DNA from: Cenarchaeum sp. | GTDB taxonomy: Archaea > Thermoproteota > Nitrososphaeria > Nitrososphaerales > Nitrosopumilaceae | Reading direction: 5' to 3' | Length of the DNA: 64,000 bases | Assembly (NCBI GenBank): GCA_965242695.1 | Contig: CBDESU010000001.1 | Span: forward strand, 384,001 to 448,000 | In this document: piece after piece, positions 1-64,000 of the stretch | Numbering within the stretch: position 1 is the stretch's first letter | Layout of the letters: each line of letters opens with the position of its first letter | Position numbers and translations under genes: made by a program | Notes under the pieces: generated by a model | Seen by the model: the letters and a program-made list of their open reading frames with translations, nothing else | Database searches by the model: none | What the model was told of the DNA's origin: nothing

Positions 1-83
1 ACCTGGCGCGGTGGCTAGGACGGGCCTCGGCCCCCGCCCCCGCCCCGGCCGTGCCCCGCCCACCGCGATCCGGCTAATGTTGG

Positions 84-90
84 TTTAAAT
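84..90 (+). promoter_or_regulatory. Archaeal TATA box of the uvrBAC operon
   Basis: TTTAAAT in GC-rich context, about 23 nt before GTG 113. The same spacing recurs before thrS (24063), pgsA (31038), rps25e (44279) and others. Confidence 0.65.
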
Positions 91-112
91 TATCGCCCGC
101 ATTCGGCGCGCC

Positions 113-2260
113 GTGCACGGGCGCGCCGCACGGTTCAAGCTGCGATCGGAGTTCAAGCCGACCGGAGACCAGCCGCAGGCGATCGGCGCCCTGGCCAGGG
201 GCGTCGAGCGGGGCCAGACGCAGACGCTCCTCGGCGTGACGGGCTCTGGCAAGACGTTCACGGTAGCCAACGTGATCGCCCGCACCGGCAAGAACACGCT
301 GATCATATCGCACAACAAGACGCTCGCCGCCCAGCTGTACAACGAGCTCAAGCAGTTCTTCCCCGACAACAACGTCGGGTACTTTGTCTCGTACTACGAC
401 TACTACCAGCCGGAGAGCTACATGGTCAGCACCGACACGTACATCGAAAAGGACACGCAGATCAACGACCGGATAGAGAAGATGCGCCTAGAGGCGACCG
501 CGATGCTCCTCTCGGGCGAGCCGACCATCATAGTGGCGACCGTCTCGTGCATCTACTCGCTCGGCAACCCGGCCGACTGGGAAAAGATGGCCATTACGGT
601 GCGCGAGGGGGACCAGACCACGCGCAGCGCGCTCATAAAGTCGCTCGTGGCGGCGCGCTACGAGCGCAACGACGTCGGGGTGGGCCCCGGGATGTTTAGG
701 GTGCGGGGCGAGGCGATCGACGTGACGCCGGCCTACTCTGAGGACATGGTGCGCGTGTCCCTGGTCGGCGACAGGATCGACCGCGTCTCGTTCGTCGACC
801 CGGTTACGATGTCCGTCAAGAGGCGCGTGCCAGAGTTCCGCATATTCCCGGCCAAGCACTACCTCATATCGGGCGACGTGCAGGACAGGGCGATCGGCTC
901 CATAATGGCCGAGCTCGACGATCGCATGCCCGAGCTGCGCGAGCTGGAGCGGCAGAGGCTCGAGACGCGCACGCAGCACGACGTAGAGATGATCACCGAG
1001 CTCGGATACTGCTCGGGAATTGAGAACTACTCTAGGCACTTTGACGGGCGCAGGCCCGGCGAGCCGGCGTTCTGCCTGCTGGACTTCTTCGGCGACGACT
1101 TTCTGCTCGTGATCGACGAGTCGCACGTCACGCTGCCGCAGCTGCACGCAATGTACAAGGGCGACCACTCGCGCAAGAGGGAGCTCATAACGTACGGGTT
1201 CCGCCTGCCGAGCGCCTACGACAACCGCCCGCTAAAGTTCGAAGAGTTCGAGGGGTACATCGGCACGACGATATTCGCATCGGCGACGCCGGCCGCGTAC
1301 GAGCGCGAAAAGTCGGAGCGGGTCGTAGAGCAGCTCGTCCGGCCGACGGGCCTCGTCGACCCCGGCGTCGAGGTGCGCCCGACCGAGGGGCAGATGGACG
1401 ACCTGATGGGCGAGATCGACAAGCGCGTGGCACGATCAGAGCGCGTCTTCGTCACGACCCTCACAAAGCGCATGGCCGAGGACCTCGCAGAGTACCTCTC
1501 AAAGAACGGCAAGAAGGTGCGCTACCTGCACGCCGACATAGAGGGCCTAAAGAGGACCGAGCTCCTCAGGCAGCTGCGCCTCGGCGAGTTCGACATACTA
1601 GTCGGGATCAACCTGCTGCGCGAGGGCCTCGACCTGCCAGAGGTCTCGCTCGTGGCCATACTCGACGCCGACAAGGAGGGATTCCTGCGAAACTATACGA
1701 GCCTCGTCCAGACGTTCGGCAGGGCCGCGCGCAACGTCAACGGCCGCGTCATAATGTACGCCGACAGGGTGACCGACTCTATGAAGGCGGCCGTTCGCGA
1801 GACCGACAGGAGGCGCCGCACGCAGGAGGCGTACAACCGAAGGCACGGCATAACGCCGCGCACGATCTCAAAGCCCATACCGGAAGAGCCGGTGGCCATG
1901 CTCGACGACACGTCGCTGAGGACAAAGGCCGACCTGGAGGAAGAGCTGGAGCGCCTCGGCGGGCTCATGCGCGACTATTCAGAGGTCATGGACTTTGAGA
2001 ACGCGGCCGCCTGCCGCGACCAGATAAAGCGGATACGCTCAAAGATCAAGGGCAAGCGGCGCGGCGCCGCCGCCGGGCGCCGCGGGGGCCGCGGCCGCGC
2101 CGGCCCGGCCGCCGCGGGGGCAGCTGCCGCGCCTGCCCTTGCCGAGGAGCCGCCGAAAAAGGCCCCGCCAAAGCCGCGCCGGCAGCCGGCGCCGGTCATT
2201 GTGGCGGGCTCGGGCGGCAGCCGGCGCCGCGGTTCGGGCGGCGGGGGCAGGAGGAGGTAG
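113..2260 (+). CDS. uvrB: Excinuclease ABC subunit B
   Basis: GVTGSGKT Walker A, YYDYYQPE beta-hairpin, [25 protein letters not shown]; Gly/Arg/Ala-rich tail. Confidence 0.97.
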
Positions 2261-2266
2261 GGCGCA

Positions 2267-5200
2267 ATGGCAAGGGACGTACTGCGCATACGCGGCGCGA
2301 GGCACCACAACCTAAAGAACATCGACATCGACATGCCCAAGAACAAGCTGATCGTCGTCAGCGGGCTGTCTGGCTCGGGCAAGTCGACGCTCGCGTTCGA
2401 CACGATCTACGCCGAGGGGCAGCGCCGCTACGTCGAGTCGCTCTCTACGTACGCCCGGCAGTTTCTCGAGATGATGGACAAGCCCGACGTCGACTCGATA
2501 GAGGGCCTCAGCCCGTCGATCTCCATACAGCAGAAGACGACGAGCCGCAACCCGCGCTCGACGGTCGGGACCACGACGGAGATATACGACTACCTGCGCC
2601 TCTTGTACGCCCGCGTCGGCACGCCGTACTGCACGGGGTGCGGCCGCAAGGTCTCGAGCCAGTCGGCCGAGACCATTACGGACACGGCCCTGCGCGAGTT
2701 CGACGGCAAGCGCGTCCTGGTCCTCGCGCCGGTCGCCCGCCACAAGAAGGGCACGCACGAAAAGACGCTCGACAAGGCGCGGCGCGACGGCCACGAGCGC
2801 GCCCGCATCGACGGCCACATGTGGCGCCTCGACGAGGAGATCGGAGGGCTCGACAAGAACAAGTGGCACGACGTAGAGATCGTCATGGACAGGCTGACGG
2901 CGCAAAAGGAGGAGCGCTCGCGCCTGTACGAGGCCGTCGAGGCGGCGCTAAAGTCGGCGGCCGGCCGCGTCGTGGTCCTAGAGGGCGACGAGGACGGCGA
3001 GGCCGTCGAGGGGGGCGAGGAGCGCCTGTTCTCGCAGAACAACGCGTGCCCCCACTGCGGGATCACGATAGGCGAGCTCGAGCCGCGCACGTTCTCGTTC
3101 AACTCGCCGTTTGGCATGTGCGAGGACTGCCACGGGATCGGGCTGTCGATGGTCTTCGACCCCGCCCTGATCATACCGGACAGGACGAAGACGCTGCGGG
3201 GCGATGCGATCGCGCCGTGGGCGAGCACCCGCAGCAAGGCGACGCGCACCCGCCTGATGCACGTGCGCCGGCGGATGGGCATAGACCTTGACGTGCCCGT
3301 CTCGCAGCTGAGCGATCGCGAGATGCACCTGCTCATGTTCGGATCCCTCGACGGGTTCGAGCCGAGGGGCGGCAAGGGCAAGGCGGCCGCGGGCGGCCGC
3401 GGCCGCGGCAGGGGCAGGGGCGCCGCCGCGAGCGGGGACGACGAGTACGGCGACGACGACGACGACCTGGAGATCGACATCGGCGGCGGCGGGGGGCGCC
3501 GGAAGCGCGGCCGGCCGGCAAAGCGGGCTGCGGCCGACAACGACGACGACGACTACGACGAGGAAGAGTACGAGGAGAGCGTCCGGATGGCGCTGGAGAT
3601 GAACATGCCGTGGATGCTCCCGCCGATGTACAAGGGGCTGATCGGCGAGCTCGAAAAGGACTATGCAAAGGCGACGACCGACAAGCGCAAGGACCACTTT
3701 AGGCAGTACATGCGCGACCTGCCGTGCCGCACGTGCGACGCCGGGCGCCTCAAGAAGGAGGCGCTCGCCGTGAGGGTCGGCGGCAAGAACATCGGCGAGG
3801 TGTGCATAATGTCGATCCACGACTGCCACGACTTCTTTTCAAACCTAAAGCTGACCGACACCGAGATGTACATCGCAAAGGACGTCCTCAAGGAGGTGCG
3901 GTCCAGGCTAGAGTTCCTGCTCAACGTCGGGCTGGAGTACCTCAGCCTCAACCGCGCGAGCGCCACGCTGTCCGGCGGCGAGTCGCAGCGCATACGGCTG
4001 GCCACCCAGATCGGCTCGAACCTGTCCGGCGTCCTGTACGTGCTCGACGAGCCGACGATCGGGCTGCACCAGCGCGACAACGCCCGGCTGATCAAGACGC
4101 TCGGCAAGCTGCGCGACCTGGGCAACACCGTCATAGTCGTAGAGCACGACGAAGAGGTCATCCGCAGCGCAGACTGGATGCTCGACATGGGGCCGGGCGC
4201 GGGCATACACGGCGGCAGCGCCGTGTTCGCGGGCACGCTCTCGCAGATTCTGAAGGGCAGCGAGTCGATAACCGGCAAGTACCTAAAGGACCATTCCCTG
4301 ATCAGCCTCGCCGGGCGCAAGCGCGTCGCCAAGGACGAGCGGCTCGTCGTGCGGGCCGCGCGCGCAAACAATTTGAAGTCGATAGACGTAGAGGTGCCCC
4401 TCGGCAAGCTCGTCGTCATTACCGGCGTGTCGGGCTCGGGCAAGTCTACGCTCGTCAACGACGTGCTGCTCGCCGCGCTAGAGTCGCACTTTTACGCGAC
4501 GACGTCGCGGCCGGGCGACCACGACCGGATCGAAGGGATCGAGCACATCGACCGCGTCATATCGATCAACCAGTCGCCGATCGGCCGCACGCCGCGCTCG
4601 AACCCCGCTACCTACATCGGCGCGTTCACCCCCGTGCGCGACCTGTACGCCAGCACGGCCTCGTCAAAGGAGCACGGCTACGCGGCAGGCCAGTTCTCGT
4701 TCAACGTCGAGAGCGGAAGGTGCTTTGCATGCGAGGGCGACGGCGTAAAGAAGATCGAGATGCAGTTCCTCTCGGACGTGTACGTAAAGTGCGACGAGTG
4801 CCACGGCCGCCGCTACAACTCGGAGACGCTCGCCGTCAGGTACAAGGGCAAGAACATCGCCGACGTGCTCGAGATGACGGCCCACGAGGCCCTCGACTTC
4901 TTCAAGAACGTCTCGCCCATACGCCGCAAGATGCAGACGCTCAACGACGTAGGGCTCGGCTACATAAAGCTCGGCCAGTCGTCGACTACGCTCTCCGGCG
5001 GCGAGGCGCAGCGCATAAAGCTCGCCGCCGAGCTCTCAAAGCGCAGCACCGGCAAGACGCTGTACGTGCTAGACGAGCCGACGACGGGCCTCCACTTTGC
5101 CGACGTGCAAAAGCTCCTAGAGGTGCTCGACCGCCTCGTGAGCGGCGGGAACACGGTCGTCATCATAGAGCACAACATGGACGTCATCAAGAACGGCGAC

Positions 5201-5332
5201 TGGATCATCGACCTGGGCCCCGAGGGCGGCGACGAGGGCGGCAGGGTCGTCGTGGCGGGCACGGCCGAGGATGTCGCCAAGGCGCCGGGAAGCTACACGG
5301 GCAAGTACCTGCGCAGGCTCGGCAAGAGGTAG
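2267..5332 (+). CDS. uvrA: Excinuclease ABC subunit A
   Basis: Two ABC cassettes ([21 protein letters not shown] twice, DEPT twice) and CxxC zinc fingers; acidic/Gly-rich insertion at about 3360-3580. Confidence 0.97.
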
Positions 5333-5340
5333 CGGGAGGC

Positions 5341-7281
5341 ATGGCGCCCGGGCGGCGCGCAGCGGGCAGGGGCGCGGGCGGCCACGCCCCCGCCGGATCG
5401 GCAAAGGGCAGGAGAGCTAGCTCTGCTCCCGCCCCCGCCGGATCGGCAAAGGGCAAGCCGGCCCCCGCCCCCGCCGGATCGGCAAAGGGCAAGCCGGCCC
5501 CCGCCCCCGCCGGATCGGCAAAGGGCAAGCCGGCCCCCGCCCCCGCCGGATCGGCAAAGGGCAAGCCGGCCCCGGGATCGCCCGCCGCGTTCGACCACAC
5601 GGCCGTGCGCATGCCAGCGCAGCCCGGCGTGTACCTCATGAAGGACTCGGACGGGACGATCATCTACATCGGCAAGGCCAAGAACCTGCGCAACCGCGTC
5701 CGCTCGTACTTTGGGCGGAACCAGGGGTACAAGACGGCCAGGCTCGTCTCGAGGATAGCCGACATCGAGTTCGTCGTGACCGACAGCGAGAGCGAGGCGT
5801 TCCTGCTAGAGTCGAACCTGATCAAGAGGTACAGGCCGCAGTACAACATAGAGCTAAAGGACCAGCAGCGGTACACGTACCTCCGCGTGACGGACGAAAA
5901 GTACCCGCGCCTGCTCGTGGCGCGCCGCACGCGCGACGGCCGCTTTCTGGGGGGAGGCCGCGTGTACGGCCCGTTCACGCACGGCAGCTCAAAGCTGCTC
6001 ACGGTCGGGACGCTGCGCAAGTCGTTCCAGATACGCATATGCAAGACGCTGCCAAAAAAGGAGTGCCTCGAGTACCACATCGGCAACTGCGAGGCGCCGT
6101 GCGTGTTTGCCGCGGCGCAGGAGAGGTACGCCTCGCACGTGGCCGACCTGGAGGCCGTCCTCAAGGGAGGAAAGGACAAGGACCGGTACCTAGAGGGGCT
6201 GCGCGAGGAGATGGCGCGGGCGGCCGAGTCGCTAGAGTTCGAGCGCGCCGGCGAGCTGCGCGACACGCTTGTGCGCCTCGACAGCCTCGGCGACGAGCAA
6301 AAGATGGACAGGCCCGGCGGCGCGCCCGACGAGGACTATATCGGGATACGGATGGAGGATGCAGGAGCCAGAACGCCGGGTGCGGGCGGAAAGGGCGGCG
6401 GCAGGCGCGGGCGCGGAAAGAGCGGGACTCCACCCGCCGAGCCGGTGGCCCATGTCATGACCCTGAGGCAGTCCAACGGCGTCATACGGGACAGGGACAG
6501 GTTCTCGTTCGACGCCATAGCAGACAACACGTTCTCGGCGTTCCTGTACCAGTACTACAGCACAAGGTCGGTCCCCGAGCGCATCTCGGTCAACGTTATG
6601 CCCGACGGCGCCGATGCGCTCACGTCTGCCCTCTCGAGGAGGGCCGGCCGCCCGGTGCGGATAGGCGTGCCGTCGCGCGGGCGCTCGCGCGACATGATCG
6701 ACCTTGTAATGCGCAACATCGACATGGCGCGCGCCGCCGGCGCAGAGCCGGCCCTGGCCGAGCTCGCATCTGCCCTGGGACTGAGGGCCCCGCCGCGGGC
6801 GATAGAGTGCTTTGATATATCTAACCATGGCGCCGACTACGCGGTCGGATCGATGTCGCGCCTCGTGGACGGGCTGCCGGACAAGGACGGCTACCGCAAG
6901 TTCCGCATAAAGACGGTGCGCGGCCGCGACGACTATGCGATGATCGCCGAGGTCGTAAGGCGCCGCTACCGCCGCCTGCTCGACGACGGGGCGGCCCTGC
7001 CCGACCTCATCGTCATCGACGGGGGGAGGGGGCAGCTGGCAGCCGCGCATGCCTCCCTGCATGCCCTGTCGGCGGCCGTGCCGTGCGTGTCGATTGCAAA
7101 GCGCGAGGAAGAGATATTCGGGCCCGGCGCGGACGCCGGGCCGCTCGCGCTGCCGGCCGACGGCGGCGCGCTGCGGATCGTCCGGCTCGCGCGCGACGAG
7201 GCGCATCGGTTCGGCGTCGCGTACAACCGCAGCCTGCGCAGGATCGGCAGGGGCGGCCGGCGCAAGGCCGACGGCGGGTAG
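5341..7281 (+). CDS. uvrC: Excinuclease ABC subunit C
   Basis: GIY-YIG domain (PGVYLMK..IYIGKAKNLRNRVRSYF) and RNase H-like domain (ECFDISN, DGGRGQ, RDEAHRF). Start placed at ATG 5341 just after the uvrA stop; the track ORF from 3724 is a GC shadow extension. Confidence 0.95.
   Translation: MAPGRRAAGRGAGGHAPAGSAKGRRASSAPAPAGSAKGKPAPAPAGSAKGKPAPAPAGSAKGKPAPAPAGSAKGKPAPGSPAAFDHTAVRMPAQPGVYLMKDSDGTIIYIGKAKNLRNRVRSYFGRNQGYKTARLVSRIADIEFVVTDSESEAFLLESNLIKRYRPQYNIELKDQQRYTYLRVTDEKYPRLLVARRTRDGRFLGGGRVYGPFTHGSSKLLTVGTLRKSFQIRICKTLPKKECLEYHIGNCEAPCVFAAAQERYASHVADLEAVLKGGKDKDRYLEGLREEMARAAESLEFERAGELRDTLVRLDSLGDEQKMDRPGGAPDEDYIGIRMEDAGARTPGAGGKGGGRRGRGKSGTPPAEPVAHVMTLRQSNGVIRDRDRFSFDAIADNTFSAFLYQYYSTRSVPERISVNVMPDGADALTSALSRRAGRPVRIGVPSRGRSRDMIDLVMRNIDMARAAGAEPALAELASALGLRAPPRAIECFDISNHGADYAVGSMSRLVDGLPDKDGYRKFRIKTVRGRDDYAMIAEVVRRRYRRLLDDGAALPDLIVIDGGRGQLAAAHASLHALSAAVPCVSIAKREEEIFGPGADAGPLALPADGGALRIVRLARDEAHRFGVAYNRSLRRIGRGGRRKADGG
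5425..5568 (+). repeat. 36-bp tandem repeat x4 (APAPAGSAKGKP) in the UvrC N-terminus
   Basis: Near-identical units at 5425, 5461, 5497 and 5533, plus a partial copy at about 5386. Confidence 0.9.
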
Positions 7282-7318
7282 GCCCGCACTCTCGATGCGG
7301 GCGGCAAACCAGCGGCGG

Positions 7319-10300
7319 CTATCCGGACATGCCTGCAAGCTCGCGCCATACGCTCTTGTAATCCTTCCCCGTGAGTGCCCCCGACTCGGGCCCCCACTTG
7401 CTCTCGGAGAGATCGTCAAGCCACTTTAGGACCTCGCCGCTGCCGCTGGCCGAGTACATGTCACGCTTCCCCAAGTAGTCCGCATACGCGCTCCCGATCC
7501 GCTGTGCGGCGCCCCTCGGAACGCCGTTCATTCGCATGAGCACGGCCTCGTTCGTGCCGACCCCGTGGTACACCATGGCGGGAAGGTTGAGGGCCTGCCT
7601 TGCGCCGGGGCCCGCCGAGCCGCGTCCGTTGCCGTGTATCCTCTGCAGGCCCGCCAGCCCCCAGGATGCGGAGTGGATGATCCTGCCGTAGATTGCCCTG
7701 ACGCAGGCCGTCACGCTGGCCGGATCGCTGCCGCCAAAGTGGGACCGCGATATGTCCACAATCCCCCTTCCGCCCACCCAGTCTGCCACCACGCTGGCTA
7801 TGGCCGGATCGCGCCGCTCCTTGCCGGGCAGCGCCTTGGACAGGTCATCCACCTCGGGGATGCCGTCAAGCATGGCCGTCATGAGGCCGGCGAGCCTCGG
7901 GGATGCCCCCCCCCAAACAGCCCCTCCCTGCTCCACTCTGCTGGCGACATGCCGATGTTCTTGATGGCCGCCGCCGCGCGCTCGACCGACTCGGGCGAAA
8001 ACCCCGTCAGGTCCGACAGCCTCGATGCGGCCGGCTTCCTGTCTAGCTCACCCGCATACTCCCTGATTGCGTCCAAGAGGGCCCGCTGGCCGCGGGGCCC
8101 AAGCTTGCTGTACCCGAACGTCTCCCGCAGCATGACCTCTGACTCGGACACAAACCTGCCAAGGCTGCCGGACTGGTTCTTCATATGCGCTATGTACTGG
8201 ACAAAGCTAGACCATCCCGGCTCGCCTGCCAGCTGCGCAAGGTCTATCTTGGAGTGTGCCGCGAGCACGTCGCCGACCATTTCAACGAGCCTGGATGCGA
8301 GCTCTTCCGTCGACTCTTTGACGTACATTGCCACCTTGTCCATCTTCCCGCCGCGTGCCTTGTCGACTGCGATTCCGACCATGCCCAGGGACGGCTGGTC
8401 CATGCGCCCCGCCCGGCCTAGCAGATTCCAAAAGTCCATATGCCGCATGTTTCCATACCCCTGCGCGTACGACGAGACGAGTATCCCCGAGACGGGAAAG
8501 TTGAGGCCCTGGGCGATGGTGGTGGTGCCTACGAGCACCTGCATCTGCCCCGACTCCATGAGGCGCTCCATAAGGAGCCTGACCTCGTCGGGGAGCCCGG
8601 CATGGTGCACGCCGATCCCCCTGTCCAGGTACTTGACAAGCGGGAATCTTGCGCCCAGCTCACTGGCGACAAACTTTTTGGTCAGTTCCGCCAGGCCGCC
8701 AAGGTCGGGGCCGCCGTCAATGTTTTCGTATATGAGGTCTGCGATCTTCCAGACGCCGTTTATGGTGTCGGACAGGACGAGCAGGCCGTCCGATCTGTCG
8801 ATCTGGGTTGCCAGAAGGGACGTGAGCATGTAGGATGTTTTTCTTACTTGGCTCGCAGTTTTTGAAAAGCCGTCCGTCCGGCCGACTATTATGGGCCCGT
8901 CGATTGTTATCGTGTCGGCGCTGGTGACCAGCGGCTCAAAGTAGGTCGTCATGCTCCTGCCGCGGCCCTCGGCGTAGTATGCTCCGACCATGCGGTCGTT
9001 TGGCTTCCAGTTGATCCCGACCGTGACGGGTCTTGGGCTCTGCGGATCGATCCACCGGGCCACCTCGTCGCTGTTTGGCATGAATGGCGTGAGCAGGAGC
9101 AGGCCTGATCCGGGGCAGTCGCGCTTTATGGTGGAGATCAGCATCTCTAGACTCATCCCCCTTTTCTCGTCCCCTAGGTTGTGGGCTTCGTCTATGATGC
9201 ACAGGGACAGGGACCTGGCAAGCCCGTATTCTGGGTTTCGGATGAGGAGTAGCAGCTTTTCGGGCGTCGTCACCAAGACATCGAACGACCTGACCGAGAG
9301 CATGCCGTCTTCGAACCCGTCTATCTCGACAGCCCCGCTCATCTTTTCGACGCGCAGTCCAACGGGTTCTAGGTCGCGCCGCAGCTTGGCGGCGATCTGG
9401 TTGACTAGAGCCCTGGTGGGGGCGGTGTAGGCCACTATGGAGCCGCCGCCGGGCGGGCCCATGGCCTGAATTATCTTGAACTCTGCCAGCAGCGTCTTTC
9501 CGCCCGATGTGGGTAGGTTGATAACCATGGCGTTACGGGCCTGATCGAGCAGGCCGCCCGCAAGGATTGTCTCTCTCTGGGGATACAGGAGCTCGAATAT
9601 GGGCCGTTTTGATCTCGTGAGGGATCCTACAAACTCTGCCAGCCCGCCGCCTGCCCTCCTTGCAAGCATCCAGACCGAGTTGCGGGCCATCTTCTTGAAC
9701 GCCGGCTTTGCGATCCTCAGCAACACGTCAAGCTCGGCGGATCCGCCGATGCCGCTAGCCTCGATCGACCTGTCGAAGTGGAAGTCGAGCCTGGCCTCTA
9801 TGTCGCTAGGCTCACCACTTAGCATGAACCCCGCTAGCATCTCGATAGACCTTGCAAGATGGTACATGGCGGCAAGGCGGCATGCGGCGGCCGCGCGGGA
9901 TCCCTCATCCAGCCCTTTTAGGTATGGCGCCTCGAGCTCCTCTTGGCTCCTGCGTAGGCCGTCCACCGTCTCTGCGCATCTGAGCAGATCCTCGGGCGCG
10001 TCCTTTTTGACCAGGAGCAGAAACGCGTCGTACACGCCGGACATTACAGTGAATTCCCACCCGTCGTCTTCGGCGGCCGCTTCGTGGGATCCTTCGACGA
10101 CTCCGCCCTGCAGCCTCAGTCCGTCTCCGTGCTCCCTGACGTAACGCCTCATGGCCTCCCAGCGGTCGCCCATGTACGCGTATGCGAAGAGGCGCAGGAC
10201 GTGGCTGAACCTGGCCGCGGGATGCCCCGGTACGGGGCATGCCTCGAGAAAGCCAAAGCACCACCTGCACAGATCCTCGAGCGACGATTCGCCCTGGCCT

Positions 10301-10563
10301 GGCCTGGCACCGGGCGGGGCGGCGTCGCCTGCCTCGCCCCACTGGCGGACGGCGGCCATTTCACAGACCTCTGCGACGTGCTCTAGGTTGCCGACATCAT
10401 ACTGGCCTCCTTGGACGCGGGACGGGAATATCAGGCGCCCTGCCTTGAGGCCGTATGCGACGTTGTGCGCATCGGCTATCCTGCGATCTCCCAGCGCTTC
10501 GAACAGGAAGTGATCCGTCCCTGACGGGCGGCCGCCCCGGCCGGGATGCTCACCGCTTGCCAA
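7319..10563 (-). pseudogene. Ski2-like DEAH helicase, HamB (Hachiman)-like, split by a frameshift in a G9 run
   Basis: LPTSGGKT, TTPEK, DEAH, GIGVHHAGL, TTTIAQGLNFP, GRAGR. ORFs 7879-10656 and 7319-7936 join at the plus-strand C9 run 7906-7914; one added base gives about 1081 aa. TTG start at 10563 lies just after the upstream stop. Confidence 0.8.
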
Positions 10564-11156
10564 ACTACGCCCCCCGCCCTGCAGGCCGCTCGAGGCCGCT
10601 GATTGGAACCGGCACGTACAGTCCGACAAGGCGAAGCGATCCTGTGCCGGGACCACATCCCCTCTCTAGCCTGACGAACGCCGCCTCTAGGTCTACCTTG
10701 TCGGGCTCCTGATCGCTGATCAGAATTCCTGCCGTCGCCCACTTGCACATGGCATACGACCTGAGGGCCTCGTCGTTGCGCCTCCTGTCCGGTTCGCCAG
10801 ATCCGGATCTCGCCTTTTTTACGAGTTGCTGAATCAGGTGCGATACGACCTTTCCAGACCGGAGCCGTTCAAGCTGGACGCGAAGATCCCATACCACGCT
10901 CGGCGGCCTCGTTGTTTCACCCGTGGTCTTTACTTCGCCGAACAGGAACATGATGTTTCTACCACTCGATGCGTAGCCGACCAGGTCGGGGCCGGCTGAG
11001 TATGCGTACAGATTTCGCTCGTCGCGCAAGCGCGGGTACGGAAATGATGCACTCTCAAAGTCCTCTATAGGGGCTCTACTAAAGTTGACAAGAATTGACC
11101 AGGTGTCAAGATCCCTTCACCACTGTGGTGGTATAGCAGGGACGACAGGGTAGGGC

Positions 11157-12458
11157 ATGGGGCGAAAGGGATCGATTCCAGAGGGCAAGGGCTTCATGCC
11201 TGGCACGAGCGCCCACAAGCTCAAGCGCCTTGCCAACAAGGAGATGGACGCGCTGACGGCCAAGAGGTACATGGCCGCGTACCACCGCAAGAAGGGCAGG
11301 TCGTTCAACGAGATAGCCGGGATGGTCCTTGCATCGTACGACGCGGTCAGGGACTGGCTGGTGAAGATGCACAAGGGGGGCCTGAAGGCGGCCCCGCGGG
11401 GCAAGAGCCCCGGCAGGCGCCGATCAATTCCACTCGAGATCCGCTGGGAGTTGATCATGGATGTCTTCATGGGGCCACAGGCGGCCGGCTACAAGGCCAA
11501 CGTGTGGACGTTCAAACTCCTGCACGACCATCTTGAGAAAAAGTACAAGGTGAAGATAGCATACTCGACGGCCGCAAAGAACTTCAAGGAGATGGGCATA
11601 CGGCTCAAGGTGCCCCGCCCCGCACACCCAAAGGCGGCGAGCCTCGAGGAGCGGCTCGCCTTCCAGGCGGAGGCGCGCGCTAAGATCAAGGAGGCCGCCG
11701 CGGCCGGCTACCATACGGTCTTCATCGACGAGGGCCATGCGCAGGGCTACAAGAACGGGCGCGAGACGGCGGGGCTGAGAGGGGTCGAGATCGTGCGCAC
11801 GTCGAGCGTCGGGCGCGCACGCCTGAGCTTCTTCGTAGCCGTCGGCTACGGGTGGGTCTTCGTCATGGAGTGCCCCGGCCGGGCCAACAGCGAGGCGTAC
11901 ATGAGGTTCCTTGACAGGGTCAGCGCCCTAGTCGGCAAGATTCAGACCATAGACGACAACGCCGGGTACCACACCTCGGACAGGTCCAGCGACCACATCC
12001 GGGACAACGCGGACCGCCTGAGGCGCATACCCACGCTTCCGTACACGCCCAACGACAACGTCGCCGAGCCGCAGATCCGCGGCATAAAGACCGCCATGTC
12101 CAACGTAGGGCTCGACAGCGTCGGGGCCATAAGCGGCGAGCTCGGGTGGTGCTTTGAGAGCGACCTAGTCGTCCCGGTCGAGTTCTACGACTATGCGACT
12201 GCGGTCGACGCGCCGCAGATCAGCCCCCGCAAGGCGGCGGGGATCAAGAAAAGGCTCAGGCCGGGAGAGCACTTTGCGTACGTGCAGAGGAGAATGCCGG
12301 AAGAGGAGATCCCCCTGCCGACCATCGAAGAGATTCAAGCGAAGGAGGACAAGATACTCCCTCCGGAAAAGCGCGCAAAGTTGCCCCCTGTGCTGGCCAA
12401 CTCGAACATTCCCGCCAACTTTCTTGCGAGGCTTCCCCAGATATTGCTTGAGGAATAA
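11157..12458 (+). CDS. IS630-family transposase
   Basis: N-terminal HTH, a winged-HTH segment (WTFKLL..KVPRPAH), DDE residues in FIDEG, DNAGYH and PYTPNDNVAE. Confidence 0.9.
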   Translation: MGRKGSIPEGKGFMPGTSAHKLKRLANKEMDALTAKRYMAAYHRKKGRSFNEIAGMVLASYDAVRDWLVKMHKGGLKAAPRGKSPGRRRSIPLEIRWELIMDVFMGPQAAGYKANVWTFKLLHDHLEKKYKVKIAYSTAAKNFKEMGIRLKVPRPAHPKAASLEERLAFQAEARAKIKEAAAAGYHTVFIDEGHAQGYKNGRETAGLRGVEIVRTSSVGRARLSFFVAVGYGWVFVMECPGRANSEAYMRFLDRVSALVGKIQTIDDNAGYHTSDRSSDHIRDNADRLRRIPTLPYTPNDNVAEPQIRGIKTAMSNVGLDSVGAISGELGWCFESDLVVPVEFYDYATAVDAPQISPRKAAGIKKRLRPGEHFAYVQRRMPEEEIPLPTIEEIQAKEDKILPPEKRAKLPPVLANSNIPANFLARLPQILLEE

Positions 12459-12530
12459 AGTGGCATGCCCCGCCTGCGATAAATGTTGCACTTGTGCCGC
12501 GCTGCGGAATAACAATTCACGATACAATTG

Positions 12531-12569
12531 TTTTGTGTAACTATTTTGTGTAACTGTTTTCTGTGACTT
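12531..12569 (+). repeat. 13-bp subterminal tandem repeat x3 in IS630
   Basis: TTTTGTGTAACTA, TTTTGTGTAACTG, TTTTCTGTGACTT. Confidence 0.75.
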
Positions 12570-13568
12570 TTTTCGCCCGTAATTGCATGCAATCTTCAAT
12601 ACGTTTTCGTGAACTCAAATAGAACCCCTATAGATAGCACTCTGCAAGGGCCTCGCTAGTCCTCCATGGCTTTTCTGGAGGGCGTGAGGGGGATCGCAGG
12701 CGCTCCAGCGCCGGCGCCTTAAAGCCTGATGACTCTACTTCTGCAAGGGCCTGTTCCACCATCTGCATGCCTTCGGCGTCTGTGCGGCGCGGCTCGACTC
12801 TTTCCGACACATAGTTGTCGAATCCCTCCACGCCTATCTCAATCCCGTCGCAGGTGCACTCTCCGTCTCCCATGGAGTACACGGCCCTGAGCTTTAGGGG
12901 CGGCTCAGGTGACGAGTCTGCCGCCGCAGTCCACCTGTTGGACGTACCGTCTGAAGTGCTAGGGGACCCATCGCCCGTCCCTGTCGAGCCGGCGTTCTCC
13001 CCGTTTCTGCCTGGGGTGACCCCGACGCCCCCGTTTGCACCCTGGGGACTGTTCGCCGCCGCACTGGACCCTGCACACGCTTCGGTTCGTGCCGTTTGAT
13101 GCGGATCGCACCCGCCCTTGTCGGGGCCCCGTACCATGCCTGCGCCCGACTTACAAGGCACGGCGAGACTTGCTGGCGGATCGCCCTGATGTGCGCGGCC
13201 GGCGAGCATGCGGCGGGATATTGTCCCCGCCGCCGCATCCCTGCGGCACGGCATGGCGGGAGCGATCGGGACGGGACGGCGTGCCTGGCGCACCGCGTAT
13301 GGGGCAGACCTGCAGAAGGCGAACACTGCGTACCACCGCAGGAGAGTCGGTATTTAGTTTTACGTGCAGAGGGCGGCGCCTCCCGGGGCGCCGCGCGCGT
13401 TGCAGGGGGGGACGTGAATGCGCGAATCGCGCCGCGCGGCGGGTGCAGCCTAGTGCCGCCGCCCCTGACCTGCCGCGCCCCCCGCATCCGCCGGACTGAA
13501 TGTGCGTGGATGTGCAGGAGTGGGGCGTGCCGCGCCGACCTGGCATCCCCGCGGTTGCCAACAACGCA

Positions 13569-14632
13569 CTATCTGCGACTCCTCTCGGGATCGTCCGCGT
13601 CGCCTGCCTCCGCCGCTGCGGCCGCCACCGCGCCTGCGAACCACTCTGTCGGCCGGGATTCGCGCGACGAGTAGTGGATCCTGTACGTGTTCGCGCTCAC
13701 CCTTTCAGCCAAGCCGATCCTCACAAACTCCTCCATCGCGTCTTTTATCCACGCCTTCTTGACGCACCCTGGGTTTGACGAGTGTGCAAGCTGGGAGGCC
13801 AGCCGATGCATCCTGTCGACTTCGACATCGACATAGACCACTTTGTTTCCGAGGAGTCTTTTGAGCTTTTTGCCGTGCATCAGGTTGGGAAACACCTGGA
13901 CCCACAGCACGAACATGATGTACGGCAGGGGCGGCCTTGAGTCGTAGAACTTTGTGCTTCGGAGGTCGTTCGATAAGGCCTGTGAGTCGATCGACCAGCC
14001 CCTTCCAAGTGCCTCGTGTGCTTTTTTGTGGGAGATTACCCCCGACGATCTCTTAAGAATATACTCTTCTCCATCGCCGTTGTTTTTACCAGACGCCATC
14101 CCAATGATCGAAAGTGGACTTTTGATTTCTATTCTCCCCTCCCTGAGGGCGGCGGGGAGTCCGGCGGCAAAGTCGTGCGCGTGACCGGCTCTGACCACGA
14201 CTACGATGTCGTGATCGTTGCGCTGACTGCCGCCTCCGTCGTGCGGCGCCTCGTCCTCCCACCCGCCAAGCTCGCCGTCGTAGCGATGCACCTGCTTGGC
14301 CATTTGTTCGATGGCCGCCGTGTGCTGCGGGTACGACGACTTGACCTCGACCACCGCGCGGTATCCTGCACCGCCGGGCCTCCCCCTCGTCTCAAGGGTC
14401 ATGTCGGGGGTGACGGTCGTGCCACCAGCCGTGCGCATCCTCGGCCTAATCGGGCCGCCGGCGCCGGCGCCCAAGCCGGGGTGACGGTCGTGCCACCAGC
14501 CGTGCGCATCCTCGGGCCCTGGCGGAGCCTCGCACCTGCGAGGTCCTTGAAGGCCCTCCCGGCGCAGACTATCGCCTCGACTGTAAACTTGTACGCGCCC
14601 ATTTCGGCGCCCATCGCATCGATGCAGTCCAC
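13569..14632 (-). pseudogene. Putative PD-(D/E)xK nuclease with a C-terminal winged-helix-like region, frameshifted by a 71-bp duplication/insertion
   Basis: Removing 71 bp fuses ORF 14399-14632 to ORF 13569-14666, giving 330 aa with VTPDMTLE..AVVEVKSS. The GTG start overlaps the upstream TAG. Confidence 0.65.
14407..14515. repeat. Perfect 38-bp direct repeat flanking a 33-bp insert
   Basis: GGGGTGACGGTCGTGCCACCAGCCGTGCGCATCCTCGG at 14407-14444 and 14478-14515. Confidence 0.95.
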
Positions 14633-15710
14633 TACGACCCACCGTCGTACCTTTCGATCGTGGCATCGCCGAATTTCTCCATTACGTGGTTGACCAGCCT
14701 CGACATCGATGCGTCGGTTGCAGAGAACGTGGGTATAATTGTAAGCTTGTCGTTGGCCAGTGCCATGATGTCGTACGTCGAGCAGTCGCCGTAGTCTACC
14801 AGCGAGATGTGCATGAACATGTCGCTAAGGTAGTCGAAGAATGCGGTGTGGGGCATGGATCCGATAGCATCGATGCGGGCGCTGTTCTTGTCGGGGTCGG
14901 CGAACCAGCGTTCCTTGAACCCCACGATCAGCGAGTCGGCGATCCGCCGGTTGGCCGTCCTGGCGATTGTCCGCAGCTTTTCCGCCCTGCCGGCCGCTAG
15001 GTCTGCGGCCCGGGGGAGCACGGCGCCGAACAGGACGCCCGTCCCGCGGCTTGCAGAAAAGCGGCAGTCCCTGGTCACGGTCAGCATGCAGGTGGTGTCG
15101 GTCCCGTTGCCTTGGGCCTGGCCGGCGGGACTGCAGGACATCTCCACGGCCCTGATCTCGCAACGCTCTTCGTCGCCCTCGCCGGCGAACTCGCCGGCAG
15201 GCCTGTCGATACGATCCGTGCGCGAGTCGTACTTTTCAGGATCGGAGCGCCGTGTCCGGGTCGACACGCGCCTGACCCGAGCATCGCAGATCTCTGCGGC
15301 GGCCCCTACGATGCCGCGCATTTCCTCGTTAGAGAGGTGCACCCTAGTGATCGTCGGGATGCGCTGTCGAGCAGCGACACGAACCGCGCCTCAAAGTCTG
15401 CGGAGGCACAGTCGCTCAGAGCATAGTAGACGTTCGGCTGCCCGCCGCTCCTCACAATCGCGATGCGGATGGGCTCTAGGCCCCGCCCGTTGAGCGTCAG
15501 CACCGACTTGCCGTTCCTGCGTGACACGTCGGGGCGCCCGTCGTCGGGGGCCCACTCGGTGATCTCCGTAGCGGGATGCTTGCGCGAGTGGAGCACCGTC
15601 ACATTGATCGTCGCGCCGCCCCTAGAGGCGGCCGCGTCGGCGGCCCTGGCAAGGCTAGGCAGCCTCCCACTCCTCTCGTACAGCAGCTCTGCGTACTCTT
15701 GGCCCGCCAT
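14632..15710 (-). pseudogene. Hypothetical protein, probably one gene of about 359 aa split by a 1-bp frameshift
   Basis: ORFs 15306-15710 and 14632-15342 overlap; one added base near 15356-15358 joins them. A TATA-like CTTATAG lies about 30 nt upstream of ATG 15710. Confidence 0.55.
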
Positions 15711-16146
15711 GCTCTCCCCAATGCGGGCAACGGCGCTGATACTATAAGCCGTTCGCGAGTCGGCTGGTCGTCGTCGCCGTGCAGCGGCGGCGCCAACTTG
15801 CCGCCGCCTCTGGCCCGCTAGCCCTCTGCATTCGCCGGGCAGGACGTGCGTGGATGCGTGGGGGAGAGTGCAGGGCCGCTAGGGCACCTGCGTCCAATGG
15901 AGGCGCAGTTGTTCACTAGATGCGATCCCTGTCCGCCCCTTCACAGTGCGCCGCCGCGCCCGCATGCGCGCCGTCTGCGCCCCTGTGCGGCCTCGCGCAG
16001 GCCGTTCACACTGCCCGCATCCGGCCGGCGATGCCGTGATCCGCACCTGCCTGCGCCCCAGCGCGACGGCGCAGCAGCGGCGCGGATCCCGATCGCACCC
16101 CTCGCCCGCCACGAATAAATACACGCCCCGCCGCCGCCGCGCATGG

Positions 16147-17610
16147 GTGGACGCCTTTGGGGACGGGCCATGCATCGTGCCGCTCGGCCTGCCGGGCGGC
16201 CCGTTTGAGGCGTACGAGTCGATCTCGCGCGCCCACACGCACTGCTTTCTGCTAGAGTCGCTGACGGGGCCGGGCGAGCTTGCCGAGACGTCCGTGATGG
16301 GGTTTGCCCCGCGCACGATAGTCAGGGGGTACCGCGACAGGGTAGAGTTCTGCGAGAGGCGCTGCGGCGGAGGCGGCGGTGGCGCCGCCAGTAGCGGCGA
16401 AGCGGACGGAGCCGCGGCGCCGTCGTACTCCTACGCCGAGCCGTCCGCCGTGCGCACGGACGATCCGATGGCCGAGCTGCGCCGCGCCGCGGCCCCGCGC
16501 ACCTCCTACTCGCGGCACAGGTACGCCGGCGGCGCAGTCGGGGTCGTAGACTACGATGCGGTCCGCCTGTTCGAGCGCGTGCCGGAGGAGGCGGGCCCCG
16601 CACAAGGCCCCCTCTTCGAGTTCGGGCTGTACGACGACGGCGTGCTGTACGACAATGCCGAGCGCCGGCTGTACTACTTTGCGTACGCCGGCCAGGAAGA
16701 GGCGGAGGGGGCAGCGGCGCGGCTGCGCGCGCAGGCCGGGTCCGCCGGGCCGCCCGGCCCGGGCGCCTTCCGGGCGGGCCCCGTGGAGGCGAGCATGGGC
16801 GAGGACGAGTTTGCGGATGCGGTCCGCAGCGCAAAGCGGCACGTGCACGCCGGCGACGCGTTCCAGGTCGTCCTGTCGCGCCGGTACGAGTTCGAGGCGC
16901 GCGGCGGCGACGACCTCGCAGTGTACGCCGCATTGCGCCGGCTCAACCCGTCGCCGTACATGTTCCACGTAAGGCAGGGGGACCGCCTTGCGGTCGGCGC
17001 CTCGCCAGAGATGCTCGTGCGCGTGACGGGGAGGGACGTGGAGACGTTTCCGATCGCGGGGACGCGGCCAGTGACGGGAGACGCGGCCGCCGACGACTCG
17101 CTCGCGCGCGAGCTGCTCGCCGACGAAAAGGAGCTCGCCGAGCACACGATGCTCGTCGACCTCGGGCGCAACGACATAGGGCGCGTGTGCGAGCACGGCT
17201 CGGTCGGGGTCGACGAGCTCATGCAGATCAGGCGGTTCAGCCACGTGCAGCACATCGTATCGCACGTGTCCGGCCGGCTGCGCGCCGGCGCCGACATGTT
17301 CGACGCGTTCGCCGCCGTGTTTCCGGCCGGGACAGTCTCGGGCGCCCCAAAGGTGCGGGCCATGGAGATAATCGACGGGCTAGAGCCGTGCGCGCGCGGG
17401 CCGTACGCCGGCGCGGTCGGGTACTTTTCGGCCAACGGCTGCTGCGACTTTGCCATCGCCATACGGGCCGTGTTCGTCGACGGGCCGCGCGGGTTCGTGC
17501 AGGCCGGCGCCGGGATCGTCTCCGACTCGGACCCGCATGCCGAGTTTGCCGAGACCGAGCACAAGGCCGGCGCGGCCCTGCAGGCCGTCAGGGAGGCGTC
17601 CGTCCAATGA
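16147..17610 (+). CDS. trpE: Anthranilate synthase component I
   Basis: FLLES, GDAFQVVLS, NPSPYM, PIAGT, EHTMLVDLGRND, PAGTVSGAPK. GTG start inferred from the AT-rich box at about 16115. Confidence 0.95.
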   Translation: MDAFGDGPCIVPLGLPGGPFEAYESISRAHTHCFLLESLTGPGELAETSVMGFAPRTIVRGYRDRVEFCERRCGGGGGGAASSGEADGAAAPSYSYAEPSAVRTDDPMAELRRAAAPRTSYSRHRYAGGAVGVVDYDAVRLFERVPEEAGPAQGPLFEFGLYDDGVLYDNAERRLYYFAYAGQEEAEGAAARLRAQAGSAGPPGPGAFRAGPVEASMGEDEFADAVRSAKRHVHAGDAFQVVLSRRYEFEARGGDDLAVYAALRRLNPSPYMFHVRQGDRLAVGASPEMLVRVTGRDVETFPIAGTRPVTGDAAADDSLARELLADEKELAEHTMLVDLGRNDIGRVCEHGSVGVDELMQIRRFSHVQHIVSHVSGRLRAGADMFDAFAAVFPAGTVSGAPKVRAMEIIDGLEPCARGPYAGAVGYFSANGCCDFAIAIRAVFVDGPRGFVQAGAGIVSDSDPHAEFAETEHKAGAALQAVREASVQ

Positions 17611-18266
17611 GGTTCCTCGTCATAGACAACTACGACTCGTTCGTGTACAACATCGCGCAGTACCTCGGCGGCCTCGGCGTCGCATGCGACGTCGTCCGAA
17701 ACGACGCCGTTACGGCGGGCGAGGCCCTGTCCGGCCGGTACGACGCGGTCGTCGTCTCGCCCGGGCCGGGATCGCCCGGCGATGCGCGCAGCTTTGGCGT
17801 GTGCGGCGACGTCATACGGGGGGCCGCATCGCGCGGCCGCCCCCCGGTGCTAGGCGTGTGCCTCGGCCACCAGGGGATCGTCGAGGCGTTCGGCGGGCGC
17901 GTCGTCAACGCCGCGCGCGTGAGGCACGGCAAGACGAGCCCCGTCCGGCACACGGGCGCGCCGCTGTTTGACGGGGTGCGCAACCCGTTCAGGGCCACCC
18001 GGTACCACTCGCTCGTCGGCGACCGCACGGTGATCCCGGGCTCGCTAGAGGTGACGGCCGTGGCCGAGGACGACTCGGAGGTAATGGCCGTGCGGCACCG
18101 CGAGCACCCGATACAGGGGGTGCAGTTCCACCCAGAGTCGATAATGACCGAGGACGGCATGCGCATACTGGCCAACTTTGTGAGGGGCGTGGGAGGCGGG
18201 GGCGGGGCGGCGCCGGGTGCGGCCGTCGTCGCCGCCGCCGATGCGGAAAGGGCGGTGGAGCGCTGA
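17607..18266 (+). CDS. trpG: Anthranilate synthase component II (glutamine amidotransferase)
   Basis: IDNYDSF, SPGPG, GVCLGHQ, RYHSL, QFHPES; ATGA overlap with trpE. Confidence 0.95.
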   Translation: MRFLVIDNYDSFVYNIAQYLGGLGVACDVVRNDAVTAGEALSGRYDAVVVSPGPGSPGDARSFGVCGDVIRGAASRGRPPVLGVCLGHQGIVEAFGGRVVNAARVRHGKTSPVRHTGAPLFDGVRNPFRATRYHSLVGDRTVIPGSLEVTAVAEDDSEVMAVRHREHPIQGVQFHPESIMTEDGMRILANFVRGVGGGGGAAPGAAVVAAADAERAVER

Positions 18267-19411
18267 TGGCCGCCGCGACGGCCGATGCGCTCGCAAGGCT
18301 GCGAGCCGGCGGGCCGCCGCTGTCAAGGGCAGAGGCGGCCGCCGTCGCCGGCGAGATGCTCGAGGGCAGGTGCGGCGCCGGCGACTCTGGCGACCGCCTC
18401 GCCGCCGACCTCCTGCTTGAGATGGCCGGCCGCGGCGAGGCCGAGGATGAGCTGCTCGGCTTTCTCGACGCCGTCTCCTCGCGCGTGCTTGCGATCGATC
18501 TTCCAGAGCCGCCGCCGGGGTTTGGCGGCGCCGGCGCGATCGACGTGTGCGGCACGGGCGGCGACGGCATGCGGACCGTCAACGTCTCGACGGCCGCCGC
18601 GTTCGTGGCCGCCGCCGCCGGCGTGCCGGTCGCAAAGTACGGCAACCGCTCGAGCTCGGGCGGGACGGGAAGCGCCGACATCATAGAGGCGCTCGGGTTC
18701 GATCTCGGGATGGCGCCGGCCGGCGTGCCTGCCGTGTTCGCGCGCATCGGTATATGCTTCATGTTCGCGCCGGCGCACAATCCAGGCATGAGAAACGTGG
18801 CCGCGGCGCGCCGGATCGCGGCAGGCCGCACGGCGTTCAACGTCGTCGGCCCGCTGACAAACCCCGCGCGGGTGCGCCGCCAGCTCGTCGGCGTCTCCTC
18901 GCCGGGCCTACTCGAGACGGTTCCGCACCTGCTTGCCGCCCGCGGGGCCGAGCTTGCCGTGGCGGTGCGCTCGTCCGACGGAATGGACGAGCTGTCGGCG
19001 GCGGTTCCGAGCGACGTGTGCGAGGCGCGCGCCGCCCCTGGCGGCGGCGAGGGGAAGGATAGGCGGGGGGATGCGGCCGTGCGCAGGTACACAGTAGACC
19101 CGTCGTCGCTTGACCTTCGGGGGAGGGACGACGGCCGTGGCCGCGGCGCATCGGACCTGCGGACGTCCTCGGCCGCCGAGTCGCTGAAAAAGTTTGTCGC
19201 CGCGGTCGACGGGACGGCCGGAAGCACGGTGCAGGATACGGTCGAGATCAACGCTGCGGCGGCCCTGTATGCGGGCGGCGCGGCAGCCGGAATATCTGAC
19301 GGGCTTGCGTCCGCCCGCGAGGCCGTAGAGTCGGGCAGGGCATCGCGGCTGCTCGGCGAGTTCGTCTCGCTGTGCGGGATGCCCGAGCGCCTAGAGGAGG
19401 CGAGGGGATAG
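18266..19411 (+). CDS. trpD: Anthranilate phosphoribosyltransferase
   Basis: DVCGTGGDG, NVST, KYGNRS, GSAD, GPLTNP, DGMDE. Confidence 0.95.
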   Translation: MAAATADALARLRAGGPPLSRAEAAAVAGEMLEGRCGAGDSGDRLAADLLLEMAGRGEAEDELLGFLDAVSSRVLAIDLPEPPPGFGGAGAIDVCGTGGDGMRTVNVSTAAAFVAAAAGVPVAKYGNRSSSGGTGSADIIEALGFDLGMAPAGVPAVFARIGICFMFAPAHNPGMRNVAAARRIAAGRTAFNVVGPLTNPARVRRQLVGVSSPGLLETVPHLLAARGAELAVAVRSSDGMDELSAAVPSDVCEARAAPGGGEGKDRRGDAAVRRYTVDPSSLDLRGRDDGRGRGASDLRTSSAAESLKKFVAAVDGTAGSTVQDTVEINAAAALYAGGAAAGISDGLASAREAVESGRASRLLGEFVSLCGMPERLEEARG

Positions 19412-20258
19412 TGGCCGCCGGCGGGACGGGGGACGGCAAGGCGGACGCCCGGGGCGGCGGCATGCTAGCGCGCCTCGTCGAGAACTCGCGCGCGGCCCTC
19501 AGCGAGGGCGTGTACGACGATCCGCCGCCCGGCCGGCCGTGCGGCCCGCGCGGCGCCCTGTCCGGGGCCGTCCGGCGCGCGGCCGCGTCCGGAATGGCGC
19601 CCGTGATTGCAGAGGTAAAGTTCGCATCCCCGTCGATGGGGACCATACGCGAGGGCGGCGATCCGGCGGCGATCGCCGGCGCCATGGCGGCGGGCGGCGC
19701 GTGCGCCCTGTCCGTCCTCACGCAGCCGCGCCTGTTCGGCGGCTCGCCGGGCTCGCTCGCCGCCGTGCGCGCGGCCCTGCCGGCGATGCCGATCCTCATG
19801 AAGGACATCGTAGTAGACTACAGGCAGATCGACGCGGCGCGCGCGCTCGGCGCCGACTGCGTCCTGCTCATGCAGTCGCTGTTCGACGGCGGCCACCTGT
19901 CGGGGATGGACGGCATGGTGGGCCGCGCGCACGATCTCGGCCTAGAGGTCCTGGCCGAGGCGCACACCCCGGAAGAGTTCCGGCACGCGGCCGCCTCGGG
20001 AGCCGACCTGCTCGGCATCAACAACCGCGACCTGGACACGCTAGGCGTCGACCTGGGCGCGACCGGGGCGGTCCTGGCCGGCGGGCGCGGCGCCGCTGCG
20101 GCGGGGCGCCCCGTCGTCTCCGAGAGCGGAATCTCGTCGCCGCGCGACGTTGCAAGGCTGCGCGCGGCGGGCGCTGACGCGTTCCTCGTCGGCACGGGGA
20201 TAATGTCTGCAGAGGGCGGCAACGTTGAAAAGGCCGTCGCGGGGCTGGTCGGCGCCGC

Positions 20259-20262
<4 letters not shown>
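19411..20262 (+). CDS. trpC: Indole-3-glycerol phosphate synthase
   Basis: [32 protein letters not shown]; TAGTG overlap with trpD. Confidence 0.93.
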
Positions 20263-21565
<1,303 letters not shown>

Positions 21566-21569
<4 letters not shown>

Positions 21570-22408
21570 CGCGCATCTCTGACGTTTTTTCGCGCCTGCG
21601 CGGCCGCGGCGAGGCGGCCCTTGTCGCGTACATGATGGCGGGGCACCCGTCCTGGCGGGCGTCGGACGCGGTGCTGCGCGGCATGGCGTCCGGCGGCGCA
21701 GACATTGTAGAGCTGGGATTTCCGTTCTCCGACCCGCTCGCCGACGGGCCCGTGATACAGGACGCCGCGGCCCGCTCGCTGCGCGGCGGCGCGACGTTCG
21801 GCCGCTTCCTGTCGTTCGCAAGGAGGGCCCGCAGGATGACCGACGCGCCGCTCGTCCTCATGACGTACGCAAACGTGCTGCACAGGCGGGGGTTCGCCGC
21901 GGCCGTCTCCGAGGCCGCATCGGCCGGGATAGACGGCTTTGTCGTGCCCGACCTGCCCGTCGACGAGTCGGCAGAGTACCGCGATGCGGCCGCCGCCGCC
22001 GGGGCGGACACGATATTCCTGGCGTCCCCGAACACGTCGGACGAGAGGCTCGCCAGCATAGCGGACGCCTCGTCCGGCTTTCTCTACCTGGTCGCCGTGT
22101 ACGGGACGACCGGGGCAAGGCGGTCGGCGGCGCGGTACAGCCTGCAGGCGGTTCGGAGGGCGAGGAGGATCGCCGGCGCGTCGGTTCCCGTCGGGGTCGG
22201 GTTTGGCGTGTCCACGCCGGCCGACGTGTCGGCGTACGTCTCGGCCGGCGCCGACGCCGTGGTCGTCGGCAGCGCGCTCGTCGGGCTCGCGGGCAGCGCG
22301 CCGGGCGGGCGGCTGGAGCGGGACGTCTCGGCGCTGACGGCCCGGCTAAAGGGGGCGACGGCGCGCCGGCGCGGCGGCAGACAGGGGAAGCATCTGCCTG
22401 CGCGGTAG
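21566..22408 (+). CDS. trpA: Tryptophan synthase alpha chain
   Basis: [36 protein letters not shown]. Confidence 0.96.
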
Positions 22409-22457
22409 ATGCGCGCGATGCGGGCCGCCTGGCGCCCTTGCCGCCTGCCTTTCCTGC

Positions 22458-22820
22458 CTATGGGCCGCCTGGCGCCCTTGCCGCATCGTAGGCGTCCTCG
22501 AGCGCGGCCCCGACCATGTCGACTGCGTTGTTGCGGCCAAACGGCCTGCCACTCCTCTCGCATGCGCGCCTGTACATGTTGACCGCGGTAAACCGCGGGT
22601 GCATTGCCTCGTACGCGCCGCCGGGCATCTCGATGAACGCGCCGGCGGCGACAAGCGACTCGGCCACTGCCTCGGCACCGCCGCAGGGAATGCCGGCCGC
22701 CTCTGCGATCTGCGCTGCCGTCATCCGGCCGCCGGACGTCACGGCAACAAAGGCCGCGGTCTGCTCGCCGGTGAGCCCGATCTCCTCGATCAGAACGCGG
22801 CGCACTGCATCGCTGTCCAT
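22458..22820 (-). CDS. TrmB-like winged-helix transcriptional regulator
   Basis: GLT.EQ..AF...GRMTAAQIAE..GI...SLV..G pattern, 120 aa. Confidence 0.7.
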   Translation of the reverse strand: MDSDAVRRVLIEEIGLTGEQTAAFVAVTSGGRMTAAQIAEAAGIPCGGAEAVAESLVAAGAFIEMPGGAYEAMHPRFTAVNMYRRACERSGRPFGRNNAVDMVGAALEDAYDAARAPGGP

Positions 22821-23284
22821 GCGGAGGAGGGCGGGGCGGCCCCTTATCTTTTGTCGCCCCTCCCCCTGCGGCGCGACGGCCGCGACACCTCGCTACATGC
22901 GGCCCGGACTACCGCGCTTCGCAGGCCCTGCGGGCATTCCGATCGCCCGCGGCCCTGCGGCGGCAAAGGTCGAGGCCGCAGGATGCCCGTGCCCGCAAGC
23001 GCCGGCGTGGCCTATAGCGACGGACTTTGCTGTGTTCATGTTGCGCTTTCTCTAGGCATACGAGTGACAGCGTTTGTGGGGGGCGCGTGAGGGCCGCGCG
23101 TGCCTCTTGACGATCAAAGTCAACCAGAGCTCGCCCGGACTAACTGAAGCCACCTAGAGCCGCCGCTATAGGCACGCCGCCTGCCGGCTGCCCGTTGCCG
23201 CGCCGCTTTTTTTGGGACTGCCAAATGGATGGCGCGATCGCGCTCCCTTCGCAGCCTTTATCACCCCTCGCAGGGGGGTCGATT

Positions 23285-23377
23285 CGGCGACGGCGGGAGT
23301 CGAACCCGCAAGGCGCTTGGTGTCTCAAGCGCCGGCGTGGTCTGAGCACGCTGGGCTACCGATTGCCCATCGTCGCC
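23285..23377 (-). tRNA. Non-canonical tRNA-like gene, anticodon CAG, long variable arm, G73
   Basis: 93 nt: acceptor GGCGACG/CGTCGCC; D arm GGGC-AATCGGTA-GCCC; anticodon arm GCGTG-CTCAGAC-CACGC; V stem GGCGCTTG/CAAGCGCC; T arm GCGGG-TTCGACT-CCCGC. Confidence 0.85.
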
Positions 23378-23461
23378 ATTTTTATCCGAGGCTCGCATCC
23401 GCCGCGCTACGCGATCGCACCCCCTTCGCATACTTTATAACAGCCCGATTCGGGCTCGATT

Positions 23462-23554
23462 CGGCGACGGCGGGAGTCGAACCCGCAAGGCGCTTGTGGT
23501 GGCAAGCGCCGGCGTGGTCTAAGCACGCTGGGCTACCGATTGCCCATCGTCGCC
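23462..23554 (-). tRNA. Non-canonical tRNA-like gene, anticodon UAG, long variable arm, G73
   Basis: Identical to 23285-23377 except for position 34 (loop CTTAGAC) and the 6-nt variable loop (CCACCA versus AGACAC). Confidence 0.85.
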
Positions 23555-23575
23555 ATTTTTACTAAAAATCAATGC

Positions 23576-23589
23576 TTAATATACCTTTT
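23576..23589 (-). promoter_or_regulatory. BRE/TATA promoter of the tRNA-like pair
   Basis: Minus-strand AAAAGG-TATATTAA ending 21 nt before G1 (23554). Confidence 0.7.
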
Positions 23590-24090
23590 ACCATAGCACT
23601 ATACGGTATAACTAGCATGCACGCTTTCCTGCGGGTGGCAGGCCGTCCCGCTCCATGCGCGTAGGACGCCGCGCGCGGACCGAACCTGCATAAGACGGGA
23701 GGCGACAGGGGGCGTTTTGCAGAACAGGACCTGGGCCGGCCCCTCCGGCGGCCGGGTCGCACCGGGCGCGTCGGCTTTTGGACGAAAAGCGTGCCTGCGG
23801 GCACTGCCCGGCGCGGCCGGGGGCCGCAGGGCGCCCGCCGCCTGGCGCATTTTCAGCCGCGGGGGCGCATTGGGCACCGCCGCGGCGCAACTGCCCCGGC
23901 CGCGTGGCGCGCCAGGCGCATTGTGCGCTGGCATGCCCGTCCCCGCTTCGGCGCGGCCGAGACGTGGCCGGCCGGCGCCGATGCCGCCCGAGCGTACCGG
24001 GTATCGTACCTGCGACTACGGGCGGCCGGCATGCCGCCGCCTTGGCGCCGCATGCCCTACGATTTTAAGGGCCGCCGGCGGGGGCCGCGC

Positions 24091-26100
24091 GTGCGGATAC
24101 TGCTGCTCCACTGCGACCATGCCGAGTACAGGCCGGTCAAGAAGGAGATCAACCTCGCCGAGGATGTAGAGCCGAAGGCTGACTCGATCGACGACGGGGC
24201 AGTCGCATTCGTGACCGTAGAGGCCGGCGACGACGGCGGAACGGCCGCGGCCGAGGCCGCCGCAGAGGTTGAAAAGTCGCTCGGCCGCATAGGCTGCCGC
24301 CGGCTGCTCCTGTACCCCTACGCCCACCTCGGCACGAACCTTGCGGCCCCTGCCGCCGCCCTTGCCGTCCTGCGGGACCTGGAGGAGCGCGTGCGCGCGG
24401 CCCTGTCGGCGCCGGAGAAAGGGGCCGCCGGCGGCCCGCCGGACGTGCGCCGCGCGCCGTTCGGGTGGACAAAGTCGTACAGCCTCAGCGTAAAGGCGCA
24501 CCCGCTCGCCGAGCACTCGATCTCGGTCGGAGGCGGCGGCGGGGACGGCGGCAGGGGCGCGGACGGACGATCTTCAGCCGCCGCCGGCGGCCGCCCGGGC
24601 GGGGATGCGGGGGAAAAGGCCGCCTCCGTTGCAGATGCCGCCGACAGCGTAGCGCTCCGCTCCGAGGCGCGCCTCGAGTCCGCCTGGCGCATAATGACGC
24701 CCGACGGGAGGATGCACGACGCCGAAACGTTCGACTTTTCGGGCCACGCAAACCTAGAGGTGCTCGCCAAGTACGAGGCGGCCAAGAGGCGCGCGTCCGA
24801 CGAGCCGCCGCCCCACGTGGGGCTCATGAAGCGCCTGGCAATTGCCGACTACGAGCCGGCGTCGGACCCGGGCAACATGCGCTTCTACCCGAACGGCCGC
24901 CTGATAAAGTCGCTCATCGAGCGGTACGTGACGAAGAGCGTGCGCCAGTACGGGGGCTACGAGGTCGAGACGCCCGTAATGTACGACGCGCGGCACCCGG
25001 GCATGGCTAGCTACTTTGACCGGTTCCCTGCGCGGCAGTACAACATCGGCTCGGACGACGAAGACGGCGGAGGCGGCGGCCGGCGCCTGTTCCTGAGGTT
25101 TGCCGCCTGCTTTGGGCAGTTTATGATGGCCCACGACTTTCAGATGTCGTACCGCAACCTGCCCTACCGCCTGTACGAACTGACGCGGTACAGCTTTAGG
25201 CGCGAGCAGTCGGGCGAGCTCGTCGGCCTGCGCCGCCTGCGGGCGTTCACCATGCCCGACTGCCACGCGTTCTGCCGCGACATGCCGCAGGCCATACGCG
25301 AGATGTCCAAGCGCTTCGACCTCTCGCGCGAGGTCGTGTCAGGCCTGGGCATACCCGGCGGGGCTTACGAGATGGCCGTGCGCATGACCGAGGAGTTCTA
25401 CGCCGAGCACGGCGAGGCGGTGCGCGCAATGGTCGCCAGGCACGGCCGGCCCGTCCTCGTCGAGATGTGGCGCGAGAGGTTCTTTTACTTTGTGCTAAAG
25501 TGGGAGTTCAACTACATCGACGCGGCCGGCAAGGCGTCGGCCCTGTCGACCGACCAGATCGATGTCGAGAACGGCGAGCGGTACGGCATCGAGTTCGTCG
25601 ACGAGGGCAACGAGCGCCTGCACCCGATCATCCTGCACAACTCGCCGAGCGGCGCCGTCGAGCGCGTCATGTACGCGCTGCTAGAGGAGGCAGCGGCCGC
25701 GGCCCGGCGCGGGTCAAAGCCCGAGCTGCCGCTCTGGCTCTCGCCGACGCAGGTGCGCGTCATACCCGTAAGCTCCGAGTTCGAGCAGAACGCGGTGGCG
25801 CTTGCCGGGCGCATCGGCCACCGGAAGGTGCGAGTCGACGTCGACGACCGGACCGAGACGCTCGGCAAGCGCATACGCGACGCCGAGCGCGAGTGGATAC
25901 GGTTCATACTAGTCGTCGGCAAGCGCGAGGCCGCCATGGACGGCGGCATGGTCAGCGTCAGGGACAGGCGGACGGGGCGCACGGAGGACATGCAGCTAGA
26001 CGACCTGATCGGCGCGATCGAGGGCGAGGCCGACGGCAAGCCGTTCGCCGGCCTCAACGTGCCGTTCTACCTGTCGAGGCGCCCGCAGATAATGGTGTAG
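24091..26100 (+). CDS. thrS: Threonine--tRNA ligase, archaeal type with N-terminal editing domain
   Basis: MRILLLHCD, YPYAHL, RAPFGWTK, LRFAACFG, FTMPDCH, HNSPSGAVER, LPLWLSPTQVR; TATA box at 24063. Confidence 0.96.
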   Translation: MRILLLHCDHAEYRPVKKEINLAEDVEPKADSIDDGAVAFVTVEAGDDGGTAAAEAAAEVEKSLGRIGCRRLLLYPYAHLGTNLAAPAAALAVLRDLEERVRAALSAPEKGAAGGPPDVRRAPFGWTKSYSLSVKAHPLAEHSISVGGGGGDGGRGADGRSSAAAGGRPGGDAGEKAASVADAADSVALRSEARLESAWRIMTPDGRMHDAETFDFSGHANLEVLAKYEAAKRRASDEPPPHVGLMKRLAIADYEPASDPGNMRFYPNGRLIKSLIERYVTKSVRQYGGYEVETPVMYDARHPGMASYFDRFPARQYNIGSDDEDGGGGGRRLFLRFAACFGQFMMAHDFQMSYRNLPYRLYELTRYSFRREQSGELVGLRRLRAFTMPDCHAFCRDMPQAIREMSKRFDLSREVVSGLGIPGGAYEMAVRMTEEFYAEHGEAVRAMVARHGRPVLVEMWRERFFYFVLKWEFNYIDAAGKASALSTDQIDVENGERYGIEFVDEGNERLHPIILHNSPSGAVERVMYALLEEAAAAARRGSKPELPLWLSPTQVRVIPVSSEFEQNAVALAGRIGHRKVRVDVDDRTETLGKRIRDAEREWIRFILVVGKREAAMDGGMVSVRDRRTGRTEDMQLDDLIGAIEGEADGKPFAGLNVPFYLSRRPQIMV

Positions 26101-26920
26101 GACTTGGGAACCGCGCCGCGGGAACGGCTCCGAATGCGGCGCTGAGCGCCGGGGCATCCATAACGGCCGGCGCGATTGGACCGGCGCCCTGGCTGTGCCT
26201 GCAGGGCGGCCGCTGCGGCAGCGCCCGCCATGCCGGTTCCGCTTCATGCTTGGCTTGGCGAGCTGGACAACTACCGACGCGGGAGACGGCGCAGAGATGG
26301 CGACATGCAGGACAGGATGTCGACGTCAGTGGGGCGCGGGCGCGTCCAACTTTTCCTTGGACAGGGTGGCTGTGGCTGTGGCCTCATACGGCGCAAGCGC
26401 CCTGTGGGACTGGGTGCCGCCTGTCCGGTACTCGCAGTACCTGCGCAATCTGATACCATGTGCGAGCATCTTGGTCACGAAAAGGACGGATACCATGCAG
26501 GCAAAGGCGAGGCTCACATCTGTGCCAGCTGTGTGATTCCTCCAAGGGGATGTGCTATAATATACGTCCCGCCCCGTCGCAGGCACGGGAGGCAAGATGT
26601 CGTTGAGCGGTATGGGGTCACTGCGGCAGCCGAATGGCGATCGCCGGCGTAGCATACGCACCGATCCGCCTCTGTCAACCCCGTCATCCCAGCCGCCATG
26701 GGATCGTCAACGGTGATCGACGACGCGGTCGAATACTTGGCGCGGCTGGTCGGCTATGACGCCGAAGAGTGCATACAAAAGGCGATAGAAGACGGCTTGA
26801 TCGAGGTGGACAGCGAGGGCGGATGGGAGCGGGGCGACGGCGTCTTGATGTGGCCCCCCCAGATTGAGAACGATTTTGAGGTCATTTTTGGGGGGGTCTG
26901 GCGCCCGATCGCTGCCATCG

Positions 26921-27805
26921 TCATGCCGGCCCCTCCCCCTCCTTATTGTCTCTTTCCCAGAGCCTGAAGAACTCGTCGGGCGGCAGCCACCCGATCGACG
27001 AGTGGACCCTGTTGGCGTTGTAGTCCTTGAAGGCGTAGGCCAGGTACTTCTCGGCCTCCTGGAAGCTCTCAAAGTCGTGCGGGCGGACGTAGTCGCGCTT
27101 GAGCGTGTTGTGGAACGACTCGATGTGGCCGTTCTGCTGGGGGGTGCTGACCCAGATGTACTCGACGACGAGGCCGAGGACCTTCATCGCCGCCCTGAAC
27201 TCGCCGCTCCTGTACTGCGAGCCGTTGTCGCAGCGCACGCGGATCCCCTTGACCCGCTCGGGCCGCAGCTCCGCCACGACCTCGGTCACCGACTGGACGG
27301 CCGACGACGCCTGGGCAGACGTCGAGAACACGTATCCAAGCCAGCGGCGCGTGAACACGTCGAACACGTTGAAGCAGTAGCACCACCCGTCGACGCCGCA
27401 GTCTATATACGTAATGTCCGTCTCGAGCAGCTGGTACGGCGCCGTGGGGAAGAACTGCGGTTTCCGCGCCTTTGCAGCCCGAATCGCCTGTTTTTTCGTC
27501 ATTTTTGGCCCTTTTATCTCCAAGATGTCGCATATTCGCACCACCTTCTTGCGGTTGACCCGGCGCCGCATCTCGTACGATGCGGTGTGCGCGATCATCC
27601 TCGTCCCGTAGGTGGGCCTCTCCGAGGATATGCGGGTCACGGCCTTTGCGACGGCCATGTCGATGTCCCTCTTGACGGGCCTCTTCTTGTAGTAGTACGC
27701 CTGGCGCGAGACGCCGCAGTACTTTAGCGCCCGGGTCAGGCTCACCTTGCCCTCCGCTATCCTCTTGACCGCGCTCACCCTCTCCTCAACTCCCAGCTTT
27801 TTTTT
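26921..27805 (-). CDS. IS3 transposase OrfB (integrase core), reached by -1 frameshift
   Basis: YGTRMI, TDITYI, DVFTR, DNGSQY, PQQNGHIESF, YNANRVHSSIG; slippery A8G at 27797-27805. Confidence 0.9.
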   Translation of the reverse strand, partial: KKKLGVEERVSAVKRIAEGKVSLTRALKYCGVSRQAYYYKKRPVKRDIDMAVAKAVTRISSERPTYGTRMIAHTASYEMRRRVNRKKVVRICDILEIKGPKMTKKQAIRAAKARKPQFFPTAPYQLLETDITYIDCGVDGWCYCFNVFDVFTRRWLGYVFSTSAQASSAVQSVTEVVAELRPERVKGIRVRCDNGSQYRSGEFRAAMKVLGLVVEYIWVSTPQQNGHIESFHNTLKRDYVRPHDFESFQEAEKYLAYAFKDYNANRVHSSIGWLPPDEFFRLWERDNKEGEGPA

Positions 27806-28074
27806 AACTCGGCATTGACCAAGGTCAGCTCGCCGACGACGATCTTGAGCGACTCGTTCTCCTTGGCCAGCGCCTTTGCAGGATCGCTCCTGCCGTTGCC
27901 TCCTATGCCGGCGAGCTCCCTCTTGCCCGCGTCCATGAACCTCTTGCGCCAGTTGTCGAACGTGGTTGGCGAGAGGCCGTACTTGCGGCATATCCCGGCC
28001 ACGCCGATGTTCGTCGAGAGGTACTCGACCACTATGTCCACCCGCTCCTTGGCGGTCCACCGCTTGTGCGTCAT
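27775..28074 (-). CDS. IS3 transposase OrfA (HTH plus coiled coil)
   Basis: WTAKERVDIV..ICRKYGLSPTTFDNWRKRF..LAKENESLK. Confidence 0.9.
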   Translation of the reverse strand: MTHKRWTAKERVDIVVEYLSTNIGVAGICRKYGLSPTTFDNWRKRFMDAGKRELAGIGGNGRSDPAKALAKENESLKIVVGELTLVNAELKKSWELRRG

Positions 28075-28560
28075 TTTTTCGCCTCCCCGGCGCCCCCGGG
28101 GCTCTTAACCCCTCCCATTCCGATCGTTCTCACTCTACGGGGGCCCTCGCCAGTCTACCGCTTTACCGCCAAGGGGCGCAAGGCGTCGGACGAGTACGCA
28201 AGGGGTGTGTTCGAGAGGTCGGCAGAGCGGGCAAGAAAGGAGCGCGAGGAAGATCTCGGGGAGGCTCGGATCCCGACCACTACTGGCGCCGCTGTGGGGG
28301 GAAGGCCGCCGCCGACGCACACGGATGAATTGGCTTCAGATGTGCCTGCAATTTGAGGGCTACGGAGACGGCAGACCCTGCCCCAACCATGCGCTCGCAC
28401 GCCACGGCATGCCGCTCTGACCTGCCGGCGCGCACCGGGTGGGGGGGGGGGGGACGCGCCTACGCCCGTGCGCATTGGGACCGCCGCCGCGGGGCAAAAA
28501 CGGCCGCGCCGCGCCGCAGCCCATCATGAATTAATAAAGCCCTTGGCGGCGCCGCCTCTG

Positions 28561-28959
28561 ATGGGTGAGAGCGGCAACGCGCCTACAGATGCGCGCATTG
28601 CAAGCCTAGAGACAGAGCTGGGGGCGGTAAAGGATCAGGTCCGGTCTCTTGCGGAACAAGTGCCGGGCATCATTGCGGCTCTCTGCCTGCCCCTCCCGCG
28701 TGCCAGTCGCCTTGAAATGACGTTCCGGTATATGGAAAAATTGCCAAATGACGCCTTGGGTGCAATCGTCCGGCGCTACATCTCTGAAAGCCGGATGGCC
28801 GGCCTGAGCTTTGACGACATGCTGATCCCCGTGGTCAACGTCCTTGGCTTCGAGAGGGCATGGGAGATCATAGAGGCAAACCACTTGAGGGAGACGTACG
28901 GAGGCCATGCCGCATTGCGTTGGGAAGGGATGGGCGGGAGCCATTTGCGTAAGGGATAG
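28561..28959 (+). CDS. Hypothetical protein with an N-terminal coiled coil
   Basis: AT-rich box at about 28530 before ATG 28561; protein-like composition (RIASLETELGAVKDQV). Confidence 0.55.
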   Translation: MGESGNAPTDARIASLETELGAVKDQVRSLAEQVPGIIAALCLPLPRASRLEMTFRYMEKLPNDALGAIVRRYISESRMAGLSFDDMLIPVVNVLGFERAWEIIEANHLRETYGGHAALRWEGMGGSHLRKG

Positions 28960-29330
28960 ATGCAGACACTGACAGATGTGCTCGCGGCCATTTCCACCTG
29001 TCAAGTGCGGGCGCACCATGCGGGCGCCAAGATGTGGCCAGATGGCGGCACTTCTGCGCAGGGGTCAGGGTCATTGCCCTGAACGCTTCAGATCGAGTTT
29101 CTTGGGGGGCATTTCGAATTTAAAATGAACTGCGATCCGGGCACCGGCGCTGCTAGAAGGCCCGATGTCACGGGGGATCCGCCCTGCATCGGCCCGGCTT
29201 GAGCGCCGCCGCTCCTGTCCGGCCGTGTCGCGGCAGCCTCCCGGCAACGCTGCGCTCGATGCCGTGCGCCTCAGCGGCGCGGCGACGCGCAGGCGGCGGA
29301 GTTTAATACACCCGCGCTCTCGGCCGCGCC

Positions 29331-30212
29331 GTGAGCTACGCCGACCTGTACATGAGCGGCAGCCCGATGATCGTCGGGTCGCCCCCTAGCGGCGAAGGAG
29401 GAGACATAGCGGCGACCGTGTTCGGCGTCCCATTCGACTCTACGCACTCGTACAAGCCGGGCACGCGCTTCGGGCCCGACGCCATCCGCGATGCGTTCAA
29501 CAACATAGAGGTGTTCCACCCAGACCTCGGCGTCGACCTCGAGTCGGCCGCCATACGCGACCTGGGAAACACAAAGCACACCGTCTCGACCGGCGAGATG
29601 ATCCGCATGGTCCGCGCCGTCTCTGGCGAGCTGGCCGGCGCCGGCGGCCGCCTGGCCGTCATGCTCGGCGGCGAACACCTCGTGACGTACGCCGCGTACA
29701 CGGCGATGCCGGCCGGAGTCGGACATGTAGTATTCGACGCCCACTACGACCTGCGCGACGGGTTCGCCGATGCGCCGATGAGCCACGCGTCGTACCTGCG
29801 GCGCGTCGTAGAGGAGCGCGGAACCGGCGACGGCATAGTGCACGTCGGCGCGCGCGCATACGCGGCCGAAGAGCTCGCATTCCTGCGCGAGCACGACATT
29901 GCGACCGTCTCGGACCGGGCCGTACGCGAGGGCAGGGGGCCGGCGCTGCTGCGCGACGCCGTCTCGACCATGGATGCGGCGTACGTAAGCTACGACCTCG
30001 ACGTGGTCGACCCGGGGTTCGCCCCGGGCGTCGGAAACCCAGAGGCCGCAGGGATAACGCCGCGCGAGCTGCTCGACATGATCGACTCGCTGCGCGAGCT
30101 GCGGGTGCCGGCCACCGACATAGTCGAGCTCTGCCCGCCGTACGACACCGGGGCGACAGCGGCCCTGGCGGCCCGGATAATGTCGACGATGATCGCGGCC
30201 GGGCTGGCCTGA
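29331..30212 (+). CDS. speB: Agmatinase (ureohydrolase family)
   Basis: GVPFD, PGTRFGP, GGEH, DAHYD, SYDLDVVDPGFAPGVGNPE. Confidence 0.93.
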   Translation: MSYADLYMSGSPMIVGSPPSGEGGDIAATVFGVPFDSTHSYKPGTRFGPDAIRDAFNNIEVFHPDLGVDLESAAIRDLGNTKHTVSTGEMIRMVRAVSGELAGAGGRLAVMLGGEHLVTYAAYTAMPAGVGHVVFDAHYDLRDGFADAPMSHASYLRRVVEERGTGDGIVHVGARAYAAEELAFLREHDIATVSDRAVREGRGPALLRDAVSTMDAAYVSYDLDVVDPGFAPGVGNPEAAGITPRELLDMIDSLRELRVPATDIVELCPPYDTGATAALAARIMSTMIAAGLA

Positions 30213-30255
30213 CCCGTTCGGGCCCGCCGCCTGCGCGTGCGGGGACCTGCGCGCG

Positions 30256-30948
30256 TCATCTGCGCCCCTCTGTACGCTCGAACCCCCACACGGGGCATGC
30301 CGCATCGCACGCGCCCCCGCCGCCGCATGTAGCGACGGCGGCCAGCTCGCCTCCCAGCGCCCCGGCTTCCCTGCCGCCGGCGACGCACCGCGCCAGCCGC
30401 GCCTTGTCAAGCCTGCCGGCGCCCTGCGCGCCCCTTGCCTCGGCCATGCGGAGCAGGCACTTTTTCGGCAGGGCCGCCGCAGCGGCCGCCGCCCCGGCGC
30501 CCCCTTCGCGGCCCCTCCATCCTGCAGATCGCGGGGCGGCCCTTACCACGTCGACCCTGCCGCCGCGCCCGACGACGATCAGGCCGGCGCTGCGCACGGC
30601 GAACCTCCTCGGGGTATAGTCGGTCGCCACGTAGGCGCGGTCGGCGTAGTCGAGCAGGCGCCCGACCTGGGCGGCGGCCCTGCGCAGGTCGTCGCGCGAG
30701 GACTTTACCTCGACGGCGAGTATCTCCTGCCGCCCGCCACAACTCGGCGCCCCGGCCGCCGCGCCGGGCCGCCCGATCAGCAAAAGGTCGATGTCGGACA
30801 GTATGCTTCCCCACGCAATGTTGAACCTGGCGTGCGGGACGGCGTCGTATCCGGCCGCCTCGAAGAACGGGACGAGGCGCCGGATTATGCGCGCCTCGTG
30901 CACGCCCTCGCGCTTTGCCGACCTGGGGACTGCAGAGGCCCTGATCAT
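30256..30948 (-). CDS. Putative PD-(D/E)xK nuclease-fold protein with a Cys-rich tail
   Basis: SDIDLL..AVEVKS..AAQV..YADRAYV; tail TC....CDAACP. The start may be GTG 30903. Confidence 0.6.
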   Translation of the reverse strand: MIRASAVPRSAKREGVHEARIIRRLVPFFEAAGYDAVPHARFNIAWGSILSDIDLLLIGRPGAAAGAPSCGGRQEILAVEVKSSRDDLRRAAAQVGRLLDYADRAYVATDYTPRRFAVRSAGLIVVGRGGRVDVVRAAPRSAGWRGREGGAGAAAAAAALPKKCLLRMAEARGAQGAGRLDKARLARCVAGGREAGALGGELAAVATCGGGGACDAACPVWGFERTEGRR

Positions 30949-31067
30949 GCATATGCCGCGCGGCGCGGCGCAAAGGCCTGCCCGGGCAGTATATTTTGAC
31001 CCGCGGGTCAGCTGCCGCGCCCCCCGCCGCGCGCGCCTTTATAACGGCCGCCGCGCCCGCATGCGCG

Positions 31068-31646
31068 TTGCTAAACCGACTGCGCGGCGCGCTCGCGCCC
31101 GGCCTGCGGGCGCTCGGAGCCGCGTTCGCATCGACCGGCCTGCCGCCGACGTTCTGGACGTGCGTCGGCCTGGCGCTTGCACTGGCCGCCGCCGTATCGT
31201 ACGGGCTCGGCGGGGCCTGGCAGTACGCGGCCGTTGCCGGCGGCGCGCTCATACTGACGTCGGGCTTTTTCGACATGGTCGACGGCCAGGTCGCCCGCGC
31301 GACAGGGAAGACCTCGAGGCGCGGGGCGTTCCTCGACTCCGTATTCGACAAGATCGCCGAGGTGGCCATATTCGGCGGCATACTCGCCGGCGGCCTGGCC
31401 GACGCCCGGCTGGTGTTCCTGGCCGCCGCCCTGTCGCTGCTGGTGAGCTACTCGCGATCGAGGGCCGACTCGCTCGGCGTCGACCTGGGTGGGACGGGGA
31501 TCGGCGAGCGCGCCGAGCGGCTGCTCGTCCTGGCCGTCGTCGGCATGGCGGGGCTCGTAGAGGTGGCCGTCGCCGCCGTCGCGGCCCTCGCCGCCGTCAC
31601 GCTGGTCCACCGCATTGCGGCCACGTACAGGCGTATCGGGGCGTGA
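31068..31646 (+). CDS. pgsA: CDP-alcohol phosphatidyltransferase
   Basis: DMVDGQVAR...GAFLDSVFD signature, SYSRSRA, GERAER; TATA box at 31038. Confidence 0.9.
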   Translation: MLNRLRGALAPGLRALGAAFASTGLPPTFWTCVGLALALAAAVSYGLGGAWQYAAVAGGALILTSGFFDMVDGQVARATGKTSRRGAFLDSVFDKIAEVAIFGGILAGGLADARLVFLAAALSLLVSYSRSRADSLGVDLGGTGIGERAERLLVLAVVGMAGLVEVAVAAVAALAAVTLVHRIAATYRRIGA

Positions 31647-31744
31647 GCCGCATCCGCTCTGCCGCCTGTGATGCCCCGCGCCCCCGCGGGCGAGTTCGTA
31701 AGGCGCATCGGGGCGTGAGCCGCGGCCGCGGGGGGCCGCCCTGC

Positions 31745-32032
31745 CTACCTGAGCCGGCCGCGCTGCCTGCGCGACGACTCTGACCTGATCTTTAGTATGC
31801 CAAAGTGTATCGCGCACGATATGCAGTACCACTTTAGGACCTTTGGGGACGCGATGTAGGCGCCCTGCGCGCGCAGCTCCTTGGCGAGGGTGCGCTCGAC
31901 GAGGCTCAGGCGTGACGTGACCTTCTTGGCCTTGTCGCGCGGGACGGTCTGCCCGCAGTTGGTGCACTGGACGACGCCCGACGACCCCTTGCCCCCCTTC
32001 TTGCGGCCCCTGCTGGCCCTCTTCAGCGGCAT
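31745..32032 (-). CDS. rps26e: 30S ribosomal protein S26e
   Basis: VQCTNCGQTVPRDKAKK...YCISCAIH. Confidence 0.95.
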   Translation of the reverse strand: MPLKRASRGRKKGGKGSSGVVQCTNCGQTVPRDKAKKVTSRLSLVERTLAKELRAQGAYIASPKVLKWYCISCAIHFGILKIRSESSRRQRGRLR

Positions 32033-32367
32033 TACGCGACGGCGCCCCGCCCGCGCGCCCTCTTATAATGTGTGGGCCCCGCCCGCCCGCCTGCATCATG
32101 CCGGGTCGGACTGGGCGCGGGCCTGCGCCGGCCCGGCCGCCGCGCAGGGCCCCTCCCTGCGCCCCTGCACGCCCCTGTGCAAAGACTTAACCGCATGCGG
32201 CGCGCACCGTGGGCGGCTTGAGGGGACTGTGCCACAGGTGCCTCGCCTCGAACGTAGAGGTGTCCGTGCTGCGCGGCGTTGCCGTGTGCGCCGCATGCGC
32301 GCCGGCCGAGGCCGGGGCCGCGCCGGGCACCAAAAAGCGATAAATCCGCCCCGCCGCGCCGCCGCGC

Positions 32368-33279
32368 GTGGCGGCGATAGCAGTGTACGGCCACTGCACG
32401 ATGGACAGGATTGCGGTCGGCGGGGATGCCGTCGCCGGAGCCGACGCGCCGGGCGGCGCCGCATGCTACTGCGGCATCATGGCGGCCCGCCTCGGGTTTG
32501 ACGCCGAGCTGCACACGCGGTACGGCCCGGACTTTCCTATGGATGCGCTCGAGGCTGCGGGCCGCGGCCGCATCCGCCTCGCCGGCGGCCCGGCCGCATC
32601 CGCCTCGCAGTCGCCGACGACCCGATTCTCGATCGACATAGCGCCGGGCGGGGCCTCGCGCACGATCGTACTCGAGCGCGCATGCGACGAGGTGCGGCGC
32701 GGCCCGTCTGCCGCCGACGGCTCAATCGTCAGCCCGCTGCTCGGCGAGGTCCCAGCCGCGATGCTCGCCGAGGTGCGCGACTCGGGCCGCCCCGTACTGG
32801 TAGACGTGCAGGGGTTTGTGCGCCGAGCCGTGCAGGGGGGGACCGTCCGGCTCGAGCCGACCGAGATCGACCTCTCGGCCGCGGCGGCCGTAAAGGCCGG
32901 CCGCGGCGAGCTAGAGTGCGTGTCGGGCGGCGCCTCGGGGCTAGACGGAATGCTCGCCGTCCAGAGGGCCGGCGCCGAGCGGATAGTCCACACGGACGGC
33001 GCGCATGTAATGATGCTCTCCGGCGACAGGCTGTACGAGCTGGACGTGCCCGTCAGGGGCGCCGCCGACACGACGGGAGCAGGCGACATCCTGTCTGCCG
33101 CGTTCCTGTGCACGCTCGTCCGCGAGGGCGACGACCTGTGGGCGCTGTGCTTTGGCGCCGGCGCGGCGCAGGCCGCGCTCGAGTCGGGGCGCGTCGGCAT
33201 CGACAAGGTCCCTGAAAGGGGCAAGGTCGAGTCGAACGCATCGTACTTTTACAACACGGTAAAGTTTCGCGGGGTGTGA
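32368..33279 (+). CDS. PfkB-family carbohydrate kinase
   Basis: PGGAA, DVQG, DTTGAGD. Confidence 0.88.
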   Translation: MAAIAVYGHCTMDRIAVGGDAVAGADAPGGAACYCGIMAARLGFDAELHTRYGPDFPMDALEAAGRGRIRLAGGPAASASQSPTTRFSIDIAPGGASRTIVLERACDEVRRGPSAADGSIVSPLLGEVPAAMLAEVRDSGRPVLVDVQGFVRRAVQGGTVRLEPTEIDLSAAAAVKAGRGELECVSGGASGLDGMLAVQRAGAERIVHTDGAHVMMLSGDRLYELDVPVRGAADTTGAGDILSAAFLCTLVREGDDLWALCFGAGAAQAALESGRVGIDKVPERGKVESNASYFYNTVKFRGV

Positions 33280-33379
33280 GCGCCCTGCCGCCCTGCCGGC
33301 CGGCCCTGCGCGGCCTTGCGCGCGGCGGCGCCGTACGCCGCCTGCCACCCTTATAATTGGGCGCCGCCGCGGCGGCGCC

Positions 33380-34399
33380 GTGCTCGCCGGCATCTACGGC
33401 GGCGCCGCGGCCAAGGCGCCGGCCGTGCGCCGAATCAGGGACGTCCTGGACGAATCGGGGATCAGGGCGGTGTCGATCCCCGCAGGCAGGCCGCGGGCGG
33501 CCGCCTCGTCCGACGTCGATATAGTCATAGCCATGGGCGGCGACAGGGGCGTGCGGGGCTACTTCCACCGCGCCGTCGACCCGCCGCCGGCCCCCGTCCT
33601 GGGCCTCTCCGAGGCCGAGTCGAGCGGCTTTCTCGCGCAGGTCGACACGCGCGAGCTCGGCTCGTTCACCGGCCGGCTGCGCCGCGGCGACTATGCGGTC
33701 GAGGAGGTGCCGCGCCTCGGAGTTCGCATAGACGGCAAGGCGGTCCACCCCGTCCTCAACGACATCGCCGTGTTCCCGTCGCGCAGCGCGATGCTCATGG
33801 AGCACACCCTGCGCGTCGACGGCCGGGAGGTGTGGCACGACAGCAGCGACGGCATCATACTGTCGACGCCGATAGGATCGTCTGCGTACTCCATGTCCGC
33901 AGGCGGGCCGGTCATATTCCAAGAGTCGCGCGTGTTCGGCATAATCTCGGTCAACTCACTCGACGTGACGCGCCGGCCGCTGATCGTCCCGGACGGCAGC
34001 GCCATCGAGGTCGACGACGTCTCGTCGCGGCAGCACTGCGAGGCCGTGCTCGACGGGTCAGACCGCCTGTCGGTGACAAAGTCGGTCGACTGCACAAAGT
34101 CCGAGGCCGGCGCAAGGATAATCCGGATGAGGGAGGACCCGACGGCGATCTCGGCCCTTGCGCGCAAGGTGCACCTGGCAGGCGACCTGCTAAAGATGTC
34201 GCCGAGCTCGAAGCTCATCCTCAAGACGCTAGAGTACGAGGGGCCGCTCTCGCAGAGGGACCTCGCATCAAAGACGCTGCTGCCGGCAAGGACCGTGCGC
34301 CTGGCGCTGCGGCGCCTACAGGACGGGCGGTACGTCCGGCGCCGCGTGTCGGCGCGCGACGCGAGGCAGAAGATATACGAGATATCGAAGATTGCGTAG
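33380..34399 (+). CDS. NAD-kinase-like protein with a C-terminal HTH
   Basis: MGGD, LNDI, DGIILSTPIGSSAYSMSAGGP; wHTH tail (PSSKLILKTLEYEGPLSQ..DARQKIY). Confidence 0.88.
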   Translation: MLAGIYGGAAAKAPAVRRIRDVLDESGIRAVSIPAGRPRAAASSDVDIVIAMGGDRGVRGYFHRAVDPPPAPVLGLSEAESSGFLAQVDTRELGSFTGRLRRGDYAVEEVPRLGVRIDGKAVHPVLNDIAVFPSRSAMLMEHTLRVDGREVWHDSSDGIILSTPIGSSAYSMSAGGPVIFQESRVFGIISVNSLDVTRRPLIVPDGSAIEVDDVSSRQHCEAVLDGSDRLSVTKSVDCTKSEAGARIIRMREDPTAISALARKVHLAGDLLKMSPSSKLILKTLEYEGPLSQRDLASKTLLPARTVRLALRRLQDGRYVRRRVSARDARQKIYEISKIA

Positions 34400-34719
34400 C
34401 GCGCACTTGGCCGCAGGCGGCATCTAGATCCGTGCGATCCGACCGCCGCGCCCCGTGCCGGCCCGCGGCATCTCGACTGTCGGGCACTGACCGGGACGTG
34501 GCTCTGTCCGACCAAGCGGCCCTGTTCTCGACCGACCCGCCTGCGGCATCGCAATTTTGCGGCAGCTGCGCCGGCATCCCTCTTGTCTTTCGTGCGCCGC
34601 CGCAAAGTGCCACATGGCACACGCCTATTCCTTGCGTGCTTGTTTTTGTCCTGCCCGTCATACCTCCTTTTAATCCGCCGTGGGCGGCCGCAGGGCGCCT
34701 GCGTGGGACACCTGCGTGG

Positions 34720-35412
34720 ATGCCAATACCTCGGCGCACTCAAATAATGGGGCGGTCACCGCCCGGCGTGGTTAGCAAGGAAGATGTGGCCGCCAACAAG
34801 CTACGCCTCAGGAAGTCGAGAGATCTGATTGGGAGCCGTCCGTGTGTGGAAAGCACCGGCGACCACGAAAAGCCGGCCTCGTCCTGGCCCGACAAGGGCG
34901 CCGAGGGGGGCGCGGCCGAAGGCCGGCCGCGCCGCGGCCGATCATGGCACCTGCTCGGGAGCCGTCCGTATGTGGAAAGCACCGGCGACCACGAAAAGCC
35001 GGCCTCGTCCTGGCCCGACAAGGGCGCCGAGGGGGGCGCGGCCGAAGGCCGGCCGCGCCGCGGCCGATCATGGCACCTGCTCGGGAGCCGTCCGTATGTG
35101 GAAAGCACCGGCGACCACGAAAAGCCGGCCTCGTCCTGGCCCGACAAGGGCGCCGAGGGGGGCGCGGCCGAAGGCCGGCCGCGCCGCGGCCGATCATGGC
35201 ACCTGCTCGGGAGCCGTCCGTATGTGGAAAGCACCGGCGACCACGAAAAGCCGGCCTCGTCCTGGCCCGACAAGGGCGCCGAGGGGGGCGCGGCCGAAGG
35301 CCGGCCGCGCCGCGGCCGATCGTGGCACCTGCTCGGGAGCCGTCCGTATGTGGAAAGCGACGGCGACCGTGAACAGCCGGCATCGTCCTGCCCAAAGCGA
35401 AAACCGAACTGA
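34720..35412 (+). CDS. Hypothetical protein made of 42-aa tandem repeats
   Basis: Open frame through the 126-bp repeat, with TTTTAAT at about 34668 upstream. Coding status is uncertain. Confidence 0.35.
   Translation: MPIPRRTQIMGRSPPGVVSKEDVAANKLRLRKSRDLIGSRPCVESTGDHEKPASSWPDKGAEGGAAEGRPRRGRSWHLLGSRPYVESTGDHEKPASSWPDKGAEGGAAEGRPRRGRSWHLLGSRPYVESTGDHEKPASSWPDKGAEGGAAEGRPRRGRSWHLLGSRPYVESTGDHEKPASSWPDKGAEGGAAEGRPRRGRSWHLLGSRPYVESDGDREQPASSCPKRKPN
34831..35394. repeat. 126-bp tandem repeat, about 4.5 copies
   Basis: Units start at 34831, 34957, 35083, 35209 and 35335 (the last is partial and diverged). Confidence 0.95.
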
Positions 35413-35766
35413 TGGCATGGGCAGAATGCGCGCTACGCGTTATGACTGCGGCACTGCTTCCTGCATGTCATAATGTGGTCGCGGAATATCCGGCACTTGC
35501 GAGCACGCAGTCCGACAGGGCGTGGTGTACCTGTGTCGCACACCCTCTTCCAGCCTGGCGGGGTGGGGCGATGGGCATGCCGCCGCGCCGGCTTGCCTGT
35601 AGATCGTGCACACACTGCCTGTCATGTGCCCTGCACTCGCTTTCGACCCTCACCATTAGTTCCGGCATGCAATACCGCGGCGAATCGCTAGTATGGTCCG
35701 TGCCGCAGCCTCTCGCGGTATCGGCCGAGGCGCACAGTGCATGTGCGCCAATTGAGGGGCGCGTGC

Positions 35767-37461
35767 CTACTGCCGCCCACCGGAGCGGGGCGCGCTGGAG
35801 TCGGCCTTTGCCCTTTCCCCTTGTCTGCCCGCCGCCGCGGCGCGTATGAACGCCTCGAACGCCGCCTCGGGGTAGCCGGGCCTGCTGCTGAACTCGGGGT
35901 GGAACTGCACGCCGACGAAGAACGGGTGCGACGGTATCTCGAGTATCTCCATCATCGCGCCGCCGCCGCCCGACTCTGCCGTCTCCCCCGTAAAGGCCAT
36001 GCCGGCATCCTCGAAGCGCTTCCTGTACCCGTTGTTGAACTCGTACCGGTGGCGGTGCCTGCGCGATATCTCGCCGGCCCCGTACATGCGGGCCGCGGCC
36101 GAGCCGGTGGCGAGCCGTATCCTTGATGCGCCGAGCCGCAGCGAGCCGCCCATGTCGCCGCCGTCGCGCTGCCCCTCCAGCAGGTCGACTACGGGATCGC
36201 GCGCATCCCTGTCGATCTCGGTCGTGTCGGCCCCCTCCAGCCCTAGAACGGACCGTGCGAATGCGACGGCGGCCAGCTGGAACCCGAAGCATATGCCAAG
36301 GTACGGCACGCGCGACTCCCTTGCATAGTCGGCCGCGGCAATGATGCCGGCGGCCCCCCTCGTGCCGAACCCGCCGGGCACGAGTATCCCGTCGTACCCC
36401 GACAGGGCCGCGCCCGTCCCGAGCGGGTCGACGAGCTCCGAGTCGAGCCAGTCGATCTCGACCGGCACGCCTGCCCCAGCCCCGGCGTGGGACAGGGCGT
36501 GGTTGACGCTCACGTAGCTGTCCGCGAGCGTCACGTACTTGCCGACCATGGCGATCTTGACGGGGGCCGGCACCCCCTCGCCCCCTGCAGCGGCTGCCGC
36601 CGAGCCGACTATCGCATCCCACTCGTCCCAGTGCGCCGACGTGTCGACGAGCCCGAATATGCCGAACTTTGCGAGCAGCGAAGAGACTATTCCCTGGCCG
36701 TGGAGCATCCTCGGCACCTCGAATATCGACCTCGCGTCGTGGCACGACAGGACGTCGTCGGGCGCGACGTTCGTGAACATCGACATCTTTTCCCTCGTCC
36801 TCGGCTCCAGCTGCGCCGAGCACCTCACGGCAAGGTAGTCCGGCTGTATGCCGATCCTCCTGAGCTCCTGCACGCTGTGCTGCGTCGGCTTTGTCTTCTG
36901 CTCGCCTACGACGTCAAGGGACGGCGCGAGCGTGACGTGGACGAACGCGACGCCGTCGGGCCCCTCCTCGGCCCTCATCTGCCTGAGCGCCTCCAGGAAC
37001 GGCAGGCTCTCGATGTCGCCCACGGTCCCGCCGCACTCGACGACGAGCATGTCGAGGCGCTCGCCGTCCGCTATGCGGCGTATCCTGGCCTTTATCTCGT
37101 CGGTCACGTGGGGTATGATCTGCACGCATGCGCCGAGGTACTTGCCGCGCCTCTCGGACTCGATCACCGAAGAGTAGACCTGCGCGGTCGTAATGTTGTG
37201 GTCCCTCGTCATGTTCTGGTTGAGGAACCTCTCGTAGTTGCCGACGTCCATGTCGCACTCGCCGCCGTCCTCGGTGACGAACACCTCGCCGTGCGCGACG
37301 GGGTTCATCGTGCCCGCGTCGTAGTTGAGGTAGGGGTCTATCTTGACGCACGACGTCCTCTGGCCGGACAGCTGGAGGAGCTTTGCAATCGACGACGTAA
37401 CGACGCCCTTGCCGAGGCCGGACATTACGCCTCCCGTCACGAAGACGTACCGCGTCCGCAC
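35767..37461 (-). CDS. pyrG: CTP synthase
   Basis: [53 protein letters not shown]. Confidence 0.97.
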
Positions 37462-37864
37462 ATTGCGCGGGCCGCCTGCGAGCTTTTAACCGTTTGGCGC
37501 CGGCCCGGAGCCCCCGTCGGCATGAGCTCAGGTCCCCCCCATCCGCATGCCCCTCCCTAGGCGTGCCGCCGCCCCTCTGCCTAGTGCGCATGCCAGGGCA
37601 TGGCCCGTTCCGCCGGCATCTTGAGGCCGCGTGACGGCGGCCATGTGGCCGCGCGGCCCCCGAGCCGGCGTTCTTGAGCCTGCTGCCGCTGCTGCCGGCA
37701 GGAGCCGCGCACGGCGGCGGCCATGTGGCCGCGCGCGGCCGCCCTCGGCGGCGCCTCCCGGGAAGGCAAGTCACAGGTTTTTTACAAGATTGTTAAGAAT
37801 TGTTTACACGGCAGATGATAAGCGGAGCGCGGCCGGACGGGTCGAGAGGGGGAGAGAGGCGGGC

Positions 37865-40483
37865 GTGCCACATGTCGACAAGGACGGCGGGAGGAGCATA
37901 GACGTCATGTGCGCCTGCTGCCCTGCCGTCACCCGGATACGGCTCGAGCCGGATGCGCATGGGAGGGAAAAGGCCCTGCTGCGCGCCGAGATCGCAAGTC
38001 TGATCCGCCTGGTCCACAGGCTCAAGGCAGAGTTTGAGGACTACAAGGTCCGGGCGGACATTGCCAGGACGGAAGATGCAGGCAGGTTCATGGAGATGGC
38101 CGTCGAGATCTCGAAGGCCGGCGCCGAGCACCTGCGCACGGCAGACGACATGTCGCGGGATCTCGACGCGATCAAGTGGCAGATCGACGCCATAAAGGGC
38201 AACCACAACCCCAAGGACCTTGCCAAGCTGGCCGAGCTGGAGGCGCTGGTGCGCAAGCTCAAGAAGAGGCTCGAGTACTACGAGACGCCCAACAGCCGGC
38301 GCGGCATGCCGTCCCTGTACAACCCGCTGGCCAAGGCGTTCGACAGGGAGCAGGCAGAGTCGTGCGGGCGCCCCAGGCCCGATGCGGCGCTGGGCCCTCC
38401 CATGGGCCACCCCGGCGCCTCGCACCGCCTAAAGCCCGAAAAGGTCGTCCGCTACCCCATCTTCGAGTGCCTGCACTGCGGCCGCGCCACGTACGCCCAC
38501 CAGGCCAAGCAGCCCGAGTCGAAGACGTTCGTCGAGATCGGCGAGGACGACGGGCGCGTCCACGTGTGGCAGCTGATCGTCTGCAGGTTGTGGTGCTCAA
38601 AGTGCCACGAGTGGTCGCGCGCGCCGGACGCGCCGGACCTGAAGGGCACCTGGTTCGGCCCCGTCATGCTCTCAAAGATGCTCGTCCTGTACGCGCTTGC
38701 CGCGACGGACCGCAAGCTGTCGCGCTACCTGGAGAGCCTGCTCGGGACGTCGGCGTGCGCCTCGGCGCTGTGGAACGGGCGCAGGGCGGCCGCGCGCATC
38801 CTCGAGCCGTTCATGAAGCACCTTGAAAGGCTGCTCACGTCCACGGGATGGGGCCACTTTGACGAGACGACGATGCGCATGTTCGGCAGGCAGGGCTACC
38901 TGTGGCTGCTCACGGTGGCGTGCGCGGCCATGGTCGTGGCGCGCCCCTCGCGCGGCAAGGGCATATTCGACGAGGAGTTTGCGTTCGCGCGCCAGCTGGC
39001 AGGCGTCGTCGACGGCTACAAGGTGTACGAGATCATCCTCGGCGAGATCCAGCGGTGCTGGCGCCATGTCATCAACAACTTCAAGAAGGCCGCCATCGTG
39101 AGCGACGATCCCGCCGTCAGGTTGGCGTACCACGAGTTCTGCTCCCTGTACGAGCGCGTAAGCGGGATGGACACGGCGCCCGAGGAGGAGCGCGACTCCA
39201 TAGTCCAGAGGGCGCTGGCCATAGCGGGGCGCCTGCCAAAGGGCCACCCGTCGCGCGTCGAGATAGAGAACGCGGCCAAGAACTTGGTCACGTTCCTGAT
39301 GTTCAAGGACATGCCGCCGACGAACAACCCCGGCGAGAGCGACGTGCGGCGCGTGCCCGTCGCGCAGCGCAACGTGCGCTACCAGCTCCGCACCGTCGAG
39401 GGGGCAAGGGTGTTCTCGGTCATACTCTCGTTCATACTCACGTGCGACAAGCAGGGCATTCCGCTCGACGAGGCGTTCGTCGCGCTCGCCCGCGGCGCCG
39501 ACCCGGCCGACATATTCAAGGTCGGGCAGGTCGCGCCGAACCGGTGGGGTGGCGCCGGGAAGCCAGCAAGGCCTGGGAGGGGCCCCCTCGACGGCCCGAT
39601 GCCGCCCGAGTGCATCGCGGCGGCCCGGGCGGGCGGCGGCAGCGGGGGTAAAGGGGCGGCCGCGGATGCCGCGGCCGCGGATGCGAGCATCAGGGCGGCC
39701 GCGGAGGCGGCCAGGGCCGTGGAGGCCGCGGCCGCGGATGCGAGCATCAGGGCGGCCGCGGAGGCGGCCAGGGCCGTGGAGGCCGCGGCCGCGGATGCGA
39801 GCATCAGGGCGGCCGCGGAGGCGGCCAGGGCCGTGGAGGCCGCGGCCGCGGATGCGAGCATCAGGGCGGCCGCGGAGGCGGCCAGGGCCGTGGAGGCCGC
39901 GGCCGCGGATGCGAGCATCAGGGCGGCCGCGGAGGCGAGCATCAGGGCGGCCGCGGAGGCGGCCAGGGCCGTGGAGGCCGCGGCCGCGGATGCGAGCATC
40001 AGGGCGGCCGCGGAGGCGGCCAGGGCCGTGGAGGCCGCGGCCGCGGATGCGAGGATCCAAGAGGCCGTGGCCGTTGCAATCGCCCTGCATGCCCGGCAGT
40101 CCCCGCAAGCCCCTCGAGTAATGCCACGAACGGCATCGCAAGCCCACTGGAGCAGGGCCGCTCCGTCCCAGGCAGCTCCATCGATCCGCCTCCGCGCCGA
40201 CAGCCGCCGGTCGATGCCGCGATTGCTGCGTGCGCCGCGTCCTGCACCCGCCAGGCTGCGGCACCCTCCGAAGCCTCCACCGCCGAGCATGCGGCGATGC
40301 GGCACCCCGCAGAGGCGAAGGCGAAGGCCTGGCAACTGGCATGTGCCGATCAAGCCGTCCGTACCGCCCCCCTGCAAGTCCGATGACCCGGAAGTCCGGG
40401 TTCATGGCGCCAAGACGACTCGGCTAGACCTGCCGCAGTACCAGGGGACGGGGGTCCACGACCCGTCCCCGACTGGGGTTTGA
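37865..40483 (+). CDS. IS66-family transposase (TnpC-like) with a long repetitive C-terminal tail
   Basis: Coiled coil, GHPG, CLHC/CSKC zinc finger, DETT, YLW, DGY, QRCWRH, PPTNNPGE. Start uncertain (GTG 37865 or ATG 37907). Confidence 0.88.
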   Translation: MPHVDKDGGRSIDVMCACCPAVTRIRLEPDAHGREKALLRAEIASLIRLVHRLKAEFEDYKVRADIARTEDAGRFMEMAVEISKAGAEHLRTADDMSRDLDAIKWQIDAIKGNHNPKDLAKLAELEALVRKLKKRLEYYETPNSRRGMPSLYNPLAKAFDREQAESCGRPRPDAALGPPMGHPGASHRLKPEKVVRYPIFECLHCGRATYAHQAKQPESKTFVEIGEDDGRVHVWQLIVCRLWCSKCHEWSRAPDAPDLKGTWFGPVMLSKMLVLYALAATDRKLSRYLESLLGTSACASALWNGRRAAARILEPFMKHLERLLTSTGWGHFDETTMRMFGRQGYLWLLTVACAAMVVARPSRGKGIFDEEFAFARQLAGVVDGYKVYEIILGEIQRCWRHVINNFKKAAIVSDDPAVRLAYHEFCSLYERVSGMDTAPEEERDSIVQRALAIAGRLPKGHPSRVEIENAAKNLVTFLMFKDMPPTNNPGESDVRRVPVAQRNVRYQLRTVEGARVFSVILSFILTCDKQGIPLDEAFVALARGADPADIFKVGQVAPNRWGGAGKPARPGRGPLDGPMPPECIAAARAGGGSGGKGAAADAAAADASIRAAAEAARAVEAAAADASIRAAAEAARAVEAAAADASIRAAAEAARAVEAAAADASIRAAAEAARAVEAAAADASIRAAAEASIRAAAEAARAVEAAAADASIRAAAEAARAVEAAAADARIQEAVAVAIALHARQSPQAPRVMPRTASQAHWSRAAPSQAAPSIRLRADSRRSMPRLLRAPRPAPARLRHPPKPPPPSMRRCGTPQRRRRRPGNWHVPIKPSVPPPCKSDDPEVRVHGAKTTRLDLPQYQGTGVHDPSPTGV
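39668..40053 (+). repeat. 57-bp tandem repeat (19 aa, DASIRAAAEAARAVEAAAA), about 6.5 copies
   Basis: Directly visible; one internal unit is truncated. Confidence 0.92.
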
Positions 40484-40751
40484 CCGATCCGCCAAACGCC
40501 CATTCCTAGCCGTCGTTTCCGCTGCCAAACAGCCGCCATCAAGCATCATGCTGGCGCAGAACGACGCCCAGGCCGGCGCCGTGCGGCGCCGCCAGCCCAT
40601 GTCCGTCGGCAGTGTGTCCGCATCCGGCCCCTCCTGCACCGCCCTCATGCAAACCACTCGGCGATCGCCCGGCATTGCCTGTCGTCCTAGACGGAACGCA
40701 TGCCATGCGGTACGCCGCCAAGATGCCGGCAGGTCCACGCCGGCCTAGGCG

Positions 40752-41144
40752 TCACACAGGTAGGGGACCTGAGCTCATGCCCCCGTCGGGGCGCCGGCCG
40801 CGCGAGTCGAGCGACATGACGGCGCGCTCGACGAGGGCCGAGGCGCCGAGGTGCCCGACAAGGAACCTGCCTGCATCCTCGAGCGCGCCGCGCCCCCTGT
40901 ACCCCTCGTCGTAGGCAAGCTCGGCCGTGCCGGCGTCGGTCTCGACCACGGCCGTTATGAGCGAGTACGGGCCGCGCGGCCCGCCCGCACGCTCGACGTA
41001 CTCGCACAGTCGTATGGCCGTGACGGTGCGGCCGCGCGCGCGCACCGTCCCCCTGCCGCCCCCGCGCGCCGGCAGCACATCGAACACGCCGTCGGGCCGC
41101 CTGCCGGCGATCCTGCCGGGCGGCACATCCGAGACTCTGATCAC
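40752..41144 (-). CDS. Hypothetical protein; the last codons are supplied by the IS66 end
   Basis: Globular-looking 130 aa (GPYSLITAVVETDAG..YDEGYRG), divergent from a shared AT-rich box at about 41160. Confidence 0.65.
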   Translation of the reverse strand: MIRVSDVPPGRIAGRRPDGVFDVLPARGGGRGTVRARGRTVTAIRLCEYVERAGGPRGPYSLITAVVETDAGTAELAYDEGYRGRGALEDAGRFLVGHLGASALVERAVMSLDSRGRRPDGGMSSGPLPV

Positions 41145-41187
41145 GCAGCGGGCAACGAGTTAATAGTATAGGTGCGTTTGCCCGCCC

Positions 41188-42420
41188 GTGAAGCGCAGCC
41201 CGCCGGCCCGGCAGGCGCGGGGCGGGGTGCACGGCGGCGACGCGCGCCACTCGTTCACCGGCAGCGACATTCCGCGCATGCGCCTCGGCAGGGGCACCTC
41301 CGTTACCGACCTGCTCGACATGTACGCGCGCACGGGGTACAACGGCAGGCGCCTGGGCGAGGCGGCCCGGATGTTTGCGAGGATGATAGACGAGGGCGCC
41401 ACCGTGTGCCTTACGGTCTCGGGCGCCCTCACGCCGGTCGGGTTCGGCGGCATCTTCCAGGACCTCATCGAGCGCGGCTTTGTCGACTGGATCGTCGCGA
41501 CGGGGGCCAACGTGTACCACGAGGACCACTTTGCGTGGGGCCTGCCCGTCCGCCAGGGCAGCTCGGACGCCGACGATGCCGTCCTGTACGACCGCGAGAT
41601 CGTCCGCATACGCGACGTCTACATAAAGTTCTACGAGACGCTAGAGGCCGAGGACCAGATAGTCCAGAGGGCGTTCCGCGACCGCTTGGCCGACGGCGAG
41701 CCGTTCACGACCGCCGAGTTCTGCAACGCGCTCGGCGAGGTCTCGCGGCGGCACGCGCCGCACCCCGAGAACAGCTTCGTGGCCGCCGCGCACCGGTACG
41801 ACGTGCCGGTCTACATCTCGACGCTAAAGGACTCTTCGCTCGCGCTGAACCTTGCCGTGCACCGCCTGCGCGGCAAGGTGTACGGCGTCGACGTGGCGCG
41901 CGAGGTGCTAGAGCAGGCCGCGATAGTCCACTCCTCGAAGAGCTCGGGAATACTAGAGCTCGGCGGCGGCGTGCCAAAGAACACCGCGCAGCAGACGGGG
42001 CCGCTGCTCGACCAGATACTGCGGCGCGGGCACGGCGGCCAGGACTATATCGTCCAGGTCACCGACGCGCGGCCCGACACGGGCGGGCTGTCGGGGGCGA
42101 CCCTGGAGGAGGGCAAGAGCTGGGGCAAGGTGCGCGATGCGCGCGGCGGGACGGTGACGGTGTACGCCGATGCGACGGTGGCGTTTCCCCTGCTCGCGCT
42201 GTACGCGATAAGAAAGTGCAGGCGCCGCCGGCCCAAGCGCCTGTACAGGCACGTCCGTGGCATGTACGACCGGCTCAGGGACGACTACTTCAAGGATCCC
42301 GACGAGTTTTACGGCCTGCTCGACGACTCGTACCGGCCGACGGCGGCCGGGGCCGCGGCCCGCCTGGCCCGGGGGCGGCGGAAAAAGGCGGGGGCGGCGG
42401 TGCGCGCGCCGGCTATCTAG
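41188..42420 (+). CDS. Deoxyhypusine synthase-family protein (possibly homospermidine-type)
   Basis: SGAL, TGAN, GGGVPKN, DARPDTGGLSGAT..E..SWGK, YADAT. Confidence 0.88.
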   Translation: MKRSPPARQARGGVHGGDARHSFTGSDIPRMRLGRGTSVTDLLDMYARTGYNGRRLGEAARMFARMIDEGATVCLTVSGALTPVGFGGIFQDLIERGFVDWIVATGANVYHEDHFAWGLPVRQGSSDADDAVLYDREIVRIRDVYIKFYETLEAEDQIVQRAFRDRLADGEPFTTAEFCNALGEVSRRHAPHPENSFVAAAHRYDVPVYISTLKDSSLALNLAVHRLRGKVYGVDVAREVLEQAAIVHSSKSSGILELGGGVPKNTAQQTGPLLDQILRRGHGGQDYIVQVTDARPDTGGLSGATLEEGKSWGKVRDARGGTVTVYADATVAFPLLALYAIRKCRRRRPKRLYRHVRGMYDRLRDDYFKDPDEFYGLLDDSYRPTAAGAAARLARGRRKKAGAAVRAPAI

Positions 42421-42424
42421 GTGC

Positions 42425-42637
42425 TTATCCCCTGTCGTACCTTGCGCGCTCCAGGTCGCGATCGCCCCTTGTCTCCTTTTTCCACTCCCTGTAGTGGGTC
42501 CTGCACAGGACGGCCTTCTTGGCCGACGTGGACAGGTCCATCCCGGCATCGTCGACCTTGCGCGCGTTGAGAGACCTGACGCCGTCGTTGTCGCACCCGG
42601 ACACGTCGCACTTTGCGCCCCTTGCTATGACGCCCAT
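42425..42637 (-). CDS. Small putative zinc-binding protein
   Basis: C-x4-C...C-x2-H (CDVSGC, LCRTHY); TTAAATA box about 25 nt upstream. Confidence 0.75.
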   Translation of the reverse strand: MGVIARGAKCDVSGCDNDGVRSLNARKVDDAGMDLSTSAKKAVLCRTHYREWKKETRGDRDLERARYDRG

Positions 42638-42922
42638 GGCACGGGTGCCGACGGGCCGTATTTAAGTCGGGCGTGCGCGTCGCACCCTTGGGCGCAGCGC
42701 TCCGGCCGGCAGCGGAATGCGTGCATGCGGATGCCGCGTGCAGGCCGGGGCGCGCGGCGGCGCAAATGGCGGCGCGCGCCGCCGCAGGCTGCGCAATGGG
42801 CGCAGGATCGGAATCGACCGGCGGCGGTGGGGCGCAGGCCGCCCTGGATGCGGCGGCACAAGGTGCGAACGGCAGAGGGCTTGGCTGGCTGCCCGCGGCC
42901 CGCGGCGAGCGGCGCCCTGGGA

Positions 42923-44110
42923 CTACCTGCCGCGGAGCGCCTCCCTTGCCAGCCTCATCCTCTTGAAGACCGCGGCCGGGTCGGTGGTGGAGCGGGTCGT
43001 CGATTCGATGAACTCCGCGTCCGACCGAAGGCGGCGCACGCGGCCTGCCAGGCCGCCGCCGCCGAAGAAGCCGGGGCTGCCCGCGACAGTGACGAGCAGG
43101 GCGTCGAGCACGGACGGGTTTACTCGGCCGCTCTGTCCGAGCGCCTCCCCCTCGAGCGCCTCCAGGAGCACGGCGCATGCCTGGGCAAATCTCGCCCGCT
43201 CCTCGCAAACAAACTCGTCCGGCGGATCGCGGTTGCTGTACATGTACGACGACAGAAAGTCTTTCATGGGCCTCTTGTACCCGCCAAGGTTGTGGCGCAG
43301 GGCCATGTAGCGCAGTATCAACTCCGCATCCCCCTGCCGCTCGTCGCGGCGCGGCATCCCTATGAGCCTCCTCCACTCGCCGAGTCCGTTGAGCTTGACG
43401 ATCAGGTCGTTGAGCCTGCCCGCGTATATGCGGCCTCTGGCCTCTTGATCCCCCGGCTGGATTCTCGCCGTGTTCAGCCGCTCGAATACGTGGTGCATGA
43501 CGGTCGGGTTCCCGTCCGGATCCATCTGGCGCATCACGATCACCCTCAGTAGGGTGTTCCTGAGCAGGCGCTGATCGGCGGGATCCAGGGCGGAAAACGA
43601 CTTGTTGTGGAGCCTCCCGCCCGGATTGACGCCGATCAATCGAAATTTTTCGGCCCTTTTTCCATTGGCGGCATCCTCGAACTCTTCCTTGAAAAAGCGG
43701 TGTACCGTCTCGAGGCGCTGGCGCCCGTCTATTACGAGCTGCGTGCGATCCCTCTGTTCGGACACGAACACGGGTGGCACGAGCAGGCCCATTATGAACG
43801 ACTCGATGAGGCGCGAGGCCCTGGGGCGGTCCCAGACGTACTGCCTCTGGAATCCCGGCATGACTATCTCGCGCCCCGCCATCCTCTGGTGCAGCAGCTC
43901 GAGCGGATAGTCTACTGGCGTGGCGACTATGTCGTGGTCAACCGGCATGAACTGGTCGTCGCCGTGGTCGCACTCGATCTCGCCCGCGGCCGGCGGAGCT
44001 TGTCCTGGCGCCATCGGGCAGGGCCGCACTGTCGCGTATATGGCCTTGACGGATCCGCCGCCGCCGCACCGGCCGCGGCGCCTCTCGCGCCAGGACTCCC
44101 AGGCTCGCAT
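42923..44110 (-). CDS. DUF262 (ParB/Srx-fold, GmrS-like) protein
   Basis: PGFQRQYVW, LIESF, IDGRQRL, VFERLN. The true start is probably downstream of 44110. Confidence 0.85.
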   Translation of the reverse strand: MRAWESWRERRRGRCGGGGSVKAIYATVRPCPMAPGQAPPAAGEIECDHGDDQFMPVDHDIVATPVDYPLELLHQRMAGREIVMPGFQRQYVWDRPRASRLIESFIMGLLVPPVFVSEQRDRTQLVIDGRQRLETVHRFFKEEFEDAANGKRAEKFRLIGVNPGGRLHNKSFSALDPADQRLLRNTLLRVIVMRQMDPDGNPTVMHHVFERLNTARIQPGDQEARGRIYAGRLNDLIVKLNGLGEWRRLIGMPRRDERQGDAELILRYMALRHNLGGYKRPMKDFLSSYMYSNRDPPDEFVCEERARFAQACAVLLEALEGEALGQSGRVNPSVLDALLVTVAGSPGFFGGGGLAGRVRRLRSDAEFIESTTRSTTDPAAVFKRMRLAREALRGR

Positions 44111-44307
44111 GCCTCCCGGCGCGGGGCCGCCTGCGCCTGCGGCGAGCCTGCGCCGTGTGCACTGCGGCGGGATCGGCAGAGGCCCTGCCCGCGCACTGCC
44201 GCTTTGACCGCATCACCGCCGCGCGAATCTGCATGCGGAGCCGGCGATGCCGGATCGCCGCGGCCCTGCCCTGCGCGGTTTATAAGGGCCGCCTCCGGCC
44301 GCGCCCC

Positions 44308-44709
44308 GTGGGAGGCACCAAGAACAAGTCGCCGGCGCAGAAGGAGAGGTCGCAGGCGTCAAAAAAGCCCGACTTCAAGAAGTCCAAGAAGGGCGGCAAG
44401 GAGGGCGATGGCGCCTCGCAGTCCTCGCCCTCGGTCGAGATCAGGGTAGTCATGACCGATGCGCAGGCCAAGAAGGCGATGGCCTCGAGCCGCACGGTCA
44501 CGGCCCACAACCTGGCAAGGCAGGCGGGGGTCAAGATATCGGCCGCCCATGCATACCTGCGCGGCGCCGCCGAGCGCGGCCTGGTCAAAGCCGTCGGCGG
44601 AAAGAGCGGCCACCGCGTGTACGCGGTGGTCGACACGAAGGTTCCTGCAAAGGCGCCTGGCATGGCCTCGACGCTCGGTACCACGAGCGGGTCGTCAAAG
44701 ACCAAGTAG
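44308..44709 (+). CDS. rps25e: 30S ribosomal protein S25e-like
   Basis: Lys-rich MGGTKNK N-terminus and wHTH (TAHNLARQAGVKISAA..YLR..G..RVY); TATA box at 44279. Confidence 0.8.
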   Translation: MGGTKNKSPAQKERSQASKKPDFKKSKKGGKEGDGASQSSPSVEIRVVMTDAQAKKAMASSRTVTAHNLARQAGVKISAAHAYLRGAAERGLVKAVGGKSGHRVYAVVDTKVPAKAPGMASTLGTTSGSSKTK

Positions 44710-44886
44710 GCGGCCGGGCTGGCGTTCATACTGCGCACCATCATGGCCGCGCCGTGCATCGTGTAGCGGCTGTACGGCGCGCTGCCGCCGGCGCCTGCCG
44801 TGCCGCGGCCGCGGGATGCACAGGTGCCTGAATGCCCTTGGGGGATGCCGCGCGCCGTGCGGCCGCGCCGGCTCGCGCCGCCGAGC

Positions 44887-45285
44887 CTATGCCTGCCGAA
44901 CCGCGATCGTGTCCCCGCGCCGCGCCTTCCCGAGCAGGGCCGCGCCGCCCTCGCCGAGCCTCCCGATCGGCGTCAGCCGCCTGCCCGTCGCGCCGCCCTT
45001 GGTGAAAAAGCACACGCTCCCGCCGTGCGGCAGGAACGCAACGTCACCGGCGGCAAACTCCGTCCTCTGCCTCTCGGCGCCGGCCTGCACCGCGGTCTGA
45101 AAGTGCACCGCCGCGGCGCTGCCGGCCACGGCGGCATCGAGCGCGTGGGCTCCACCCAACACCGGCAGGGCCCTTAGCAGGAGGCCGACGGTGGACGGGG
45201 CAAGGTGCCTCTTTAGCTCGAGCGGGGCCGAGCCTGCGCCGACGACCTCGACGATCAGCGCCGCCCTCGACACGGACCCGTCCAT
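44887..45285 (-). CDS. Cyclophilin-like fold protein
   Basis: LKRHLAPSTV..LP...GDVAFLP..SVCFF..IG. Confidence 0.75.
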   Translation of the reverse strand: MDGSVSRAALIVEVVGAGSAPLELKRHLAPSTVGLLLRALPVLGGAHALDAAVAGSAAAVHFQTAVQAGAERQRTEFAAGDVAFLPHGGSVCFFTKGGATGRRLTPIGRLGEGGAALLGKARRGDTIAVRQA

Positions 45286-45346
45286 GCCGCCGCGCGCCCT
45301 GCGCCGGTTATAACGAATGCGCGCCGCGCCGCGGCGCGCGCCGGGC

Positions 45347-46381
45347 CTACCCGAGGTACACGTAGCCGCGCCCCTTCTCGCCCCTCACGAGCAGGGCCGA
45401 TCCCGCGCCGCCGGCCGCGGCGGCCGCGGCCGCCCTCCTTTCTGTCACCGCATGCTTTACCTGCGCATCGCAGTCGTCGATCTTGTGGAGCGCCATGGCC
45501 TCGGGGAACAGCGGCTCGACCGGGGATCCCTTTTCGAGCGCCCCGTGGTGGCTCAGGACCATGTGCACCAGCTTGTCGCGCACCGCGTCGGGAACGCCCT
45601 CGGCCCCGGCCATCGCATCCCATACGATCCTTGCGCCCACCGGTATGTGCCCGAACATGATCTCCCCGTCCGTCCTGTCGATGGTCGCGCCGATCTTGTA
45701 CCCCCTCGTCTTGCCAATGTCGTGCAGCAGGCAGCCGGCCACGAGGAGGTCGCCGTCGAGGCCCTCCCCGTGCTGCTCTGCGACGGCCCTCGCAATGGCC
45801 GCCATGCTGAGCGAGTGCTCGAGCAGGCCGCCGGCGTACCCGTGGTGGTACCGGACGGCGGCGGGGGCCGCCGAGAACTCGGCAATCATCCTGTCGTCAA
45901 AGACCGCCTCGAGCGCGGCCCTGACGCCGGGGCTGCGCACGGACCGTATGACCTCGCGCAGCCTCTCGACCATCTCGCCGACGTCCTTTTCGCCGGACTG
46001 GACAAGCTCGGCCCTGTCGTACTCGTCCGTCCTGGCCATGGATACGTTCCTGTCCTTTGGCGACACGTGCACCTCCAGCTTGTCGTTGTACGACTTTACG
46101 ATGCCGTTCGATATGGCGACCACGTCTCCCACCTTGAACGACCGGTACGCCGCCATCGTCTCCTCTTCGCTGTCGCCGCCCCAGTACTTTACGTCGATCG
46201 TGCCTGTCTTGTCGCCTATCTCGAAGAAGAAATACATGCCCTGCTTGTTCTTGTACTTTGCCGGCTCCTTTCTCTTGCCGACTACCGCAAAGTACCCGTT
46301 GACGCGTAGCTCCTTTTTCATCTCGTCGACGTACGTGCCCTTGCCGGCCGCGCCGCCGGCCTGCGCGCCGCCGGCCTGCAT
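45347..46381 (-). CDS. OB-fold plus HD-domain 3'-5' exoribonuclease, YhaM family
   Basis: DKTGTI OB fold; APAA..HHGYAGGLLEH, LLHDIGK, GHI, LSHHG, D..DA. Confidence 0.88.
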   Translation of the reverse strand: MQAGGAQAGGAAGKGTYVDEMKKELRVNGYFAVVGKRKEPAKYKNKQGMYFFFEIGDKTGTIDVKYWGGDSEEETMAAYRSFKVGDVVAISNGIVKSYNDKLEVHVSPKDRNVSMARTDEYDRAELVQSGEKDVGEMVERLREVIRSVRSPGVRAALEAVFDDRMIAEFSAAPAAVRYHHGYAGGLLEHSLSMAAIARAVAEQHGEGLDGDLLVAGCLLHDIGKTRGYKIGATIDRTDGEIMFGHIPVGARIVWDAMAGAEGVPDAVRDKLVHMVLSHHGALEKGSPVEPLFPEAMALHKIDDCDAQVKHAVTERRAAAAAAAGGAGSALLVRGEKGRGYVYLG

Positions 46382-46682
46382 GCCCGCGCTGCCGTCAAGC
46401 GTCGCACTCAATGCCGTGCGCGCCGCGCCGGCGCTATTAAAGCCGTCCGGGGCCCCCTGCGCATTCCGGATCGGGCCGTCCGCGCCGGGGTTCGCAGCGG
46501 CCCCGATCGGGCGCAGCCTCGGCGCGGAATGCGCCGCATCGCAGCGGCCGGGCGTTCGTGCGCCGGCGGTGGGTGCCGGGGCCTGCCGCCGGCGCGGCGC
46601 GCCCAGCAGGGGGCGCGGGCACTGCGATCGGCCCGCGATCGGCCGCCTAGATACATATAAGGTCTTTCCGGCCCGCGCGTGC

Positions 46683-47315
46683 TTGCCCGGAGCAAACGAT
46701 GGGGCGGCTGCGGGTGGCGGCGCCGCGGCCGGTTCTACAGGTAGCGATGCGAATGGAGGCGATCCGCCCAAGGTTGCGGCCGACGGCGATGGCGCGTCGT
46801 CCGCTCCCGGCTCGGCCGCCGAGGGCGCCGGGCCGGATGCCGTCGAGGACGGGGGCATGCCCGACCTGGCCGCCGACGAGGACTCTGTCGAAAGCGATGA
46901 CGTCCCCAACCCAGGGCTGAAAAAGGCACTCGAGTCGTACAGCAAGCTGTTCAACCCCGAGCTGATGACGCCCGACGAGCAGGACAAGCTCGACGAAAGG
47001 CTCCGCGAGATAAGGGAGCGGCCGGTGGTTGAGACCGACGCTCCGCACGAGCCGGTGGAGATTGCGCAGGGCGCGGACGGGATAGAGGTGGGCCCGCCGA
47101 CGCTGACGCGGTTTGAAAAGGCGCGCATCATGGGCGCCAGGGCGCTCCAGCTGTCCGAGGGCGCCCCCGCCTTTATCGAGATACCAGAGTCTGCCATGAC
47201 CTCGCTCGACATTGCCATGGTGGAGCTCGACCAGAGGGTCATCCCGATAACGATACGCCGCGTGCTGCCAAACGGCGACTATCAGAACATACCGATCGAC
47301 TACTTCAAGGCCTGA
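46683..47315 (+). CDS. rpoK: RNA polymerase subunit K (Rpo6) with an acidic N-terminal extension
   Basis: LTRFEKARIMGARALQL..GAP..IA..EL..IPITIRR.LP. TTG start inferred from the TATA box at about 46655; ATG 46857 is an alternative. Confidence 0.9.
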   Translation: MPGANDGAAAGGGAAAGSTGSDANGGDPPKVAADGDGASSAPGSAAEGAGPDAVEDGGMPDLAADEDSVESDDVPNPGLKKALESYSKLFNPELMTPDEQDKLDERLREIRERPVVETDAPHEPVEIAQGADGIEVGPPTLTRFEKARIMGARALQLSEGAPAFIEIPESAMTSLDIAMVELDQRVIPITIRRVLPNGDYQNIPIDYFKA

Positions 47316-47717
47316 CCGCGGGCCTTCCTTCGCGCCGGCCCGGGCGCCATCTTCCTGCGGAGCGCCGGGTCCATGGGCGCCCCGCCCCTGCGCACTTTCC
47401 CTGCCGGGGCCGCCCGCCCCGCCGTGCGTTCCGAGCCTGCGACCCTTGGCGGCTTGGGCGTTGGAGGCCTTCGCCGGTTGCCGCAGGTGCGACTTGGCGC
47501 GCCGCGACGCGGATGTGCCCTGCCTGAAGTGTCCCTTGGCATCGAACGCGCCGAGGGCCGGTTTGCGGCGCACTGCGGGGCGCCGGGCATCATCTGGTTG
47601 AGGGCACGGGAGCGGCGCAATGCACGTTGAGCAATGATTTCGAGGCTGTCTGAAAGATACCATGCGCGGCCTTTTGCACCGCCGGCGTCGGCCGCCGCAG
47701 CCGATATTGCAGCGGCC

Positions 47718-49448
47718 CTAGTCGTAGCGTCCGCCGCCGCGGCCTCTGCCGCCTCCGCGCCCGCCATAGCGGCCGCCGCCGCCGTCGCGGCCCCGGTCTC
47801 CGCCGTCGCGGCCCCGGTCTCCGCCGTATCGGCCTCCGCCTCCGCCGCCGTCGCGGCCCCGGTCTCCGCCGTATCGGCCTCCGCCTCCGCCGCCGTCGCG
47901 GCCCCGGTCTCCGCCGTATCGGCCTCCGCCTCCGCCTCCGTCGCGGCCCCGGTCTCCGCCGTATCGGCCTCCGCCTCCGCCTCCGTCGCGGCCCCGGTCT
48001 CCGCCGTATCGGCCTCCGCCTCCGCCTCCGCCTCCGTCGCGGCCCCGGTCTCCGCCGTATCGGCCTCCGCCTCCGCCAAAGCCTCCGCGGCCTCCACTTC
48101 TGCCTCCGCCGCCTCCAAAGCGCCCTCCGCCGTCGCGTCCTCCGCCTCCGCCAAAGCCTCCGCGGCCTCCGCCGCGCCCGCCTCCAAAGCCTCCGCGGCC
48201 TCCGCCGCCTCCAAAGCGCCCTCCGCCGCGCCCGACCCTGCCGTCCCTCGCATCGTGCCGCCGCCTGCCGCCGCCGCCCTGCCCGTACCGCCGCGACCCG
48301 ACCTGGCGCTTGAGCGGGTCGGGAATGTTTACCTCTATCCCCATGACCTTGTTGAGGTCTGTCATTTCGACCTTTACCTGGCGCTTGATTATGTTGAAGT
48401 CGCCGGCCGAAGAGTACGACACGAGGGTTATCGCCCTGCCCTTGGCGCCGGCCCTGGCGGTGCGGCCGATCCTGTGGAAGTACACCATCTCCTGGTTGGG
48501 CACGTCGTAGTTGACGACAAGCGCCACCTGGGGCACGTCTATCCCGCGGGCGGCCACGTCCGTCGCCACGAGTATCTTTGCCTTGCCGGTGCGGAACTTT
48601 GACATCGACTGCTCGCGCCTGCTCTGCGACATGTCGCCCTCGATCGCGACGACGTCCATGCCCTCCCTTCGCAGGTCCCGCGCCACGTCCCTCGTGCGGT
48701 ACTTTGTAGAGCAGAACACGATCGACTGCCCCTCTTCATTCTCGCCGATGAACCTGAGCAGGTGGCCCATCTTTTCGCGGTCCTTTATGACGAGGAACGA
48801 CTGGTCGATCCCCTCGCCGCTCAGGTCGTCGGCGTCGAGCAGGAACTGCTTCGGATTGCGCAGATAGTCCTCGGACAGGCGCAGTATCTCGATGGGCATC
48901 GTCGCCGAGAACAGCGACATGACCTTGTCCTCGGGCGTCATGTCTAGTATGTAGTGTATGTCGTCGATGAACCCCATGTCGAGCATCGTGTCGGCCTCGT
49001 CCAGGACGACGTGCGTGACGCCGCCGAGGTCGATCGAGCCGCGCTTTATGTGGTCTATGAGCCTGCCGGGCGTGGCCACGATGACCTCGACGCCCCTCTC
49101 GAGCGCGTTCAGCTGCACCTCCATGCCCTGCCCGCCGTATATGGCGGCGGCCCGCACGTCGGTGTGCTTTGCAAACTTGCGTATCTCGTCGGTGATCTGG
49201 ACAGCCAGCTCCCTCGTGGGCGCGACGATCAGCCCCTGGATGTCGCCGCCGGCCTTTACGTCCTGCAGCATCGATATCGAGTAGGCCGCCGTCTTGCCCG
49301 TGCCAGTGTGCGCCTGGCCGACGACGTCCCTGCCGGTGAGCAGTACCGGGATGGCCGCCTCCTGTATGGGGAACGTCTTGGTGAAGCCCATGTCCCTTAT
49401 GGCGTCTAGCAGCTCCTGCTTTATCCCCAGTTCCTCAAATTGTGCCAT
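47718..49448 (-). CDS. DEAD-box RNA helicase with a Gly/Arg-rich tail
   Basis: Q motif, TGTGKT, PTRELA, TPGR, DEAD, SAT, ARGID, HRIGRTAR. Confidence 0.95.
   Translation of the reverse strand: MAQFEELGIKQELLDAIRDMGFTKTFPIQEAAIPVLLTGRDVVGQAHTGTGKTAAYSISMLQDVKAGGDIQGLIVAPTRELAVQITDEIRKFAKHTDVRAAAIYGGQGMEVQLNALERGVEVIVATPGRLIDHIKRGSIDLGGVTHVVLDEADTMLDMGFIDDIHYILDMTPEDKVMSLFSATMPIEILRLSEDYLRNPKQFLLDADDLSGEGIDQSFLVIKDREKMGHLLRFIGENEEGQSIVFCSTKYRTRDVARDLRREGMDVVAIEGDMSQSRREQSMSKFRTGKAKILVATDVAARGIDVPQVALVVNYDVPNQEMVYFHRIGRTARAGAKGRAITLVSYSSAGDFNIIKRQVKVEMTDLNKVMGIEVNIPDPLKRQVGSRRYGQGGGGRRRHDARDGRVGRGGGRFGGGGGRGGFGGGRGGGRGGFGGGGGRDGGGRFGGGGGRSGGRGGFGGGGGRYGGDRGRDGGGGGGGGRYGGDRGRDGGGGGGRYGGDRGRDGGGGGGRYGGDRGRDGGGGGGRYGGDRGRDGGGGGGRYGGDRGRDGGDRGRDGGGGRYGGRGGGRGRGGGRYD
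47782..48075 (-). repeat. G(n)RYGGDRGRD repeats in the helicase tail
   Basis: About five full units with variable poly-Gly length. Confidence 0.85.
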
Positions 49449-50191
49449 TTTCCTCACTCAGCAATGGCCGAAACGCATTGCCGCTCCGCCATTATTCCGG
49501 CGGGGCGCCCGGCGCGCTACTAATAAACCCTGGGGGGCGGACTCGATCTTCGTCGTGCGCCTGCCTGCCTGCCCTGCAGCCCTCTGCGGGGCGTTCGCGG
49601 CAACCGCCCGTGCGATCGCTGGGAGGGGGACAGTTCGCGCTGCGGGGCGGGGCTGCATTCGGCGGACTCCCACCCCCTGTCGGCGGGCAGGGCGGGCGTG
49701 TAGCGGAGTTGGGCGTGCAGCAGCGCCCTGATCGCATCGTGTGCCGCCGCAGCACAACACATTAATGGTGCAGTTGTGGCTTGCCGGCATGGACGGTTCC
49801 AAGCGCGGCAAGCGGGCAACCGAGAGCCGACGACTTGACGGTAGCAGGCCATACGTGTCGGACATATGGGACATTGAAAAACCGGCGACCTCTAGGCCCC
49901 CTCGAAGGTCTGACTGATTTTTTTGCATGTGATACAATGCCGCATACGAACCGGGGCGGGTCGCTGCCTGGAGGTCGAATCTCATGTTGCCATGAGGCGG
50001 CCCCTATTGCACATCGTCACCTGTGCGTGCATAGCCGATTAGTAATGTTTATAAGCAGGTACTTTATATTGGTTAAACGGTACTTATTTCAAAATCGCCT
50101 TGGTAGTCGGCACGTTTGAATGGGCGCGATCTAGAATACTTAACCCAAAAAATATGTATAGTATGTCAAGCTTGACAGTCTATTGTAAGGC

Positions 50192-50809
50192 TCAATCTGT
50201 CTTCACAATGTCGGATATTGGATACTTTTCTTTAAGCTTGCGCATGACTTCCGGTATGCTGTCAAGCAACGCATGTTCAGATTCTTCAAGCTTATGGTAC
50301 AAGTGATGCGCATGGGATGGTTCTATGTTTGATTCTTGCATTTCGCGTATTTTTTTAAGCGCTATGTTGTGATCTTTTACGCGCTGAAATACGTCTTGAG
50401 TGTCTTGGTGGATCCTTGGGTCTATAAATGTTGTTTTACCTAGGTTTCCCAAACTATCGTAAACGTCGTGATTGAACAAACGGCTCATAAAGTAGACAGG
50501 TTGATCCTGAATTCTTACAACGCGCAAATCTTGGTGCTTGTTTGTGTCCAGGTCTTGGAGCGTATCGCGCAGCTCCATGTACAAGGACGCGGCCGCTCTC
50601 TGACCCTCTGTCATGTCCGAGTGCAGCCGTCTGGCAAAATACAGACCGGGTGCGATCGCGAGTGACATTGTGGTCACTATGGCCGCCAGTCTCTCGACAG
50701 ACATGCACTCCCATGGCGAAGGCCAATCACAGTTCCAAAACGCCACTATCGCCGCCGTGGCCGCGATCGTGTCGGCGAGCGCTATGTGGGACATTGCCGC
50801 TACGTTCAT
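50192..50809 (-). CDS. Hypothetical protein with two N-terminal hydrophobic segments, low GC
   Basis: AT-rich codons unlike the flanks; TATA-like box at about 50845. The track extension to 51400 is likely spurious. Confidence 0.6.
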   Translation of the reverse strand: MNVAAMSHIALADTIAATAAIVAFWNCDWPSPWECMSVERLAAIVTTMSLAIAPGLYFARRLHSDMTEGQRAAASLYMELRDTLQDLDTNKHQDLRVVRIQDQPVYFMSRLFNHDVYDSLGNLGKTTFIDPRIHQDTQDVFQRVKDHNIALKKIREMQESNIEPSHAHHLYHKLEESEHALLDSIPEVMRKLKEKYPISDIVKTD

Positions 50810-51401
50810 GTTCACCACCACAAAATTTTCTAAACCGCCTTTACTTATATGCCCATTAGGGCTACACGCGAGAGCTCCGGTCTTGGGGTGAACCATGTCG
50901 GCCGCCTTGACAACGCCGCCACATCCGGCGCCCGGTACGATCGATGCCGTGCCGCTGGGGCGGGGGGAGACGGGAGGGCCGACGTGACGGCGGCCGAGGC
51001 CACTGCACGGAGGGGGATGTGCGGGGGGGGGGGGGGGGGAGGGGAGGACGTGCCATGTGCATGCCCGCCGCGCGGCGCCTGCGGAGCGCACCGGCCCGCC
51101 GCCGTCAACCCGAGGTGTCGGCAGGGGGAGGGGAGGGGGGGACAGGGGCAGAGGCCGGATCCTTCCCTCGGCCTGCCGGCGCCCGTCATCCGGCGCCGCT
51201 GTTCCTTGCCCCTCCACCGCCCGGGGGCATCCATGCAGGCGGCCCCTCGCCGCCGGCGGCCCGCGGGCCTGAACGACGATCGCGAGGCGGCGCATCGCTT
51301 TATACCACGAGGCGGCCCCGACAAGGCGTGGACAGCGGCGGCAGGCGGGGGCGGATGGCCTGCTGCAACCGCGGCTGCCCGCAGCGCGGGGGCGGCGCAT
51401 A

Positions 51402-52169
51402 GTGGGCGACTATACATTCTCTACGATAAAGATCGTGCCGCACGCAGCGCGCGGCGAGTCGGTCAACATAGGGATACTGCTCTACGACCCCGCCCAAAAG
51501 CTTCTGCACCGGAGGCTTACCGACAACTGGGACGAGGTGCGGCGGCGGGCCGGGGTCGAGTCGCTGCCCGACTTGGGGGCCGTTTCGGGCGATGTCCCGG
51601 CCAGGGTCGGCGACGACTACCTGGCATCGCTGGCGGAGAATTCTTTGGGAAACATAGTCATAACGGCACCGCGCCCCCTCATGCCCTTTGCGACGCATCT
51701 GGACGCGCTAGAGTGGGTGTTTCGATCGCAGATAGGCGTGCCGAGCGGCGGCAGGAGGCGGGCCGATGGGGCCGATGCCGTCCTTGCCGGGCTCGTAGCC
51801 GAGGCGAAGTTTCCGAGCGGAAGCTGCCGCCGCTGGCACAAGTTCGGAAGCGGCGAGACGTCGATACGGTTCCCGTACGTGTTCGGCAGGGCCGGCAGGC
51901 CGTCGGCCGCAATGTTTGCCGTCTCGTTTTCCCAGGCGCACGCGCTTGCCCGCATCAAGGAGCGGCTGTACGACATCATGACGATAAGGGAGCGGCACGG
52001 GAGCGGCATCGAGTTCACAATGCTCGCCGTCCAGCGCAGGGGCGACATGGACCCGCTTGACGACGACACGCGAAACGGGCTGGGGATGCTCGACGAGCGG
52101 CGCGTGGGCGTGGTGTACATGGACGGCATACGGGATGCGCTTGCCCGCATACGCCGCATCGTGGCCTAG
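51402..52169 (+). CDS. DUF3037-domain protein
   Basis: YTFSTIKIVPHAARGESVNIGILL N-terminal signature. Confidence 0.75.
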   Translation: MGDYTFSTIKIVPHAARGESVNIGILLYDPAQKLLHRRLTDNWDEVRRRAGVESLPDLGAVSGDVPARVGDDYLASLAENSLGNIVITAPRPLMPFATHLDALEWVFRSQIGVPSGGRRRADGADAVLAGLVAEAKFPSGSCRRWHKFGSGETSIRFPYVFGRAGRPSAAMFAVSFSQAHALARIKERLYDIMTIRERHGSGIEFTMLAVQRRGDMDPLDDDTRNGLGMLDERRVGVVYMDGIRDALARIRRIVA

Positions 52170-52323
52170 CCTGCCGCCCTGCCGGCCTGCTTGCCTGCCA
52201 CGCATCCCGTCGATGCCGCCGTGATCGCACCTTGGCCGCCACGGCGGCGGAGGCGGCAGGCTGGCCGGCGGCAGCGAGGCGGTAGGATGCCGCAGCGCGA
52301 TGGCGCGGGCGATCGTGGATGAG

Positions 52324-52397
52324 AGCCAATGAGGGGATTTGAACCCCCGACCCTTCGCTTACAAAGCGGATGCTCTGCCGGGCTGAGCTACATTGGC
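52324..52397 (-). tRNA. tRNA-Thr(UGU)
   Basis: GCCAATG/CATTGGC acceptor, U8, GCTC/GAGC D stem, loop TT-TGT-AA, GTTCAAATC T loop, U73. Confidence 0.93.
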
Positions 52398-52478
52398 GCG
52401 CGCCGGCTTGGCGGCGGCGCCGTATAAGCGCTTCCTGCCGCCGGCCTGGTTTTTATACGGGCGCGCCGGCCGCCGCCC

Positions 52479-52709
52479 GTGAGGTTCAAGCGGCTGCCGC
52501 GCCGCAAGCTCAAGGTTCTGACGGGCCTGTTCTTTGGCGCCGGCAGCCTCGGCATACTGACCGGCCTCGGCGCGGGCGGCGGGCTGGAGATGACGGCGTT
52601 CGGCACCGCCTTTGTGTGCATCGGCGGGCTGACCGGCTGGATGTTGCTCACGCAGGAGCCGACGAGCCTAAAGGATAAGCGCGCGAAAAAGCGGCGCGGC
52701 GGCAGGTAG
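52479..52709 (+). CDS. Small two-TM membrane protein
   Basis: Two hydrophobic stretches with basic ends; TTTTTATA about 25 nt upstream. Confidence 0.65.
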   Translation: MRFKRLPRRKLKVLTGLFFGAGSLGILTGLGAGGGLEMTAFGTAFVCIGGLTGWMLLTQEPTSLKDKRAKKRRGGR

Positions 52710-52864
52710 GGCCCCTTCCGGCCCGCGCGCCGCCGCCGGCTGGACGGCACAGGATCCTGGCTCCGGGCCGTCCCTCGCAGCCCGCGCGCCGCCCTGCCGG
52801 GCCGCGCCGGCCGGCCGCGACCGAGCGATCTAGGAATAAATTTGCCCGGCGGCGCGGCCCGCCC

Positions 52865-53416
52865 GTGCTGGATCTGGTCGCAAGGCAGCTGTTCCTCACA
52901 AAGGGCAAGGGCGTCCACGAGGACAAGCTGACGAGCTTCGAGTACGCCCTGCGCGATGCGGGGATCGCGGGGACCAACATCGTGCTCATATCGAGCATAT
53001 TCCCGCCGCGCGCAAAGCTGATCTCGCGCAAAGAGGGCCTCAAGCTCATCCGGCCCGGCCAGATACTGTTCACGATCTACTCGAAGAACCAGACGAGCGA
53101 GCCGCACAGGCTCATCGCCTCGTCGGTCGGGCTTGCGCTCCCAAAGGACCCCGCGCGGTACGGCTACCTGTCCGAGCACGACTCGTTCGGCCAGTCGGAA
53201 AAGACGGCAGGCGACTACGCCGAGGACATCGCCGCCCAGATGCTGGCCTCGTCGCTCGGCATACCGTTCGACATCGACAAGAGCTGGGACGAGAAGCGGC
53301 AGCAGTGGAACATATCGGGCGAGATATACCGCACGCAGAACATTACGCAGACGGCCGTCGGCAACAAGGACGGCAAGTGGACTACCGTGTTCGCCGCGGC
53401 CTGCCTAATCCTTTGA
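52865..53416 (+). CDS. pdaD: Pyruvoyl-dependent arginine decarboxylase
   Basis: LTSFEYALRDAGI..NIVLISSIFP (Ser-Ser self-cleavage site), YGYLSEH. Confidence 0.92.
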   Translation: MLDLVARQLFLTKGKGVHEDKLTSFEYALRDAGIAGTNIVLISSIFPPRAKLISRKEGLKLIRPGQILFTIYSKNQTSEPHRLIASSVGLALPKDPARYGYLSEHDSFGQSEKTAGDYAEDIAAQMLASSLGIPFDIDKSWDEKRQQWNISGEIYRTQNITQTAVGNKDGKWTTVFAAACLIL

Positions 53417-54652
53417 GCCGGGCGGTCTCCTGTACCCCCTCAGAAAGAACGCCGCGGCGCCGCCTGCCGCCGCCACGGCAACGGCCGCCGCGGCGGCCTG
53501 CGCATGCCATCCGTCCCCCTCCTGCGCCGCGCCGCCTTCGCCTTCGACGCCCTCCCCCGGAATGCCCCCGCCGGGCCCGCCGACGACGAGGGCCAGGCCG
53601 CCGGCGCCGACCGACTGCGTCCTCCCGAACAGGAACCTCGCATCCGACCTGCCGCCGCCCTCCTCGGATATGATCCAGCCGGCCTGCCCGAGGTCGGCCG
53701 GCGCGTCGACGCCGTTTGCCGTCCTCGTCTCGAGCCGGCCCGGCTCGGCCGCGCCGATCGTCCCGTTGCCGACGACGAGCACGTGGACGATCGAGTTGAG
53801 CGGGTAGAACGCCTGCGAAAAGTAGCCGGACCTGCGCAGGACGTCGACCCCGAGGTAGTCTAGCGGGGCGATGACGGGCCCCGCCGAGCCGGCCCCCTCC
53901 CTGTACGCGGACACCTTTAGCTGGTAGAGGGCGCCGGACTGGGACGGGAGCATGGAGAACGTCATCTTTGCCGACTCGCCGCCGGCCATCGACGTGGCCG
54001 CATCGTAGAATCCTCCGGCGTCCCTTATGGGCCTGGCCAGCAGTATGGCCGACGCCTTTTCGAACATGGAGTCGGTCGACTCCATGGGCATCGTGAACAC
54101 GGCCGACACCGTGTCCCTGCCCGAGACGACCCCCGACGTGTCGAGGGCCACGTTGGCCTCGTCCCTATGGTGTATGAACACGGAGTGGAAGGATGCGTCG
54201 ATGTCGAGCAGCGCGTTGATCTTGTCGATGTACAGCATGCCGATCTCCCTGGCCGTGTCCTGCGTCCCCCTTATGCCGCCCCACTCGGGGTCCCTCTTTA
54301 CGTTGACCATCACGCACGACATGTGCTCCTGCACGCCGAGCACGCACCTGTCCTCGTTCGTCACCACGACTGCGACGACCCTGTCGTCGGCGAGCAGCAT
54401 GCCCTCGAGGTCAGGCGGGATCCTGATCTCCTGCCCGCTCGTACTCTGCAGCGTTATGGCCGCGGTTATGGTGTCCGAGACGGCCGGCGCTATGACGACC
54501 TGGGCCGTCTCCTGGTACGTCGCTAGCCTGATCTCATCGCCGTCCTGGGCCCACGCGGCATCGGGCATGCCTGCGGCGGCTGCGGCAGCCAGGATGGCCG
54601 CAAGAGCGGCGGCGGCCGCGAGCGGAGGACGGCCGGAATGGTGGGCGCCCAT
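53405..54652 (-). CDS. Exported protein with a signal peptide and C-terminal membrane anchor
   Basis: Ala-rich signal ending AWA-Q; C-terminal TM followed by LRGYRR. Confidence 0.75.
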   Translation of the reverse strand: MGAHHSGRPPLAAAAALAAILAAAAAAGMPDAAWAQDGDEIRLATYQETAQVVIAPAVSDTITAAITLQSTSGQEIRIPPDLEGMLLADDRVVAVVVTNEDRCVLGVQEHMSCVMVNVKRDPEWGGIRGTQDTAREIGMLYIDKINALLDIDASFHSVFIHHRDEANVALDTSGVVSGRDTVSAVFTMPMESTDSMFEKASAILLARPIRDAGGFYDAATSMAGGESAKMTFSMLPSQSGALYQLKVSAYREGAGSAGPVIAPLDYLGVDVLRRSGYFSQAFYPLNSIVHVLVVGNGTIGAAEPGRLETRTANGVDAPADLGQAGWIISEEGGGRSDARFLFGRTQSVGAGGLALVVGGPGGGIPGEGVEGEGGAAQEGDGWHAQAAAAAVAVAAAGGAAAFFLRGYRRPPGSKD

Positions 54653-55216
54653 TGCCCGCCGCCGGCGCGGCCTGGGTATTAACGTTGGCAGGGCGCTGCC
54701 GTGCGCCCCGGTTGCAGAGGCGGGGTGAGGATGGAGTGGGGGGCGGTTCTGCCCGCGGGCGGGGCGATCGTAGTGCGGATCGCCAGGTGCACGTGCATGG
54801 CCGGCGGCGGGCCGGGCGCGCGGCCGCATCGGCAGGGCCGCCGAGGCGGCTGGGGTGGTGCGTGCGGAACCGCGGCCTCATGAGGGCGGCAGCGGCTGGG
54901 GGGGGGGGCGCCGTTGGTCCCTGCTGCATGGGTGCGAAATTAACTCCAAAGATGCCGTGGCCTCCTCTTGCGGGACGGCTTGCTCTGGGCCTGCCCGCAG
55001 CGGGGCGTATGGGGGGGGGGGGCGGATGAGGCGCGCGACGGCGCGCGACGGCGCACCGTTCGCCGACTCGGCGGCAGAGGCCGCGGCTGTCCCGAATCTG
55101 ACTTCCGTGCCTAGGAATGACGGGAGCCGGTCGTGCCTCTGCCTCGACTGTTGGCGGCCCTAGATGGCAGGGCGAACCGACAAATGGTTATATAGCGAAT
55201 GCGGGTGGGGCGCGGC

Positions 55217-55537
55217 ATGGCGATGGCGGAGCAAGCGCGGGCGCGGACAGTGCGCCGCGGAGGGGCGGTAGCCGGTTCCCAACAGGCGCAGGATTGCGAG
55301 TTGAAGGCACAGCCGCGCGGCGACCTTGACTACCGGGTGAGCCCCGCCGAGATCGACCACATGCTTGCCATGTACCGGAAGAATGCGGAGCCGGATGTGG
55401 CGGCAAGGATGGACCGGGCAATGGCAGAGAAGATTATCAGGGACCGCAAGGCTTGGGTCAGGGAGAATACCGATTATGACCTCCGTGTCCGCCTTCCTAG
55501 GGAACTGGTGCGCGCATATTGCCTGCACCCGGTATAG
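55217..55537 (+). CDS. Hypothetical protein
   Basis: TTATATAG at 55188 before the ATG; protein-like composition. Confidence 0.5.
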   Translation: MAMAEQARARTVRRGGAVAGSQQAQDCELKAQPRGDLDYRVSPAEIDHMLAMYRKNAEPDVAARMDRAMAEKIIRDRKAWVRENTDYDLRVRLPRELVRAYCLHPV

Positions 55538-55761
55538 GGTCGTGCTAGCGGTACAGTGTTGCATAACCGCGCTGTTGACGACTACGGCATAGACACGCGT
55601 AGGCATCAGAATGAGCTTTTGTGCAACACGGTAGCTAGCGGGGAACTGCAAGGCTGCCGGCGCGGACGCATCATCGACAGGCTCTGGCGCGATTCTGCAC
55701 TGCGTTGCTTCCGCGCACACGGCACATGAGGCGCCTCACTTGCCGATCCTACCTTGCAGCA

Positions 55762-57417
55762 TCATTTGTGGGCCCAGAGTTCCGCCGCCCTGCGGCGAGC
55801 CTTGTTGGCTTCCTCGCCCCTGCCATGCATGGCTAGTACTTCTGCCAGTCCACTCCATGCCTGCGCACTCCCAGAGTCCAGCCTCACGGCCGCGCGGTAC
55901 GACTGCAGGGCCTCGCCGGCGCGGCCCGTTTCGAGCAGGGCCTTGCCCATGCCGAGGTGCGCCCTTGCACTGCGGGCGTCGAGCCTCACGGCCGCGCGGT
56001 ACGACTGCAGGGCCTCGCCGGCGCGGCCCGTTTCGAGCAGGGCATCGCCCATGCCAAGGCGGGCGCCGGCACTGCGGGCGTCGAGCCTCACGGCCGCGCG
56101 GTACGACTGCAGGGCCTCGCCGGCGCGTCCTGCCTCGAGCAATACCCTGCCGAGCCCACCGTACGCCGCTCCGGCCCCTAGGCTGCGCGCAATGCCGCCG
56201 GCGGCAAAGCCGCGGCCCTGCGCTCCCGCGCGCGCCGCCTCCCGCCCGGCCCCGCCGACGATATCCTCCTCTGAAATGCGGATTGCCGCACGGTACTCTC
56301 TGATCGCCTCTTCGCGGCGCCCCGCCAAGGCGAGCGAGTTTGCAAGGCCGGCGCGGCCCGCGGCATCGCTCGGATCCGTCTTGATCGCGCTGCGGTACCA
56401 ACGAACGGCCTCTTCGTGGCGCCCCATCATGGCCAAGGCGAGGCCGCATCCCGTGTACGGCGACATTTCCTCCGAGTCTAGGAGGAGCGCGCCCTCGTAG
56501 CACTCTATGGCCTGCGCCTCGCCCCCGATGCCCCGCACCACGCCCAGTGCATGGCCCCTTGAAAGGCGGGCCGCGACATAGCCGGGGTCTGCCTCGACTG
56601 CCGCCCTGTACATTGCAAGTGCCGCCCCGTGCCGGCCGGCCCGCATCTCCAAGTGGCCCATCTCGAGGTACGCCAGGGCGTACGAGGGGTCGATCTGCAT
56701 GGCCCTCTTGTAGCGCGCCCTGGCCTCGCGCGCGCGGCCGAGCCGCGCAAGCGCGTGGCCCTCGCACACCTGCGCCCACGCCTCCCTCTTCCCCGCGGCG
56801 CCGAGGCGCCCGCACACGCCGAGCACCCCGCGGTACGCCCTGCGCGCATCCGCATAGCGCCCGGCGGCCGACATGACGTGGCCCTCGACGAGCAGGAGGG
56901 CAGCCATGTACCGCGGGCGCGCGGCAATGACCGCATGCACGATGGCCTCGACCAGGGCGTACGCCTCGGCCTCCGTGTACCTTATGGCGTGCACGGTGTG
57001 CACAAGGACGTGCCGCACCCTGTACAGGCGGCGGAGCCTCTTGCCGTGCACCCTGACGCACTCGAGCAGCGCCCATATGCCGCGCTGCTTGGCCACCCTC
57101 TTGAGGGACTCTCTGCTCTGAAAGGTGCGGAGCGACGCCTCGATCCTAGACATGCTCAGCGCTATGGCCGCGCGAATCCCCTCGACGGTCTCGATGGCCG
57201 TGCGCCGGCCCCCAGACTTTTCGTCGATGTCGATCTCTAGGATCAGCCGGACGAACTGCTCGAGGACGGTCACGCACTGCACGATCACGCCCATCCGGGA
57301 CATCTCGTTGCCGGAGCCGATGCAGGCCTTGATCGTGGCGACCCTGATGAACACGCCGAGCATGCTCTGCGCGACAAGCTCGCGCGTGAGCGGGTATCTT
57401 CTTTTTTCCGGGGACAC
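55762..57417 (-). CDS. Putative HEPN-domain plus TPR-repeat protein
   Basis: N-terminal helical domain with LEQF and R-x4-H (RHVLVH), followed by about ten 34-aa TPR-like units. Confidence 0.8.
   Translation of the reverse strand: MSPEKRRYPLTRELVAQSMLGVFIRVATIKACIGSGNEMSRMGVIVQCVTVLEQFVRLILEIDIDEKSGGRRTAIETVEGIRAAIALSMSRIEASLRTFQSRESLKRVAKQRGIWALLECVRVHGKRLRRLYRVRHVLVHTVHAIRYTEAEAYALVEAIVHAVIAARPRYMAALLLVEGHVMSAAGRYADARRAYRGVLGVCGRLGAAGKREAWAQVCEGHALARLGRAREARARYKRAMQIDPSYALAYLEMGHLEMRAGRHGAALAMYRAAVEADPGYVAARLSRGHALGVVRGIGGEAQAIECYEGALLLDSEEMSPYTGCGLALAMMGRHEEAVRWYRSAIKTDPSDAAGRAGLANSLALAGRREEAIREYRAAIRISEEDIVGGAGREAARAGAQGRGFAAGGIARSLGAGAAYGGLGRVLLEAGRAGEALQSYRAAVRLDARSAGARLGMGDALLETGRAGEALQSYRAAVRLDARSARAHLGMGKALLETGRAGEALQSYRAAVRLDSGSAQAWSGLAEVLAMHGRGEEANKARRRAAELWAHK
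55879..56140 (-). repeat. 102-bp near-identical TPR-coding repeats x3
   Basis: Units at 55879, 55981 and 56083 (LLETGRAGEALQSYRAAVRLD). Confidence 0.9.
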
Positions 57418-57715
57418 AAAAGTACCAAATACTACTATTATTTATAACTGGCGGTCTGTCCATGCGGCGGGATGGGGGGCGCAGTGGCCGCGGACGCGGG
57501 CCATCCTCCGGGCGGCCCGCCCCCATCCGCCCGCGCCGGCAGGGTGCGCCCCGCGAGTCTGGCGTCGACTCGCCTCCTTGGCGGGGCGCCGATCGCCGCA
57601 CGGGCGCCGATGCCGGCTCCGCTGCGCAAAAGGGGCGCGGCGGGGGTGCGGCGCGCCCCCGCGGCCCCCGCGCCCATCCGCGCCGTCTTTAAGGCGGCCC
57701 CGGCACGCGCCGCGC

Positions 57716-58183
57716 ATGCGGCTAGGGTCTGGCGGGCGCACCGGGAGGCGCCGCCTGATCGACGGCCTGCTGCTCGCCTTTGCGGCCATGGCCGTGTTCT
57801 CGATCGCCGCCACCATACCCCACGAGGCGGGCCATGTCGCAGTGTGCATCGCCGGCGGGCACGAATACGACCTTATGGCCGGCCCGCTCGGCCCCATGGT
57901 CGACTGCTCGGCCGTCCCGGACCCACTGTGGCTGTACAGGGCAGCCGGCGGCGCGGCCGGCGCGGCCGCACTCGCGCCGCTTCTTGCATGGGGCCGCGTC
58001 AGGAATTCGGAGCCGTGGCGCGCGGGCCTGGCCGCCGCGGTATACCTGCAGGCCGCAATCATGGTCGTCGAGACGCTTGCGCACCCGCTGTACATGACAA
58101 GCCCCCTGCCGACTGCCGCCGTCACCGCCTCGTCGCTGGCGATCATACTGTGCATGATGATCCCGCGCCGCCGGGCGGAATGA
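57716..58183 (+). CDS. Membrane protein with HExxH (M50 peptidase-like)
   Basis: PHEAGH after the first TM, further TM segments; TTTAAG box at 57688. Confidence 0.65.
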   Translation: MRLGSGGRTGRRRLIDGLLLAFAAMAVFSIAATIPHEAGHVAVCIAGGHEYDLMAGPLGPMVDCSAVPDPLWLYRAAGGAAGAAALAPLLAWGRVRNSEPWRAGLAAAVYLQAAIMVVETLAHPLYMTSPLPTAAVTASSLAIILCMMIPRRRAE

Positions 58184-58329
58184 CTCTTGCCGCCCCCGCT
58201 TCGGAGGCCGGGGGTGGGGGAGGGGTGCTCCGTTGCCCCGCCTCGATCATGGCAGGCCGCAGCTTGCGGTTGCTTGCGAACAGGGACGAGGGGCGCAGGC
58301 GCGGCGAGCCCTCCCTCTAGGCCGAACCG

Positions 58330-58460
58330 GGCGCCTGGACGTGCGGCGCGTCCCTGCCAGGATCATGCGCCCACATGCGAACGGCAGGATCGAGCGGTTC
58401 CACGGGGCGGCCGGGCGCCGCCTGCGCGGGCTCAAGGCAGAGTCGTCGCAGACTGCGACC
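58330..58460 (+). pseudogene. DDE transposase/integrase C-terminal remnant
   Basis: ANGRIERFHG...RLRGLK resembles the catalytic-Glu helix of DDE transposases; no intact ORF. Confidence 0.45.
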
Positions 58461-58930
58461 CGGTCTGGCCTGCCGTGGGGCCGCCATGCCGTGGGTGGGC
58501 CGTCCGCCGCGTCGACGGCCCGCAGGATGCCGCGCCGCCGCGGCCGGCGCACCGGCACTGCCGCGAGAGGCGCCGCATGCCGCTTGGGGGGGGGGCGAGA
58601 TCCTGCCGTGTCCTGCGTCCGCAAGATGGCCCGGGGAGGCGGTGGCGAACGAGCAGTACGGAATCGCATACAGGCGCGAGAGGGGCCTGCGCCCTCCCAC
58701 TGTATGCGCCCGCCGCGGGGCGCCCAGCCGCCTAGTGCAGACTCGGGTCCGGGACGCCATGCGTCTGGCGGGGTCGGCACGGCCCTGCGCAGCGTGACAA
58801 GAAGCGGTGGCTCCGGCGCTCGGGCGCTGGGGGCCTGAATACGTACCCCCAGATCTCCGCCGCGGCTATTCTTTTATAGGCCCAATTTGGACGGCGGGCG
58901 GACAACAATGGCGCAAAGCACATCCCCTGC

Positions 58931-61900
58931 ATGCGGCATGGGCCGGCCGCATGGGGACTCTCGCGGCAGAGCTGGGGGGGGGGGGGTGCGGAACACCGGC
59001 CCCGCCGCCGCCGTATAGCCGCCGTTGTGCCCGCGCTTGCCGTGGCCGCCGCCGCGGCCATGCTTGCCGTGGCCGCGCCGCCCGATGCCGATGCAGGATC
59101 GGGCACCATCGACCAGTGCTATAGATTGGGCCCCTCCGATATAGACTCGATCCGATTCCGCTCGTCCAACGGCACGTATAAGATCGGCGACACGATCGAC
59201 ATACGCGTCACCGTCATCAATACTAGGGCCTTCGATACGGGCACGTCTGGGAATCCCAGCGCCCGGCATGTCCTGGAGCATAGCAAAATCAGGCTCGAGA
59301 CGGGCGGCGAGTCAGACGGGTTCGCCGACTTCGTAACGGCCCCGAGCTATGGAAGATGGGTCGACTACCGCTACACGGTGCGAGCCGGCGACAACAGCAG
59401 CGACCTAGACTACCATTCGACAAGGGCGCTGTACTGGCGCCTCATTGGACACGGCGCGTATGACCACAACGTTGTGCATACCAACAGTGGCGACTTCGAG
59501 TGCCTCCTCCCGCAGCCGGGGGGCCCAGGATCCCTGTCGAACAAGTCCGACATAGGGATCGACGGCATCGCGCCGCGCGTGGCCAACGTCACCTTGTCTC
59601 CACCCGACGGGGGGTACGGCCTGGACGACGGCGTCGAATTCAACGTCAACTTTGACGATACGGTCGTATACTCGGGCGCCGCGCCCATTCTGCTGCTAAA
59701 CCTGAGCAGCGGGGAGTTCCGCAACGCCACCTACGCGTCGGGAAACAACACGGACAGGCTTACATTCGCATACGTGGTGCAGGGCGGCGACGATGCGTCC
59801 GACGTAGGCTACAACGGCACGATGGCGCTGACGACGGCCGGCAGCATGACCGACAAGCCCGGCAACCCTGCCAACCTGACCCTGTCCGCATCGGGATCGC
59901 TCGGACGCTCGGGGCCCGTTCCGATAGATGCGACCCGGCCGACCGTCCTGAACGTCACGTCTCCGAACGGGACGGGCCCGCACACGGAGGGCTCGACCAT
60001 CGCAATCAGGGTCTTGTTCAGCGAGAACGTGGAAGTCGTCACCACCGGCGGCGCGCCGCGGATCGAGCTGGACACGGGCTCGCCCGGCGGCCGGTACGCC
60101 GACTACGATTCGGACGCGAGCACCGCCCAAACCCTGGCGTTTTCCTACAGTGTGGCGGAGGGCGACGAGACGCTCGACCTGGCCTATGCGAACAGAATGG
60201 CCCTGTCCGAGAACGGCGGGATCATACAGGACGAGGTGGGCAACAGGGCCACCAACCTGACCCTGGCCGATCCCGCCGCGGCCGGACCGCTCGGCGCCTT
60301 GGGGCCGATCCGCCTCGATGCAAAGGGGCCGGCATACGTGTCGGTCTCGTCGACGACCCCCAACGGCACGTACGGCATCGGCTCGTCCGTCGCTGTCACG
60401 GTCACCTTCAACGAGAATGTTGTCGTCGACACTACGGGCGGCACGCCAAGGATCGCACTGGACACGGGCTCGCCCGGCCGGTACGCCGACTACGATTCGG
60501 CCGCGAGCACTGCCCGAACGCTGGCGTTTTCGTACACGGTGACCGAGGGCGACGACACGGCCGACCTAGACTACACTGCCGCTGCCGTCATTCTGCCCAA
60601 CGGCGGGACCATACAGGACACGGTCGGCAACGGCGCCGACCTGGACCTGCCCCTGCCGGGCACGGACGGCCTGCTCGACTCGGGGACGATCCGGCTCGAG
60701 ACGGTGCGGCCGGTGGTGGAGCATGTTTCGTCGGAGGCGGGCACCGGCCCGCACTCCGTCGACACCGTGATCGACGTGCGGGTGAAGCTTGACGAGGCCG
60801 TCATCGTCAACAACTCAAGCGGCACGCCGACCATACGGCTGGAGACGGGCACGACCGACCGGAACGCGACGCTTGTCGGAGGCAACAACTCTGACACGCT
60901 GGTATTCTCGTACACGGTGCGGCAGGGCGACGAGACGGACGACCTGAACTATACGGGCACGACGGCCCTGTCCGCCAACGGCGCAACCATACGGGATGTG
61001 GCCGGCAATGGCGCCGACCTGGACCTGCCGGACTGGGGAAACGGGGACACGCTCGGAGAGCGCAAGGACATCGCAGTCGACACCGCGGCGCCCGTGGTGT
61101 GGTTCGCCCATGCCGAGTATCCGAACCACATACGCGTCACCTTTGACGATCCCGTGGCGTCCGGCTCCCTGAACGCCTCGGCCGGCTGGTCCATATCGGG
61201 GCCTAGCGCGGTCAACCTTTCAATAGCCGCCCTCGGGCCCGTCACGATGTCGGCGCCGCGGGACAATATCGTCTTTACGCTCAACGACACCCTGCCCGAC
61301 ACGGCCCCCGATCTCGAGCTGTCCTACGACGCCGGCGCCGGCGGCATCGCCGACGAGGCCGGCAATCTCCTGCAGGACACGACGGGCATAGTCGTGGCCG
61401 ACCGCATACGGCCCAAGATCGACGAGGCGCTGATCACGGGGAACCGGGAGATTACCATCGCCTATACAGAGCCGGTCGCCGCATCGCAGGGCGCCTACTC
61501 GGGGCTCGAGATCGGAGGGGATGCCCGCCAGCTGGACCCGTACGACACGGATGCCCTCCTCCGCCAGCACGCGATCACCTTTGCCGGCGATCCTGCCCCC
61601 GTCCCAGAGCCGCCGAGCAGCATGACAGTAGACGGCAGGGCGGTGCTCGACGGGGCCGACCAGCCAAACCCGCTCGGCGACGATATCTTGACCGTGGACA
61701 TACAGGACGGAAGGGTCCTGGACGTGTTCTCGTCAAGGATTACGGGCCCCGACACGGCCGTCATTGCGTACACCAGGAACGCAGAGGCCCCGCTTGAGGC
61801 CTACTCTTCGCTCGTGGTCGGCGGGCAGGACAGGATGATAACGGGGCTGGCAGGGGGAGGCGCCGGCGCCGGCAGCCACTTCCACACGCTTACGTTCGCC

Positions 61901-64000
61901 CCGGGCGGCGCGCCGCCGAACGCGACCGGCAGCGTGGCGATTGACGGCACGGCCGTCATGTCGCCGGGAATGGACATGCGGCTCGGCAACGGCACGGTCC
62001 AGCGCACGCTTGCCGACGGCCAGTCGCCGTCGGTGCTCGGCGCCACGGCCGTATCGCTCGACACGATACGGGTCTTGTTCAGCGAGCCCGTGGCGGCCCC
62101 GGGAACAGGCGCCGGCGGCTGGTCGGTGTCGGGCCGCGACGCGGCGGGCCTCGCCGTCGCATCGATCCGGGACGTTGCGGAGCCGTCGAACTTGCTCGAC
62201 CTCACACTGGGAGGCGATCTGCCCGACACGGCGCCCGACGCGATAACCCTCTCGTACCGCCCGGCCGACGGCGGCAGCGTCGAGGATGCGGCCGGAAACG
62301 GCCTTGTTGCCTCGTCGACGAGCGTCGCAGACGGGATCGCCCCAGAGGTTCGATCTGCCGTCGTTTCGGGGCCAAACGAGGCCGAGGTTCGGTACACGGA
62401 GCCGATGCGGGCCGCGCCAGGAGCGTACGCGTCAGTGATGCTGTCCTCGGGCGGGGGCACGCGCATGGTCGACGGCATCGAGGGCAACGGGACCCAAACC
62501 CACACGGTCTTGTTCGGCGGCGATCCGGCGGGGCCGAATGCGACCGGCGTACTGGAGGCGGATGCGGCGGCGGTGCGCGATGCGGCGGGTCATGCGCTAG
62601 CCGCAGGCGGCGCGATCGTGCTTGCCGACGGCCAGTCGCCGTCGGTGCTCGGCGCCACGGCCGTATCGCTCGACACCATCCGGGTCTTGTTCAGCGAGCC
62701 CGTGGCGGCCCCGGGCACGGGAGCCGGCGGCTGGTCGGTGTCTGGCCGCGACGCGGCGGGCCTTGCCGTCGCCTCGAGCCAGGACGCCGCAGGGCCGACA
62801 GACTCGCTCGATCTTGTCCTTGACGCCGATCTGCCCGACACGGCGCCCGACGGGGTGGTGATCTCGTACGATCCGGCAGGCGGCAACATTGCCGATCCGG
62901 TCGGCAACGAGCCTGCCGCCTCGTCGACGGACGTTGTCGACGGGATCGCCCCAGAGGTGAGGTCCGCCATTGTCGCGGGGCCGAACGCGGCCGAGGTTAT
63001 GTACACGGAGCCCGTGTGGGCCGCGCCCGGCGCGTACGCGTCCGTCATGCTGTCCTCGGGCGGCGGCCTGCGCGTGGTATCCAGCCTGGCGGGCAACGGG
63101 ACCGCCGTGCATACGGTGGCGTTTGGAGGCGAGCCTGCGGGGCCGGGGGAGACGGGCGTGCTAGAGATGGATGCGACGGCGGTACGCGATGCGGCCCGGC
63201 TTCCGCTCGGGACAAACGCCGCACTCCTGCTAAATCTGGCCGGCGCGGCGCCGCAGCCGGGCAACGCCACGGCCAGGGCCGTGTTTACTGCGACCAACAT
63301 CGCGACCATAACGTACTCGGCGGCGCTCGGGCCGCCGGCTGGCCACGACGGCCCCGTGTACGCCGCGGTCGAGATCAACGCAGAGGACGGCAGCGGAGGC
63401 GGCACGCGCCCCGTGTCCAGCGTGGAAGGGCTGGGCACGGCGGTCCACACCGTCGCGTTCGGCGGGGACGGCGTGGGCCGCAACCAGACGGGGACGATCA
63501 CGCTTGCGGTCGACCTGGAGGGGACGGGCGCCGCCGCAACCGGCATCGACCCGCCGCGGTTTGCGGCAGGCGAGATACCCGCCGCATCCGGCCTGACCGT
63601 GCAGACCGTCCTGGTTGCGCAGACGCGGCCGCCGCCGGTCAGCATCGAGCCGGACGGCTTTACCAGGGCGGTCGACGGCACCGCGGCCGGCGGGGATGCG
63701 CGCTTGGCGATCAACGTGACGGGGCTGGCCGGCGCGCCGGACGCGCAGGGCACGGCCGCGTTCCCGACAGAGGCAGTCACGCTGACGGCCTCGTTCGGCA
63801 CGGTGACGTTCCCGCCGGGCGTCACGGCAACATCCGTCCCCGCAGCCGGCGCGCTCTACCTGTACGTAGACGACGGCGGGACTTCCGACGAGGCCGCCAC
63901 CGCCGCCTTGGCGTATCCAAACTCTGGCGGAATGGTGCTGCGAACGATCGTCGAGGCCGGCGGCGGCGACGGCCGCATCACGTTCGACATGCCCGTCCGC
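58931..64000 (+). CDS. Giant surface protein with repeated Ig-like beta domains, open at the window end
   Basis: One frame, read at the start and end and spot-checked between, of at least 1690 codons. Signal peptide RRRRIAAVVPALAVAAAAAMLAVAA; recurring G..I.V.FSE.V / L.F.YTV..GD...DL.Y units; 612-bp internal repeat (62009, 62621). Confidence 0.88.
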   Translation, partial: MRHGPAAWGLSRQSWGGGGAEHRPRRRRIAAVVPALAVAAAAAMLAVAAPPDADAGSGTIDQCYRLGPSDIDSIRFRSSNGTYKIGDTIDIRVTVINTRAFDTGTSGNPSARHVLEHSKIRLETGGESDGFADFVTAPSYGRWVDYRYTVRAGDNSSDLDYHSTRALYWRLIGHGAYDHNVVHTNSGDFECLLPQPGGPGSLSNKSDIGIDGIAPRVANVTLSPPDGGYGLDDGVEFNVNFDDTVVYSGAAPILLLNLSSGEFRNATYASGNNTDRLTFAYVVQGGDDASDVGYNGTMALTTAGSMTDKPGNPANLTLSASGSLGRSGPVPIDATRPTVLNVTSPNGTGPHTEGSTIAIRVLFSENVEVVTTGGAPRIELDTGSPGGRYADYDSDASTAQTLAFSYSVAEGDETLDLAYANRMALSENGGIIQDEVGNRATNLTLADPAAAGPLGALGPIRLDAKGPAYVSVSSTTPNGTYGIGSSVAVTVTFNENVVVDTTGGTPRIALDTGSPGRYADYDSAASTARTLAFSYTVTEGDDTADLDYTAAAVILPNGGTIQDTVGNGADLDLPLPGTDGLLDSGTIRLETVRPVVEHVSSEAGTGPHSVDTVIDVRVKLDEAVIVNNSSGTPTIRLETGTTDRNATLVGGNNSDTLVFSYTVRQGDETDDLNYTGTTALSANGATIRDVAGNGADLDLPDWGNGDTLGERKDIAVDTAAPVVWFAHAEYPNHIRVTFDDPVASGSLNASAGWSISGPSAVNLSIAALGPVTMSAPRDNIVFTLNDTLPDTAPDLELSYDAGAGGIADEAGNLLQDTTGIVVADRIRPKIDEALITGNREITIAYTEPVAASQGAYSGLEIGGDARQLDPYDTDALLRQHAITFAGDPAPVPEPPSSMTVDGRAVLDGADQPNPLGDDILTVDIQDGRVLDVFSSRITGPDTAVIAYTRNAEAPLEAYSSLVVGGQDRMITGLAGGGAGAGSHFHTLTFAPGGAPPNATGSVAIDGTAVMSPGMDMRLGNGTVQRTLADGQSPSVLGATAVSLDTIRVLFSEPVAAPGTGAGGWSVSGRDAAGLAVASIRDVAEPSNLLDLTLGGDLPDTAPDAITLSYRPADGGSVEDAAGNGLVASSTSVADGIAPEVRSAVVSGPNEAEVRYTEPMRAAPGAYASVMLSSGGGTRMVDGIEGNGTQTHTVLFGGDPAGPNATGVLEADAAAVRDAAGHALAAGGAIVLADGQSPSVLGATAVSLDTIRVLFSEPVAAPGTGAGGWSVSGRDAAGLAVASSQDAAGPTDSLDLVLDADLPDTAPDGVVISYDPAGGNIADPVGNEPAASSTDVVDGIAPEVRSAIVAGPNAAEVMYTEPVWAAPGAYASVMLSSGGGLRVVSSLAGNGTAVHTVAFGGEPAGPGETGVLEMDATAVRDAARLPLGTNAALLLNLAGAAPQPGNATARAVFTATNIATITYSAALGPPAGHDGPVYAAVEINAEDGSGGGTRPVSSVEGLGTAVHTVAFGGDGVGRNQTGTITLAVDLEGTGAAATGIDPPRFAAGEIPAASGLTVQTVLVAQTRPPPVSIEPDGFTRAVDGTAAGGDARLAINVTGLAGAPDAQGTAAFPTEAVTLTASFGTVTFPPGVTATSVPAAGALYLYVDDGGTSDEAATAALAYPNSGGMVLRTIVEAGGGDGRITFDMPVR

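Follow-up and report, generated by a model that had tools for sequence, protein, structure and literature searches.

The two tandem tRNA genes at positions 23,285 to 23,554 of the window (the whole 64,000-nucleotide stretch of Cenarchaeum sp. DNA analysed here) are intact and belong to a mobile, accessory family of class-II tRNA genes that is present in some ammonia-oxidising archaea. They carry the leucine anticodons CAG and UAG on a body that is closer to tRNA-Ser than to tRNA-Leu, and such a combination in a patchily distributed, mobile family may misinsert an amino acid or act outside normal decoding. The explanation we put forward, tentatively, is that they are accessory tRNAs charged by SerRS and retained at low activity as natural mistranslating or toxic tRNAs, thus representing an archaeal counterpart of the bacterial allo-tRNAs.

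Structure and setting of the CAG and UAG genes

Both genes are 93 nt long and lie on the minus strand, the noncanonical class-II tRNA gene with anticodon CAG at 23285..23377 and that with anticodon UAG, which has the same body, at 23462..23554. ARAGORN called them as cag (23284-23378) and tag (23461-23555). Rfam RF00005, which has a gathering score of 29, matched both over their full length, with 46.3 bits (E 1.1e-6) for the CAG copy and 47.8 bits (E 4.1e-7) for the UAG copy, and our family model R1 scored them at 119 and 117.7 bits, respectively. The first-pass annotation, made from the sequence alone, had described two fully paired cloverleaves 177 bp apart that differ only at the wobble base and in the variable loop. 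This description is confirmed: the start-to-start spacing is 177 bp, and 5 of 93 positions differ, namely the wobble base and four variable-loop bases. The G73, A8, A37 and 8-bp variable stem which it had pointed out are likewise present in both copies, together with U9 and a 4-bp D stem, in the Rfam alignment and the ARAGORN drawings. These and the family model agree on a 7/5 acceptor/T arrangement. The pair has the general features of tRNA (RF00005), with a 7-bp acceptor stem, G18 G19, a 5-bp anticodon stem, a 7-nt anticodon loop, U33 and the T-loop consensus.

Across the 11 copies of the family, 98.4% of the pair cells hold standard pairs, a proportion that drops to 35-55% when the pairing partner is slid by 1-3 columns, and compensatory changes are found at 27:43 and in the variable stem. 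We conclude that the CAG and UAG cloverleaves are real and structured. The stems are kept across the family copies; their loss in all homologues, together with absence of transcription, had been named beforehand as grounds for abandoning the original interpretation.

Other ways of folding or classifying the genes were considered and rejected. An ARAGORN alternative with an 8-bp acceptor stem (U-1.G73, with A74 as the discriminator) would give an 8/5 arrangement; we rejected it because the base 3' of G73 is not conserved, being C in six of the seven congener copies and G in one copy of this genome. Because noncanonical tRNA introns are known in this archaeal phylum (PMC8450103), we also checked whether the variable arm could be a BHB intron in a class-I tRNA, but in the drawings the insert is a perfect 8-bp hairpin and the bulges are absent. 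Finally, tRNA-Sec has a 13-bp acceptor branch (9/4 in archaea), a long D stem and the anticodon UCA, whereas the family has a 7/5 arrangement, a 4-bp D stem and, in this pair, CAG and UAG.

A BRE/TATA promoter had been reported at the right distance from the pair, which holds for one gene of the two. The UAG copy is preceded by a putative BRE/TATA-like promoter (23576..23589, minus strand), consisting of an AT-rich octamer at -29 to -22 with a purine run before it; in 36 of the 38 canonical tRNA genes of the genome the box starts at -27 to -34. The CAG copy has no AT-rich box at promoter distance. Sequence comparison revealed a second, conserved TATA-like box of ambiguous orientation ~21-29 nt downstream of the UAG copy (23433..23441) and a weaker one (6/8 A/T) behind the CAG copy (23257..23265). 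This downstream box lies at +20 to +22 in three of the four copies of this genome, the fourth being the one with 6/8 A/T, and is found in all seven congener copies and in copies of two other genera (three genera in all), but behind only one canonical tRNA gene out of 38. On the sense strand it might point outward; alternatively, it might serve as an antisense promoter directed inward. Each copy forms a cassette of ~200 bp with a BRE/TATA element near -30, the tRNA and the second TATA-like box near +21. CCA is encoded in none of the 11 family copies, compared with 20 of 38 canonical genes.

The pair belongs to two tandem cassette units (tRNA plus flanks; 23233..23561, minus strand), which have a period of 177 nt and are 88% identical over 152 aligned nt (repeat search D1; blastn). 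A decayed third cassette copy, assigned with low confidence, lies at 22955..23205 on the minus strand, where repeat search D2 found 58 nt that are 67-72% identical to the tRNA 3' halves, and there is a possible fourth relic at 22877-22954. The R1 scores of the decayed copies are low, at 8.8 bits (E 0.05) and 11 bits (E 0.017). The third copy is interrupted by a 157-bp MITE-like insertion (23014..23170) with 29-nt terminal inverted repeats (I1). Read depth is raised over this MITE, and in runs X1 and X7 the contigs pass directly from 23013 to 23171, omitting the element. Judged from the contigs of four runs, the MITE is polymorphic among the sequenced runs, and the assemblies break at repeats. 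A search for RNA runs covering window positions 22900-24300 gave no match. A blastn comparison of window positions 21500-24400 with sequence L078 of the congener G004 showed that a stretch of ~1.24 kb (22803..24042) is missing there, the genes on either side being 93 bp apart in G004. The pair and the adjacent ThrRS gene are oriented divergently; the congener has ThrRS but not the tRNAs.

An accessory and mobile gene family

The first-pass annotation had recognised no such pair from thaumarchaea. The pair does not stand alone but belongs to a multi-copy, mobile and patchily distributed family that also includes Ile and Phe anticodons. This genome (G000) has four copies, the fourth of which reads GAU (Ile), and one of the other loci is situated ~750 nt upstream of AlaRS. 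The congener has seven copies (AAG, UAG, GAG and GAU), which score 91-112 bits with R1 and occupy non-orthologous sites. Among the 101 genomes searched with the family model, no genome besides these two exceeded 52 bits, and a search of 151 genomes of the archaeal family gave a match at E<=1e-5 in seven, this one included. One body type was detected in 8 and another in 3 of 401 genomes of the archaeal family, where a few other genera have divergent relatives whose anticodons are those for Ile, Leu or Phe.

Within the genus, nine of the 11 copies have Leu anticodons and two have GAU, which is the anticodon found in the largest number of genomes (seven). Of 28 related genes, 27 retain A35, with positions 34 and 36 varying to give Leu, Ile and Phe anticodons. 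The copies vary mainly in the anticodon loop and in the variable loop, which is 6 nt long, hypervariable and A/C-rich. G73 is the discriminator in 10 of 11 copies (U73 in one), and G18 G19, the T loop and U33 are likewise intact in 10 of 11. A37 is present in nine copies and G37 in two congener copies, base 37 not being matched to the codon type. Two congener copies have A34, which to our knowledge is not normally used by archaea.

Similarity among the copies is confined to about -60 to +40. The mobile elements near copies are a MITE, an IS and an integrase; the latter was found in genome G032, where a relative with the anticodon GAA lies ~1.1 kb (two short ORFs) past a tyrosine-recombinase gene abutting tRNA-Phe, and no integrase adjoins the copies in G000, G004 or G120. 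No neighbouring gene is common to the copies, the contexts being mostly housekeeping genes, and a scan of the larger ORFs beside the examined copies showed no toxin-antitoxin genes. Viral contigs gave no match to the exact D-arm/T-loop or 3'-end patterns. In wider collections, from which records near this genome were possibly excluded, the D-arm/T-loop pattern matched only acidobacterial tRNA-Ser(GCU) in one genome and three metagenome contig records. These matches adjoin other tRNA genes, in one case within a dense tRNA array.

The genome also encodes canonical, A73-bearing tRNA-Leu (CAG, UAG, GAG and CAA) and an intron-bearing canonical tRNA-Ile(GAU). The first-pass annotation had advised looking for canonical tRNA-Leu(CAG/UAG), and since these are present elsewhere in the genome, the pair is supernumerary. 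The organism's genetic code is not reassigned, as had been stated from UvrB and as we found for ThrRS. In the ThrRS alignment with relatives, CTG stands opposite Leu in 160 of 208 cells, CTA in 37 of 45 and CTC in 125 of 171, while ATC stands opposite Ile in 81 of 116. In the same alignment, Ser is not one of the six most frequent residues opposite CTG or opposite ATC, nor one of the four residues opposite CTA.

Amino acid identity and possible roles

The Ser-like character attributed to the body from the start is supported by several features. As in the genome's tRNA-Ser, two unpaired bases follow the variable stem on its 3' side, whereas tRNA-Leu has three. With filters off, R1 scored the genome's Ser tRNAs at 36.6 (GCU, the best canonical score), 28.6 (UGA) and 26.2 bits (CGA) and its Leu tRNAs at 28.6 (UAG), 22.5 (CAG) and 18.2 bits (GAG); acidobacterial tRNA-Ser(GCU) reached 60-64 bits. 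Among the 28 best-per-genome loci in relatives, nine are tRNA-Ser and only three carry Leu anticodons (two with A73, one with G73), and the acceptor stem of one relative with GAU (L005) is that of a canonical archaeal Ser(GCU). The pair has the anticodons of a tRNA-Leu (NAG or YAA), but lacks A73, which is present in all four canonical Leu tRNAs drawn. The genome's tRNA-Leu arm consists of a 3-bp stem and a 4-nt loop (UCAG or UUAG in three, UUAG-like in GAG), followed by three unpaired 3' bases, and is accompanied by G37; in the family, the stem is 8 bp and the loop 6 nt long, two unpaired bases follow on the 3' side, and base 37 is mostly A.

G73 and a long variable arm, as expected of an archaeal SerRS substrate, are both present. 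Passages of PMC9976931 describe G73 as a strong determinant for archaeal SerRS and an antideterminant for Haloferax LeuRS, and report that exchanging A73 for G73 turns Leu identity into Ser identity. According to the same passages, archaeal SerRS reads the size of the variable arm and not its sequence, the anticodon is irrelevant to serylation, and archaeal LeuRS recognises specific variable-loop bases. Our best guess is that the pair is serylated, charging by SerRS over LeuRS being suggested by G73 and the Ser-like long arm together with the lack of A73, G37 and a short UCAG/UUAG-type arm. The UAG copy would be transcribed from its own BRE/TATA box, with the CAG copy either co-transcribed or silent, and the RNA would be processed before CCA is added. 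After charging by SerRS and not LeuRS, the tRNAs would place Ser at CUG and CUA in competition with the canonical tRNAs, and the sister copies would do so at CUC/CUU and AUC/AUU. The genes may have been retained at low activity as natural mistranslating or toxic tRNAs.

Several observations count against a Ser cargo. The weaker Ser determinant G30-C40 is replaced by U30-A40 in all 11 copies, and the D arm of the pair (4-bp stem, 8-nt loop, A15-U48) is unlike that of the genome's own tRNA-Ser, so that the variable arm may be oriented differently. The constancy of A35 is easier to explain with a hydrophobic cargo (e.g. Leu) or an A35-reading partner, since SerRS ignores the anticodon. Ser at the Leu codons used most often in a genome of 67% G+C should be harmful, yet three intact copies with Leu anticodons are kept. 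The A34 copies and the mismatch of base 37 suggest relaxed selection on decoding; moreover, the CAG copy is without its own promoter box and some copies are decaying. There is also a more elaborate version of SerRS charging, which we regard as quite unlikely. Here each copy would be a self-contained mistranslation cassette that delivers Ser to the commonest hydrophobic codons (CUN/AUC in G+C-rich hosts, UUY/AUY in A+T-rich hosts). It would be restrained by an antisense RNA that starts at the inward-facing TATA box ~29 nt beyond the tRNA 3' end, and would spread among ammonia-oxidising archaea by integrative elements and tandem duplication as a tRNA-based addiction or abortive-infection module.

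A role without decoding is a possibility of lower probability than low-level serine misinsertion. The genes would then form an RNA module of selfish or regulatory nature, such as a harmful tRNA-like RNA paired with its antisense RNA, or a mobile promoter carrier that spreads through integrative elements and tandem duplication. The patchy spread of both body types, the non-orthologous sites, the tandem arrays with decayed members and the nearby MITE, IS and G032 integrase are all consistent with this. So is the second TATA-like box, fixed at +21, conserved in three genera and rare behind canonical genes; the antisense reading of its flank resembles the canonical BRE context, and it is spaced from the tRNA 3' end (~29 nt) in a way that mirrors the sense promoter. 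Mukai et al. (2017; PMC5389517) came to a similar view on allo-tRNA(UAU). The full cloverleaf with its compensatory changes and its largely intact G18 G19, T loop and U33 points, however, to selection on tRNA shape, beyond a promoter alone, and neither the typed patterns in viral contigs nor toxin-antitoxin genes in the larger ORFs beside the copies were found. Charging with Leu or another hydrophobic residue, which we consider unlikely, would turn the pair into spare Leu isoacceptors and let the GAU and GAA sisters make conservative Ile-to-Leu and Phe-to-Leu errors, as nev-tRNAs may. If only hydrophobic swaps were tolerated, A35 would be expected to stay fixed and positions 34 and 36 to move between Leu, Ile and Phe anticodons, as is observed. 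The predominance of Leu anticodons in the genus agrees with this, as does the G37 of two congener copies, which canonical Leu tRNAs share; the anticodons also seem to follow the base composition (G+C) of the loci, with NAG in high-G+C genomes and GAA and GAU in a low-G+C one. Against Leu stands G73, which blocks Haloferax LeuRS, in place of the canonical A73, and the variable-loop bases read by archaeal LeuRS (both from passages of PMC9976931) are hypervariable here. R1 also ranks Leu tRNAs below Ser tRNAs although the model itself carries Leu anticodons.

It is very improbable that the genes are nuclease-resistant backups or decoys guarding Leu and Ile decoding against viral or toxin anticodon nucleases. 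They are indeed extra, accessory and mobile copies that combine a different body with the anticodons of host tRNAs. A backup requires the right amino acid, however, and the Leu identity marks are missing from the body; neither the variants GAU, GAA and AAG nor the mismatch at base 37 would suit a faithful backup, and no nuclease gene is consistently adjacent. Still less credible is a partnership with the adjacent ThrRS, or service as aminoacyl carriers for a non-ribosomal enzyme. The divergent arrangement with ThrRS and the copy upstream of AlaRS would fit the former, and ThrRS and AlaRS both edit mischarged serine. The link is not conserved, since the congener's ThrRS is without tRNAs, and none of the congener's five loci (seven copies) has a synthetase directly beside the tRNA, the nearest class I match being ~4 kb from a degenerate GAG copy. 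The acceptor stem and G73 are unlike those of the window's tRNA-Thr, and no additional synthetase of class IIa or class Ia is common to the two carrier genomes; the one additional match, in G004, is HisRS. The carrier proposal, made in the first-pass annotation, gained nothing from our searches for CDPS and L/F-transferase, which gave no match.

Comparison with known systems

Genetic-code change and deliberate mistranslation both draw on tRNAs that join the identity of one amino acid to the anticodon of another. Such tRNAs are known from bacteria (allo-tRNAs, tRNAProX) as well as from eukaryotes (CUG-clade yeasts, nev-tRNAs). Full-text searches of the open-access literature revealed no published archaeal case. 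The family described here appears to be mobile within the ammonia oxidisers, an ecologically important group. If its members are serylated, they would provide natural Leu/Ile/Phe-to-Ser ambiguity in archaea and ready-made, orthogonal-looking tRNA scaffolds; if they act outside translation, they would represent a novel type of mobile, tRNA-derived RNA module in archaea.

Among known systems, bacterial allo-tRNAs and nematode nev-tRNAs come closest. As described in parts of PMC5389517, allo-tRNAs are also class-II tRNAs with G73, a long variable arm and mostly non-Ser anticodons, including Ile and Leu (UAA, CAA, UAG, CAG). They are supernumerary and tied to transposons or mobile DNA, and some members are inactive or decayed (PMC5389517, in part). 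The archaeal family likewise joins Ser marks to anticodons for other amino acids, and its extra copies are associated with mobile DNA. Its nearest outside matches are acidobacterial tRNA-Ser(GCU), and the Acidobacteria are the suggested source of the irregular tRNA polycistrons of Mukai et al. (parts of PMC5389517). Allo-tRNAs are, however, defined there by an 8/4 or 9/3 arrangement (12-bp branch), as opposed to 7/5 in the archaeal family, which further differs in its host domain, its BRE/TATA promoters and the confinement of its anticodons to A35. Allo-tRNAs are serylated and active in E. coli (same parts of PMC5389517), and serylation of the archaeal family is a prediction.

Nematode nev-tRNAs and eukaryotic nov-tRNAs (Hamashima et al.) are class-II tRNAs whose anticodon (e.g. 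Ile) is mismatched to class-II amino acids; their genes are supernumerary and confined to particular lineages, and may give rise to alternative decoding at a low level. The nev-tRNAs are charged with Leu (PMC3333845), while the G73 of the archaeal family argues for Ser. The archaeal family also differs in host domain, cassette structure and mobility.

The tRNA-Ser(CAG) of CUG-clade yeasts is a Ser-identity tRNA that reads the Leu codon CUG, and in these yeasts the codon is captured or stably ambiguous across the proteome. In Ascoidea, tRNA-Ser(CAG) is reported to compete with a Leu tRNA. In the archaeon, by contrast, CUG and CUA still align with Leu, canonical Leu tRNAs are present, and the family comprises several mobile copies with a patchy distribution. 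Canonical archaeal tRNA-Ser(GCU) shares G73, a long variable arm, A37 and the two unpaired bases 3' of the arm with the family, and the anticodons GAU and GCU are a single change apart, C35 to A. The family nonetheless differs from tRNA-Ser(GCU) in its D arm, A15-U48, 8-bp variable stem, U30-A40 and acceptor sequence.

The tandem tRNA genes and the code of their host

The window carries two tandem class-II tRNA genes on the minus strand, which form a real and unusual feature. One has the anticodon CAG (23284–23378 in ARAGORN, 23285–23377 in Rfam) and the other UAG (23461–23555 and 23462–23554, respectively), and both match the Rfam tRNA model over its full length, with 46.3 and 47.8 bits at a gathering score of 29. 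Rfam alignments and ARAGORN drawings give both a 7-bp acceptor stem followed by A8 and U9, a D arm with a 4-bp stem and an 8-nt loop containing G18 and G19, and A26 before an anticodon arm with a 5-bp stem and a loop containing C32, U33 and A37. In the variable region, a single unpaired base precedes a perfect 8-bp stem with a 6-nt loop, and two unpaired U complete the region ahead of a 5-bp T stem and G73. ARAGORN and Rfam bear out every structural detail of the first-pass annotation, which had described two tandem cloverleaves with G73, A8, A37 and an 8-bp variable stem. As it had also stated, the copies are unlike only in the wobble base and the variable loop: 5 of 93 positions differ, namely the wobble base and four variable-loop bases.

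The host genome (3.89 Mb in two contigs, 67–68% G+C) is that of an archaeon, with a threonyl-tRNA synthetase (ThrRS) bearing an archaea-specific editing domain, several intron-containing tRNAs and an archaeal AmoA, which fits a thaumarchaeon. Its canonical tRNA-Leu genes have the anticodons CAG, UAG, GAG and CAA, measure 85–99 nt and all have A73 and G37; ARAGORN draws their variable arm as a 3-bp stem and 4-nt loop, with three 3' bases left unpaired, the drawing for CAA being ambiguous. The tRNA-Ile(GAU) contains an intron and has A73. Since canonical tRNA-Leu(CAG) and tRNA-Leu(UAG) are both present, the window pair is extra and does not supply the only readers of CUG and CUA. An ordinary tRNA-Thr(UGU) with U73 (52324–52397, minus strand; 61 bits) has a body unrelated to the family. 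Four further ARAGORN calls in the genome (C1:492108–492206, C1:1147966–1148058, C1:1633203–1633302 and C1:1812040–1812118; 79–100 nt), in G+C-rich DNA and lacking an Rfam tRNA match, are probably false positives.

The window ThrRS was aligned with nine relatives, of which five come from loci with 34–38% G+C. Leu stands opposite CTG in 160 of 208 cells, opposite CTA in 37 of 45 and opposite CTC in 125 of 171, many subject codons being TTA or TTG, and Ile stands opposite ATC in 81 of 116. Ser occurs in only 6 cells, all opposite CTC. From this alignment and the presence of canonical Leu readers we conclude that the code is not reassigned, as had been claimed from the window alone.

A patchily distributed tRNA family

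The pair does not stand alone but represents two of four copies in its genome. A blastn search with the region retrieved two further copies with the same body on the other contig, one CAG and one GAU (Ile). A covariance model of the family (R1), built from these four copies and searched against 101 related genomes, gave high scores (91–112 bits) only in the congener G004, the next best score in any genome being 52 bits. G004 holds seven copies (AAG, UAG, UAG, AAG, GAG, GAU and GAG), the last of which is degenerate, with C33 and U73. Over the 11 copies the body is near-invariant, and changes cluster at positions 32, 34 and 36–38 and in the variable loop. Compensatory changes are seen at position 27:43, with CG in 6 and GC in 5, as well as within the variable stem, with AU in 4 and GC in 4. 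The two AAG copies of G004 (L033:12829–12921 and L035:4774–4866) carry A34, which archaeal tRNAs are not known to use as a rule, and one of them has U8 in place of A8.

In a wider search, which covered 151 genomes from the same taxonomic family and included lower-scoring matches, further class-II tRNAs emerged that are more diverged and combine G73 with non-Ser anticodons. These comprise six copies in G120 (three GAU, two CAG, one GAA), four in G032 (three GAA, one GAU), two in G060 (GAU and CAA), one GAU each in G136 and G045, one GAG in G021, one UAA in G184 and a doubtful CCU with C33 in G088. Two GAU copies of G120 (L065:1501–1588 and L069:1501–1588) are intact except for a D arm 7 nt shorter, and may be decaying or structurally variant. 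Among the genomes of the wider search, extra status was checked in G032, a complete 2.2-Mb genome of another genus. Its 44 Rfam tRNA matches above the Rfam family's cut-off include canonical tRNA-Phe(GAA), a tRNA-Ile(GAU) with an intron and complete sets for Leu and Ser, and the four noncanonical genes are extra.

Across the copies in the host, the congener and the diverged relatives, 27 of 28 genes have A35. Their anticodons can be derived from the four canonical Ser anticodons by putting A at base 35 (GAU from GCU, GAA from GGA, CAA from CGA, UAA from UGA), in some cases with one further step (NAG). Members are patchily distributed: among 401 genomes of the archaeal family, 8 contain the 3' end of one body type and 3 that of another.

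Genomic neighbourhood and cassette flanks

In G004, 93 bp separate a TrmB-like 120-aa gene from the ThrRS gene, against about 1.24 kb in the window (22803 to 24042). This interval contains two intact cassettes (tRNA gene plus flanks) on the minus strand with a period of 177 nt, a decayed third copy (67–72% identical over 58 nt; R1 only 8.8 bits) and a possible fourth relic (R1 11 bits). The third copy is split by a 157-bp MITE-like element (23014–23170) with 29-nt terminal inverted repeats that are 72% complementary. Contigs of two sequencing runs, X1 and X7, join 23013 to 23171 without this element, and raised contig depth over 23014–23170 suggests that it is multi-copy. In the more divergent run X7, contigs extend into the CAG copy and also cover the tRNA–tRNA spacer, so this strain carries the pair as well.

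On the plus strand lie trpD, trpC, trpB and trpA in a row (18266–22408), followed on the other strand by the TrmB-like regulator (22458–22820); a transposase with an rve integrase core (IS3/IS481-like; 26921–28060, minus strand) lies 0.8 kb beyond ThrRS. ThrRS itself (23791–26100, plus strand), compared with loci L078–L088, matches in one continuous frame with editing domain and catalytic part in the host, G004 and G002. Most other relatives give two separate but neighbouring matches, one for the editing domain (query residues 1–150) and one for the catalytic part (starting near residue 185), which points to a split or frameshifted gene there.

The other host copies adjoin AlaRS, hisI, a short-chain dehydrogenase, a helicase and an N6-methylase, and those of G004 adjoin geranylgeranyl reductase, MoxR, thymidylate kinase, PhoU, a Nop protein, AdoHcy hydrolase and an IS66 transposase. 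These neighbours are unrelated genes, mostly with housekeeping roles, and no site is common to the host and G004 copies. Two of the three host loci lie beside a class II synthetase, the window pair with ThrRS and L001:5051–5143 with AlaRS (L001:1451–4294). Both ThrRS and AlaRS edit mischarged serine. At the five G004 loci no tRNA is directly flanked by a synthetase gene; the closest, a class I match, lies some 4 kb away from the degenerate GAG copy, and the adjacency in the host may be due to chance.

In G032, a string of genes (C1:465909–469998; L092, L017) runs from the canonical tRNA-Phe through a directly adjacent tyrosine recombinase, two small ORFs and a noncanonical GAA tRNA to a weak TrbL/VirB6-like protein, and looks like an integrated element. 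Two further integrases of this genome adjoin tRNA-Ser(CGA) and tRNA-Ser(GCU). No integrase was found near the copies in the host, G004 or G120, and viral contigs gave no match to the D-arm/T-loop pattern or to three 3'-end patterns.

Similarity among copies is confined to about −60 to +40 around the tRNA. In the common upstream flank, a purine run precedes a TATA-like box whose end lies about 23 nt from the mature 5' end, and a second TATA-like box lies downstream at +20 to +29. Among canonical tRNA genes of the host, an AT-rich box starts at −27 to −34 in 36 of 38. The BRE/TATA promoter proposed for the pair holds for the UAG copy (box at −29) but not for the CAG copy; with no box at the canonical distance, that gene would either share a transcript with the UAG copy, 84 nt upstream of it, or be silent. 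A downstream octamer with at least 7 of 8 A/T, always at +20 to +22, follows three of the four host copies (6 of 8 in the fourth), compared with 1 of 38 canonical genes and 7% of random windows. This box is specific to the family, and recurs behind related genes in two other genera of very different G+C. On the antisense strand the box is preceded by a flank like that of canonical promoters, and its spacing from the tRNA 3' end is a mirror image of the sense promoter's, so it could possibly act as an inward antisense promoter. CCA is encoded in none of the 11 copies, versus 20 of 38 canonical genes.

Putative amino-acid identity and known analogues

The window pair is a single site within an archaeal family that is mobile, patchy in its distribution and of putative translational role. 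The Ser-type body on Leu anticodons noted at first remains the best-supported idea, and we tentatively favour serylation with competitive mis-decoding. It is supported by G73, by a long arm with two unpaired 3' bases as in the host's tRNA-Ser, and by R1, which gives the host's Ser(GCU), Ser(UGA) and Ser(CGA) 36.6, 28.6 and 26.2 bits, and Leu(UAG), Leu(CAG) and Leu(GAG) 28.6, 22.5 and 18.2 bits, though R1 itself carries Leu anticodons. Best-per-genome loci in relatives are tRNA-Ser in 9 of 28 and have Leu anticodons in only 3 (two with A73; one, L026, with G73). The D-arm/T-loop pattern has no outside match other than acidobacterial tRNA-Ser(GCU), which share A8-U9 and an identical D arm with the family, also have G73, and reach 60–64 bits with R1. 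The closest of these, on a Solibacteraceae contig, lies among about 30 tRNA-like matches in 2.7 kb (L038:860–3500) and has A8 rather than U8. According to the identity review PMC9976931, G73 strongly determines recognition by archaeal SerRS and acts as an antideterminant for Haloferax LeuRS, archaeal LeuRS reads the variable arm sequence-specifically, and SerRS ignores the anticodon.

Against serine count the U-A rather than G-C pair at 30:40, a D arm unlike that of the host's own tRNA-Ser and, above all, the conserved A35, which is not explained by SerRS and would fit a hydrophobic cargo or a partner reading A35. A further point is that the A34 anticodons of G004, like a base 37 that does not match the codon type, suggest that selection for good decoding is weak. 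We consider leucylation, which would accommodate a hydrophobic cargo, quite improbable; a module that is selfish or plays no part in translation is unlikely, and little is left for other ideas on the family's function. Serylation thus stays our tentative choice.

We found no description of such tRNAs in archaea in full-text searches of the literature, and supplementary tables of allo-tRNA and tRNAscan-SE papers may hold examples. Yeast tRNA-Ser(CAG) and nematode nev-tRNAs are functional analogues in eukaryotes. The nearest described system is that of the bacterial allo-tRNAs, which, according to PMC5389517, combine Ser identity marks with Ile and Leu anticodons, as does the family, and are associated with transposons, much as mobile DNA occurs near family copies; they are also associated with toxin-antitoxin genes, and many are inactive. 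Allo-tRNAs are defined by an 8/4 or 9/3 architecture, which the family lacks; it thus appears to resemble an allo-tRNA functionally without being one.
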